Source: Escherichia coli (GTDB lineage Bacteria; Pseudomonadota; Gammaproteobacteria; Enterobacterales; Enterobacteriaceae). From it: a stretch of 64,000 bases of DNA. The notes beneath the pieces are model-generated. The model was not told the DNA's origin. It ran no database searches and saw only the letters and a list, made by a program, of their open reading frames with translations. Location of the stretch: NCBI RefSeq assembly GCF_030013595.1, contig NZ_CP122768.1. One strand, written 5' to 3'. This document shows positions 1-64,000 of this stretch, piece after piece. The first letter of the stretch is position 1; every line of letters starts with the position of its first letter. The position numbers were made by a program, and so were the translations under genes.

Positions 1-2322
<2,322 letters not shown>

Positions 2323-2433
2323 TCCTCTCTTTATCTGCTATACCTGGTAGTGTCCTTTCCTCAAGGTTAATGATAAAAAATGTGGCACACAGGCGGTGCC
2401 TTTTATTTTTACTGAAGTTCACAGGAGGTTTAT

Positions 2434-3201
2434 GTGTTTAATTCTGACAACCTGAGACTCGACGGAAAATGTGCCATCATCACAGGTGCCGGTGCAGGTA
2501 TTGGTAAAGAAATTGCCATTACATTCGCGACAGCTGGCGCATCTGTGGTGGTCAGTGATATTAACGCCGACGCAGCTAACCATGTTGTAGATGAAATTCA
2601 ACAACTGGGTGGTCAGGCATTTGCCTGCCGTTGTGATATTGCTTCCGAACAGGAACTCTCTGCACTGGCAGACTTTGCCGTCAGTAAGCTGGGTAAAGTT
2701 GATATCCTGGTTAACAACGCCGGTGGCGGTGGTCCTAAACCGTTTGATATGCCAATGGCAGATTTTCGCCGTGCTTATGAACTGAATGTGTTTTCTTTTT
2801 TCCATCTGTCACAACTTGTTGCGCCAGAAATGGAAAAAAATGGCGGTGGCGTTATTCTGACCATCACTTCTATGGCGGCAGAAAATAAAAATATAAACAT
2901 GACTTCTTATGCATCATCTAAAGCTGCGGCCAGTCATCTGGTCAGAAATATGGCGTTTGACCTGGGTGAAAAAAATATTCGGGTGAATGGCATTGCGCCG
3001 GGGGCAATATTAACCGATGCCCTGAAATCCGTTATTACACCAGAAATTGAACAAAAAATGTTACAGCACACGCCGATCAGACGTCTGGGCCAACCGCAAG
3101 ATATTGCTAACGCGGCGCTGTTCCTTTGCTCGCCTGCAGCCAGCTGGGTAAGCGGACAAATTCTCACCGTCTCCGGTGGTGGGGTACAGGAGCTGAATTA
3201 A
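2434..3201 (+). CDS. hdhA: 7-alpha-hydroxysteroid dehydrogenase (SDR family)
   Basis: 255 aa, GTG start, TGAGAGIG Rossmann motif and YxxxK SDR signature; matches HdhA as I recall it. Confidence 0.9.
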   Translation: MFNSDNLRLDGKCAIITGAGAGIGKEIAITFATAGASVVVSDINADAANHVVDEIQQLGGQAFACRCDIASEQELSALADFAVSKLGKVDILVNNAGGGGPKPFDMPMADFRRAYELNVFSFFHLSQLVAPEMEKNGGGVILTITSMAAENKNINMTSYASSKAAASHLVRNMAFDLGEKNIRVNGIAPGAILTDALKSVITPEIEQKMLQHTPIRRLGQPQDIANAALFLCSPAASWVSGQILTVSGGGVQELN

Positions 3202-3429
3202 TACACTAACGAACCGGTAAACAGCCGTATGTGTTGTTTACCGGGATAGCGTGTGCAATTCATCAACGTCTCTGCGAAACAACTGGCAGCCAAATCACGG
3301 CTATTGGTTAACCAATTACTGGGTGAAAAGTATACGAATAGAGTGTGCCTTCGCACTATTCAACAGCAATGATAGGCGCTCACCTGACAACGCGGTAAAC
3401 TAGTTATTCACGCTAACTATAATGGTTTT

Positions 3430-4020
3430 ATGATGGATAACATGCAGACTGAAGCACAACCGACACGGACCCGGATCCTCAATGCTGCCAGAGAGATTTT
3501 TTCAGAAAATGGATTTCACAGTGCCTCGATGAAAGCCATCTGTAAATCTTGCGCCATTAGTCCCGGGACGCTCTATCACCATTTCATCTCCAAAGAAGCC
3601 CTGATTCAGGCGATTATCTTACAGGACCAGGAGAGGGCGCTGGCCCGTTTCCGGGAACCGATTGAAGGGATTCATTTCGTTGACTATATGGTCGAGTCTA
3701 TTGTCTCTCTCACCCATGAAGCCTTTGGACAACGGGCGCTGGTGGTCGAAATTATGGCGGAAGGGATGCGTAACCCACAGGTCGCCGCCATGCTTAAAAA
3801 TAAACATATGACGATCACGGAATTTGTTGCCCAGCGGATGCGTGATGCCCAGCAAAAAGGCGAGATAAGCCCAGACATCAACACGGCAATGACTTCACGT
3901 TTACTGCTGGATCTGACCTACGGTGTACTGGCCGATATCGAAGCGGAAGATCTGGCGCGTGAAGCGTCGTTTGCTCAGGGATTACGCGCGATGATTGGCG
4001 GTATCTTAACCGCATCCTGA
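3430..4020 (+). CDS. uidR: TetR-family repressor of the uid operon
   Basis: 196 aa TetR-type HTH protein immediately upstream of uidA. Confidence 0.9.
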   Translation: MMDNMQTEAQPTRTRILNAAREIFSENGFHSASMKAICKSCAISPGTLYHHFISKEALIQAIILQDQERALARFREPIEGIHFVDYMVESIVSLTHEAFGQRALVVEIMAEGMRNPQVAAMLKNKHMTITEFVAQRMRDAQQKGEISPDINTAMTSRLLLDLTYGVLADIEAEDLAREASFAQGLRAMIGGILTAS

Positions 4021-4359
4021 TCCTCTCTCTCTTTCCGCGGGCTGGTGACAACTGAGCCCGCGTTTCATATCGTAATTTCTCTGTGCAAAAATTATCCTCC
4101 CCGGGAGCGGAGAATTCCCCCCCAAATATTCACTGTAGTCATATGTCATGAGAGTTTATCGTTCCCAACACGCTCGAACGAGCGTTCGATTGCTTATTTT
4201 ATGGCTTATGTCAACGCTGTTTTAAAGATTAATGCGATCTATATCACGCTGTGGGTATTGCAGTTTTTGGTTTTTTGATCCCGGTGTCAGTTCTTTTTAT
4301 TTCCATTTCTCTTCCATGGGTTTCTCACAGATAACTGTGTGTAGCACAGAATTGGTTAA

Positions 4360-7592
<3,233 letters not shown>

Positions 7593-7630
7593 TATTCAAT
7601 AAAAATAATCAGAACATCAAAGGTGCAACT

Positions 7631-8896
7631 ATGAGAAAAATAGTGGCCATGGCCGTTATTTGCCTGACGGCTGCCTCTGGCCTTACCTCTGCTTACGCGG
7701 CGCAACTGGCTGACGATGAAGCGGGACTACGCATCAGACTGAAAAACGAATTGCGCAGGGCTGATAAGCCCAGTGCTGGCGCGGGAAGAGATATTTACGC
7801 ATGGGTACAGGGAGGATTGCTCGATTTCAATAGTGGTTATTATTCCAATATTATTGGCGTTGAAGGCGGAGCGTATTATGTTTATAAATTAGGTGCTCGT
7901 GCTGATATGAGTACCCGGTGGTATCTTGATGGTGATAAAAGTTTTGGCTTTGCCCTGGGGGCAGTAAAAATAAAACCCAGTGAAAATAGCCTGCTAAAAT
8001 TAGGTCGCTTCGGGACGGATTATAGTTATGGTAGCTTACCTTATCGTATTCCGTTAATGGCTGGCAGTTCGCAACGTACATTACCGACAGTTTCTGAAGG
8101 AGCATTAGGTTATTGGGCTTTAACGCCAAATATTGATCTGTGGGGAATGTGGCGTTCACGAGTATTTTTATGGACTGATTCAACAACCGGTATTCGTGAT
8201 GAAGGGGTGTATAACAGCCAGACGGGAAAATACGATAAACATCGCGCACGTTCTTTTTTAGCCGCCAGTTGGCATGATGATACCAGTCGCTATTCTCTGG
8301 GGGCATCGGTACAGAAAGATGTTTCCAATCAGATACAAAGTATTCTCGAGAAAAGCATACCGCTTGACCCGAATTATACGTTGAAAGGGGAGTTGCTCGG
8401 CTTTTACGCGCAACTTGAAGGTTTAAGTCGTAATACCAGCCAGCCCAATGAAACGGCGTTGGTTAGTGGACAATTGACCTGGAATGCGCCGTGGGGAAGC
8501 GTATTTGGCAGTGGTGGTTATTTGCGCCATGCAATGAATGGTGCCGTGGTGGATACCGACATTGGCTATCCCTTTTCATTAAGTCTTGATCGTAACCGTG
8601 AAGGAATGCAGTCCTGGCAATTGGGTGTCAACTATCGTTTAACCCCGCAATTTACGCTGACATTTGCACCGATTGTGACTCGCGGCTATGAATCCAGTAA
8701 ACGAGATGTGCGGATTGAAGGCGCGGGTATCTTAGGTGGTATGAACTATCGGGTCAGCGAAGGGCCGTTACAAGGGATGAATTTCTTTCTTGCTGCCGAT
8801 AAAGGGCGGGAAAAACGCGATGGCAGTGCGCTGGGCGATCGCCTGAATTACTGGGATGTGAAAATGAGTATTCAGTATGACTTTATGCTGAAGTAA
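7631..8896 (+). CDS. uidC: outer-membrane glucuronide porin
   Basis: 421 aa with signal peptide and C-terminal aromatic residue; third gene of uid operon. Confidence 0.85.
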   Translation: MRKIVAMAVICLTAASGLTSAYAAQLADDEAGLRIRLKNELRRADKPSAGAGRDIYAWVQGGLLDFNSGYYSNIIGVEGGAYYVYKLGARADMSTRWYLDGDKSFGFALGAVKIKPSENSLLKLGRFGTDYSYGSLPYRIPLMAGSSQRTLPTVSEGALGYWALTPNIDLWGMWRSRVFLWTDSTTGIRDEGVYNSQTGKYDKHRARSFLAASWHDDTSRYSLGASVQKDVSNQIQSILEKSIPLDPNYTLKGELLGFYAQLEGLSRNTSQPNETALVSGQLTWNAPWGSVFGSGGYLRHAMNGAVVDTDIGYPFSLSLDRNREGMQSWQLGVNYRLTPQFTLTFAPIVTRGYESSKRDVRIEGAGILGGMNYRVSEGPLQGMNFFLAADKGREKRDGSALGDRLNYWDVKMSIQYDFMLK

Positions 8897-8897
8897 G

Positions 8898-8932
8898 AAA
8901 AAAATGCCGGAGAGAAAAATCTCCGGCGTTTT
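8898..8932. terminator. bidirectional rho-independent terminator between uidC and ydgA
   Basis: GCCGGAGAGAAAAATCTCCGGC hairpin flanked by A-run upstream and T-run downstream. Confidence 0.5.
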
Positions 8933-8941
8933 GGCTGTGAA

Positions 8942-10450
8942 TTACTGCTGCGGAATAGCGGGTACAGCCGGAACGTTTAATGCCGGCATTGCAAACATCC
9001 CAACAAAATCTTCCAGTGGCATTTTCTGCCCGTTTAACGTGATCTGACCGTTAGCATATTGCAGGCTGGTGGTGATGGTATTGTCCTGCAAGGTGGTCAG
9101 GCGGAACATCTGCCCCATTGCTGACGCACCTTCAACTTGCTGTTTCGCCAGTTTTTTTGCTTGATCTTCCTGATAACCTTCCAGCTTCGCTACCTGAGTC
9201 ATAAACTCAGTTGCCATATCCACCGGAATGGTCAGTTTCGCATCCAGAGATTTAACCGAGCGGTCTACTTCCTGCGCCAGCGTTTGCGGCGCTTCTTTAC
9301 TCGTTGCCGGATCTTTCAGGAACAGCGACAGATTCAGCGCACTTTCACCCTGACTGTTTTTCCAGCTTAGCGGCGCGATAGTAATCACCGGATCGCCTTT
9401 CAACATCAGCGGCAGGGCGCTAAAGAAGGCTTCCGTCACTTTCTCCTGATAAAGTTCGGGATTGTTGGCAATTTCTGGCTGTGCCAGCAGCGCCTGAGTT
9501 TGCGCGTTATATTGCTGGCTAAACTGATGCCAGGCTTCACCATCAATCTGGCCGACTTTTAAAGTCAGCTTGCCGCTGCCCAGATCCTGATTCTGTACCT
9601 TCAGGCTGTTTAGCGAGTAATCCAGTTGGCTATTGATCGTTTTACCGTCATTGACCAGATCCGATTTACCGCTGATCTCCATGCCTTCCAGCAGTGCCAG
9701 TTCTTTGCCTTCCACTGAAATGGTCATTTTTTCCAGTGACAGTTTTTGGTTTCCTACGCGCTCACCAAAACTTGCCAGCGTGCTGGAACCGTCGGTTTTC
9801 AGATTATTAAAGGTCAACTGCACTTTCTGGTTGTATTCGTTAACTGCGTCTATCCGACCACTTTGCGCCTCCCCGGAAAGGGAGATAGCTTTGCCGTCTC
9901 TGTCCGCATTTAACTGGAACTCGCCGCCGCTAAAGGCGACTTTTTCATCCTTTTGCTCGTAATTCAGCGGCTTGAGCGAAATATCGGAACTGGAATCTCC
10001 GCTGTAACCAATGCGGGAGTTAATCTCAAAAGGCGTTTCACCTTTTGCCATATCAAACAGTGGCTTGCTAACTTCGTTATTAACCAGCGTGGTTTGAATT
10101 GATGCCATCGACGGGATCAGGTTCAGTTTTTTTAGCTGGGCAAGGGGGAAGGGACCATGATCAACCGATTCGTTGAAGATGACGCTCTGACCGCTTTTAA
10201 TCCACGGATTTTCTTTCCCGGCAATGGGTTTCACCAACAGTTGCAGCTGACTGCTGAATACGCCGCGATGATAGTTTTGATAACTCACTTCCAGGTTGGA
10301 TTCAGGAGCGGTCAGTTTGAGTTGCGCGTTCGCCTGCGCGACCATGTCTTCGAGATGGGTTTCAATCTTCTTGCCTGTATACCATGCGCCGCCTGTCCAG
10401 ACTACGCCTAGCGCAACAATGACGCCTACCGCTACCAGCGATTTATTCAT
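8942..10450 (-). CDS. ydgA: DUF945 family protein YdgA
   Basis: 502 aa ORF with N-terminal signal/anchor (MNKSLVAVGVIVALGVVWTGGAWYTGKK); K-12 synteny. Confidence 0.85.
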   Translation of the reverse strand: MNKSLVAVGVIVALGVVWTGGAWYTGKKIETHLEDMVAQANAQLKLTAPESNLEVSYQNYHRGVFSSQLQLLVKPIAGKENPWIKSGQSVIFNESVDHGPFPLAQLKKLNLIPSMASIQTTLVNNEVSKPLFDMAKGETPFEINSRIGYSGDSSSDISLKPLNYEQKDEKVAFSGGEFQLNADRDGKAISLSGEAQSGRIDAVNEYNQKVQLTFNNLKTDGSSTLASFGERVGNQKLSLEKMTISVEGKELALLEGMEISGKSDLVNDGKTINSQLDYSLNSLKVQNQDLGSGKLTLKVGQIDGEAWHQFSQQYNAQTQALLAQPEIANNPELYQEKVTEAFFSALPLMLKGDPVITIAPLSWKNSQGESALNLSLFLKDPATSKEAPQTLAQEVDRSVKSLDAKLTIPVDMATEFMTQVAKLEGYQEDQAKKLAKQQVEGASAMGQMFRLTTLQDNTITTSLQYANGQITLNGQKMPLEDFVGMFAMPALNVPAVPAIPQQ

Positions 10451-10550
10451 AATGATTATCCATAAAATGAAATCAGGCGGACTGGCCGCCTGAAGGTGTT
10501 ATAAGCCTTTAATAAGCTTAGCAAGAGATGTTAATTTTTTCAGTAAGCTC

Positions 10551-11726
10551 TTACAGCTTGTTGTAAACACGCGCTAAACGGCCGTGGCCTTTGACAGTCA
10601 CCGGTGATTCGTTGGCGGCAATAAACGCTGATTCACCCGGTTTAAGCTGTAACTGCTGAGAACCTTTACACAGCGTTGCATCGCCTTCGACGCAGAACAA
10701 AATGGCGGCACTCTGCTGGCTGATGGTGGTTTCTTTATCACTAAGGTCATGCAGCGAGAAGGCAAAATCATCAACAGGAATCGGGAAGTCCAGTTCTGCA
10801 CCTTGTTTCACCGGCTGGGTCAACAACTGGTTAGCCGGTTTGGCTTCGAACTTCACATTGGTAACCAGTTCCGGAATATCAATGTATTTAGGCGTCAGAC
10901 CCGCACGCAGCACGTTATCGGAGTTAGCCATCACTTCCAGCGCCACGCCTTGCAGGTAAGCGTGCGGTGTTTCAGCGAACAGGAACATCGCTTCGCCCGG
11001 GTTCAATTTCACCACATTCAGCAATAGCGGGGAGAACAGACCGCTGTCTTCCGGGTAAAATTCAGAAATTAAACGAATCGTTTGCCACGGTTCACCCTGC
11101 TGGCTGTCGAGCGCCGATTTTAAAATCGCCAGCGCGCGGGATTTTTCTTCCCCCTGCATATTCAGCAGGCTGGCGAACAGTTCGCTTAAACGTTCGGCAT
11201 CAGGCTGTTGTAAAAAGTGAGCAATCGCCGGATGTGCACCTGCGACTGGCTGGAGTAGGGAAACAATCTCGGAAAATTCACGAAACGCATTCATCGCAAG
11301 GAAAGGCGTCAGCGCAAAAACCAGCTCCGGCTTGTGGTTAGGATCTTTATAGTTACGCTCGGCGGCATCCATCGGAATACCTGCGGCATTTTCTTTGGCA
11401 AAACCGATTTCAGAATTGCGTTTGTTTGGATGAACCTGAATGGAGAGCGGCTGTGCTGCGCATAATACTTTGAACAGGAAAGGCAGTTCGCCAAAGCGTT
11501 TGGCAACGGCCTCTCCGAGCAGAGTCGATTTATCACTCTCAATCACATCACGCAGTGAAACGATATCTCCGGCGGCATTCTGCACTCGTGAACTGCTTTT
11601 TGGATGTGCGCCCATCCACAGCTCGGCCATCGGCTGGCTGGACGGATTTTCCATACCATAAAGTTCAGTCAACGCCGTTTTGCTGCCCCAGGCATAGTTT
11701 TGCACTGAGTTAATGAGTTTTTGCAT
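10551..11726 (-). CDS. manA: mannose-6-phosphate isomerase
   Basis: Internal start MQKLINSVQNYAWGSKTALTELYGMENPSSQPMAELWMGAHPKSS gives 391 aa ManA; the track ORF begins at an upstream in-frame ATG. Confidence 0.9.
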   Translation of the reverse strand: MQKLINSVQNYAWGSKTALTELYGMENPSSQPMAELWMGAHPKSSSRVQNAAGDIVSLRDVIESDKSTLLGEAVAKRFGELPFLFKVLCAAQPLSIQVHPNKRNSEIGFAKENAAGIPMDAAERNYKDPNHKPELVFALTPFLAMNAFREFSEIVSLLQPVAGAHPAIAHFLQQPDAERLSELFASLLNMQGEEKSRALAILKSALDSQQGEPWQTIRLISEFYPEDSGLFSPLLLNVVKLNPGEAMFLFAETPHAYLQGVALEVMANSDNVLRAGLTPKYIDIPELVTNVKFEAKPANQLLTQPVKQGAELDFPIPVDDFAFSLHDLSDKETTISQQSAAILFCVEGDATLCKGSQQLQLKPGESAFIAANESPVTVKGHGRLARVYNKL

Positions 11727-11924
11727 GATCAATCCCTGTTTTAATGTGGAAATTAATCCCGCTATTAAAGCAAGAATCCTACGGGAAGTAACCTGGAGCC
11801 GCAAAAAGTCGTACTAGTCTCAGTTTTTGTTAAAAAAGTGTGTAGGATATTGTTACTCGCTTTTAACAGGGCAACGGAACACCCGCCCAGAGCATAACCA
11901 AACCAGGCAGTAAGTGAGAGAACA

Positions 11925-13571
11925 ATGTCAAACAAACCCTTTCATTATCAGGCTCCTTTTCCACTCAAAAAAGATGATACTGAGTATTACCTGCTAACCA
12001 GCGAACACGTTAGCGTATCTGAATTTGAAGGGCAGGAGATTTTGAAAGTCGCACCCGAAGCGTTAACTTTGTTGGCGCGTCAGGCGTTTCATGATGCGTC
12101 ATTTATGCTGCGTCCGGCTCACCAACAACAGGTGGCCGACATTCTGCGTGACCCGGAAGCCAGCGAAAATGATAAATATGTGGCGCTGCAATTCCTGCGC
12201 AACTCCGACATCGCGGCGAAAGGCGTTCTGCCAACCTGTCAGGATACCGGCACCGCGATTATTGTTGGTAAAAAAGGGCAGCGTGTATGGACCGGTGGCG
12301 GTGATGAAGCGGCGCTGGCGCGCGGTGTCTATAACACTTATATCGAAGATAATCTGCGCTACTCGCAAAACGCGCCGCTGGATATGTATAAAGAGGTGAA
12401 TACCGGCACCAACTTGCCGGCGCAGATTGATCTTTATGCCGTTGATGGCGACGAGTACAAATTCCTCTGTATCGCCAAAGGTGGCGGTTCGGCAAACAAG
12501 ACGTATCTGTATCAGGAAACCAAAGCGTTACTGACGCCGGGAAAACTGAAAAATTACCTGGTTGAGAAAATGCGCACGCTGGGTACGGCAGCCTGTCCTC
12601 CCTATCATATTGCATTTGTGATTGGTGGAACTTCTGCGGAAACGAACCTTAAAACGGTGAAACTGGCTTCCGCTAAATACTATGATGAACTGCCAACGGA
12701 AGGGAATGAGCACGGTCAGGCGTTCCGCGATGTGGAACTGGAAAAAGAATTGCTGATCGAAGCGCAAAATCTTGGTCTGGGTGCGCAGTTTGGTGGTAAA
12801 TACTTCGCTCACGACATCCGCGTGATTCGCCTGCCACGTCACGGCGCATCCTGCCCAGTCGGAATGGGCGTCTCCTGTTCTGCTGACCGTAATATCAAAG
12901 CGAAGATCAACCGTCAGGGGATCTGGATCGAAAAACTGGAACATAATCCAGGCAAATATATCCCGGAAGAGCTGCGCAAAGCGGGAGAAGGCGAAGCGGT
13001 GCGCGTTGACCTTAACCGTCCGATGAAAGAGATCCTCGCACAGTTGTCGCAGTATCCCGTTTCTACACGCTTATCGCTGAATGGCACGATTATCGTTGGT
13101 CGTGATATTGCTCACGCCAAACTGAAAGAGCGGATGGATAACGGCGAAGGGCTGCCGCAGTATATTAAAGATCATCCGATTTACTACGCGGGTCCGGCCA
13201 AAACGCCGGAAGGTTATGCCTCCGGTTCTCTTGGCCCAACGACCGCCGGCCGGATGGATTCTTATGTCGATCAACTGCAAGCGCAGGGCGGAAGTATGAT
13301 CATGCTGGCGAAAGGCAACCGCAGCCAGCAGGTGACGGATGCCTGTAAAAAACACGGCGGCTTCTACCTTGGCAGTATCGGTGGTCCGGCCGCTGTATTG
13401 GCGCAGGGTAGTATTAAGAGCCTGGAATGTGTTGAATATCCGGAACTGGGAATGGAAGCCATCTGGAAAATTGAAGTGGAAGATTTCCCGGCGTTTATCC
13501 TTGTGGATGATAAAGGAAATGACTTCTTCCAGCAGATACAACTCACACAGTGCACCCGCTGTGTGAAATAA
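11925..13571 (+). CDS. fumA: class I (Fe-S) fumarate hydratase
   Basis: 548 aa, [43 protein letters not shown]-terminus. Confidence 0.95.
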
Positions 13572-13575
13572 ACAG

Positions 13576-13599
13576 AGCCGCCCTTCGGGGCGGTTTTTT
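13576..13599 (+). terminator. rho-independent terminator after fumA
   Basis: GCCGCCCTTCGGGGCGG hairpin followed by TTTTTTT. Confidence 0.6.
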
Positions 13600-13713
13600 T
13601 ACATGGCACGAAAGACCAAACATTTGTTATCAAATAGTAAATAATGAGTGAGCTAAAAGTTGCTTAACGAAAGCAAAACAGAAAGAAAAAATTAATCAGG
13701 TGAGGAGCATGCC

Positions 13714-16076
<2,363 letters not shown>

Positions 16077-16118
16077 TTATAGCACAGTGGTGGTGACTTG
16101 ACCACCGTGCGCGTAATG

Positions 16119-17420
16119 TCAAGCAGAGGTAAATTGCGGGATGTTATGCCATAACGGCCAACTAAACGAGAAGCGGGCACCACCCAGTTCGCTGGTGTCA
16201 CAATTAACCGTACCGCCCATTGCCAGTGCTATAGAGTGGACAATCGCCAACCCCAGCCCGCAGCCGCCGGTTGAGCGATCCCGGCTGGGATCGAGGCGAA
16301 CAAAAGGTTCAAAGATATGTTCGCGGTTTTCTGGGGCAATCCCTGGGCCATCATCCTCAACAATTAATGTCGCTCTATTCCCCGACAGTAGCAGGCTGGT
16401 TTCAACCGTTGAGTGACAGTAGCGCAGGGCGTTATTGAGCAAATTATCCAGCACGCGCTCCATTAAGCGCATATCCAACGCCGCATAATGGCCTTGCGCG
16501 AGCGTTTTAATCCGTACCGTTTTATCGGGCGTTACTGCCTGAATGTCTGCCAGATGCGTTGACAGCCACAACGGCAGGTCTGGTTCGCTAAGATGAAGCT
16601 CGTTTTGTGGGCGATCGAGTCGGGCATAAGTCAGCAGCTCTTCAATTAAAGCTTCAAGTTGACTGATATCGCGATTCAACGCCTGGGATTCGGCGGCGCT
16701 CAGGTTATCGCTCATCTCCAGTCGATAACGCAGGCGCACTAACGGTGTTCGCAGTTCATGAGCGATACCGTCAATAAGCTGTTTTTTGCTGGCAATCAAG
16801 GCGTTGATATTGTCCGCCATCTGGTTAAATGCGACGCCAAGTCGTTCAAAGCTCGAACCCTCATCAAAGTGGATACGCTCATTGAGATGCCCATCGCCAA
16901 ATCGTTGCGCCGCTGCTTCCAGTTTTAACATATCCTGCCAGTGCGGACGCATCCAGATAAACACCGGAAAGGCGAGGGAAATGGCAATAAAAGCGATCAG
17001 GGCGATATCCAGTAATCGCATCTGATGGAGGTAATAAAGATAAGGAACAGGACCAACTGCCAGCACGTAGTGGCTGCGCGGGATACGTTGCAAAAACGTG
17101 TACTGATCGTCCAGGGCGACAATTTCGCCGCCACGCAGCCGGTGCATGGAAATATCATCAAGATGATATTTACTCAGCGGCTCGACACGCAGATCGAAAG
17201 AGAGATTTAAATCCATCTCCTTCAGCGTCTTACCCCAATCGTGTGGGGGGATCTCACGCAATTCGCTGCGCATCAGATACAGCGAACTGTTCATCAAATC
17301 ATCCAGCGACTGTTTGCCCGCGCGTTCGGCGGTAAATTTGTACACCAGCCCAACCAGCAGAGACATCACAAGGAAGCAGACAAACAATAACAGGTAAAAC
17401 TGGATAAACAGTTTTTTCAT
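16119..17420 (-). CDS. rstB: sensor histidine kinase RstB
   Basis: 433 aa with two TM segments, HAMP, H-box (HELRTPL) and ATPase domain. Confidence 0.9.
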   Translation of the reverse strand: MKKLFIQFYLLLFVCFLVMSLLVGLVYKFTAERAGKQSLDDLMNSSLYLMRSELREIPPHDWGKTLKEMDLNLSFDLRVEPLSKYHLDDISMHRLRGGEIVALDDQYTFLQRIPRSHYVLAVGPVPYLYYLHQMRLLDIALIAFIAISLAFPVFIWMRPHWQDMLKLEAAAQRFGDGHLNERIHFDEGSSFERLGVAFNQMADNINALIASKKQLIDGIAHELRTPLVRLRYRLEMSDNLSAAESQALNRDISQLEALIEELLTYARLDRPQNELHLSEPDLPLWLSTHLADIQAVTPDKTVRIKTLAQGHYAALDMRLMERVLDNLLNNALRYCHSTVETSLLLSGNRATLIVEDDGPGIAPENREHIFEPFVRLDPSRDRSTGGCGLGLAIVHSIALAMGGTVNCDTSELGGARFSFSWPLWHNIPQFTSA

Positions 17421-17423
17421 CGC

Positions 17424-18143
17424 TTATTCCCATGCATGAGGCGCAAAAAGATAGCCTTTGTTACGCACAGTTTTAATGCGATAAGGTTCTGCGGCGTTAT
17501 CGAGCAGTTTTTTTCTTAACCGCGAAATAGCCACGTCCACGCTACGATCCAGTCCGTCATAACTGACGCCACGTAAATTTTTCAGCAATGCATCGCGGTC
17601 CATGATTTGCCCAGCATGGGTAGCTAATTCCCACAATAATTCGAAATCAGCTGTCGAGAGCGAGATTTCAGTGTTAGCCAGGGTGACTACGCGGTTGATA
17701 GGATCGATGGTCAACGTGCCGAAATGCAGGGCTTTGTAGGGAGTCAGAGACGTTTCCTGAAGACCTTTGCTCAGTGTGGCTTGCTCATTCTGACGCAAAT
17801 GCAAACGTAAACGCGCTAACAAAACAGCAGGGGGCGTCGTTTTGAGAATATAGTCGCAGGCTCCCATTTCCAGTGCCAGGATGTGGTTCATATCGCTATC
17901 GAGAGAGGTTAGAAGAACAATTGGTCCGGACCACTTTGCGCGTAAATCACGACAAATGGTCATGCCGTCCTTGCCTGGTAGCATGATGTCGAGTAACACC
18001 AAATCCGGATTTTCTCGCAGAATAGTTTCTTCGGCCTGGTCGCCGCGCGGCTCTACGGTAACCTGCATATCATGTTTTGCCAGGTACGCGGCAATCAGTG
18101 AACCGACTTCCGCATCATCTTCCACAAATACGATAGTGTTCAT
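17424..18143 (-). CDS. rstA: OmpR-family response regulator RstA
   Basis: Start at MNTIVFVEDDAEV; receiver domain plus winged-helix; track ORF begins 20 codons upstream. Confidence 0.85.
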   Translation of the reverse strand: MNTIVFVEDDAEVGSLIAAYLAKHDMQVTVEPRGDQAEETILRENPDLVLLDIMLPGKDGMTICRDLRAKWSGPIVLLTSLDSDMNHILALEMGACDYILKTTPPAVLLARLRLHLRQNEQATLSKGLQETSLTPYKALHFGTLTIDPINRVVTLANTEISLSTADFELLWELATHAGQIMDRDALLKNLRGVSYDGLDRSVDVAISRLRKKLLDNAAEPYRIKTVRNKGYLFAPHAWE

Positions 18144-18271
18144 AACATTCACGGTAGATATAAAAACGTCACAATACACCGCGCTGTTTTTACTTACTAT
18201 CAATCGTTTCTAAACAAGGTTTCATCAGGTATTCTACTGATGACTTGTTATGGAAGTGTTAAGGTAAAAAG

Positions 18272-18607
18272 ATGGGGCTGGTAATCAAAGCCGCGCTCGG
18301 TGCGCTGGTAGTGCTGTTGATTGGTGTTTTAGCAAAAACGAAAAATTATTATATCGCCGGGCTGATCCCACTTTTCCCGACCTTTGCGCTCATCGCGCAT
18401 TATATTGTTGCCAGCGAACGCGGCATTGAAGCCTTACGCGCAACCATCATTTTTAGCATGTGGTCGATTATTCCCTATTTTGTTTACCTGGCGTCGCTGT
18501 GGTATTTCACCGGAATGATGCGCTTGCCCGCCGCTTTTGTTGGTTCTGTTGCATGCTGGGGGATAAGCGCATGGGTGTTGATTATATGCTGGATTAAGCT
18601 GCATTAA
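18272..18607 (+). CDS. ydgC: GlpM-family inner membrane protein
   Basis: 111 aa, four hydrophobic segments; K-12 synteny. Confidence 0.8.
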   Translation: MGLVIKAALGALVVLLIGVLAKTKNYYIAGLIPLFPTFALIAHYIVASERGIEALRATIIFSMWSIIPYFVYLASLWYFTGMMRLPAAFVGSVACWGISAWVLIICWIKLH

Positions 18608-19326
18608 CGCAGATGACGACCGCCATCAAGAGGGAAACTGCGTCCGGTGACAAAGCAGCTGGTAAGTAAGTAATCGACCAGGTCGATCACTTCTTTCTCG
18701 CCAGGCGCGGTTTTCATCAGTGATTTATTCAGCGCCTGTTGTCGATATTCGGCATCATCATGTTCATTAAACAGGATCAGCGATGGCGCAATAGAATTCA
18801 CTTTCACTTCCGGTGCCAGCTTGCGGGCAAACGAGCGAGTCATATTATCCAGTGCCGCTTTGCTTGCAGCATAGGCAATATGTTTGTCGCTACCGCGCTC
18901 CACCACATAATCGGTAAAGTGAATGATATCGCTGGCGGCGTGTCCGTGCCCACGCAGTAATCTTTCCAGGGCATGGTTGAGTAGATATGGGGTATTAACG
19001 TGGATCTGCATCATGCAAGCCAGTATGTCGGTCAGTGGTGTACCTGGTTTTTCTGCCATCCACGCGCTGGCGTTATGCAAAATAGCACGCAGGCCATGGG
19101 TGCTTTTTAGTACTTCATCGGCAAACGCCATCACACCGTCGTTGGTCGAAAAATCAGCCTGAATACACTGCGCACCTGCGTTAATCAGTCCATCAATGGC
19201 TGGATAGTGCGTCCGATAGCTGATAATCACCGGTTGCTTTTGATTAATGAAATGCCATGCGAGGGCGAGGCCGATGCGACGACCTCCGCCAGTAATTAAT
19301 ATTGGCAAGGGCTGGGCTTTACCCAT
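18604..19326 (-). CDS. folM: dihydromonapterin reductase (SDR)
   Basis: Starts MGKAQPLPILITGGGRRIGLALAWHF; 240 aa SDR. Confidence 0.85.
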   Translation of the reverse strand: MGKAQPLPILITGGGRRIGLALAWHFINQKQPVIISYRTHYPAIDGLINAGAQCIQADFSTNDGVMAFADEVLKSTHGLRAILHNASAWMAEKPGTPLTDILACMMQIHVNTPYLLNHALERLLRGHGHAASDIIHFTDYVVERGSDKHIAYAASKAALDNMTRSFARKLAPEVKVNSIAPSLILFNEHDDAEYRQQALNKSLMKTAPGEKEVIDLVDYLLTSCFVTGRSFPLDGGRHLR

Positions 19327-19362
19327 CGTTATCTCCTTTGCTATCAAACGATGGGATGAACG

Positions 19363-20745
19363 TTATCCCACCAGCATCCAGGTCGCCGGAACTGAGGCAA
19401 TTAACAGCATGCCAATTAGCACCATTTCCTGACGGTTCAGTACGTTATCATGGGTATGCGTTTTACGCGCATACAGGAAAACCAGCAGCCCCGGCGCATA
19501 CAGAACAACGGATAACAGCAAGTGCATTGGACCAGAGGCGTACAATAACCATAAGCCATAAATGCAGGCACCGACACCTACCGCTTTATGCAGTGGACGG
19601 GTTGCGATTTTCAGCAAGAACGCGCCGACCAGGAAATAGGGCACCAGAATCATCTCTGAGGCGATGGTCAGCAACGTGTTGTAATCGGAACCGGTCAGCC
19701 AGATGAGTACCAGACAAATTTGCACGCAGATGTTGGTCAACCACAGTGAGGCGGATGGCGCAGCTTGTGCGTTCTGGCGCGCAAAAATGCGCGGGAATGC
19801 TTTATGAGTGGCAGCCAGGAACGGAACTTCTGCCGCCATGATGGTCCAGCTTAAGTACGCGCCGCAAACGGAAACGATCAAACCGGCAGCGATGATGATT
19901 TCGCCCCACGGTCCCATCATTTCCACCATCAGACCGGCCATTGACGGGTTACGAATTTCAGCCAGTTCAGGACGTGCCACCACGCCCAGCGAAAGCAGCG
20001 TTACCAGCAAGTAAACGCCCAGAGCGGAGAGAACCGCCAGCAGTGTCGCTTTGCCAACATCACGTTTATTACGCGCACGCGCAGAAACAACCACGGCACC
20101 TTCCACACCAATGAAAACCCACAGGGTGATCAGCATGGTGTTTTTCACCTGTTCCCAAACGGGTACGCCAAGTGCAAGTCCGGTGAAGTCGAGCTTGAAG
20201 GTATCCAGTTTGAACATCATCATCGCCAGCACAACAAACAGACCCAGCGGCAACAATTTTGCCAGTGTCGCCACCAGGTTAATGCTGGCAGCGGTTTGCA
20301 CTCCGCGCAGGATCAAAAAGTGAACAATCCACAATAAAGCCGATGCACCGAGGATCGATTGCCAGGTATTACCATCGCCAAACAGGCGCAATTCCGGCGT
20401 GTCCGTAAAAAAGCTTAACGCGGAAAAAACGATCACCAGATAGGAGGCGTTGGCGATGACTGCGCACAGCCAGTATCCCCATGCGGAACAAAAGCCGATT
20501 AGCTCGCCAAACCCTTCGCGGGCATAGGTAAAGATACCGCCGTCAAGTTCGGGACGAATGCGCGTGAGGATCAGCATGGCAAAGGCCAGCAATAAAATGC
20601 CAGCGCCAGTAATGCCCCAGCCGATGAGCAGTGCTGCCGGGCTGGCAACTGCCGCCATATTTTGCGGCAGACTGAAAACACCCGCGCCCAGCATTGAGCT
20701 TAATACCAGCGCGGTGAGTGCGCTCAGTCCCAGTTTCTTTTCCAT
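19363..20745 (-). CDS. ydgI: APC-family amino acid antiporter (arginine:ornithine-type)
   Basis: 460 aa, about 12 TM segments; K-12 synteny. Confidence 0.85.
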   Translation of the reverse strand: MEKKLGLSALTALVLSSMLGAGVFSLPQNMAAVASPAALLIGWGITGAGILLLAFAMLILTRIRPELDGGIFTYAREGFGELIGFCSAWGYWLCAVIANASYLVIVFSALSFFTDTPELRLFGDGNTWQSILGASALLWIVHFLILRGVQTAASINLVATLAKLLPLGLFVVLAMMMFKLDTFKLDFTGLALGVPVWEQVKNTMLITLWVFIGVEGAVVVSARARNKRDVGKATLLAVLSALGVYLLVTLLSLGVVARPELAEIRNPSMAGLMVEMMGPWGEIIIAAGLIVSVCGAYLSWTIMAAEVPFLAATHKAFPRIFARQNAQAAPSASLWLTNICVQICLVLIWLTGSDYNTLLTIASEMILVPYFLVGAFLLKIATRPLHKAVGVGACIYGLWLLYASGPMHLLLSVVLYAPGLLVFLYARKTHTHDNVLNRQEMVLIGMLLIASVPATWMLVG

Positions 20746-20930
20746 CGATATCCAGTGATTAAAACGTGATAAGAAGAATAAATATTAGGGCAAAACGCAT
20801 AAAAATGGAGTTTGCCACTGAAGCGCGGGATTTTACGAAGAGATGTGTCTGCATGCAATGGTCGCGGGGAAATTTGTGACTAAAAATGCGAAAGGCGGCA
20901 TCAAGCCGCCTTATAGGAGTAACTGAATAG

Positions 20931-21875
20931 TTATTTATACAGATCTGCGCTGACGGTCAGGTTATTACCACGTTCCTGCCACTGGCGGGTGATGTGGTAA
21001 TACTTAGCACCTTTCTTCGCGGCACGTTTCGCAACCTGATAGGAGACTTCGGTCATGTTGCCGTAGTTGCCAGAGAATTTGATGCTGTCGAACGGGACCA
21101 TCATCGCTGCGGTCGCTTTGTTCAGTTCTTCGACTTTAGTGCCATCCGGGAGCGTGACGGTGTAACGCCCGCCTTTTGATGACTGGGTTTCAAAGAAGCG
21201 ACCGACTTCAGAACTTGGTGATGCGGTAGTCGCAACACCCGGGATCTCAACTTTCTTCGCGGCTTCGCCACCGGCAGCCAGAGCTGCACGTCCTGCTTCG
21301 GAATCTGCCGGGATCACATCCGGGCTCTGGACGATACGTTTCTTAGCATCTTTTTTATAGATGAATGCAGTAATACGCTGGTTGCCGCCCTGGTTGGCAT
21401 CGATTTGACGAACAATGTAGAAAGAGTAGGCACCTTTCGCTTTTGCCGCTTTGGTGATGGCATCATTGACTTCTGGCTGGCTACGATAAAAGCCCTGGAC
21501 GGTGACCGTGTCAAACGGTTCAATCAGAACGGCCTGATCTTTCGGCAGTTCGACAACTCCGTTAATTACGCGATTACTTGTTTCTTCTGCTTTTTCAGCA
21601 TCGGCTTTATAGAGGTCAGCGACCACACGCCAGTTACCGCTGTTACCAAAATCAGAAGTGTCGACAACATAAAAAGAGGTGGCACCTTCTTTATCTGCGC
21701 GACGAGAAACGGCTTTCACCGCTTCGCCAATAGCATTAAAACGACCGGTAACCACTACACGGTCAAAAGGTTTAACCGCTGCCGCTTGCTCCGGTGTCAG
21801 TTCTGTTGCTGCGTTAACGGAGAATGCCGTAGCAGAAAGCAGTGCCGACGCCAGGAGGGTGTTCTTAAGCTTCAT
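20931..21875 (-). CDS. ydgH: DUF1471 periplasmic protein YdgH
   Basis: 314 aa with signal peptide and three internal repeats of a YdgH/BhsA-type domain. Confidence 0.85.
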   Translation of the reverse strand: MKLKNTLLASALLSATAFSVNAATELTPEQAAAVKPFDRVVVTGRFNAIGEAVKAVSRRADKEGATSFYVVDTSDFGNSGNWRVVADLYKADAEKAEETSNRVINGVVELPKDQAVLIEPFDTVTVQGFYRSQPEVNDAITKAAKAKGAYSFYIVRQIDANQGGNQRITAFIYKKDAKKRIVQSPDVIPADSEAGRAALAAGGEAAKKVEIPGVATTASPSSEVGRFFETQSSKGGRYTVTLPDGTKVEELNKATAAMMVPFDSIKFSGNYGNMTEVSYQVAKRAAKKGAKYYHITRQWQERGNNLTVSADLYK

Positions 21876-22335
21876 AAAAATAATCCTTCGCCTTGCGCAA
21901 ACCAGGTACTGGTATTGTTATTAACGAGAAACGTGGCTGATTATTGCATTTAAACGGTGTAACTGTCTGCGTCATTTTTCATATCACATTCCTTAAACCA
22001 ATTTTAATCCTGCTCAAATGACCGTCTATGCTTAAAAAACAGCCGTATCAGCATCAATACTACTGAAGCAACTGAATTGTATAAGTTAATTTAAGGTTAA
22101 GTAGTGATTCGTACTGGGGCGATGTCTCGTTTTACCTGACCGTCGAAGACAATTATCAGTCTTTATCCGGCGTTCTAAGGTGTTTATCCCACTATCACGG
22201 CTGAATCGTTAATATTTTGCGAGTTCACGCCGAAATACTGATTTTTGGCGCTAGATCACAGGCATAATTTTCAGTACGTTATAGGGCGTTTGTTACTAAT
22301 TTATTTTAACGGAGTAACATTTAGCTCGTACATGA

Positions 22336-23931
<1,596 letters not shown>

Positions 23932-23938
23932 GGGGTAA

Positions 23939-25330
<1,392 letters not shown>

Positions 25331-25334
25331 CCCT

Positions 25335-25368
25335 GACGGCCTCTGCGGAGGCCGTCACTCTTTATTGA
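25335..25368. terminator. hairpin terminator between convergent pntB and tqsA
   Basis: GACGGCCTCTGCGGAGGCCGTC stem-loop followed by T-rich tract. Confidence 0.45.
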
Positions 25369-26389
25369 GATCGCTTAACAGAACGGCGATGCTTTGACCT
25401 CCCGCTGTTTGTTCAAGCGCAATTTTGACAATAATTGTCAACGGCACGGAAAGCAGCATACCCACCGGTCCTAACAACCATCCCCAAAAAATCAACGACA
25501 AAAATACCACCAATGTGGAAAGCCCCAGCCCACGCCCCATGATGCGTGGCTCCAGAATATTGCCGAAGACCAGATTAATCAGCAGATATCCCGCCAGCAC
25601 CAGCAACGCTTCGTAGAAGCCATTAAACACCAGTACCTGAGCGATAGGGGGAATTGCCGCGAGAACTGAACCAATATTAGGGATGTAATTAAGCGCAAAG
25701 GCCAGCAATCCCCAGACAAAAGCGAAGCGAACATCGAGTGCGGCGAGCATCGCCCAGGCGACCAGGCCGGTGATGATGCTGATGGCTGTTTTCAGCACCA
25801 GATAATGAGACACACTGTCAATCGCACGCTGAATCGCCGCCATCCCTTCAACCGGACGCGCCATCATTTGCTGAAATTTTCCGGGCAATTGTGGCACTTC
25901 GAGCAGCATAAACAGCACCGTCAGCAGCAATAAAAAGATTGATGACATGGCATTAGATAACTGCGTCAATAAGTTGGTGAGCAACGTCATCGCCGCGTTC
26001 GGATCAATGTAATGCGCCAGTTGGTCAACTGAGACATCAATCCCTACGCGTTGCAACAACGGTTCAATCGCTTGCAGCGGCGTCATAATAGAGTTGCGAT
26101 ATTGCGGTAACGTCCGCGTCAACTCGTTGAGCGCGGAACCCAGATAAGCTAACAGCAACACCATCGCCATCACGATGATGGTCATCAAAATCGACACCGC
26201 CAGTACACGCGGCACTCGCCAGCGGACCATGTGTTGCACCAGCGGGTTAAGAATAACAGCAATAAATAATGCGAGAATAAACGGCACGATGATCTCGGCG
26301 GCAAAACGGATACCGCAGAGAATAATGACCAGCATTCCCAACATAATGACGATTTTTAGGCCATTGAGCGTGATGATCGGCTTTGCCAT
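25355..26389 (-). CDS. tqsA: AI-2 exporter, UPF0118/AI-2E family
   Basis: 344 aa polytopic membrane protein; K-12 synteny. Confidence 0.85.
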
Positions 26390-26800
26390 GCTTGTCCCCG
26401 TTTTTTCTTCCTTTGCTAATAATAATGTCTTTTTCGCTCCGTCATCATAACGAAAATCAAACCGCTCAGGTAAAGAAGTGAAAATATTTTGAGTTAATTC
26501 TTAAGCTATGATACAAATCAGGCGTGTTCAACTACCGAGGACAATTATCATCCGCGATGACGAGAAGCAACACTGCGGATAATTGTAATATTATGGACAA
26601 TTTGTTCAGGACGTTATTTTCTACATTTACCCATCTTCGTACCTCATCCACTATCTTGCTCGTAGGTGAGCAGCACTGGCGCAACGCGCTTTAGTCCTTT
26701 CTTCTGCTTAAGCTTACGCTATGCGCGGGGCTTGACCACTTTACTTTGGTTTCGCTGAATTAAGCGAAAATTAAAATAATTCTCTTGCAGGAGAAGGACA

Positions 26801-27166
26801 ATGTATATTTATTGGATTTTATTAGGTCTGGCTATTGCTACAGAAATTACCGGTACGCTGTCTATGAAATGGGCGAGCGTCAGTGAGGGAAATGGCGGCT
26901 TTATTTTAATGCTGGTGATGATTTCTCTGTCGTATATATTTCTCTCTTTCGCCGTTAAAAAGATCGCCTTAGGCGTGGCTTATGCGCTGTGGGAAGGTAT
27001 CGGTATTTTATTTATTACCTTGTTTAGTGTTTTGTTATTCGACGAAAGTTTATCGCTGATGAAAATTGCCGGGTTAACCACCCTGGTGGCCGGGATTGTA
27101 TTGATCAAATCAGGTACCCGTAAAGCGCGTAAACCTGAACTGGAGGTGAACCATGGCGCAGTTTGA
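26801..27166 (+). CDS. mdtJ: SMR-family spermidine exporter subunit MdtJ
   Basis: 121 aa, four TM helices; 14-nt overlap with mdtI. Confidence 0.85.
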
Positions 27167-27482
27167 ATGGGTTCACGCCGCCTGGCTGGCATTGGCAATC
27201 GTGCTGGAAATCGTTGCTAACGTTTTTTTGAAATTTTCTGACGGCTTTCGTCGCAAAATATTTGGCGTACTCTCTCTGGCGGCGGTGCTGGCTGCCTTTA
27301 GTGCGCTTTCTCAGGCCGTTAAAGGGATCGACTTGTCTGTCGCTTATGCATTGTGGGGCGGATTTGGTATTGCCGCCACGTTAGCCGCAGGTTGGATCTT
27401 GTTTGGCCAACGGTTAAATCGTAAAGGCTGGATTGGCCTGGTCTTACTGTTGGCTGGAATGATCATGGTGAAACTTGCCTGA
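27153..27482 (+). CDS. mdtI: SMR-family spermidine exporter subunit MdtI
   Basis: 109 aa, four TM helices. Confidence 0.85.
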
Positions 27483-27489
27483 TGAACAC

Positions 27490-27520
27490 GCTGCCCGCGC
27501 TGTCGGGCAGCGTTTGAACA
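27490..27520 (+). terminator. hairpin terminator after mdtI
   Basis: CGCTGCCCGCGCTGTCGGGCAGCG stem-loop followed by TTTGAACATTATTTTT. Confidence 0.4.
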
Positions 27521-28342
27521 TTATTTTTGCGACAGTTGATCCAGCCTGTCGCGAAAACCGGTAACAGAAATGGCCCGGTTATCGGCGCGCCAGCGATCTT
27601 TCGCGGCAGGAGCCGAACTTTGCACCCCAATTAATTGCCAGCCGTTATCGGTATGCAACATCAGAGGCGAACCGCTGTCACCTGGCAAGGTATCGCACTG
27701 ATGCGACATCACCGACGTTTGCGCCCAGCCAGTCACTTCACAGTTTTGATGACTGTACAACGTATCGAGATGATCTTCAGGGTATCCCGCCTGAGTCACT
27801 TTACGACCTGCTGCTTTTAATGCGGCGGTAAGCGCGGCTTTATCTCCCTCAAATAACGGCAACGGTGTAATGCCAGAAGGGGGATTACGTAGCACAATCA
27901 AACCGAAGTCCCACGGCGCAGCTGCGGGAGGAACAATCCAACCATCCCCATCTGCTTTTAACCGCTTTCCCAGTGTCGGGTCAACGCGGCCTTCTATGTC
28001 GTGGATCTCATAGAGCCAAAGACCTTTATTTGACACAAAACGCAGCGCCACCGCTTTATCGGCTTTACCCTTTGGCGGCGTCAATAAACAGTGTCCTGCC
28101 GTTAATGCCAGATTGGGTGCGATCAGCGTCGCCGTACATAAATTGCCGCTGGCCGTTTCCAGTTGGCCAACCGCATCCCACGGTGATTGGGTCGTGTCAT
28201 TCACTGGCACACGATCATCATGACCAAAAAACAGGGTGCTGACCTCATCGTTTGCCGATTTGGCAACGTCTGGTTTATCTGCAAACACAAAAGCAGACGT
28301 CAAACTAATTGCACCCAACACTACAGCAATGGTTGTACGCAT
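27521..28342 (-). CDS. ydgD: secreted trypsin-like serine peptidase (S1 family)
   Basis: 273 aa with signal peptide, TAGHC and GDSGSP catalytic motifs. Confidence 0.8.
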
Positions 28343-28441
28343 ATCACACTCTGGTGGGTAATTATGATTATTAAAAGCAAACCCTCATAAATACTATAGA
28401 CGGGACGGGATGAAAGTGGGAGTAAAATCAGATAACTACGA

Positions 28442-28525
28442 TCAGGAAAGATAAAAACGGGCGGCAATCAGTGCGCATAAAATAAGGATGATAAGAATGA
28501 ACTCAAAGCGATAACGGCCCACCAT
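28442..28525 (-). CDS. ydgU: small membrane protein YdgU (27 aa)
   Basis: Minus-strand ATG...TGA encoding MVGRYRFEFILIILILCALIAARFYLS; below the ORF-track length cutoff; K-12 position between asr and ydgD. Confidence 0.55.
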   Translation of the reverse strand: MVGRYRFEFILIILILCALIAARFYLS

Positions 28526-28617
28526 ACTACCCTCCGCTAAAGGCGGTGCTAAACGTTATCCGCTTAGCACCGTAATTTTCAGGCGCGAGGGGGCGCGCCA
28601 GCATTACTATTGATAAC

Positions 28618-28926
28618 TTACGCTGCGGGTTGTGCAGCAGGTTTTGCCGGTTGCTGATGGCTGTGTTTCTTGGCGTGTTTCTTCGCTGCCTGCGCTTTTT
28701 GTTCAGGAGCTTTCTGTTCAGCTTTGGCATTTTTATGATGCTTTTTAGCCGCCTGCGCTTTCTGGGCAGGTGCTGCTTTATGCTGTTTTTTATGATGTGT
28801 GGTTTTCGCAGGCGCTGCTTTGGTGGTCGTCGCAGTCGGAGCAGGTGTGGTCGCAGTCTCTGCAGCAAAGGCGGCAGAAGACAGACCCATAGCAGCGGCA
28901 ACAACCAGAGCTAATACTTTTTTCAT
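28618..28926 (-). CDS. asr: acid shock protein
   Basis: Start [21 protein letters not shown] then Lys/Ala/Gln/His-rich repeats; 102 aa. Confidence 0.85.
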
Positions 28927-29349
28927 TGTCATACCCTCAATTTGTTTTTTCATTTAACCCCACTGCGGGGCCGTTGAAATAACTATATCCCTGGGAATGG
29001 CAGACTTCCGTGAGTGGTTGGTTTCAGCGTGTAACGATATGTACAAACGCTGAATAAATTACAGCGTTGATAATAACGTATTGTGACTTAAGGGAAATTT
29101 AGCTACCAATAATAGTAGTCTTGATCGGGTTAACTATTTTACTACTTACAAAGCGGTAGAATAACTGCGCATCAGTAATAAATGACACACAGCAAAATGA
29201 ATCCGTTTATTTGGGTACTTATAATCCTGATGACACTAGATGCGCTGCGGGAATTGGCTGGCGCTTCGTCTATTTTAGGATGGCTATTAACGTTGGTTTG
29301 AGCAGGCAATAAGTCCGGATGGGTATTTACCGCAGTCCGGACTTATTTT

Positions 29350-30603
29350 TCAGGCGTGCAGACGACGATGCAAACGCGTCCCGACCAGCAGAGCAATGAC
29401 CAGCATCAGAGCAATAAATGCGCCGACGCCGTTCCAGCCATAGTTATGCCAGAAAACACCACCCAGCGTCCCGGCAATACTCGACCCCAGATAGTAACTG
29501 AACAGATACAGCGAGGAGGCCTGGCCTTTAGCGCGTTTTGCGCGGGGGCCGATCCAGCTGCTGGCTACTGAGTGGGCTGCGAAGAATCCGGCTGAGAAGA
29601 GTAACATTCCGGCAAAGATCAGCCACAGCGAGCTGAATAAGGTCATCAATAAACCAAACAGCATAACCCCCGTCGAAAACAACATCACCGGACCGCGCCC
29701 ATAGCGGGTGGTCATGGTTCCGGCTTTGGGTGAGCTCCATGTACCGGTCAAATAAGCCAGCGATAATAAGCCAACCACGGCCTGACTGACATGCCAGGGG
29801 GAGAGCATCAACCGATAGCCGATGTAATTAAACAGCGTGACGAACGACCCCATCAGCAAAAAGCCTTCTGCGAACAATAACGGTAATCCCCGGTCACGCC
29901 AGTGCAGACGAAAGTTGATAAATAACGTCTTTGGTCGCAGGGAAGTTGGGCGAAAATGGCGTGATTCCGGGAGGATTTTCCAGAACATCAACGCCGAGGC
30001 CAGCGCGAAACAACCGATTGCCGCCAGAGCAATTCGCCAGTTGAAAAAGTCCGTGAAGACACCACTAATTAAGCGTCCGCTCATGCCGCCAATTGAGTTG
30101 CCGCTGATATACAACCCCATCGAAAAGGCCACGAAACTGGGGTGGATTTCCTCGCTAAGATAAGTCATGCCAACAGCTGCTACGCCACTTAACGAAAGCC
30201 CAATCAAGGCGCGCATAATCAAAATGCCGTGCCAGCTGGTCATCATTGTCGAAAGTAACGTACAAATGGAGGCCAACAGTAGCGCCGTGACCATCACTGG
30301 TTTGCGACCAATGGCATCGGATAACGGGCCAGTAAACAGCAAACCGATAGCCAACATCGCCGTGGAAATGGACAGTGAAATACTACTGTTCGCGGGCGTT
30401 AAGCCAAACTCCTGCGAAAGCACCGGAAGGATAGGTTGCACACAATAGAGAAGTGCGAAGGTTGCCAGTCCGGCAGAGAACAGCGCCAGGGTGACGCGCA
30501 TAAATTGCGGCGTACCGCGTTTAATAAATTGATTTGGCTGAGAAATGCTTTGCTTATCAGTGTCGCTTGTCGGAGCGCCATCAACAGTTGTAGTACGGCT
30601 CAC
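29350..30603 (-). CDS. ynfM: MFS transporter YnfM
   Basis: 417 aa, 12 TM MFS topology. Confidence 0.85.
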   Translation of the reverse strand: MSRTTTVDGAPTSDTDKQSISQPNQFIKRGTPQFMRVTLALFSAGLATFALLYCVQPILPVLSQEFGLTPANSSISLSISTAMLAIGLLFTGPLSDAIGRKPVMVTALLLASICTLLSTMMTSWHGILIMRALIGLSLSGVAAVGMTYLSEEIHPSFVAFSMGLYISGNSIGGMSGRLISGVFTDFFNWRIALAAIGCFALASALMFWKILPESRHFRPTSLRPKTLFINFRLHWRDRGLPLLFAEGFLLMGSFVTLFNYIGYRLMLSPWHVSQAVVGLLSLAYLTGTWSSPKAGTMTTRYGRGPVMLFSTGVMLFGLLMTLFSSLWLIFAGMLLFSAGFFAAHSVASSWIGPRAKRAKGQASSLYLFSYYLGSSIAGTLGGVFWHNYGWNGVGAFIALMLVIALLVGTRLHRRLHA

Positions 30604-30709
30604 TTGAAATCCTTGCTAAATATGCCTGTGGATCAGGCTTATGAATAGATTAGGAAAATGGAATTGTTCTGTCTAATATATTAATAATCTCAAATAAGAT
30701 GTTTTAAAT

Positions 30710-31603
30710 ATGAATATTGAACTTCGTCATCTGCGTTACTATGTTGCTGTTGCAGAAGAGCTGCATTTCGGGCGCGCCGCTGCCCGCCTGAATATTTCGC
30801 AACCGCCGCTAAGTCAGCAGATTCAGGCACTGGAGCAACAAATCGGTGCCCGACTGCTGGCACGAACTAATCGCAGTGTATTGCTGACGGCAGCAGGAAA
30901 ACAGTTTCTTGCAGATAGTCGGCAAATCCTGTCTATGGTGGATGACGCTGCCGCTCGCGCTGAAAGACTGCATCAGGGTGAAGCGGGGGAGTTGCGCATT
31001 GGTTTTACTTCGTCCGCTCCTTTTATTCGGGCGGTGTCCGATACGTTATCGCTGTTTCGCCGTGATTATCCCGATGTCCATTTACAAACCCGCGAAATGA
31101 ACACCCGCGAGCAAATCGCTCCGCTCATTGAAGGAACGCTGGATATGGGATTGCTGCGTAACACAGCGTTACCGGAGACGCTTGAACACGCAGTCATCGT
31201 CCATGAACCGCTTATGGCGATGATCCCGCACGATCATCCCTTGGCAAATAACCCGAGTGTAACGCTGGCTGAACTGGCGAAAGAACCCTTTGTCTTTTTT
31301 GATCCGCACGTAGGGACAGGGCTGTATGACGATATTCTCGGGCTGATGCGACGTTACAATTTGACGCCCGTCATCACTCAGGAGGTGGGTGAGGCAATGA
31401 CCATCATCGGTCTGGTTTCCGCTGGTCTGGGTGTTTCAATTTTGCCTGCGTCATTTAAACGTGTTCAGCTCAACGAAATGCGCTGGGTGCCGATTGCTGA
31501 AGAGGATGCGGTTTCTGAAATGTGGTTGGTCTGGCCGAAACACCATGAACAAAGTCCGGCTGCGCGTAACTTTCGTATTCATCTGCTGAATGCTCTCAGG
31601 TGA
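30710..31603 (+). CDS. ynfL: LysR-family transcriptional regulator
   Basis: 297 aa; N-terminal HTH (LRYYVAVAEELHFGRAAARLNISQPPLSQQI); divergent from ynfM. Confidence 0.85.
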   Translation: MNIELRHLRYYVAVAEELHFGRAAARLNISQPPLSQQIQALEQQIGARLLARTNRSVLLTAAGKQFLADSRQILSMVDDAAARAERLHQGEAGELRIGFTSSAPFIRAVSDTLSLFRRDYPDVHLQTREMNTREQIAPLIEGTLDMGLLRNTALPETLEHAVIVHEPLMAMIPHDHPLANNPSVTLAELAKEPFVFFDPHVGTGLYDDILGLMRRYNLTPVITQEVGEAMTIIGLVSAGLGVSILPASFKRVQLNEMRWVPIAEEDAVSEMWLVWPKHHEQSPAARNFRIHLLNALR

Positions 31604-31737
31604 GGGAAATTTCAGCGAAAAAGCCCGAAAAATGTGCTGTTAATCACATGCCTAAGTAAAAATTTGACGACACGTATTGAAGTGCTTCACCATAGCCTAC
31701 AGATTATTTCGGAGCGCGAAAATATAGGGAGTATGCG

Positions 31738-32958
31738 GTGGTTGCTGAAAATCAGCCTGGGCACATTGATCAAATAAAGCAGACCAACGCGGGCGCGGTT
31801 TATCGCCTGATTGATCAGCTTGGTCCAGTCTCGCGTATCGATCTTTCCCGTCTGGCGCAGCTGGCTCCTGCCAGTATCACTAAAATTGTCCGTGAGATGC
31901 TCGAAGCACACCTGGTGCAAGAGCTGGAAATCAAAGAAGCGGGGAACCGTGGCCGTCCGGCAGTGGGGCTGGTGGTTGAAACTGAAGCCTGGCACTATCT
32001 TTCTCTGCGCATTAGTCGCGGGGAGATTTTCCTTGCTTTGCGCGATCTGAGCAGCAAACTGGTAGTGGAGGAGTTGCAGGAACTGGCGTTAAAAGATGAC
32101 TCGCCATTGCTGGATCGTATCATTTCCCATATCGATCAGTTTTTTATCCGCCACCAGAAAAAACTTGAGCGTCTGACTTCGATTGCCATTACCTTGCCGG
32201 GAATTATTGATACGGAAAATGGTATTGTACATCGCATGCCGTTCTACGAGGATGTAAAAGAGATGCCGCTCGGCGAGGCGCTGGAGCAGCATACCGGCGT
32301 ACCGGTTTATATTCAGCATGATATCAGCGCATGGACGATGGCAGAGGCCTTGTTTGGTGCCTCACGCGGGGCGCGCGATGTGATTCAGGTGGTTATCGAT
32401 CACAACGTGGGGGCGGGCGTCATTACCGATGGTCATCTGCTACACGCAGGCAGCAGTAGCCTCGTGGAAATAGGTCACACGCAGGTCGACCCGTATGGGA
32501 AACGCTGTTATTGCGGGAATCACGGCTGCCTCGAAACCATCGCCAGTGTGGACAGTATTCTTGAGCTGGCACAGCTGCGTCTCAATCAATCCATGAGCTC
32601 GATGTTACATGGACAGCCGTTAACCGTGGATTCATTGTGTCAGGCGGCATTGCGCGGCGATCTGCTGGCAAAAGACATCATTACCGGGGTGGGCGCGCAT
32701 GTCGGGCGCATTCTTGCCATCATGGTGAATTTATTTAACCCACAAAAAATACTGATTGGCTCACCGTTAAGTAAAGCGGCAGATATCCTCTTCCCGGTCA
32801 TCTCAGATAGCATCCGTCAGCAGGCCCTTCCTGCGTATAGTCAGCACATTAGCGTTGAGAGTACTCAGTTTTCTAACCAGGGCACGATGGCAGGCGCTGC
32901 GCTGGTAAAAGACGCGATGTATAACGGTTCTTTGTTGATTCGTCTGTTGCAGGGTTAA
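31738..32958 (+). CDS. mlc: ROK-family global repressor Mlc (DgsA)
   Basis: 406 aa, GTG start, MVAENQPGHIDQIKQTNAGAVYRLIDQLGPVSRIDLSRLAQLAPASITKIVREM. Confidence 0.9.
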   Translation: MVAENQPGHIDQIKQTNAGAVYRLIDQLGPVSRIDLSRLAQLAPASITKIVREMLEAHLVQELEIKEAGNRGRPAVGLVVETEAWHYLSLRISRGEIFLALRDLSSKLVVEELQELALKDDSPLLDRIISHIDQFFIRHQKKLERLTSIAITLPGIIDTENGIVHRMPFYEDVKEMPLGEALEQHTGVPVYIQHDISAWTMAEALFGASRGARDVIQVVIDHNVGAGVITDGHLLHAGSSSLVEIGHTQVDPYGKRCYCGNHGCLETIASVDSILELAQLRLNQSMSSMLHGQPLTVDSLCQAALRGDLLAKDIITGVGAHVGRILAIMVNLFNPQKILIGSPLSKAADILFPVISDSIRQQALPAYSQHISVESTQFSNQGTMAGAALVKDAMYNGSLLIRLLQG

Positions 32959-33082
32959 CATTTTTTAACTGTTCTACCAAAATTTGCGCTATCTCAATTT
33001 GGGCCAGGAAAGCATAACTTAGACTTTCAAGGTTAATTATTTTCCTGGTTTATATTTGTGAAGCATAACGGTGGAGTTAGTG

Positions 33083-33778
33083 ATGCTGAAGCGTTTCTTT
33101 ATTACCGGTACAGACACTTCTGTAGGGAAAACGGTGGTTTCCCGCGCATTGCTACAAGCGTTAGCCTCCCAGGGAAAAACGGTTGCGGGATATAAACCCG
33201 TAGCAAAGGGGAGCAAAGAGACACCCGAAGGGCTGCGTAATAAAGATGCCCTGGTGTTGCAGAGTGTTTCAACCATCGAACTGCCTTATGAAGCAGTTAA
33301 TCCTATCGCGTTAAGCGAAGAAGAAAGTAGCGTGGCGCACAGTTGCCCAATCAATTACACCCTCATTTCAAACGGCCTGGCAAACCTGACCGATAAAGTC
33401 GATCATGTCGTGGTAGAAGGGACTGGCGGCTGGCGCAGTCTGATGAATGATTTACGTCCGCTCTCTGAATGGGTGGTGCAGGAACAACTGCCGGTGTTGA
33501 TGGTTGTCGGTATTCAGGAAGGTTGCATTAATCATGCACTACTAACAGCTCAGGCGATTGCCAACGACGGGCTGCCGCTCATTGGCTGGGTGGCTAACCG
33601 AATCAATCCAGGACTTGCGCATTATGCGGAAATCATTGATGTGCTGGGTAAAAAACTTCCGGCACCGCTCATTGGTGAACTGCCTTATCTGCCGCGCGCC
33701 GAACAGCGTGAACTGGGGCAATACATCCGCCTAGCTATGCTGCGCAGTGTGCTGGCGGTAGATAGAGTCACGGTGTAA
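33083..33778 (+). CDS. ynfK: dethiobiotin synthetase paralogue (BioD2)
   Basis: Start [17 protein letters not shown] (P-loop); 231 aa; track ORF begins 4 codons upstream. Confidence 0.8.
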
Positions 33779-34987
33779 CGTCCGCGAAATTACCGACGCA
33801 ATTACGCAGGCAATCAATAAACCGGGGAGTAGCTGATACTCCCCGGTCATTTCACATATCATCAACGTCGACATAATCGGCGCGTGCGTGGTCGCCGCCA
33901 ACAGTGTCGCCATTCCGGTTAATCCGAGTAAAAGCGTAATTTCTTCGCCATCAGGGAACCATAATCCCAGGCTACGACCATACAACATGCCAATGGCAAG
34001 ACCGATAAATAGCGTCGGTGTAAAGACACCACCGGGCGCGCCAGAACCACTACTCGCCAGCACGGCAAACAGTTTACAGAGGAAGATCCCGGCAATGATC
34101 ATTAACAGTGGCGGAGCGGTTAAAAAGGATTGTACGGTGCTATAGCCGTTGCCCCACACTGCAGGTGTGAACAGGGAAAGCAGACCCACGATCAACCCGC
34201 CCAGTGCCAGTTGCCAGGGCGGCGCAAGCTTGAGACTTACAAATTCACGATGACAGGCGTTCATCAACGTTAACAACAGTGGTCCGCACAGACCTGCCAG
34301 CACACCTGTACTGATAATCAGCGCATAGTCACGAGCCTGAACCGTCACTGAGAGTTGTACACTGTAGAGTAACGCGTCGCTATGATTAATCAGATTGCTA
34401 ACCAGCAACGCCACGACGGCGGAAATAATCACCGGGCCGAGAGAGGCCAACATCATAGTGCCAAACAGCACTTCGGCTATAAATAAACTGCCAGCAAGCG
34501 GGGCGCGATAGGCCGCAGCCATTCCCGCCGCAGCTCCACAGGCGATCCATAATTTCCACTCCTGGCGTGGCGTAAAACGTTGGGCAAAACAGGAGGCGGC
34601 AAGGGCAGCTAAAAGAATCATCGCACCTTCGCGACCAATTGCACTGCCGCTGGTTACTACCAGCAGAGAGGCAAGGGATTTAACCAGGCTTGCTGCGTAA
34701 TCAAACTGCCCATCGGTTTGCAACGCTTCCATGTAATCGGTCGGCGCATGAGGGCGTTGCTGGGTAAATTTCTGCCAGCCCATCAGCAACAAACCCGCCG
34801 CCAGTCCGCCGAGCGCCGGAGTTAGCAGCCGTCGCCAGGGGGAAAGATTTGTCGCTGCATTGACCAGACTGCCCGAGTCATTATTGAGGAACAACCACTC
34901 CAGTAGCAGCATCGCATGACGAAACCCGGCAACGGCAAAGGCCGCAAGAATACCGACGACTGTTGCGATAAGCAGACGGCGGAACAT
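33731..34987 (-). CDS. clcB: voltage-gated ClC-type chloride channel
   Basis: Start [17 protein letters not shown]; 418 aa; GREG and GxFxP ClC motifs. Confidence 0.85.
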
Positions 34988-35180
34988 AGTGCGCAGATCC
35001 GGATAGATGTGTAGATGATGCATGAGCAGAAATGGGCAATGAAATACGGGCGACTATTTTGCGGCAAAAGAAGCCAGACGCAAAAGCAGTGCGTGCTTTA
35101 AGAGATAAAAAACGTGACACTGTAACCTATTATTGCCGAATTGCGCCTAATCGACACCATCCGGCAATATTACGGTGATC

Positions 35181-35795
35181 CTATCGAAAGAGTGGTTTAA
35201 CCGCGACAGGAATTAACAGTTGTGATTGCCATTGCGCCAGCGTTAAGCGAGCCAGTTCACCCAGTGCACGGTAGAAAGGGTGTTCTGCTTTTTCGATAAA
35301 AACGTCAAGAAAACGTGTTGACCACGGAAAAAGGTGCCATGCCAGCAATTCTTCGCATTCTGTCTGGCGACCATTCTCCGCCAACCACGCAGCCATCAAC
35401 AGCAGTGAACCAAAATGATCTTCCGGTTCGTTTTGCTTCATTTCAAACTGAATGCCTTTCTCGCGCATCCACTGACGAAGTGCCAATGTTGAATCGCCAA
35501 ACAGCACAGATTCGCGATCCAGCCAGACCGACCCCCACGGCGGTGATGGCAGAGCCCACGGACCGACAAACAAACGCTGCCAGGCCTGGGCGCGAGTCTC
35601 TTCACTCTGTGCCTGAAAAGCCGTCACCAGCGGCGCTAATGACGCTTCTGGTAGAGGCCACTGAGTTTCCCAGCCGTCACGGGTGAGTACCGCAACCAGA
35701 GGTGCGGCTTCCGCACTCTCTGGAGCGTAATAAAACAGCGCGCCCAACACGCGCGCCGCGACAGAAAAATTATCTTGCTGTGAAAAATGGGTCAT
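35181..35795 (-). CDS. dmsD: Tat proofreading chaperone DmsD
   Basis: Start MTHFSQQDNFSVAARVLGALFYY; 204 aa. Confidence 0.85.
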   Translation of the reverse strand: MTHFSQQDNFSVAARVLGALFYYAPESAEAAPLVAVLTRDGWETQWPLPEASLAPLVTAFQAQSEETRAQAWQRLFVGPWALPSPPWGSVWLDRESVLFGDSTLALRQWMREKGIQFEMKQNEPEDHFGSLLLMAAWLAENGRQTECEELLAWHLFPWSTRFLDVFIEKAEHPFYRALGELARLTLAQWQSQLLIPVAVKPLFR

Positions 35796-35837
35796 TCCTA
35801 ACATCCTGAAATGTGCGGGTTGCCCCGCACCAATTTG

Positions 35838-36692
35838 TTAACCTGCAATAGCCATTCCTACCGTCATGTGCAGGCCATAAAAGAGCACACGCCCGATCAT
35901 CTCACCGCCAAGTATGAGGATTAGCCCCAGAACAAGTCCGGCAACGTGAGGTTCACGGCGACGAATGAGCGGACAAAGCCAGCATCCTAGACCTGCGCAT
36001 AACAATACCACACGCCAGACCTGTAAGGAGGCGTAATCTGGTACCAGTGCGCTGGCTTGTTGTACGGATGAGTGAATAGACGCCAGAGACAAACCTTGCA
36101 GCACAATCACCCCGGCACAAGCGATCAGCGCCAGAACGCTAATGATGGCAAAGGGTGTGGTATTAAATGTAATGCGGGCTGCCCGCAGAATTGCGGCAGC
36201 AAGTATTGGACCGCTCAACAATACTGTCAGGAAGAAAGCCAGCGTAGTGTAACCGTTATGCCAGGTTGGCACTGTGTCGATTTGATACACGCAGGTCATC
36301 ATCCAGACGAAAATGACGCCGAGCGCCATGCTGACAAGTAACCAGAGTTTCCCCAACGCTTGCGGCATTTTACCGATGATCGCCACCAGCCACCATAATC
36401 CGCCAACGGCAAAAAATATGGAACCGGCAGCAATCTCGTTACTCAGACCAGAAGCTCCGATTCGATTCAGCGAGTTAAACGCTCGCAGTGGCGATCCCAG
36501 GTGCATGACAGAGGCAATAAACCCGATGCCCATCAACAGCCAGAGGAAAAACATGCCACGGACAATACGCTGACGGTCTGCGTCATTATTGGCGGCGAAC
36601 CAGCCAATTCCGCTAACAATCAGCGCGCCTACTACGCATTGACCCAATACGGTAAAGATAACCAGTGGCCATTCATGCCATCCATTTCCCAT
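35838..36692 (-). CDS. ynfH: DMSO/selenate reductase membrane anchor subunit (DmsC paralogue)
   Basis: Start MGNGWHEWPLVIFTVLGQ; 284 aa, 8 TM; track ORF extends 80 codons upstream into ynfG. Confidence 0.85.
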   Translation of the reverse strand: MGNGWHEWPLVIFTVLGQCVVGALIVSGIGWFAANNDADRQRIVRGMFFLWLLMGIGFIASVMHLGSPLRAFNSLNRIGASGLSNEIAAGSIFFAVGGLWWLVAIIGKMPQALGKLWLLVSMALGVIFVWMMTCVYQIDTVPTWHNGYTTLAFFLTVLLSGPILAAAILRAARITFNTTPFAIISVLALIACAGVIVLQGLSLASIHSSVQQASALVPDYASLQVWRVVLLCAGLGCWLCPLIRRREPHVAGLVLGLILILGGEMIGRVLFYGLHMTVGMAIAG

Positions 36693-36693
36693 T

Positions 36694-37290
36694 TTACACT
36701 TCCTCCGGATTAGCCAGATAACCAGTGGTATCGCCGGTCGGGCGGCTGTTGGCGTTAGGTTTGATAACGATATTGGGTTTTGTGAAATGCGCGCGCGGTA
36801 GTGGCGCGACGGCAGCCAGAGTGCCGTGCTTCTGGCGCAGCTCTTCAATTGGACCGAACTCAAGTGCACGCAGCGGGCAGGATTCGACACATATGGGTTG
36901 TTTCCCCTCGGCGACGCGCGAATAACAACCATCGCACTTCGTCATGTGTCCTTTTTCAGCATTGTACTGTGGCGCGCCGTACGGACAAGCCATGTGGCAG
37001 TAGCGGCAGCCGATACAAACATCTTCATCAACCACCACAAAGCCATCTTCACGCTTATGCATTGCGCCGCTGGGGCAGACTTTTGTACATGCGGGGTCAT
37101 CGCAATGGTTACAGGAGATGGAGAGATAATAAGCGAACACGTTCTGGTGCCAGACGCCGCCAGCATATTCATAAATACGGCGGAAACTGACTTCCGGGCC
37201 AAGATCTTTAAAATCTTTGCACGCCAGTTCGCAGGTTTTACAGCCAGTACAGCGGCTGGAATCGATAAAAAATCCATATTGTGTGGTCAT
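36694..37290 (-). CDS. ynfG: 4Fe-4S ferredoxin-type electron transfer subunit (DmsB paralogue)
   Basis: Four Cys clusters (CTGCKTCELAC, CNHCDDPAC, CIGCRYCHMAC, CDGC...C). Confidence 0.9.
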   Translation of the reverse strand: MTTQYGFFIDSSRCTGCKTCELACKDFKDLGPEVSFRRIYEYAGGVWHQNVFAYYLSISCNHCDDPACTKVCPSGAMHKREDGFVVVDEDVCIGCRYCHMACPYGAPQYNAEKGHMTKCDGCYSRVAEGKQPICVESCPLRALEFGPIEELRQKHGTLAAVAPLPRAHFTKPNIVIKPNANSRPTGDTTGYLANPEEV

Positions 37291-37300
37291 GGGCTACTCC

Positions 37301-39727
37301 TTAAACCTTTTCGATCTGGACAAGATTGCTGTGCGACGGGTTTCCCTTTGCCAGCGGTGAAGGGCGGTGAGAGGTCAGAATATTGATACTGCCGCCGTGA
37401 TCGACCCGGTCACCAAACATATCCGCTTTAAGCCACGCACCTTGCCCGATGGCGGTAACGCCAGGCAGAATACGCGGAGTCACTTTTGCGGCAATCAGCA
37501 TTTCTCCATTATTGTTAAATACCCGCACGGTATCGCCATGACGGATACCGCGTGCCTGAGCATCAATAGGGTTGATCCACACCTCTTGTGGGCAGGCCTG
37601 CTGTAACACATCAATATTGCCGTAGCTGGAGTGGGTACGCGCTTTGTAGTGGAAGCCCGTTAACTGCAGTGGATAGGTTTTCCGCAGGGGATCGTCCCAG
37701 CCATCAAAACCTGGGGTATACGCAGGAAGGGGATGAATAATTTCATCTTTTTTCAATTCCCAGGTATCCGCAATCGTCGCCAGTCGTTCAGAATAAATTT
37801 CGATTTTCCCCGAAGGTGTTTTCAACGGGTTTGCCTGTGGATCTTCACGGAATGCGCGGAAAGCGACGTAGTGTTCTTCCGGGCATTTTTTCTTAAAGAT
37901 CCCGGTCGTTTTCATCTCCTCGTAGTCGGGCATCTCAGGGTTACGTTCCTTCGTTTTCGCATGGAGATATTTGATCCATTCATGCTGACTGCGACCTTCA
38001 GTAAAGGTTTGATAAACGTCTGGTCCTAAGCGTTTGGCAACTTCACTCAGCATCCAGTAGATGGGTTTGCGTTCAAATTTTGCTGAGGTTGCGGGTTGGG
38101 CGAGGATCACATAGCCCATATTCCCGGCAGATTCGTGAGAGATAAGGTCTTCTTGCTCTGTTGGCATCAGGTCGGGCAACAGGATATCGCAATACTTAGC
38201 CGAGGCAGTCATGAAGTGGTCAATGCCAACAATCATCTCGCACTTGCTGTCATCCTGAAGCACCTCATGGGTGTGATTGATGTCGCCATGTTGATTGATC
38301 AATGTGTTACTGGCGTAGCACCATAAAAACTTGATGGGGACATCCAGTTTTTCTTTTCCACGAACACCATCACGGGTCGCGGTCATTTCCGTACCGTGGT
38401 CGATGGCATCTGTCCATGTAAAGACGGAAATCTGCGTTTTAACAGGATTCTCAAGCATCGGGAACCATTCTACCCCCAGATCCCAGCTACCTTCGCGTAC
38501 ACCTGAGTTGCCGCCGTTTATGCCGACGTTACCGGTGAGAACGGAAAGCATGGCAATAGCGCGGGACGTTTGTTCGCCGTTGGAGTGTCGTTGTGGCCCC
38601 CAACCCTGACAAATATAAGCAGGTTTTGCTGAACCGATCTCTCGTGCCAACTGGATAATTTTTTCTGCCGGGATGCTGGTGATTTTTGCTGCCCATTCCG
38701 GCGTTTTAGCTATGCCGTCAGGCCCTTCGCCCAGAATATAGGCTTTATAATGCGCGTTACGTGGTGCGTTGGCGGGCAGCGTTTTTTCATCGTAACCAAC
38801 ACAATATTTGTCGAGAAATGGCTGATCGACCATGTTTTCAGTAATCAGTACCCAGGCAATCGCACAGGCCAGTGCGCCATCGGTGCCTGGGCGAATTGGC
38901 AGCCATTCATCTTCACGCCCGGCAGCAGTGTCGTTATAACGTGGATCGATGACGATCATGCGTGCGTTTGAACGTTCTCGGGCTTGCTCGACGTAGTAAG
39001 TGACACCACCGCCGCTCATCCGGGTTTCTGCCGGGTTATTTCCGAACATAACGACCAGTTTCGTATTGGCTATATCATCCGGGCTGTTGCCATCATTGGC
39101 ACCGAACATATAACTCATTGCGGCACTGATTTGAGCGGTACTGTAGCTGCCATAGCGACTGAGAAAACCACCGCAAGAGTTCATCAGACGGTACGGGACG
39201 TTCGAGTTGGTGATGTTTCCGCCATCTACGCCTGTTCCGTACAGGACATGTACAGCCTCATTGCCGTAATCTTTAAGGATCCGCCGAAGATTATCACTGA
39301 TGGTATCCAGGGCTTCATCCCAACTTATCCGTTCAAATTTACCTTCACCGCGCTTGCCGACGCGCTTCATGGGATATTTCAACCTGTCAGGATGATTCAT
39401 CCGTCGGCGGATAGAGCGCCCGCGTAAACATGCCCGAACCTGATGATTACCGTAGACGTCGTCACCTGTCGTATCAGACTCCACCCAGTACACGGTGTCA
39501 TCTTTCACATGCAAACGTAACAGACAGCGGCTCCCGCAGTTAACGGTGCAGGAACTCCAGACCGCTTTCTCTTCTACCGGTGTCTCTGCCGCTCGGACCA
39601 TTTGGGAAAATGGCAGAGTGAAAGCACTGCTTGCCAGCGCAAGACTGCCAAGTGCGGAGGTTTTCATCAGACTTCTACGGCTGATTTCAGCCTTCATGAG
39701 CGCCTCTGTGGTATGGATTTTCATCAT
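37301..39727 (-). CDS. ynfF: molybdopterin oxidoreductase catalytic subunit (DmsA paralogue), Tat-exported
   Basis: 808 aa, twin-arginine signal (SRRSLMK), Cys motif CTVNCGSRC. Confidence 0.9.
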   Translation of the reverse strand: MMKIHTTEALMKAEISRRSLMKTSALGSLALASSAFTLPFSQMVRAAETPVEEKAVWSSCTVNCGSRCLLRLHVKDDTVYWVESDTTGDDVYGNHQVRACLRGRSIRRRMNHPDRLKYPMKRVGKRGEGKFERISWDEALDTISDNLRRILKDYGNEAVHVLYGTGVDGGNITNSNVPYRLMNSCGGFLSRYGSYSTAQISAAMSYMFGANDGNSPDDIANTKLVVMFGNNPAETRMSGGGVTYYVEQARERSNARMIVIDPRYNDTAAGREDEWLPIRPGTDGALACAIAWVLITENMVDQPFLDKYCVGYDEKTLPANAPRNAHYKAYILGEGPDGIAKTPEWAAKITSIPAEKIIQLAREIGSAKPAYICQGWGPQRHSNGEQTSRAIAMLSVLTGNVGINGGNSGVREGSWDLGVEWFPMLENPVKTQISVFTWTDAIDHGTEMTATRDGVRGKEKLDVPIKFLWCYASNTLINQHGDINHTHEVLQDDSKCEMIVGIDHFMTASAKYCDILLPDLMPTEQEDLISHESAGNMGYVILAQPATSAKFERKPIYWMLSEVAKRLGPDVYQTFTEGRSQHEWIKYLHAKTKERNPEMPDYEEMKTTGIFKKKCPEEHYVAFRAFREDPQANPLKTPSGKIEIYSERLATIADTWELKKDEIIHPLPAYTPGFDGWDDPLRKTYPLQLTGFHYKARTHSSYGNIDVLQQACPQEVWINPIDAQARGIRHGDTVRVFNNNGEMLIAAKVTPRILPGVTAIGQGAWLKADMFGDRVDHGGSINILTSHRPSPLAKGNPSHSNLVQIEKV

Positions 39728-39784
39728 TACTCACTTATTGCTTTTCAAACAAAATGTCATGCCAGAATTTATGGTTGTAGTGGG

Positions 39785-40811
39785 TTATATTTTTTCGATC
39801 TCGACCAGATTAGTGTGCTGCGGGTTTCCCTTCGCCAGTGGTGAAGGGCGCAGAGTGGTTAGCGTATTCACACAGCCGCCATGGTCGATTTTATCGCCAG
39901 ACATATTGGCCTCGTGCCAGGCTCCCTGGCCCATAGCGCTAACCCCAGGGAGAATGCGTGGTGTTACTTTGGCTGGTAGCCGAACTTCGCCACGATGGTT
40001 AAACACCCGCACCATATCGCCGTTGGCAATCCCACGTTTCTGTGCATCTATAGGGTTGATCCACACCTCCTGACGGCAGGCTTCCTTCAGGACATCAATA
40101 TTGCCGTAGGTCGAGTGGGTACGGGATTTGTAATGGAAACCAAACAGTTGCAGTGGGAAGGTTCTACGTTCAGGGGAGTCCCAGCCTTCAAAGGTTGAGG
40201 CATAAACTGGCAGTGGGCTTATCACTTCATCTTTTTCCAGTTCCCAGGTACGGGCAATTTCCGCCAGCTTGCTGGAATAAATTTCAATCTTACCGGAAGG
40301 CGTTTTAAGTGGATTTGCCTCGGGGTCGTCACGAAATGCTTTGTAGGCGACAAAATGACCATTGGGATCTTTACGCTTATAGATACCCATTTTTTTCAGT
40401 TCGTCGTAAGACGGTAACGCCGGATCTTTGGCAAGCATTTTGGCGTACAGATGTTGTAACCATTGTTCCTGCGTGCGACCTTCTGTGAACTTTTGATAGA
40501 CGTCAGGTCCAAGACGTTTCGCGACTTCACTCAGGATCCAGTAAATCGGTTTGCGTTCGAATTTTTCGCTGGTGACTGGCTGAAGGAAAATGAGATATCC
40601 CATGTTACCTGCGTAGTCGTTAGGAATAATATCTTCCTGCTCAACGGTCATCAGGTCTGGCAGCAGAATGTCGGCATATTTTGCCGATGAGGTCATAAAG
40701 TTTTCGATGACCACAATCATTTCGCATTTCGATTCGTCCTGCAGAATTTCATGCGTTTTGTTGATGTCAGAATGCTGATTAACCAGGGTATTTCCCGCGT
40801 AGTTCCAGATG
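39785..40811 (-). pseudogene. ynfE: ynfE 3' fragment (codons from about IWNYAGNTL to the C-terminus), separated from its 5' part by a 9.4-kb insertion
   Basis: Translation aligns residue-by-residue with the C-terminal half of YnfF; homology begins exactly at the 11-bp repeat 40801-40811; the track ORF 39785..40951 is a chimera with insert-derived N-terminus. Confidence 0.85.
40801..40811 (+). repeat. left copy of 11-bp direct repeat AGTTCCAGATG (att core or target-site duplication)
   Basis: Identical 11-mer at 50242-50252; joining the flanks restores the in-frame ynfE sequence ...VPIKFIWNYAGNTL... Confidence 0.8.
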
Positions 40812-40876
40812 GACTCCACTGTCAGACGGATGGACGGACTTGAAGTAGTTGACTCAACGCTACTTAAGGTCCTGAT

Positions 40877-42485
40877 ATGACTGACATTAACTATGATAAT
40901 ACTGTATATCCATCCAGCTCTTTCTCTGGGTCTCCCTATCTGTATGGGCAAGTCTACACCTCAAGTCCTGACACAAGGCTGACACAAATCAATCTACTCA
41001 GCGTAGCTAAGCCTCAGTTAGTCCGTAGAGCCAATGGTCGATATACTATCCGCTTCAGACTCAAGGGACAGACCACACCGTTTCTTTCAGTATCGACCCG
41101 AAGCACAGACAGGAGAGTAGCCACAATGCGTCAGAGAGAGCTTGCAGCCACAGCTAAGGCCTTCATGTTGGATAGGCCTGAAGTCTCACTACAGGAGCTT
41201 ACAGAGCATCTCCGGTCTATGGCTGAGCAGTTCCTGACAGACGCTAGTGACGATTACTGGAATGGACTTGAGGTCGCTACTTTGGTGGACGAGAAGTCCA
41301 ACCTGAAGGAGCTAGCCGCTACGCAAGCCTTGAGTCTGGACCAGCAGAAGGGCATAAGGTTAGCGCTTGAAGTCCTGACCGCAGCACAGCAGAGGGTAGA
41401 TACTGGTGATACGTCCAGTCTAATCAAGCTGATTGGTGGTGGCGTAAGCCAGCTTACTGATGGAGATGACAATAACCTTACTAATAACTCAACTATATGC
41501 GACTCTACGTTGATTCTGAGGAACGAGCAGGGGGTCAGCCCGCAAGTATTCACGAGAGAGCGCCAACCATCTGTAGTTTTTTCAAGCCTAGTGTCCTCAC
41601 TGCTGGCTGAGAAGGTCCAGACCCTGAAGTCCTCCAGCTACAAGGACCTGTCGTCCTCACTGAATACCGTCTCTCGGTTTCTGCCTGAAGATATGGACCT
41701 GATGTCCCGCTCTGAGTGGCTGGCAGTGAGGGACGCTATGCTGGCTGCTGAGGTGAGACCATCGACAATCAACAAGCTGCTGACCAAAGCGAAGATGTGT
41801 CTCGATTATGGCCTGATGAATGGGCAACTTGAGGGCCGCAACCCTATTGAACGGATGAAGCTGACCAAGGATACCGACTCCAAGCGCAGAGCGTTCACAG
41901 ACGAGGAGCTGGAGAGACTTCTGGTCCGTGTTGAGGCTGAGTATCAGTTCACACGACACACGGCTCACACGACCTCTGAGGCCCGTAGATGGGCGTCTCT
42001 GGTGTCTGTGGTCACTGGCGCGAGGTCTGCTGAGGTCTGCCACCTGACTAAACGTGACGTTGTAACCTTGGACAATGGACTGGTCTGTATCGACATCAAT
42101 GAAGATGGGGACGGGAAGTCTGTGAAGAACAAACATTCAGTCCGACTTGTGCCGTTAACCGATGGGGCCTGTGGTTTCAGCCTGAAGTCCTTCCTCAAAT
42201 GGGTAGACACTCAGCCTGCTGATGGTCCCCTCTTTGGTATGACTCCGAGTGCCTACTCTAGTTGGTTTAACTCTAGGGTCCTGACTGAGGCCCTAGGAGA
42301 CGCTGAGAACGTTTCTCCACAGTCTGAGACATTGGCTGGCGACCCGAATGAAAGAGCGTGGAGTCAATCTGGTGGACGCTCAAGGCATCTTAGGTCACAG
42401 CAGTCAGTCCATTACGTATGACCTGTACGGGAAAGGACACGCTGTTGGTAGGCTGGCTGAGGTGCTGAAGACAGCTTTACTTTAA
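40877..42485 (+). pseudogene. tyrosine recombinase/integrase with apparent 1-nt frameshift upstream of box II
   Basis: ORF 40877-42421 contains box I (VVTGARSAEVCHLTKRDV) but ends out of frame; the HSLRHWLATRM...LGHSSQSITYDLYGKGH catalytic His-Arg-His-Tyr region is in another frame (42297-42485). True start is probably downstream of 40877, since arm-type repeats lie at 40968-40987. Confidence 0.6.
40968..40987 (+). repeat. two 11-bp-spaced direct repeats CTGACACAA (putative integrase arm-type sites, left arm)
   Basis: CTGACACAAGG and CTGACACAAAT in tandem; same motif recurs three times at the right end. Confidence 0.5.
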
Positions 42486-42562
42486 GTAGGAAGACCCAAG
42501 GTGGAGACCATATACGGCTTGATGGTTGAGACCTTGGGTCACTGAAGTCTGACTGAAGTTAG

Positions 42563-42603
42563 GGAGGGTGATAATAATCATAATCCCTCCTGACTATAGG
42601 CCC
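42563..42603 (+). promoter_or_regulatory. hairpin (GGAGGG-16 nt-CCCTCC) followed by T7-class promoter-like motif CTGACTATAGGCCC
   Basis: Direct reading of sequence; TATAGG core shared with motifs at 42801-43474. Confidence 0.35.
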
Positions 42604-42644
42604 ACTGGTTCGCCTTCGGCTGTCCGACTCTAAGTCTGTCTGTG

Positions 42645-42776
42645 GTCTTATTTAAACTGGTTCCCTAACTCAGGTCCTCCAACTTGGTGTCTTATTTAAA
42701 CTGGTTCCCTAACTCAGGTCCTCCAACTTGGTGTCTTATTTAAACTGGTTCCCTAACTCAGGCCCCTCCAAATTTC
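42645..42776 (+). repeat. three tandem copies of a 44-bp repeat (GTCTTATTTAAACTGGTTCCCTAACTCAGGTCCTCCAACTTGGT)
   Basis: Units start at 42645, 42689 and 42733; first two identical, third diverges in its last 14 nt. Confidence 0.85.
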
Positions 42777-42800
42777 GTTGTCTGTCAGCGACTTAAATAT

Positions 42801-42855
42801 CCCCTCACCTTAGAAGAGTTTAGGGTTCAGACCCTTAACTATCACCTTAGGAGAG
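42801..42855 (+). promoter_or_regulatory. pair of single-subunit phage RNAP promoter-like motifs (CCCCTCACCTTAGAAGAG and AACTATCACCTTAGGAGAG)
   Basis: Resemble SP6/T3-class promoters (…CACTATAGAAGAG / …CCCTCACTAAAGGGAGA); located just upstream of the 166-aa ORF. Confidence 0.35.
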
Positions 42856-42901
42856 ACGGGCCGTCCTCCACCCAATCAAAACCTTAAGAGGAGGACCATA
42901 C

Positions 42902-43402
42902 ATGGCTATTAAAATTCAGTGCTACACCGAGTCCGACAATGCGGCTTTCTTCGGTGACGATTCCGACCTCCAGCACCAGCTACCAGCACCGACATATGAC
43001 GAACCTAAGGCCCGCACAGGTAAGCCTCCTGTGGTCATCGACAACCGGGCTGTCCGTGCGTGGCTGATTGAGACTGGGTGTCTCTCCTATACGCAGCTTG
43101 TTGAGGCGTACCCGTGGGCTGACGATGTGTTCACAGGACTCTCACGGGCTACCAGTGGCGCTGTCGGTGCTGGACTCCCGGTATCTAAGGCGTACCTGTT
43201 CTCTGCCTTATATGGCACCAACGACATCTTCTCCCGTAACACAGCCAAATCCTACGCTGACATCACTGGGCGTTCACCGTCTCCTCGCTACCTGCGCCAC
43301 GTCAATAGCGTGCTTCAGGCTACGGCTGTGAATCTGGCTAAGGTTCTGAAGGACCGAGGGGATTTCACATGGTGGGATTACAACGATCAGTGCCTGTCCT
43401 GA
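42902..43402 (+). CDS. hypothetical protein (166 aa)
   Basis: ORF with GAGGAGG Shine-Dalgarno 8 nt upstream; no recognisable motifs. Confidence 0.55.
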   Translation: MAIKIQCYTESDNAAFFGDDSDLQHQLPAPTYDEPKARTGKPPVVIDNRAVRAWLIETGCLSYTQLVEAYPWADDVFTGLSRATSGAVGAGLPVSKAYLFSALYGTNDIFSRNTAKSYADITGRSPSPRYLRHVNSVLQATAVNLAKVLKDRGDFTWWDYNDQCLS

Positions 43403-43426
43403 GAGCCGCGCCAGCTCTGGGCTGGA

Positions 43427-43474
43427 ATACCCCCTCACTATAGGGACACCCCCTAAACTATCACTATAGGGGGG
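43427..43474 (+). promoter_or_regulatory. pair of T3/T7-class promoter-like motifs (CCCCCTCACTATAGGGACA and AACTATCACTATAGGGGGGA)
   Basis: First motif matches the T3 promoter core CCCTCACTAAAGGGA at 14 of 15 positions and the T7 core TCACTATAGGGA exactly; no RNAP gene in the element. Confidence 0.45.
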
Positions 43475-43620
43475 ACCAACCTTGCCTCTGCTTCTGATGC
43501 GTCAGAACACGCGAGGTCCTCCCGACATTAAGTATTCTCCTAAGTAATCAAGGCCCGTGACCGCCTCTGACAGACCTCCTGTATCGACCTCCAGCTCGTT
43601 AGCGTTCTTTAGTCGTCTCG

Positions 43621-43628
43621 GTTAGTAG
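43621..43628 (+). repeat. 8-bp target-site duplication GTTAGTAG (left) of IS66-family copy 1
   Basis: Identical octamer at 46329-46336 immediately outside the IS ends. Confidence 0.8.
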
Positions 43629-43712
43629 GTAACCGGCTCATTTAAACCGTCTGGTCTGTTTCCTCCGGCTCTACAAAAATAATGTCCATCATTTTTTAAT
43701 GGACACTATCGT

Positions 43713-44360
43713 ATGAAACACCGGACCTGGATCACTGAAGCTTTACGTCTTCACTTTGAAGAACATTTACCCCGGGTTGTGGCCGGGCGTCGCCTGGGTG
43801 TACCAAAATCAACAGTTTGTAGTATGTTCGTGCGCTTTCGGAGAGCTGGCCTTTCGTGGCCTTTGCCCGCAGGCATGTCGGAGCAGGAACTTGATGCCTG
43901 CCTTTACGGACAATTTTCCACGGTACCAGTCGTACGTCCTGAAAGCACCGTTATATCCGAAGCCCCCGTGGTAAAAAAACGTCCCCGGCGGCCCAACTTC
44001 CCTTATGAGTTTAAAATCGCCTTAGTGGAGCAGTCACTGCAGCCCGGAGCCTGTGTGGCGCAGATCGCCCGGGAAAACGGAATCAACGATAACCTGCTCT
44101 TCAACTGGCGCCATCAATACCGGAAAGGTGGCCTGCTGCCTTCCGGAAAAAATATGCCGGCACTGCTTCCCGTGACGTTAACGCCGGAGCCGGATAATAA
44201 AATCCCGGCCCCCGCACAGGAACCAGAGCAGATAAATACACCGTCCGACAGTCTGTGTTGTGAGCTGGTTCTGCCGGCCGGAACTCTCAGGCTTAAAGGT
44301 AAACTGACGCCGGCGTTATTACAGACACTTATCCGCGAAATAAAAGGGAGCAGCCACTGA
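43713..44360 (+). CDS. IS66-family accessory protein (orf1, HTH)
   Basis: 215 aa first ORF of the IS. Confidence 0.8.
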   Translation: MKHRTWITEALRLHFEEHLPRVVAGRRLGVPKSTVCSMFVRFRRAGLSWPLPAGMSEQELDACLYGQFSTVPVVRPESTVISEAPVVKKRPRRPNFPYEFKIALVEQSLQPGACVAQIARENGINDNLLFNWRHQYRKGGLLPSGKNMPALLPVTLTPEPDNKIPAPAQEPEQINTPSDSLCCELVLPAGTLRLKGKLTPALLQTLIREIKGSSH

Positions 44361-44707
44361 TGATATCTCTCCCTGCAGGTTCGCGTATCTGGCTGGTTGC
44401 AGGTATCACCGATATGCGAAATGGCTTTAACGGCCTGGCATCAAAAGTTCAGAACGTCCTGAAGGATGACCCGTTCTCCGGACACCTGTTCATCTTCCGC
44501 GGACGCCGGGGTGACCAGATAAAAGTGTTGTGGGCTGACAGTGACGGACTGTGCCTCTTCACCAAACGCCTGGAGCGGGGCCGCTTCGTCTGGCCAGTCA
44601 CCCGTGACGGCAAGGTGCACCTTACTCCGGCTCAGTTATCCATGCTTCTTGAAGGTATCAACTGGAAGCACCCGAAACGAACGGAACGCGCTGGAATCCG
44701 CATATAA
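44360..44707 (+). CDS. IS66-family Orf2 (TnpB-like)
   Basis: 115 aa MISLPAGSRIWLVAGITDMRNGFNGLA..., typical IS66 orf2; start overlaps orf1 stop. Confidence 0.85.
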   Translation: MISLPAGSRIWLVAGITDMRNGFNGLASKVQNVLKDDPFSGHLFIFRGRRGDQIKVLWADSDGLCLFTKRLERGRFVWPVTRDGKVHLTPAQLSMLLEGINWKHPKRTERAGIRI

Positions 44708-44726
44708 CCCGTTGTAAAGTGAGGAT

Positions 44727-46298
44727 ATGGACACCTCACTTGCTCATGAGAACGCCCGCCTGCGGGCACTGTTGCAGACGCAACAGGACACCATCCGCCA
44801 GATGGCTGAATACAACCGCCTGCTCTCACAGCGGGTGGCGGCTTATGCTTCCGAAATCAACCGGCTGAAGGCGCTGGTTGCGAAACTGCAACGTATGCAG
44901 TTCGGTAAAAGCTCAGAAAAACTTCGTGCAAAAACCGAACGGCAGATACAGGAAGCACAGGAGCGAATCAGCGCACTTCAGGAAGAAATGGCGGAAACGC
45001 TGGGTGAGCAATATGACCCGGTACTGCCATCCGCCCTGCGCCAGTCTTCAGCCCGTAAACCGTTACCGGCCTCACTTCCCCGTGAAACCCGGGTTATCCG
45101 GCCGGAAGAGGAATGCTGTCCTGCCTGTGGTGGTGAACTCAGTTCTCTGGGATGTGATGTGTCAGAGCAACTGGAGCTTATCAGCAGCGCCTTTAAGGTT
45201 ATCGAAACACAACGTCCGAAACAGGCCTGTTGCCGGTGCGACCATATCGTACAGGCACCAGTACCTTCAAAACCCATTGCACGCAGTTATGCCGGAGCGG
45301 GGCTTCTGGCCCATGTTGTCACCGGGAAATATGCAGACCATCTGCCGTTATACCGCCAGTCAGAAATATACCGTCGTCAGGGAGTGGAGCTGAGCCGTGC
45401 CACACTGGGGCGCTGGACAGGTGCTGTTGCTGAACTGCTGGAGCCGCTGTATGACGTCCTGCGCCAGTATGTGCTGATGCCCGGTAAAGTCCATGCTGAT
45501 GATATCCCCGTCCCGGTCCAGGAGCCGGGCAGCGGTAAAACCCGGACAGCCCGGCTGTGGGTCTACGTCCGTGATGACCGTAACGCCGGTTCACAGATGC
45601 CCCCGGCGGTCTGGTTCGCGTACAGTCCGGACCGGAAAGGTATCCATCCACAAAATCACCTGGCCGGTTACAGCGGTGTGCTTCAGGCCGATGCTTACGG
45701 TGGTTACCGGGCGTTATACGAATCCGGCAGAATAACGGAAGCCGCGTGTATGGCTCATGCCCGGAGAAAAATCCACGATGTGCATGCAAGAGCGCCCACC
45801 TACATCACCACGGAAGCCCTGCAGCGTATCGGTGAACTGTATGCCATCGAGGCAGAGGTCCGGGGCTGTTCAGCAGAACAGCGTCTGGCGGCAAGAAAAG
45901 CCAGAGCCGCGCCACTGATGCAGTCACTGTATGACTGGATACAGCAACAGATGAAAACACTGTCGCGTCACTCAGATACGGCAAAAGCGTTCGCATACCT
46001 GCTGAAACAGTGGGATGCACTGAACGTGTACTGCAGTAATGGCTGGGTGGAAATCGACAACAACATCGCAGAGAACGCCTTACGGGGAGTGGCCGTAGGC
46101 CGGAAAAACTGGATGTTCGCGGGTTCCGACAGCGGTGGTGAACATGCGGCGGTGTTGTACTCGCTGATCGGCACATGCCGTCTGAACAATGTGGAGCCAG
46201 AAAAGTGGCTGCGTTACGTCATTGAACATATCCAGGACTGGCCGGCAAACCGGGTACGCGATCTGTTGCCCTGGAAAGTTGATCTGAGCTCTCAGTAA
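44727..46298 (+). CDS. IS66-family transposase (orf3)
   Basis: 523 aa with N-terminal leucine-zipper-like region, CxxC...CxxC zinc finger and DDE region. Confidence 0.85.
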
Positions 46299-46328
46299 AT
46301 ATCAATACGGTTCTGACGAGTCGCTTAC

Positions 46329-46336
46329 GTTAGTAG
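46329..46336 (+). repeat. 8-bp target-site duplication GTTAGTAG (right) of IS66-family copy 1
   Basis: Matches 43621-43628. Confidence 0.8.
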
Positions 46337-46582
46337 CTCGTCTACTCACTACATTGGCTTAAGTCTATCACCGCTCACCATCTGGAGTCCTTACAGCTCG
46401 TCCTGACATGCGGTCTCACCTTATATGCACATGGAGAACATGGCCACTCCAGACCAACACTAATCAACATTAACCCTATTCACTTTCGTTAAGCATTTTT
46501 TGGTGGGTCCGTTTGGATGCATTGAATAGGTGCGGACTCCACGTGGAGACAGAAAGTGCTTTACTAAAGGAGCATCCTTTAT

Positions 46583-46972
46583 ATGACTATTAAATCCATC
46601 GTTATCAACGGTAAGACCATCCTGTCTACACCTAACGCCATCAATGAGGGTGTCTGGTTCGACATGCTTGAGGTCCATCAAGCTGCTGGCTTGCCTGCTA
46701 ACAAGACGTTCTCACAGTGGCGCAGCCGACAGTCTCGTGCATTAGAAGAGGCTGGAGAGGTGTCGTTTGACAGTGTACAGAAGACCCTGTGTGGCAGCTT
46801 TGTGGCAGTGCTGGCCTACCTTATGTGGGCGGACCTTACTCTCTGGCTGGCGGTGGTTCGTTACGTTGCGTCTGAGACTATCGGCGTCCTGCCTGACCGC
46901 TTCAAGTCTATCGACGGTGATAACCCCGAGTTAGAAATGTCAGAGGATAACAGCGAGTGGGAGGACTTCTAA
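46583..46972 (+). CDS. KilA-N domain protein (129 aa)
   Basis: N-terminal pattern (INGKTI...NEGVWFDMLEV...GLPANKTFSQW) and hydrophobic WxxxLxxxL segment typical of KilA-N/APSES DNA-binding domains. Confidence 0.5.
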   Translation: MTIKSIVINGKTILSTPNAINEGVWFDMLEVHQAAGLPANKTFSQWRSRQSRALEEAGEVSFDSVQKTLCGSFVAVLAYLMWADLTLWLAVVRYVASETIGVLPDRFKSIDGDNPELEMSEDNSEWEDF

Positions 46973-46973
46973 G

Positions 46974-47714
46974 ATGACCATGAGCCAGCTTGAAGCATTA
47001 CCTATCGTCATCGAGGGTCATTCATTCATCTGCAACGACCAGCGCATGTGGAACCTGAACGAGATTCACCGAGTGTTAGGTCTTCCAGCAAGCAAGATGC
47101 CGTCTGAGTGGAATAACAAGATTCGCACACAACTTGACCGCTCCGGAAATTTCCGGACCGTGAATGGTGACGGCGGTGGTACATGGGCGACCGAGGCTGG
47201 GACCGTGGCTTATGCTATGTGGGTCTCTACAGATTTCTACCTGATGGTCATCAATGCTTTCATCTTTATGCGTAACGACGCAATCGTCCGAGAGCGTGTA
47301 GCGGTCAAACAGGCTGACGAGGCTAACGCTAACCTCTCCATCGCAGCACCTAAGGCAGACATCTTTGACGGTCGTCTGACCAATGGTGGCTCTGTTCCGT
47401 GGAACTGGGCGTGTAAATCTTTGGGTCTTGCCCCGATGAAACTGAAAGAGGGCTTGAAGCGCTCCGGTAAGTTCGTCCAGAAGTGGAACCCTGACAGTTA
47501 CGCCGACGAGCTTCGACCTCAGGAGAAGGCGTTCAGTATTGGACTATTCGTCACTAAGTCAGTCATGGGTAAAGACACATGGCAGGTGACAGCTAAAGGC
47601 TACGCATGGATGCAGGGGAACGCCCAGAAGTGGAGAGAGCTAATAGCTGATGGTGACCGCTTAAAGGCTGCTGAGCGTCGAGCACAGAAGCGTCTTAACC
47701 GTGGAGGTAAGTAG
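46974..47714 (+). CDS. KilA-N domain protein with C-terminal extension (246 aa)
   Basis: Paralogous to upstream ORF (IEGHSFICNDQRMWNLNEIHRVLGLPASKMPSEW... GTWATEAGTVAYAMWVSTDFYLMV). Confidence 0.5.
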   Translation: MTMSQLEALPIVIEGHSFICNDQRMWNLNEIHRVLGLPASKMPSEWNNKIRTQLDRSGNFRTVNGDGGGTWATEAGTVAYAMWVSTDFYLMVINAFIFMRNDAIVRERVAVKQADEANANLSIAAPKADIFDGRLTNGGSVPWNWACKSLGLAPMKLKEGLKRSGKFVQKWNPDSYADELRPQEKAFSIGLFVTKSVMGKDTWQVTAKGYAWMQGNAQKWRELIADGDRLKAAERRAQKRLNRGGK

Positions 47715-47716
47715 TC

Positions 47717-47941
47717 ATGGCTATGATTGACCCTCGTACACCTATCGGCAAAGCGACCCTTCGTTACCGTGGTCTGCCTACACGTCATCTGCTGTCCCTG
47801 CTGAGACTTGGAGTCGAAGACCCCGAACGCCCGTACTACAGTCGAGACGAGCTAATAGCTATGTTGGTGGACCGTGATTTAGACAATCAGTTACGCCGAG
47901 CCTTTGCGAAGTCTAGCGCAGCTAGGGAACTGGAGTCCTGA
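47717..47941 (+). CDS. hypothetical protein (74 aa)
   Basis: ORF tightly coupled to upstream gene (3-nt gap). Confidence 0.4.
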   Translation: MAMIDPRTPIGKATLRYRGLPTRHLLSLLRLGVEDPERPYYSRDELIAMLVDRDLDNQLRRAFAKSSAARELES

Positions 47942-48146
47942 ACCTTATGGGGCAGAAAAACCGCCGCATAAACCTATCGTCTGCTGACCGAAGTTTCGAC
48001 GCATTGAGCCAGACGGAAAAGTTTTCCTGCTGGTAAACCACCTTAATTTAAACACCTTTTGAGAATGACCGATGCGGGGAGACCCGTAGGCATAACTGTG
48101 TCTGCGATACCGATAGTTCTCACCTTCTCAATAGGAGTACTACCTT

Positions 48147-48638
48147 ATGTTATTCAACAACAACGACTGGAAACTATCAGTCACCGACATCAATCCCTAT
48201 GAAAATACTGTGAGTCTGGACGGTCAGTCCTATCCGCTGTCTCTGGCGATTAAGACCCTGATTCCGGGCTACCTGTCAGGCTTACCGTCCACCAGCCGCG
48301 AGGCGATGGAGTTACTGGAAGCTCTGGCTGAAGCTGGCGTGTCCATTGGCAACTTCTTCAGTAATGACCTGATGACCGCCTATGGTCGCCGCCAGCAGAA
48401 CAAGCGAGCCGAAGCTGAGCGTATTGCTAAAGAGCAGCGCATTCAGGCTGAGCGTATGCGTGAAGAGAACATGACTGATGCAGAGTGGCAGAAAGAGCTA
48501 CAGCGCCGTGAACAGGTCAAAGCTGAACGCCGGACCTATGGTGAGCACCTCCGCAGTGCTACCCATTCCGCTGGGCGCTCCCGTGCTTCTATGGTCGCTG
48601 ACATTGAGTCCACGGACAACTGGATGGACAGCCTCTAA
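48147..48638 (+). CDS. hypothetical coiled-coil protein (163 aa)
   Basis: C-terminal half highly charged and heptad-like (RRQQNKRAEAERIAKEQRIQAERMREENMTDAEWQKELQRREQVKAERR). Confidence 0.5.
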   Translation: MLFNNNDWKLSVTDINPYENTVSLDGQSYPLSLAIKTLIPGYLSGLPSTSREAMELLEALAEAGVSIGNFFSNDLMTAYGRRQQNKRAEAERIAKEQRIQAERMREENMTDAEWQKELQRREQVKAERRTYGEHLRSATHSAGRSRASMVADIESTDNWMDSL

Positions 48639-48704
48639 GACACAGACACACAAGTGGTCCTGACCTGATGTCGGGACCCACAGTATCCAAACTAATTTAG
48701 GAGA

Positions 48705-49700
48705 TTGATTATTATGACGATTAAAGACGCTTTCCAGTTCGGCATTGAGCCAGTACGTATCAGCGACACCGACAACATTCAGATTAACGAAGGTTTGCCA
48801 ACTAACGCAGACCCGCAGGTCTATGCCCTCCAGTTAGCTAAGACGGTTAAGGCTATGCTGAACGGTGTACTTAAAGACGCTCAAGAGAACATCCCGTTCC
48901 CTGTAGAAGTCCTGCCGACCCGCAATAGCCTGCCTACTCCAATCATTGCTCACACTCTGGCTGATCGCTCTGTGGTCGTTCCTGTCCGTGGTGGTAAGCG
49001 ACCTGAAGTCGTGACCGTTCCGTCTGGACAAGAAATCGTGGTCGAACCAATCGAGCAGGCTATTCTCATCTCTGAGCAGACCAAGCTCTGGGACGCCAAG
49101 TCATCCACCGGATTCACTCAGGGCACACTTCAGCAGGACGCTATGAACATCTGTGAGAATGTGGTCCGTACCATCAACGCTCGCATGGTCGACGTTCTGG
49201 AGTCCTCCAAACTGTTGAAGACCGTAGAGCTGCCAGTCCTGACTGGAAGCCTGACCACTAAGGCAGACGCTATCATGGACGCTCTGTTTGAGAACACCGA
49301 GTCCTCTTTCGGCTCTGAAGTGTCTGATTACGGCATCATCGCCCATGAGTCCCAACTGAAAGCGCTGTCCCGTCTGGCAGCTAAACAGGGCTTCTCTGGT
49401 GGAGACGCTATCGTGGATATGCTGGGTACCGACATCGCCTATTACAACGGTGAAGACAAGGGTGTATTCATGCTGGCTAAACGCTTCACGGCCCTGAGCT
49501 TCGGCTGCTTCCGTCACGACGGTGAGAATATTACGGTCGTCCTTTCACGTGATGGCGACTCTCAGTCCCACGACTTGGAAATCCTCGGTAAAGTGTTCGT
49601 TGTCGCTGAAGCTGCTACGACCATCAAGATGGGCACTGGCTCAGCTACTGCCGTCCTGCCTGTAGTCAAACGCCTGAAGTTCACCAAGACCGAAGCGTAA
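48705..49700 (+). CDS. hypothetical protein (331 aa), possible structural/morphogenetic protein
   Basis: Largest non-integrase ORF of the element; follows the coiled-coil ORF; AGGAG Shine-Dalgarno upstream; no motif I can assign. Confidence 0.5.
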   Translation: MIIMTIKDAFQFGIEPVRISDTDNIQINEGLPTNADPQVYALQLAKTVKAMLNGVLKDAQENIPFPVEVLPTRNSLPTPIIAHTLADRSVVVPVRGGKRPEVVTVPSGQEIVVEPIEQAILISEQTKLWDAKSSTGFTQGTLQQDAMNICENVVRTINARMVDVLESSKLLKTVELPVLTGSLTTKADAIMDALFENTESSFGSEVSDYGIIAHESQLKALSRLAAKQGFSGGDAIVDMLGTDIAYYNGEDKGVFMLAKRFTALSFGCFRHDGENITVVLSRDGDSQSHDLEILGKVFVVAEAATTIKMGTGSATAVLPVVKRLKFTKTEA

Positions 49701-49844
49701 GACCAATGGGTAAGAGGTAAGTCTGGACTGAATATCAGCAGGACTTCAGGTGGTGGCCTGTCACTGTGATTAACTAACTACGGTCTGGACCAATGGTCTG
49801 GGCCTTATTACTGGTATGGTAGTATACAGGCGAAGGAGGACCCA

Positions 49845-50000
49845 ATGTCTATGACTTCCGCAGACCTAAGGTCCCTCCTGACTCTGGTCTATAAACTCGT
49901 GTTCCTCTCTGTGGGTCTCTACATGGTTCTCTCTGGTCGACTCGGTGTGGATGTGTTCGACACTCTGTCTAAGGCTGTGGGTGGACTTCTAGGTCCTTAG
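49845..50000 (+). CDS. small single-pass membrane protein (51 aa)
   Basis: ATG with AGGAGGA Shine-Dalgarno; MSMTSADLRSLLTLVYKLVFLSVGLYMVLSGRLGVDVFDTLSKAVGGLLGP; below ORF-track cutoff. Confidence 0.4.
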   Translation: MSMTSADLRSLLTLVYKLVFLSVGLYMVLSGRLGVDVFDTLSKAVGGLLGP

Positions 50001-50153
50001 GTTTGGACTCACAGTGGGACCGATGATTTCTGACAGAAAAATGTGAATGACCATCTAATACATTAAGCCAGCAGACTTCCCCCCATAGTCCCGCCTCAAG
50101 TCCAGACCGAGGCCACCGGGGGTCCTGACCAGCCGTCTAGACATCCCGTCTAA

Positions 50154-50186
50154 TGACACAAGTCTGGCACAAAGCCTGACACAAAG
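50154..50186 (+). repeat. three 11-bp-spaced direct repeats TGACACAAG / TGGCACAAAG / TGACACAAAG (putative arm-type sites, right arm)
   Basis: Same motif and orientation as 40968-40987 at the opposite end of the element. Confidence 0.5.
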
Positions 50187-50241
50187 TCCTTGACTCAATG
50201 CAGGACCTCAGGCCTACTAAGGGTCCGCTTCAAGTCCTTGA

Positions 50242-50252
50242 AGTTCCAGATG
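50242..50252 (+). repeat. right copy of 11-bp direct repeat AGTTCCAGATG
   Basis: Identical to 40801-40811. Confidence 0.8.
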
Positions 50253-51652
50253 AACTTAATGGGCACATCCAGTTTATCTTTGCCGCGGACGCCGTCGCGG
50301 ATTGCCGTCATTTGCGGGCCATGATCGATAGCATCCGTCCAGCTGAAGCAGGAGATTGACGTTTTGACCGGATTATCCAGCACCGGTAGGCGTTCTATGG
50401 TAATGGTATAGGTCGATTCACGCGCGCCACTATTCCCGCCGCTGATGCCGACATTGCCCGTCAAAATAGGCAACATAGCAATAGCGCGTGCGGTCAGCTC
50501 ACCGTTTGCCTGGCGTTGCGGCCCCCAGCCCTGGCAGATATAAGCGGGTTTTGCTGTGCCAATTTCACGCGCCAGTTTGATGATACGGTCCACCGGGATA
50601 CCGGTAATTTGCGAAGCCCACTGCGGCGTTTTCGCTGTTTTATCGTCACCTTCACCAAGAATATAGGCTTTATAGTGACCATTTTTTGGTGCATCTGCGG
50701 GTAAGGTTTTTTCGTCATAGCCGACGCAGTATTTATCAAGAAAAGGTTGATCAACGAGATTTTCGTTAATCAATACCCAGGCAATACCCGCAACCAGCGC
50801 GGCATCGGTGCCCGGGCGAATAGGAAGCCATTCGTCTTCACGACCGGCAGCCGTATCGGTATATCGCGGATCGATAACAATCATTTTTGCGTTCGATTTC
50901 TCGCGCGCTTTTTCAAGAAGATAAGTGATGCCACCACCGCTCATGCGGGTTTCTGCCGGGTTGTTACCAAACATCACGACCAGCTTGCTGTTTTCAATAT
51001 CCGTGGTGCTGTTGCCATCATTACTGCCGTAGGTGTAGGGCATGGCACAGGAAATTTGCGCGGTGCTGTAGGAGCCATACTGGTTGAGTGAGCCGCCGTA
51101 GCAGTTCATCAGGCGTTTGACCGCCGAGGCGGATGGCGAAGAGCGGGTCATATTGCCGCCAACAATCCCCGAAGAGTACTGAATATATACAGCCTCATTG
51201 TCATATTGTTCGACGGTTTTTTTCAGGCTACTGGCGATAGTATCCAGGGCTTCATCCCAGCTAATCCGTTCGAATTTGCCTTCGCCGCGTTTGCCCACGC
51301 GTTTCATTGGGTAATTCAAGCGGTCGGGATGATTAATACGCCGACGGATGGAGCGACCGCGCAAACAGGCGCGTACTTGATGATTGCCATACTCATCGCT
51401 GCCGGTGTTGTCAGTTTCCACCCAGGTCACTTCATTATCTTTAACATGCAGACGAAGTGCACAGCGGCTACCACAGTTGACGGAACAGGCACCCCAGACC
51501 ACTTTCTCGCTGGCCTGTTGTACTGCTGCCGCTGCACTGCGCAGGGTGAACGGTAAAGAAAAACCGCCTGCAGCCAGCGCCAGAGAACCTATCGCGGTAG
51601 ATTTAACGAGTGTTCTGCGGCTGATGCCCACCATTTGTTCATTTTTGGACAT
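50242..51652 (-). pseudogene. ynfE: ynfE 5' fragment (Tat signal and N-terminal about 465 codons)
   Basis: MSKNEQMVGISRRTLVKSTAIGSLALAAGG twin-arginine leader; homology to YnfF ends at ...LDVPIKFIWN where the insert begins. Confidence 0.85.
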
Positions 51653-51751
51653 AACTCACTCCCTGTTCTTTATCGTTATATAAAAGTTTATATATTGAAT
51701 ATTTAGCGCGCTAACAATAGAGGGAGTCTACCTATTTTGGGTTAAGAATTA

Positions 51752-51765
51752 TTAATCCATATCAA
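51752..51765. promoter_or_regulatory. FNR-like site TTAAT-CCAT-ATCAA upstream of ynfE
   Basis: 9 of 10 match to TTGAT-N4-ATCAA, about 107 bp upstream of the ynfE ATG; the ynfEFGH-dmsD operon is known to be anaerobically induced. Confidence 0.35.
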
Positions 51766-51850
51766 TAGAAGGGTATGAGTAATAAAGTGGGATTATGTTG
51801 TATGTTCAAATCGCCGGATGTGTCGTATCCGGCGTGCTGTCGATAATGTG

Positions 51851-52156
51851 TTACTGCGGTTCGGCAGGCGCGCCATCCTGGGTAGACTGCGCGGGAGCAG
51901 AGACGTTACCGCTGGTGGTGCGGGTGTAGAGAATTTTATGCGTATCATTAGCGCAATGCCCGACGACCTGGGAATCAGGCTGATCAACCTGGTCATTGGG
52001 TACAATACTTAACGTGAAGCTGCTTTCGGGAACGCCATTATTGATAATGCGCTGTGATATATCGCTCTGTATGCGCTCACAGGATCCCGGCGCGGCGAGT
52101 ACCGCGGGTGAGGCGAGGGCGAGCAGAAGCGCGGCACAGCAGGTTGAGAGTTTCAT
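51851..52156 (-). CDS. ynfD: DUF1161 periplasmic protein YnfD
   Basis: Start MKLSTCCAALLLALASPAVLA (signal peptide), 101 aa. Confidence 0.8.
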   Translation of the reverse strand: MKLSTCCAALLLALASPAVLAAPGSCERIQSDISQRIINNGVPESSFTLSIVPNDQVDQPDSQVVGHCANDTHKILYTRTTSGNVSAPAQSTQDGAPAEPQ

Positions 52157-52263
52157 CATAAGCTCCTTACGCGAAGATAACTTCTTTAAGCATAGCATTT
52201 AACGTGTAAAGTACTGTATTTGCTACTATGATTGAGAATCATCTCTACTCTCTGGTGACTGTT

Positions 52264-52974
52264 GTGAAATACAAATTACTGCCATGCTTACTCGCGATAT
52301 TCCTCACAGGATGTGACCGCACAGAGGTAACACTTTCATTTACCCCTGAGATGGCCAGTTTCTCTAATGAATTCGATTTTGATCCGCTGCGTGGTCCGGT
52401 AAAAGATTTCACTCAGACATTAATGGATGAGCAAGGTGAAGTGACGAAACGTGTTTCTGGGACTTTGTCGGAAGAAGGCTGTTTTGATTCACTCGAATTA
52501 CTGGATCTGGAAAATAATACCGTGGTCGCTCTGGTACTGGACGCCAATTATTACCGTGATGCCGAGACGCTGGAGAAGAGAGTACGTTTACAGGGAAAAT
52601 GCCAGCTAGCAGAATTACCTTCTGCCGGGGTGAGTTGGGAAACCGATGATAATGGCTTCGTGATTAAAGCCAGCAGCAAACAGATGCAGATGGAATATCG
52701 CTATGATGATCAGGGGTATCCGCTGGGTAAAACCACGAAAAGTAACGACAAAACATTATCTGTCAGCGCCACGCCATCAACGGATCCGATCAAAAAATTA
52801 GATTACACAGCGGTTACTTTACTGAATAATCAACGGGTTGGTAATGTAAAACAGAGCTGTGAATATGACAGTCACGCCAATCCGGTGGACTGTCAGCTAA
52901 TCATTGTTGATGAAGGAGTAAAACCCGCCGTCGAACGGATTTACACCATCAAAAATACTATCGATTATTATTAA
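52264..52974 (+). CDS. ynfC: UPF0257 lipoprotein YnfC
   Basis: GTG start giving MKYKLLPCLLAIFLTGC lipobox; 236 aa. Confidence 0.75.
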   Translation: MKYKLLPCLLAIFLTGCDRTEVTLSFTPEMASFSNEFDFDPLRGPVKDFTQTLMDEQGEVTKRVSGTLSEEGCFDSLELLDLENNTVVALVLDANYYRDAETLEKRVRLQGKCQLAELPSAGVSWETDDNGFVIKASSKQMQMEYRYDDQGYPLGKTTKSNDKTLSVSATPSTDPIKKLDYTAVTLLNNQRVGNVKQSCEYDSHANPVDCQLIIVDEGVKPAVERIYTIKNTIDYY

Positions 52975-52976
52975 TG

Positions 52977-53537
52977 CTATTGTGCGGTCGGCTTCAGGAG
53001 AGTCTGACCCGGTGTTTTGTGCTCTGCCAGATACTGATGCTGGAATATACACATGCGAATAGCATTACGATATTGACCATTAATAAAAAACTCATGCATC
53101 AATTCACCTTCAACCGTAAAGCCAAGCTTGCGGTAAATGTGAATCGCTTTTTCATTCTCTTTATCAACGATCAGATACAGCTTATAGAGATTGAGAACGG
53201 TGAAGCCATAGTCCATTGCTAATTTGGCGGCACGGGTTGCCAGACCTTTCCCTTGATACTCCGGGGAGATAATTATCTGAAATTCTGCGCGGCGATGAAC
53301 ATGGTTAATTTCCACCAGCTCCACCAGACCGGCTTTTTCGCCGTCACATTCCACCACAAAGCGCCGTTCGCTCTGATCGTGAATATGCTTATCGTACAGA
53401 TCAGAGAGTTCAACAAAGGCTTCGTAGGGTTCCTCAAACCAGTAACGCATCACACTGGCGTTATTGTCGAGTTGATGTACATAGCGTAAATCTTCACGCT
53501 CCAGCGGGCGTAGCTTAACACTGTGGGCGCTTGGCAT
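52977..53537 (-). CDS. speG: spermidine N1-acetyltransferase
   Basis: 186 aa GNAT protein, [39 protein letters not shown]. Confidence 0.9.
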
Positions 53538-53571
53538 AACGTGTCCTTACATTCCTTAAATCAATAACAGG

Positions 53572-53913
53572 TTAGGGGGTAATAACGCGGCCAGTTCGAC
53601 GGTCCAGGCAGCGCAAAGTATTTGGCTCCCAGTAGGCATTGATGTTGGCGCTTTGCTCACATTTATCGCGGTTATCAAAAGCGGCGTCGGCTTTATCCCA
53701 CTCTTTTTCAGTGCGTTTATTCACTTTCTGGCGCAGATTGCGCGTGTCATTCCATTGCTCTTTTTCCATAGCGGCGTGCTGGCGGCTTTGTGCACTGTCG
53801 CCAGACTCAATCACCAGTTTGTTAGTTTCGGCATGAACAGTTGTGCTCAATGCCAGTGCGCAAGGCAGCAGAAAAGCGAGCAGGCCAATTCGTTTGCTGA
53901 GAGTAATTTTCAT
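53572..53913 (-). CDS. ynfB: UPF0482 secreted protein YnfB
   Basis: 113 aa with signal peptide; K-12 synteny. Confidence 0.8.
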
Positions 53914-54047
53914 AATTCATTCCCTGTATGAATGATTAAAGGTGATTCTACACCATCCACTGCGAACGCAAAACGTACCAGGAGGATGTTTATATTGATG
54001 ATATTATGTCGTCCTATAACTATACATGATGTCAATAAGTGACAAAG

Positions 54048-54374
54048 ATGATTAAAACAACGTTACTATTTTTTGCTACTGCGCTGTGTGAAATTATTGG
54101 ATGCTTTCTGCCCTGGTTGTGGTTAAAACGAAACGCCAGTATCTGGCTGTTACTTCCGACGGGGATTTCTCTGGCACTGTTTGTCTGGTTGTTAACGTTG
54201 CATCCTGCGGCGAGTGGGCGTGTTTACGCGGCTTATGGTGGCGTTTATGTCTGCACGGCGTTGATGTGGCTGCGCGTTGTGGATGGCGTGAAACTGAGTC
54301 TTTATGACTGGACGGGGGCATTGATTGCGCTTTGCGGCATGTTGATCATTGTTGCGGGCTGGGGGCGCGCGTAA
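54048..54374 (+). CDS. ynfA: UPF0060 membrane protein YnfA
   Basis: Start [26 protein letters not shown]; 108 aa, four TM. Confidence 0.8.
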
Positions 54375-54579
54375 GGACATAAATCCATTTTATCAATAAG
54401 ATACAAGGAAGTGTCAGCTGACAAAAGGTATTCTATTTCATCTTTTGTCAACCATTCACGGCGCAAATATACGCCTTTTTTTGTGATCACTCCGGCTTTT
54501 TTCGATCTTCATACTTGTATGGTAGTAGCTCAGTTGCGTAGATTTCATGCATCACGACAAGCGATGCAAGGAATCGAAC

Positions 54580-55794
54580 ATGAAGATCGTAAAGGCTGAA
54601 GTTTTTGTTACCTGTCCGGGGCGTAATTTCGTCACATTAAAAATCACCACTGAGGACGGTATTACGGGCCTTGGGGATGCCACCCTCAATGGACGTGAGC
54701 TTTCCGTGGCCTCTTATTTGCAGGATCACCTTTGTCCGCAGCTTATTGGTCGCGATGCGCACCGTATCGAAGATATCTGGCAGTTTTTCTATAAAGGTGC
54801 TTACTGGCGTCGCGGCCCGGTGACGATGTCGGCCATTTCAGCGGTTGATATGGCGCTGTGGGATATTAAAGCCAAAGCTGCCAACATGCCGCTTTACCAG
54901 TTACTAGGCGGCGCGTCTCGTGAAGGGGTGATGGTTTATTGCCATACCACCGGTCACAGTATTGATGAAGCTCTGGATGATTATGCTCGTCATCAGGAGC
55001 TGGGATTCAAAGCCATCCGCGTGCAGTGCGGAATCCCTGGTATGAAAACCACCTACGGCATGTCGAAAGGTAAAGGTCTGGCTTATGAACCCGCAACTAA
55101 AGGACAGTGGCCGGAAGAGCAGCTGTGGTCGACGGAGAAATACCTCGATTTCATGCCGAAATTGTTTGACGCGGTACGTAACAAGTTTGGTTTTAATGAA
55201 CATTTGCTGCATGACATGCACCATCGCTTAACGCCTATTGAAGCGGCGCGCTTTGGTAAAAGCATTGAAGATTATCGCATGTTCTGGATGGAAGACCCGA
55301 CGCCTGCGGAAAACCAGGAATGCTTCCGTCTCATTCGCCAACATACCGTCACACCCATCGCGGTGGGTGAAGTCTTCAACAGCATCTGGGACTGCAAGCA
55401 ACTGATTGAAGAGCAACTTATCGATTATATCCGCACTACGCTGACCCACGCGGGTGGTATTACCGGTATGCGCCGGATTGCCGATTTTGCTTCGCTGTAT
55501 CAGGTACGTACTGGCTCACACGGTCCTTCCGATTTGTCACCAGTCTGCATGGCTGCGGCGCTGCACTTTGATCTGTGGGTCCCCAATTTCGGTGTCCAGG
55601 AATACATGGGTTATTCCGAACAAATGCTCGAAGTCTTCCCGCACAACTGGACTTTCGATAACGGCTATATGCATCCGGGAGACAAACCGGGTCTTGGCAT
55701 CGAATTCGATGAAAAGCTGGCGGCGAAATATCCCTATGAACCTGCTTATCTGCCAGTCGCACGTCTGGAAGATGGCACGCTGTGGAACTGGTAA
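54580..55794 (+). CDS. rspA: starvation-sensing protein RspA (enolase-superfamily dehydratase)
   Basis: Start [40 protein letters not shown]; 404 aa. Confidence 0.9.
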
Positions 55795-55805
55795 GGAGTA
55801 AGATA

Positions 55806-56825
55806 ATGAAAAGCATTTTAATTGAAAAACCGAATCAACTGGCAATTATCGAACGCGAAATACCCATCCCGTCAGCGGGTGAAGTACGAGTAAAAGTGAA
55901 ACTTGCCGGAATTTGTGGTTCAGATAGCCATATTTATCGTGGGCATAATCCTTTTGCGAAATATCCGCGCGTCATTGGTCATGAATTCTTTGGCGTCATT
56001 GATGCAGTGGGTGAAGGCGTGGAAAGCGCCAGAGTCGGTGAACGCGTTGCTGTCGATCCGGTGGTCAGCTGTGGGCATTGCTATCCGTGCTCTATAGGTA
56101 AGCCGAACGTTTGTACGACACTGGCTGTATTAGGTGTGCACGCTGACGGTGGTTTCAGTGAATATGCCGTGGTGCCGGCAAAAAATGCGTGGAAAATTCC
56201 TGAAGCAGTGGCCGATCAATATGCGGTGATGATCGAACCTTTTACCATTGCGGCTAACGTTTCCGGTCATGGTCAACCGACTGAAAATGATACCGTTCTG
56301 GTTTACGGTGCCGGTCCAATCGGCCTGACGATCGTTCAGGTATTAAAAGGCGTCTATAACGTTAAAAATGTGATTGTTGCCGATCGCATTGATGAACGAC
56401 TGGAAAAAGCGAAAGAGAGCGGGGCAGACTGGGCGATTAATAACAGCCAGACACCGCTTGGCGAGATTTTCGCTGAAAAAGGCATAAAGCCGACATTAAT
56501 TATCGATGCGGCTTGTCATCCTTCTATCCTGAAAGAGGCTGTAACGCTGGCTTCTCCGGCGGCACGTATTGTATTGATGGGGTTCTCCAGTGAACCGTCT
56601 GAAGTGATTCAGCAAGGAATTACCGGAAAAGAACTCTCTATTTTTTCTTCACGCTTAAATGCAAATAAATTCCCGGTCGTTATCGACTGGTTAAGTAAAG
56701 GGTTAATTAAACCAGAAAAATTAATTACCCATATGTTTGATTTCCAGCATGTTGCTGATGCCATTAGTTTATTTGAACAGGATCAAAAACATTGCTGCAA
56801 AGTCTTACTCACTTTTTCTGAATAA
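55806..56825 (+). CDS. rspB: starvation-sensing protein RspB (Zn-dependent alcohol dehydrogenase family)
   Basis: Start MKSILIEKPNQLAIIEREIPIPSAGEVRVKV; GHEFFG and Cys-rich zinc motifs; 339 aa. Confidence 0.9.
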   Translation: MKSILIEKPNQLAIIEREIPIPSAGEVRVKVKLAGICGSDSHIYRGHNPFAKYPRVIGHEFFGVIDAVGEGVESARVGERVAVDPVVSCGHCYPCSIGKPNVCTTLAVLGVHADGGFSEYAVVPAKNAWKIPEAVADQYAVMIEPFTIAANVSGHGQPTENDTVLVYGAGPIGLTIVQVLKGVYNVKNVIVADRIDERLEKAKESGADWAINNSQTPLGEIFAEKGIKPTLIIDAACHPSILKEAVTLASPAARIVLMGFSSEPSEVIQQGITGKELSIFSSRLNANKFPVVIDWLSKGLIKPEKLITHMFDFQHVADAISLFEQDQKHCCKVLLTFSE

Positions 56826-56882
56826 TACCAATAACGGCGAGTAAGTAGTACGCATCTTACCTCTTTTTTAGAGATAACCATT

Positions 56883-56975
56883 ATGACAATAGAAAAACAC
56901 GAAAGAAGCACTAAGGATTTGGTGAAAGCAGCAGTATCGGGATGGCTGGGCACAGCGCTTGAATTTATGGATTTC
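56883..56975 (+). pseudogene. ydfJ: 5' remnant of an MHS-family transporter gene (ydfJ-like) truncated by prophage insertion
   Basis: ATG at 56883 encodes MTIEKHERSTKDLVKAAVSGWLGTALEFMDF (MHS-family G-x-A-L-E-F-x-D-F N-terminal motif), then reads KSHTCQLFDKY-stop. Confidence 0.55.
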
Positions 56976-57012
56976 AAGAGTCATACGTGTCAACTATTTG
57001 ATAAATATTAAA

Positions 57013-57801
57013 TTAATTTTTCATTGCTTCGTTATGGGGCATGGTTGGGGCAAACTCGCTTAACTGTGTATTTAACAAAGCTACCTGTGCATTATTGTTT
57101 TCAGACATCCATTTTCCGTATACCTGAAATACCATTTGCGCATCTGCATGGCCCATCTGGTTTGCTATAAATGCCGGGTTAGCACCAGCTGTCAGCGACC
57201 AGCAGGCATAAGTATGTCTCGACTGATATGATTTTCGATGGCGGAGTCCGGCACGTTTTATCGCTGCGTCCCACATCTGCCTTATTGAGTCAACGGTAAA
57301 ATGGTCACCATAATTTTTTACTCTCGCTGACACTTCAGGTTGAAAAACAAAGGTGCATTTATGTTTTTCTGTTCTGCCATACTCTCTGAGGTGAACATCA
57401 ATGATATGCTCTTTGCTCAGTCTCGTTAATGTCATCTGACTCCGGAGAGCGTCGATTGCTGGCTTAATAAGATGAATGACCCGATTGGTTCCCGCCTGTG
57501 TTTTTGGTACCGTGAAACGGTCTTTTGCTAAATTTCTCCTGATCATCATTGTTCCATTTTTCAGATCTATGTCCTCCCATCCAAGTGCACACAGCTCACC
57601 AGGGCGAACGCCAGTATAAACAGAAACACACCATAAATTTTTGGCTTGCTGATTTCTGCACGCATCGATAAGACGGATGAATTCCTCCCGCGAAAGAGGA
57701 TCCGGAATGGTTCTTGATTCCTTTAATGGCGAGATCCCCTTAAACGGGTTATCTGCCAGGTAACCGTTATCAACACCAAACTGGAACACGGCGTTAAGAT
57801 T
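57013..57801 (-). pseudogene. lambdoid prophage tyrosine integrase, 3' (catalytic) fragment, separated from 5' part by IS66 copy 2
   Basis: Contains integrase motifs (RPGELCALGWEDID, HIIDVHLREYGRTEK, SRHTYACWSLTAG, HADAQMVFQVYGKW); reading continues in frame from 60502-61016 across the 8-bp TSD. Confidence 0.8.
57794..57801 (+). repeat. 8-bp target-site duplication TTAAGATT of IS66-family copy 2
   Basis: Identical octamer at 60502-60509 outside the other IS end. Confidence 0.8.
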
Positions 57802-57831
57802 GTAAGCGACTCGTCAGAACCGTATTGATAT

Positions 57832-59403
57832 TTACTGAGAGCTCAGATCAACTTTCCAGGGCAACAGATCGCGTACCCGGTTTGCCGGCCAGTCCTGGAT
57901 ATGTTCAATGACGTAACGCAGCCACTTTTCTGGCTCCACATTGTTCAGACGGCATGTGCCGATCAGCGAGTACAACACCGCCGCATGTTCACCACCGCTG
58001 TCGGAACCCGCGAACATCCAGTTTTTCCGGCCTACGGCCACTCCCCGTAAGGCGTTCTCTGCGATGTTGTTGTCGATTTCCACCCAGCCATTACTGCAGT
58101 ACACGTTCAGTGCATCCCACTGTTTCAGCAGGTATGCGAACGCTTTTGCCGTATCTGAGTGACGCGACAGTGTTTTCATCTGTTGCTGTATCCAGTCATA
58201 CAGTGACTGCATCAGTGGCGCGGCTCTGGCTTTTCTTGCCGCCAGACGCTGTTCTGCTGAACAGCCCCGGACCTCTGCCTCGATGGCATACAGTTCACCG
58301 ATACGCTGCAGGGCTTCCGTGGTGATGTAGGTGGGCGCTCTTGCATGCACATCGTGGATTTTTCTCCGGGCATGAGCCATACACGCGGCTTCCGTTATTC
58401 TGCCGGATTCGTATAACGCCCGGTAACCACCGTAAGCATCGGCCTGAAGCACACCGCTGTAACCGGCCAGGTGATTTTGTGGATGGATACCTTTCCGGTC
58501 CGGACTGTACGCGAACCAGACCGCCGGGGGCATCTGTGAACCGGCGTTACGGTCATCACGGACGTAGACCCACAGCCGGGCTGTCCGGGTTTTACCGCTG
58601 CCCGGCTCCTGGACCGGGACGGGGATATCATCAGCATGGACTTTACCGGGCATCAGCACATACTGGCGCAGGACGTCATACAGCGGCTCCAGCAGTTCAG
58701 CAACAGCACCTGTCCAGCGCCCCAGTGTGGCACGGCTCAGCTCCACTCCCTGACGACGGTATATTTCTGACTGGCGGTATAACGGCAGATGGTCTGCATA
58801 TTTCCCGGTGACAACATGGGCCAGAAGCCCCGCTCCGGCATAACTGCGTGCAATGGGTTTTGAAGGTACTGGTGCCTGTACGATATGGTCGCACCGGCAA
58901 CAGGCCTGTTTCGGACGTTGTGTTTCGATAACCTTAAAGGCGCTGCTGATAAGCTCCAGTTGCTCTGACACATCACATCCCAGAGAACTGAGTTCACCAC
59001 CACAGGCAGGACAGCATTCCTCTTCCGGCCGGATAACCCGGGTTTCACGGGGAAGTGAGGCCGGTAACGGTTTACGGGCTGAAGACTGGCGCAGGGCGGA
59101 TGGCAGTACCGGGTCATATTGCTCACCCAGCGTTTCCGCCATTTCTTCCTGAAGTGCGCTGATTCGCTCCTGTGCTTCCTGTATCTGCCGTTCGGTTTTT
59201 GCACGAAGTTTTTCTGAGCTTTTACCGAACTGCATACGTTGCAGTTTCGCAACCAGCGCCTTCAGCCGGTTGATTTCGGAAGCATAAGCCGCCACCCGCT
59301 GTGAGAGCAGGCGGTTGTATTCAGCCATCTGGCGGATGGTGTCCTGTTGCGTCTGCAACAGTGCCCGCAGGCGGGCGTTCTCATGAGCAAGTGAGGTGTC
59401 CAT
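57832..59403 (-). CDS. IS66-family transposase (orf3)
   Basis: 523 aa product identical to 44727-46298. Confidence 0.85.
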
Positions 59404-59422
59404 ATCCTCACTTTACAACGGG

Positions 59423-59770
59423 TTATATGCGGATTCCAGCGCGTTCCGTTCGTTTCGGGTGCTTCCAGTTGATACCTTCAAGAAGCATGGATAACTGAGC
59501 CGGAGTAAGGTGCACCTTGCCGTCACGGGTGACTGGCCAGACGAAGCGGCCCCGCTCCAGGCGTTTGGTGAAGAGGCACAGTCCGTCACTGTCAGCCCAC
59601 AACACTTTTATCTGGTCACCCCGGCGTCCGCGGAAGATGAACAGGTGTCCGGAGAACGGGTCATCCTTCAGGACGTTCTGAACTTTTGATGCCAGGCCGT
59701 TAAAGCCATTTCGCATATCGGTGATACCTGCAACCAGCCAGATACGCGAACCTGCAGGGAGAGATATCAT
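59423..59770 (-). CDS. IS66-family Orf2 (TnpB-like)
   Basis: 115 aa identical to copy 1. Confidence 0.85.
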   Translation of the reverse strand: MISLPAGSRIWLVAGITDMRNGFNGLASKVQNVLKDDPFSGHLFIFRGRRGDQIKVLWADSDGLCLFTKRLERGRFVWPVTRDGKVHLTPAQLSMLLEGINWKHPKRTERAGIRI

Positions 59771-60417
59771 CAGTGGCTGCTCCCTTTTATTTCGCGGATA
59801 AGTGTCTGTAATAACGCCGGCGTCAGTTTACCTTTAAGCCTGAGAGTTCCGGCCGGCAGAACCAGCTCACAACACAGACTGTCGGACGGTGTATTTATCT
59901 GCTCTGGTTCCTGTGCGGGGGCCGGGATTTTATTATCCGGCTCCGGCGTTAACGTCACGGGAAGCAGTGCCGGCATATTTTTTCCGGAAGGCAGCAGGCC
60001 ACCTTTCCGGTATTGATGGCGCCAGTTGAAGAGCAGGTTATCGTTGATTCCGTTTTCCCGGGCGATCTGCGCCACACAGGCTCCGGGCTGCAGTGACTGC
60101 TCCACTAAGGCGATTTTAAACTCATAAGGGAAGTTGGGCCGCCGGGGACGTTTTTTTACCACGGGGGCTTCGGATATAACGGTGCTTTCAGGACGTACGA
60201 CTGGTACCGTGGAAAATTGTCCGTAAAGGCAGGCATCAAGTTCCTGCTCCGACATGCCTGCGGGCAAAGGCCACGAAAGGCCAGCTCTCCGAAAGCGCAC
60301 GAACATACTACAAACTGTTGATTTTGGTACACCCAGGCGACGCCCGGCCACAACCCGGGGTAAATGTTCTTCAAAGTGAAGACGTAAAGCTTCAGTGATC
60401 CAGGTCCGGTGTTTCAT
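59770..60417 (-). CDS. IS66-family accessory protein (orf1)
   Basis: 215 aa identical to copy 1. Confidence 0.8.
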   Translation of the reverse strand: MKHRTWITEALRLHFEEHLPRVVAGRRLGVPKSTVCSMFVRFRRAGLSWPLPAGMSEQELDACLYGQFSTVPVVRPESTVISEAPVVKKRPRRPNFPYEFKIALVEQSLQPGACVAQIARENGINDNLLFNWRHQYRKGGLLPSGKNMPALLPVTLTPEPDNKIPAPAQEPEQINTPSDSLCCELVLPAGTLRLKGKLTPALLQTLIREIKGSSH

Positions 60418-60501
60418 ACGATAGTGTCCATTAAAAAATGATGGACATTATTTTTGTAGAGCCGGAGGAAACAGACCAGACGGTTTAAATGAGCCGGTTA
60501 C

Positions 60502-61016
60502 TTAAGATTTGTCATGTAATTATTTACAGTTACAGCCGATCTACCTGGTTGTGTAACAATATAGTTACTTTTGGGGCTCTGGTATCCAGTCAGTAGCTCT
60601 TTACGAACCTCCAGTAATTTTTCTTTATTAATCGATGAGGCAAGATTTTTTTCACCGATTATGCTCAGGATATTTTTGATGACGGCACGGTATGTGTTGA
60701 GTGATGTTTTTGCGACTTCAGTTTCTTTCAGTGCCAGAAATTTTTCAGCCAGTTCTTTTATGGTTAAATCTTGTCGGGTCTCACCAAATTTTTCCAGATT
60801 GCGTGAGGAGGGAAACTGTTTTGCATAGTCGAAAACACCAGTTTTTATTGCGTAACAAACAGAGGCGCGTAGCTCACCTGCAACGCGCCTGTTTTTTGCT
60901 GTGTCAGGAACCCCCAGGTTTTCCCTGACTCTTACGCCTTTATAAACAAACCAGATACGTAATTTCCCTCCATGGTTTTCCACGCCTGTCGGATATTTCA
61001 TTTCAACTTCTCTCAT
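60502..61016 (-). pseudogene. lambdoid prophage integrase, 5' fragment (N-terminal arm-binding domain)
   Basis: MKYPTGVENHGGKLRIWFVYKGVRVRENLGVPDTAKNRRVAGELRASV, typical phage integrase N-terminus; ORF terminates at a stop supplied by the IS end. Confidence 0.8.
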
Positions 61017-61035
61017 TAGTTAGTGTGGCTTTTAG

Positions 61036-61287
61036 TCAAGTAAGATGACGTCTTGGTCTTGCTGATGCCTGGCGCTCAATCCAGCGATCAATTTCTTCCA
61101 GGTTGTAAAAGCATGGACTGTTATCCCATGGCATACCGTCATGAGCGACATGCTTATATTCCCTTCCTTCCATAAACGATTTTTCCCGGGCCTTTTTTAA
61201 CGTACCTTTTTTTATTCCTTTCAGCGCAATTAACTGCTCTTCGGATACCCATTTGCCGGGAGAGACAATCATGATTACTTCGCTCAT
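61036..61287 (-). CDS. putative excisionase-like protein
   Basis: 83 aa basic ORF immediately upstream of int in the standard lambdoid int-xis arrangement; assignment by position and size, no motif identified. Confidence 0.45.
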   Translation of the reverse strand: MSEVIMIVSPGKWVSEEQLIALKGIKKGTLKKAREKSFMEGREYKHVAHDGMPWDNSPCFYNLEEIDRWIERQASARPRRHLT

Positions 61288-61359
61288 CGATTTCTTTATC
61301 TCTTACATCAGACGAGCGCCGGTTGCAGAATACCAGTCACAACCGGCGACAGTTGAACA

Positions 61360-63831
61360 TTAAGAATCAGCCTGACTCGGGATCAGTTTTTGCCAGATAA
61401 CTGAAACGTATTTTGCTTGGTAACGGGCGTCATCAAGTGCATTATGGCGCTCACCTTCGAATGGAATAGCCGTTCTGGCATCGAAATCTATGGCTTTCCC
61501 CAGCTCAACGATTGTGCGTACATCGCGATCGTTGTAGTAACGCCACGGGCAGGGGATCCCCTGCCGTTCGTATGAACGGCGCAAAATCGTGTTGTCGAAG
61601 TTGGCTCCATTTCCCCAAACCTGAACAAAAAATTCACCGGAGTTTTCGTCGATAAATTCCCGCAATTGTAACAGTGCATCATCTAACGGGATTTCATCGG
61701 TCATAATGGCAGATTGTGCTTCGCGTGATTGCTTAAGCCACCATTTAATGGTGTCCCGATCAATGACTCCGCCAGCAGTTTCCAGATCGATAGTCTTACT
61801 AAATTCCGGTCCTATATCTCCGGTTTGCGGATCGAAAAATATTGCACCTATTGAGATGATCGGTGCATCAGGATTTTTTCCCATGGTTTCAAGGTCGATC
61901 ATTAGATGGTCACACGTCCTGCTGGTGGATGTGATTTTGTGATGACCGTTCACCTTAATTGAGTGATCTGCCGTCTCGCCAGTTTCATTATCGCTATTGT
62001 GATGCTGATTGCCGCCAGTGTTCTCCTTGTGTGGATGTTCAGCGCCTTCCATTTCCTCCGGATCATCTTCCTGAACTTCAACCTGATACTCTTCATCGAA
62101 TGTTTCTTGGTATGTTGCGTCGCCCATCACCGCGCCACAATCAGGGCAGTTGCCGCCGCCGGTCTGACCGCAGGCGGTGCAGACTTTTTCCACTTCCTGT
62201 TGCGCCACTGGTTCAGGCTGTTTCGTTTCTGGCTCGTTTTGTAACGCATTTGGGCTGTTTTGTTCCGCTTTTTGGTAGTTCCGTTCCGATTCATGCTGGT
62301 TCTGGTTCACAGAATCGCGGGTCTGGATCCCCTTAACCCATTTCGGATCATTCGGGTCACTAATCCCTTCAACAAATTCACCATGTGATGCAGCAAGCAA
62401 CTTATCGGCGTCAGGCTGGCTGATATTGGCTGCCTGCATAATTTTGTTTACTTCGTCAGCGGTAACTTTTATCGGCTCTGGTTGTTCTGAATCTTCAGCG
62501 GTATCTACATTTTGCGGTAAGCCCGTGTATGTGCCATTTTTTCGGGCAAAATATTCTTCTTTTGTGATTTCAGTGGCGCCAGCAGCCAGTGCCTTATCTA
62601 GACCAGAAAGTTTGTTTGCGCGACCGTATTTTTCTCCGTCCTTATCTGCGAAGAGGAAATAGAACGGCCCCTCACGCTCTACAGATGGTTCAGCTTCCGG
62701 CGCGGTTTCATTTTTTGGGATATCAGATACCTCAGTTTCCACTGCATCAGTTTGTGTTTCTGATGACTGGAGAACATCAACAGTGCCCAGGTCTGTTTCT
62801 TCATTCTCAAACACGCCCTTTGTCGTCAGGTATTCGCAGATATATTTGTTCAGTGCTACGGGATCTTTGTGAATGTCGATCGGACGCTCACGGACAAGGC
62901 CAAAAATAGTTTGGCGGTCGTAGCGAAGGGCATCAGGCTGTTTGCGCATTGATGCCGAGATACGCTTCCAGTCTTCGCGGTCGTTGTCGATAACTTCTTT
63001 TTTTGCCCAGCGATGGATGCTGCCGTCAATGTTTCCGGCATCCACATCACCAGGCCAGAGAGCGTAGGCCAGTTCGTCATCCAGTGTTTTCCATGTCTGC
63101 TTGTATTCGCGATGAATGGCAGCAATGACCGGGCTGATTTTTCCTGTTGAATTTTCAGTGTACTGTTGATTGGCTCTGGCGCGGGCGAGATCAACAACAG
63201 ACGTGTATTTTCCGGTTTCCTTGCGTTCACCTTCGCGACGTTTTTTCCAGATGCGCATCTCTGCCTGAATTTCGGGCCATTTAGCACCAGGAATACATTT
63301 ATGCTTAACCCACCCAATGGCGTGCAACTTAAGCTCCGGATACATGGCGTTAACTTCTGGCATTTTCATCAACGCTTCAACGATATGTCCGTCGAATGTT
63401 GCCATGTCTTCCTGCAACAATTCCTGTGCGCTAATAACCATATCAACGGTGATGTTTTCACATGTGTCGAACTTAACCATGACAGCGTTCTGTACTTCAG
63501 GGGCCAGCTTGTCAAAAGTGACGTTCATCGGATCGGATTCAGTCTCAACCGGGACAAAAGAAGCAGACTCCTCATCCCAGCGGTTTTCCTGCATATATTC
63601 AGCATCCCATGAATCGAGGGCAGGGCGGGGTATGCCAGGTTTATCCTCGCAGACAATAAATTTATAAGCGCAGTCCTGAGCAGCCGGATAATGTTCCAGG
63701 AACTGCCAGTGAAATTTTGCTCGAGCACGGCGTTCGTCGCCAGCTTCAATGGCTGTGGCTACAGCCACAGCGCCTTCTTCCCTTGTTGCCAGTTCGTCAG
63801 GAATAGCGGCGCAAATAAAGACTTTACTCAT
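61360..63831 (-). CDS. prophage exonuclease-like protein (823 aa) with C-terminal DnaQ/DEDD-type 3'-5' exonuclease domain
   Basis: C-terminal DLET...NGANFDNTIL...HNALDDARY pattern resembles DEDDh exonuclease motifs; acidic central region with a Cys cluster (CTACGQTGGGNCPDCG). Confidence 0.55.
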   Translation of the reverse strand: MSKVFICAAIPDELATREEGAVAVATAIEAGDERRARAKFHWQFLEHYPAAQDCAYKFIVCEDKPGIPRPALDSWDAEYMQENRWDEESASFVPVETESDPMNVTFDKLAPEVQNAVMVKFDTCENITVDMVISAQELLQEDMATFDGHIVEALMKMPEVNAMYPELKLHAIGWVKHKCIPGAKWPEIQAEMRIWKKRREGERKETGKYTSVVDLARARANQQYTENSTGKISPVIAAIHREYKQTWKTLDDELAYALWPGDVDAGNIDGSIHRWAKKEVIDNDREDWKRISASMRKQPDALRYDRQTIFGLVRERPIDIHKDPVALNKYICEYLTTKGVFENEETDLGTVDVLQSSETQTDAVETEVSDIPKNETAPEAEPSVEREGPFYFLFADKDGEKYGRANKLSGLDKALAAGATEITKEEYFARKNGTYTGLPQNVDTAEDSEQPEPIKVTADEVNKIMQAANISQPDADKLLAASHGEFVEGISDPNDPKWVKGIQTRDSVNQNQHESERNYQKAEQNSPNALQNEPETKQPEPVAQQEVEKVCTACGQTGGGNCPDCGAVMGDATYQETFDEEYQVEVQEDDPEEMEGAEHPHKENTGGNQHHNSDNETGETADHSIKVNGHHKITSTSRTCDHLMIDLETMGKNPDAPIISIGAIFFDPQTGDIGPEFSKTIDLETAGGVIDRDTIKWWLKQSREAQSAIMTDEIPLDDALLQLREFIDENSGEFFVQVWGNGANFDNTILRRSYERQGIPCPWRYYNDRDVRTIVELGKAIDFDARTAIPFEGERHNALDDARYQAKYVSVIWQKLIPSQADS

Positions 63832-64000
63832 TTTGTTTTAACCTCATGACAGATTTAAGGATGAACAAATCCCTGCCATTGCTGGCATATAAGAATGAAA
63901 CCGGATATTTATTACGGAACTGTTTTAAAGACCTGCCGGGATTTCGATATTATCCTGGTGAATAACTTTATCGACCGGGTAACAGTTACCGGGAATTTTC

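Follow-up and report, generated by a model that had tools for sequence, protein, structure and literature searches.

The gene under study lies near the end of the window (the whole stretch of Escherichia coli DNA that was analysed, 64,000 nt), in a Qin-type prophage adjacent to rspB. Its neighbourhood comprises the following genes:

63925..64000, minus strand: 3' end of a ydfD-like gene of the same operon, cut by the end of the window and identified by synteny with REL606 and phage HannyBb.
61360..63831, minus strand: full-length CDS of a YdfE-type prophage exonuclease (ORF listing; 823 aa, ATG start).
61036..61287, minus strand: excisionase gene (xis), an ORF directly downstream of the exonuclease gene and labelled excisionase in syntenic records.
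57013..61016, minus strand: integrase gene (int) in two pieces, ORFs 60498-61016 (N-terminal piece) and 57013-57789.

The exonuclease gene shares 99.8-99.9% nucleotide identity with RefSeq genes labelled 'exonuclease' or '3'-5' exonuclease', its product matches PHROG 2082 from end to end, and a Shine-Dalgarno sequence (GAGG, 63842-63845) lies 10 nt 5' of its ATG. The gene is already known: it is common, and is annotated in RefSeq as 'exonuclease' or '3'-5' exoribonuclease'. That this architecture was already on record and widespread could not have been known from the sequence-only reading of this DNA.

That reading had placed the 823-aa ORF next to int-xis, in the slot of the lambdoid recombination exonuclease, and both placements hold: xis and an IS-disrupted int lie downstream on the same strand, and the gene occupies an early-left operon position, with Rac recE in the equivalent operon. 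The disruption of int is due to an IS66-family element (57802-60501); when the two pieces are compared with the intact int of phage HannyBb by blastn they overlap by 8 bp, which we read as a target-site duplication. In REL606 and HannyBb a gap of 93 nt separates the ydfD-type (DUF1482) gene from the exonuclease gene downstream of it, and syntenic phages and prophages show the operon order dicB-ydfD-exo-xis-int. The exonuclease gene belongs to the early-left operon, with xis-int immediately after it. For K-12, it has been reported that dicB, ydfD, ydfE, insD7 and intQ can all be transcribed from a promoter upstream of dicB (bioRxiv 10.1101/2024.09.21.614188). The early-left operons of the syntenic phages and prophages yielded no annealase gene, and xis directly follows the exonuclease gene there; in the corresponding operon of the Rac prophage, by contrast, recT, ralR and ydaC lie between recE and xis/int.

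The protein can be divided into a series of modules, listed here from the N-terminus:

63112..63831, minus strand: module N1, aa 1-240 (YdfE_N, PF27430 in newer Pfam), from precomputed Pfam labels on homologues and an AF2 model.
62797..63111, minus strand: module N2, aa 241-345 (YdfE_C, PF27432), helical and weakly RecE-like, from homologue Pfam labels and AF2.
62677..62796, minus strand: acidic linker, aa 346-385, predicted to be disordered (pLDDT <50; ~30% Asp/Glu).
62422..62676, minus strand: module M1, aa 386-470, a small conserved segment that is a separate module in relatives.
61957..62421, minus strand: module M2, aa 471-625, common to RecE and with an acidic tract at its end, from BLASTP and megablast against Rac-SA53 recE and from composition.
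62137..62181, minus strand: CxxC-x7-CxxC putative zinc ribbon (C551, C554, C562, C565), read from the sequence and kept in RecE.
61393..61908, minus strand: DEDDh 3'-5' exonuclease domain, aa 642-813 (Pfam PF16473, Rv2179c-like; E 2.5e-67).

The C-terminal domain is the best defined of these. PF16473 scores 226.4 bits against a gathering cutoff of 27, with profile positions 2-177 of 177 aligned, and PF00929 (RNase_T) also matches the C-terminus (E 6.8e-5). The catalytic set is complete, comprising D646 and E648 (Exo I, DxE), D746 (Exo II), and H796 and D801 (Exo III, Hx4D), and none of the five residues varies when the protein is aligned with DexA, EcD-like and phage homologues. The last ~180 aa are a DnaQ-like DEDDh domain of the Rv2179c/DexA family, with the residues needed for what would be two-metal hydrolysis from a free 3' end. 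A Pfam search of the 823-aa protein detected no lambda-Exo or RecE-type PD-(D/E)XK nuclease domain, and phmmer with the RecE nuclease domain matched relatives but not the clustered representative of the protein (P0001). The C-terminus had been described from the letters as DnaQ-like rather than lambda Exo- or RecE-like, and assignment to a non-nuclease fold would have counted against that description; domain searching bears it out and returns a nuclease fold.

The nearest characterised relatives, E. coli EcD and T4 DexA (PDB 8KEL, 8KEN), likewise belong to the DEDDh/Rv2179c-like family, and their catalytic residues all align with those of the 823-aa protein. An EcD-like protein shows 37% identity over 183 aa (E 3e-36), and searching solved structures by sequence yields a single relative, DexA, at 24-28% identity; no threshold tried brought up Rv2179c. 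EcD and DexA are DNA exonucleases (HREX) that prefer single-stranded DNA (PMC12153337). In contrast to these stand-alone enzymes (189 aa and 227 aa, respectively), the 823-aa protein carries the domain as a tail. EcD was also considered as a fragment of the 823-aa protein, which is ruled out by the EcD primers (PMC12153337), since these delimit an independent gene for a 189-aa product that begins MIDTET. Outside the family, the closest relatives of the domain are encoded by stand-alone DEDDh genes of ~190 aa in Escherichia phage PhiR55_1 (60% identity) and Yersinia phage vB_YenS-P840 (54%); in these lambdoid phages the genes occupy the early-left (ea) region, close to the att-proximal end of the early operon. 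The uncharacterised proteins lack the scaffold, and the name 'exodeoxyribonuclease VIII' under which they are recorded is wrong. PF16473 is named after an exoribonuclease, and an RNA substrate is possible.

Everything outside the DEDDh domain is a non-catalytic scaffold, made up of YdfE_N, YdfE_C, M1 and the Cys4/acidic M2. The AF2 model of N1 (pLDDT >90) comprises an alpha/beta subdomain (aa 1-95) and a helical subdomain (aa 105-205), with no match of note among solved and viral structures. Precomputed annotation places the YdfE_N and YdfE_C labels together on a 94%-identical clustered representative and on relatives, and by BLASTP N2 weakly resembles RecE aa 295-368. M2 is much closer to RecE: BLASTP gives 74% identity with Rac-SA53 RecE over aa 474-621, Cys cluster and acidic stretch included. 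The acidic central region with a CxxC...CxxC cluster, remarked on in the sequence-only reading, resolves into C551-x2-C554 and C562-x2-C565, a putative zinc ribbon in which the four cysteines may bind metal, and an overlapping stretch (aa 561-600) that is 35% Asp/Glu and contains no Lys or Arg.

The first 256 residues are 100% identical to YdfE (b1577) of the K-12 Qin prophage, which lies at the same locus beside rspB. In K-12, however, IS2E has cut ydfE down to a pseudogene without M1, M2 or the nuclease domain; the 823-aa gene is the intact form of a Qin-type gene that survives in K-12 only as this pseudogene. Comparison with RecE, also proposed beforehand, reveals a homologous centre joined to a different nuclease domain. 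Like the 823-aa protein, Rac RecE is a large early-left-operon protein encoded upstream of xis-int, with a Cys4 cluster and acidic tract in the shared centre, and positions 271-602 of the RecE model PRK09709 (NCBIfam NF007259) align to aa 246-625 (E 4e-83; 279.9 bits, below the equivalog cutoff of 1269). The two differ at both ends, RecE having a C-terminal PD-(D/E)XK domain (5'-3') in place of the DEDDh domain (3'-5'), and an N-terminal PF06630 domain where the 823-aa protein has YdfE_N over ~240 aa; PF06630 (Exonuc_VIII N-terminal domain) is absent among the Pfam matches of the 823-aa protein, but some DEDDh relatives do carry it. RecE also has a RecT partner gene, whereas the locus of the 823-aa protein lacks one. 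The non-catalytic N-terminal part of RecE has been described as of unknown function (PMC11611040).

Among representatives clustered at 50% identity, the scaffold modules are shuffled and joined to several tail types: on the N-terminal/central scaffold, relatives carry DEDDh domains, RecE-type 5'-3' nucleases, Rad52-like annealases or a RecT domain (P0205). The Rad52 likeness of this third tail class is revealed by fold comparison only, and its profile matched nothing significant among PDB sequences. In the one RecE-type case examined, a RecT gene lies next door (E 2e-36). The DEDDh loci examined were six, made up of the window's synteny partners and three distant relatives; all lack a neighbouring annealase gene and have xis/int immediately after the exonuclease gene.

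At least 80% of the gene is carried by 3536 of 5426 complete E. coli genomes, and intact copies are present in the isolated phages HannyBb, PhiR42_1, Tritos and Evi. Purifying selection acts on the conserved ORF (dN/dS 0.22 overall), most clearly in N1 (0.08), N2 (0.12) and the DEDDh domain (0.14), with values of 0.21 for M1 and 0.75 for the acidic linker. The PPompW_EH1846 allele is frameshifted and K-12 has lost the gene, which is therefore dispensable to the host. Our search of the literature on ydfE, on the dicB operon with the exonuclease and on Rv2179c-like phage proteins found no functional study of the 823-aa protein.

The reading we favour, with a rough probability of 0.55, is that the protein acts as an early-operon 3'-end DNA exonuclease on a recombination-associated scaffold, a role we infer from domain content and gene order. 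The gene would be transcribed together with dicB, ydfD, xis and int once a DicA/CI-type repressor is lifted, a timing taken from K-12 Qin and lambdoid logic. The scaffold may then bring the nuclease to a DNA structure or partner also used by RecE and the fused annealases, where the DEDDh domain would trim or degrade DNA 3' ends, presumably with the preference for single-stranded DNA of DexA and EcD. Such activity could serve the processing of phage DNA ends, or destroy host or competing DNA. A pro-recombination role is not obvious, because a nuclease of 3'-5' polarity would degrade the very overhangs, with 3' ends, on which annealases and RecA rely, and the protein is probably not part of a two-component recombinase of the lambda-Red or RecET style.

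Its kinship with EcD invites a different reading, in which the prophage shields its host with an HREX/EcD-type defence nuclease that degrades the 5-hydroxymethylcytosine DNA of incoming T-even phages. EcD on a plasmid blocks T4 (PMC12153337), the domain family and the 37% identity noted above link the two, the gene is retained by roughly two thirds of the complete E. coli genomes, and the adjoining dicB is itself a prophage gene that has been studied for its bearing on host physiology. We nevertheless consider this unlikely. The DexA residues tied to 5hmC recognition, W152 and D169 (PMC12153337), correspond to W and E in the EcD-like protein but to Y766 and to K779 or A780 here, although the alignment of the D169 loop is uncertain; the gene sits in a repressor-controlled early-left operon rather than in the position of a lysogen-expressed moron; PADLOC finds no matching defence-system model; and the 640-aa scaffold is common to recombination proteins. 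The last point also bears on the proposal of a 3'-5' exoribonuclease acting on phage or host transcripts, on an sRNA such as DicF, or on short RNA oligomers. PF16473 is called after Rv2179c, an exoribonuclease of M. tuberculosis, the name '3'-5' exoribonuclease' stands on many RefSeq copies, and RNases as well as DNases are found among DEDDh enzymes; however, sequence searches of solved structures return the DNA exonuclease DexA and never Rv2179c, EcD (the closest tested relative) acts on DNA, and the scaffold is found together with domains for DNA recombination, which makes an RNase quite improbable.

Two further explanations carry little weight. That the gene is a decaying mosaic remnant without current function might be suspected from the disrupted integrase, the truncated K-12 copy, the frameshifted phage allele and the almost neutral evolution of the linkers, but with dN/dS of 0.08-0.14 in three folded parts, every catalytic residue intact, and a full-length ORF kept by thousands of genomes and by isolated phages, we regard it as very improbable. 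Records for PhiR42_1, Tritos and vB_EcoS-640R1 name the product exodeoxyribonuclease VIII, and the central 380 aa do align to the RecE model; a genuine RecE recombination nuclease is nonetheless scarcely credible, as the alignment covers model positions 271-602 only (280 bits against 1269), PD-(D/E)XK, PF06630 and an adjacent RecT gene are all lacking, and the expected polarity is opposite to that of RecE. At the level of domain content, identity with RecE/exonuclease VIII is refuted.

Beyond the favoured reading of a 3'-end DNA exonuclease, a more general and rather doubtful idea is that the YdfE/RecE scaffold could be a docking module that delivers interchangeable DNA-end enzymes to one site in the infected cell, with the DEDDh form providing annealase-independent 3'-end degradation in the prophages of most E. 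coli strains. If so, this form could defeat a host defence, exclude a rival phage or reshape recombination. The long non-catalytic part of RecE, which has no assigned function, is joined, in different phages, to four kinds of DNA-end enzyme, and this offers a handle on the role of the scaffold. A full-length member of the YdfE family, with its predicted 3'-5' exonuclease, is present in most non-K-12 E. coli, B strains included, and may bear on phage work and recombineering. Many database labels within the group are wrong, among them 'exodeoxyribonuclease VIII' on DEDDh proteins and 'exonuclease' on Rad52-like fusions.

The 823-aa protein encoded at 61360-63831, an intact form of the K-12 pseudogene ydfE, carries a complete DEDDh active site on a RecE-like scaffold, by which we mean its non-catalytic N-terminal and central modules. 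The modules, delimited by searching parts of the protein against distant relatives, are:

aa 1-240, N1: YdfE_N
aa 241-345, N2: YdfE_C
aa 346-385, linker: acidic, predicted to be disordered
aa 386-470, M1: small conserved segment
aa 471-625, M2: Cys4 cluster and acidic tract
aa ~640-823, DEDDh: 3'-5' exonuclease domain

The sequence-only reading had proposed a DnaQ-like 3'-5' exonuclease C-terminus and an acidic central region with a CxxC...CxxC cluster, and this inference was correct. Pfam PF16473 (Rv2179c-like 3'-5' exonuclease) covers aa 642-813 (E 2.5e-67), PF00929 (RNase_T) gives a weak C-terminal match, and alignments with T4 DexA, an EcD-like protein and two phage homologues show no variation at the five DEDDh residues (D646, E648, D746, H796 and D801); the Cys4 cluster consists of C551, C554, C562 and C565, and Asp and Glu make up 35% of aa 561-600, a stretch that has neither Lys nor Arg. 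The middle of the protein is RecE-like, because M2 is 74% identical to Rac-SA53 RecE and positions 271-602 of the NCBIfam RecE model align to aa 246-625 (E 4e-83); both ends are unlike RecE, and the model's score of 280 bits falls short of its cutoff (1269).

Recombination enzymes share this scaffold, whose family is small: a search of 1.84 billion representative proteins with aa 1-639 returned just 243 matches (E <= 0.001), and many of those are fragments. The tail comparison was restricted to representatives of 450 aa or longer. In this set, the C-terminal enzyme domain is DEDDh in P0001 (the clustered representative of the 823-aa protein), P0121, P0122, P0128, P0137, P0141 and P0250, some of which have a PF06630 N-terminus, as RecE does, in place of YdfE_N. 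About ten representatives carry the PD-(D/E)XK nuclease tail of RecE, 14 a third class of tail (~285 aa), and only P0205, a single database protein and predicted gene model, a RecT-domain tail. P0205 (703 aa) is one polypeptide made up of a PF06630 RecE N-terminal domain, the M2 segment and a RecT domain; this could be a real fusion or an artefact of a recE-recT deletion or frameshift. Gene context tracks tail type in the loci examined: xis/int directly follow the DEDDh gene in all six DEDDh loci, and an overlapping RecT-family gene (E 2e-36) comes directly after P0131, the one RecE-type relative examined. Elsewhere in the HannyBb early-left operon, neither Pfam nor PHROGs identified an annealase. 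In the literature searched, we found no functional test of the 823-aa protein and no statement that four kinds of DNA-end enzyme share the RecE/YdfE scaffold, which offers phage recombination researchers a modest lead rather than a surprise.

The host element is an rspB-adjacent Qin-type lambdoid prophage, and the gene lies beside int-xis as the sequence-only reading had placed it, with a Shine-Dalgarno GAGG 10 nt 5' of its ATG. The features of this end (genes from the ORF listing, the insertion from comparison with the intact HannyBb integrase) are:

61360-63831, minus strand: exonuclease gene, 823 aa, ATG start
61036-61287: excisionase gene, 83 aa, directly 3' of the exonuclease gene
60498-61016 and 57013-57789: integrase gene in two pieces, 3' of the excisionase gene
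57802-60501: IS66-family element, ~2.7 kb, inside int (57013-61016)

The insert, bordered by an 8-bp duplication taken as the target duplication, contains three minus-strand IS66-family-type ORFs (215, 115 and 523 aa); since it splits int, the prophage is probably unable to excise by itself. REL606 (E. coli B) and the isolated phage HannyBb share the order rspB, int, xis, exonuclease gene, ydfD, dicB, ..., repressor. At the same position in K-12 MG1655 lies the IS2E-truncated pseudogene ydfE (b1577; L041 5079-5999), which is 100% identical to the first 256 codons of the exonuclease gene (window 63064-63831) and then runs into IS2E, so that the int-proximal end of one prophage type has been struck by two different IS elements in different strains.

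In one pairwise comparison, between the window allele and that of phage Evi, dN/dS is 0.08 for N1, 0.12 for N2 and 0.14 for the DEDDh domain, and 0.75 and 1.5 for two linkers. Synonymous divergence (61360-63831 against L043 3001-5481, the second allele) is 0.15 for N2, 0.19 for N1 and 0.60 for the DEDD domain, a roughly four-fold spread between modules that fits lambdoid mosaicism with recombination joints at inter-domain linkers.

Sequence searches of solved structures picked up only PDB 8KEL and 8KEN, a 227-aa exodeoxyribonuclease. Its length, its alignment and the 2025 DexA structure paper (PMC12153337) lead us to regard it as T4 DexA; Rv2179c itself gave no match at the thresholds tried. 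The same paper describes DexA as a 3'-5' DNA exonuclease that prefers single-stranded DNA, and its E. coli homologue EcD as an enzyme that degrades 5hmC-containing T4 DNA and, supplied on a plasmid, blocks T4. An EcD-like gene, retrieved via the published primers with one base off the printed reverse primer, encodes a separate 189-aa protein whose residue 78 is Ala, in agreement with PMC12153337, and which is 37% identical to our DEDDh domain (E 3e-36). DexA W152 corresponds to Y766 in the 823-aa protein and to W in the EcD-like protein; D169 corresponds to K779 or A780, the loop alignment being uncertain, and to E in the EcD-like protein. Residues linked to 5hmC recognition (PMC12153337) thus seem not to be conserved here. 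The domain occurs in 1299 phage records (tblastn), and its closest outside-family relatives (60% and 54% identity) are uncharacterised genes of ~190 aa from other lambdoid phages, where they lie in the early-left region.

We favour, at a probability of roughly 0.55, a composite reading of the protein as a RecE-like-scaffold DNA 3'-end exonuclease expressed upon repressor loss; its domain-level part is near certain. The gene shares its operon with dicB, ydfD, xis and int and has no annealase partner gene beside it, and a K-12 promoter 5' of dicB is said to be capable of driving dicB, ydfD, ydfE, insD7 and intQ (bioRxiv 10.1101/2024.09.21.614188). Once the repressor is lost and the gene expressed, the scaffold would tether the nuclease at the site of action of RecE and the fused annealases, and the DEDDh domain would take nucleotides off DNA 3' ends.

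An anti-phage nuclease resembling EcD, a relative of the same domain, is an unlikely alternative given the unconserved specificity residues, the operon position and the lack of a PADLOC match. Slightly less probable still is an exoribonuclease, as the domain is nearer to DNA exonucleases and keeps company with DNA recombination modules. Purifying selection speaks against a functionless remnant, which we consider very improbable, and a true RecE, for all the likeness of the middle region, is refuted by domain content and hardly credible.

The architecture is already catalogued and the gene is among the commonest of E. coli prophages: of 5426 complete E. coli genomes searched by megablast, 4799 contain some part of it and 3536 contain at least 80%, with a median of two copies per genome. 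Its RefSeq name is 'exonuclease' or '3'-5' exonuclease', PHROG 2082 ('exonuclease') matches the protein end to end, and homologues bear precomputed Pfam labels PF27430 (YdfE_N), PF27432 (YdfE_C) and PF16473. HannyBb, PhiR42_1, Tritos and Evi, all isolated phages, have intact copies. For the allele of the ompW-integrated EHEC phage PPompW_EH1846 (L042 1632-4099), the annotation records a frameshift caused by a deletion, and the gene is therefore dispensable in at least some phages. The primer-retrieved EcD-like 189-aa DEDDh gene lies on viral or prophage contigs (L007 6401-6970, minus strand; L008, L010, L011, L020 and L022), and hence the 'bacterial' defence gene of PMC12153337 may itself be phage-borne.
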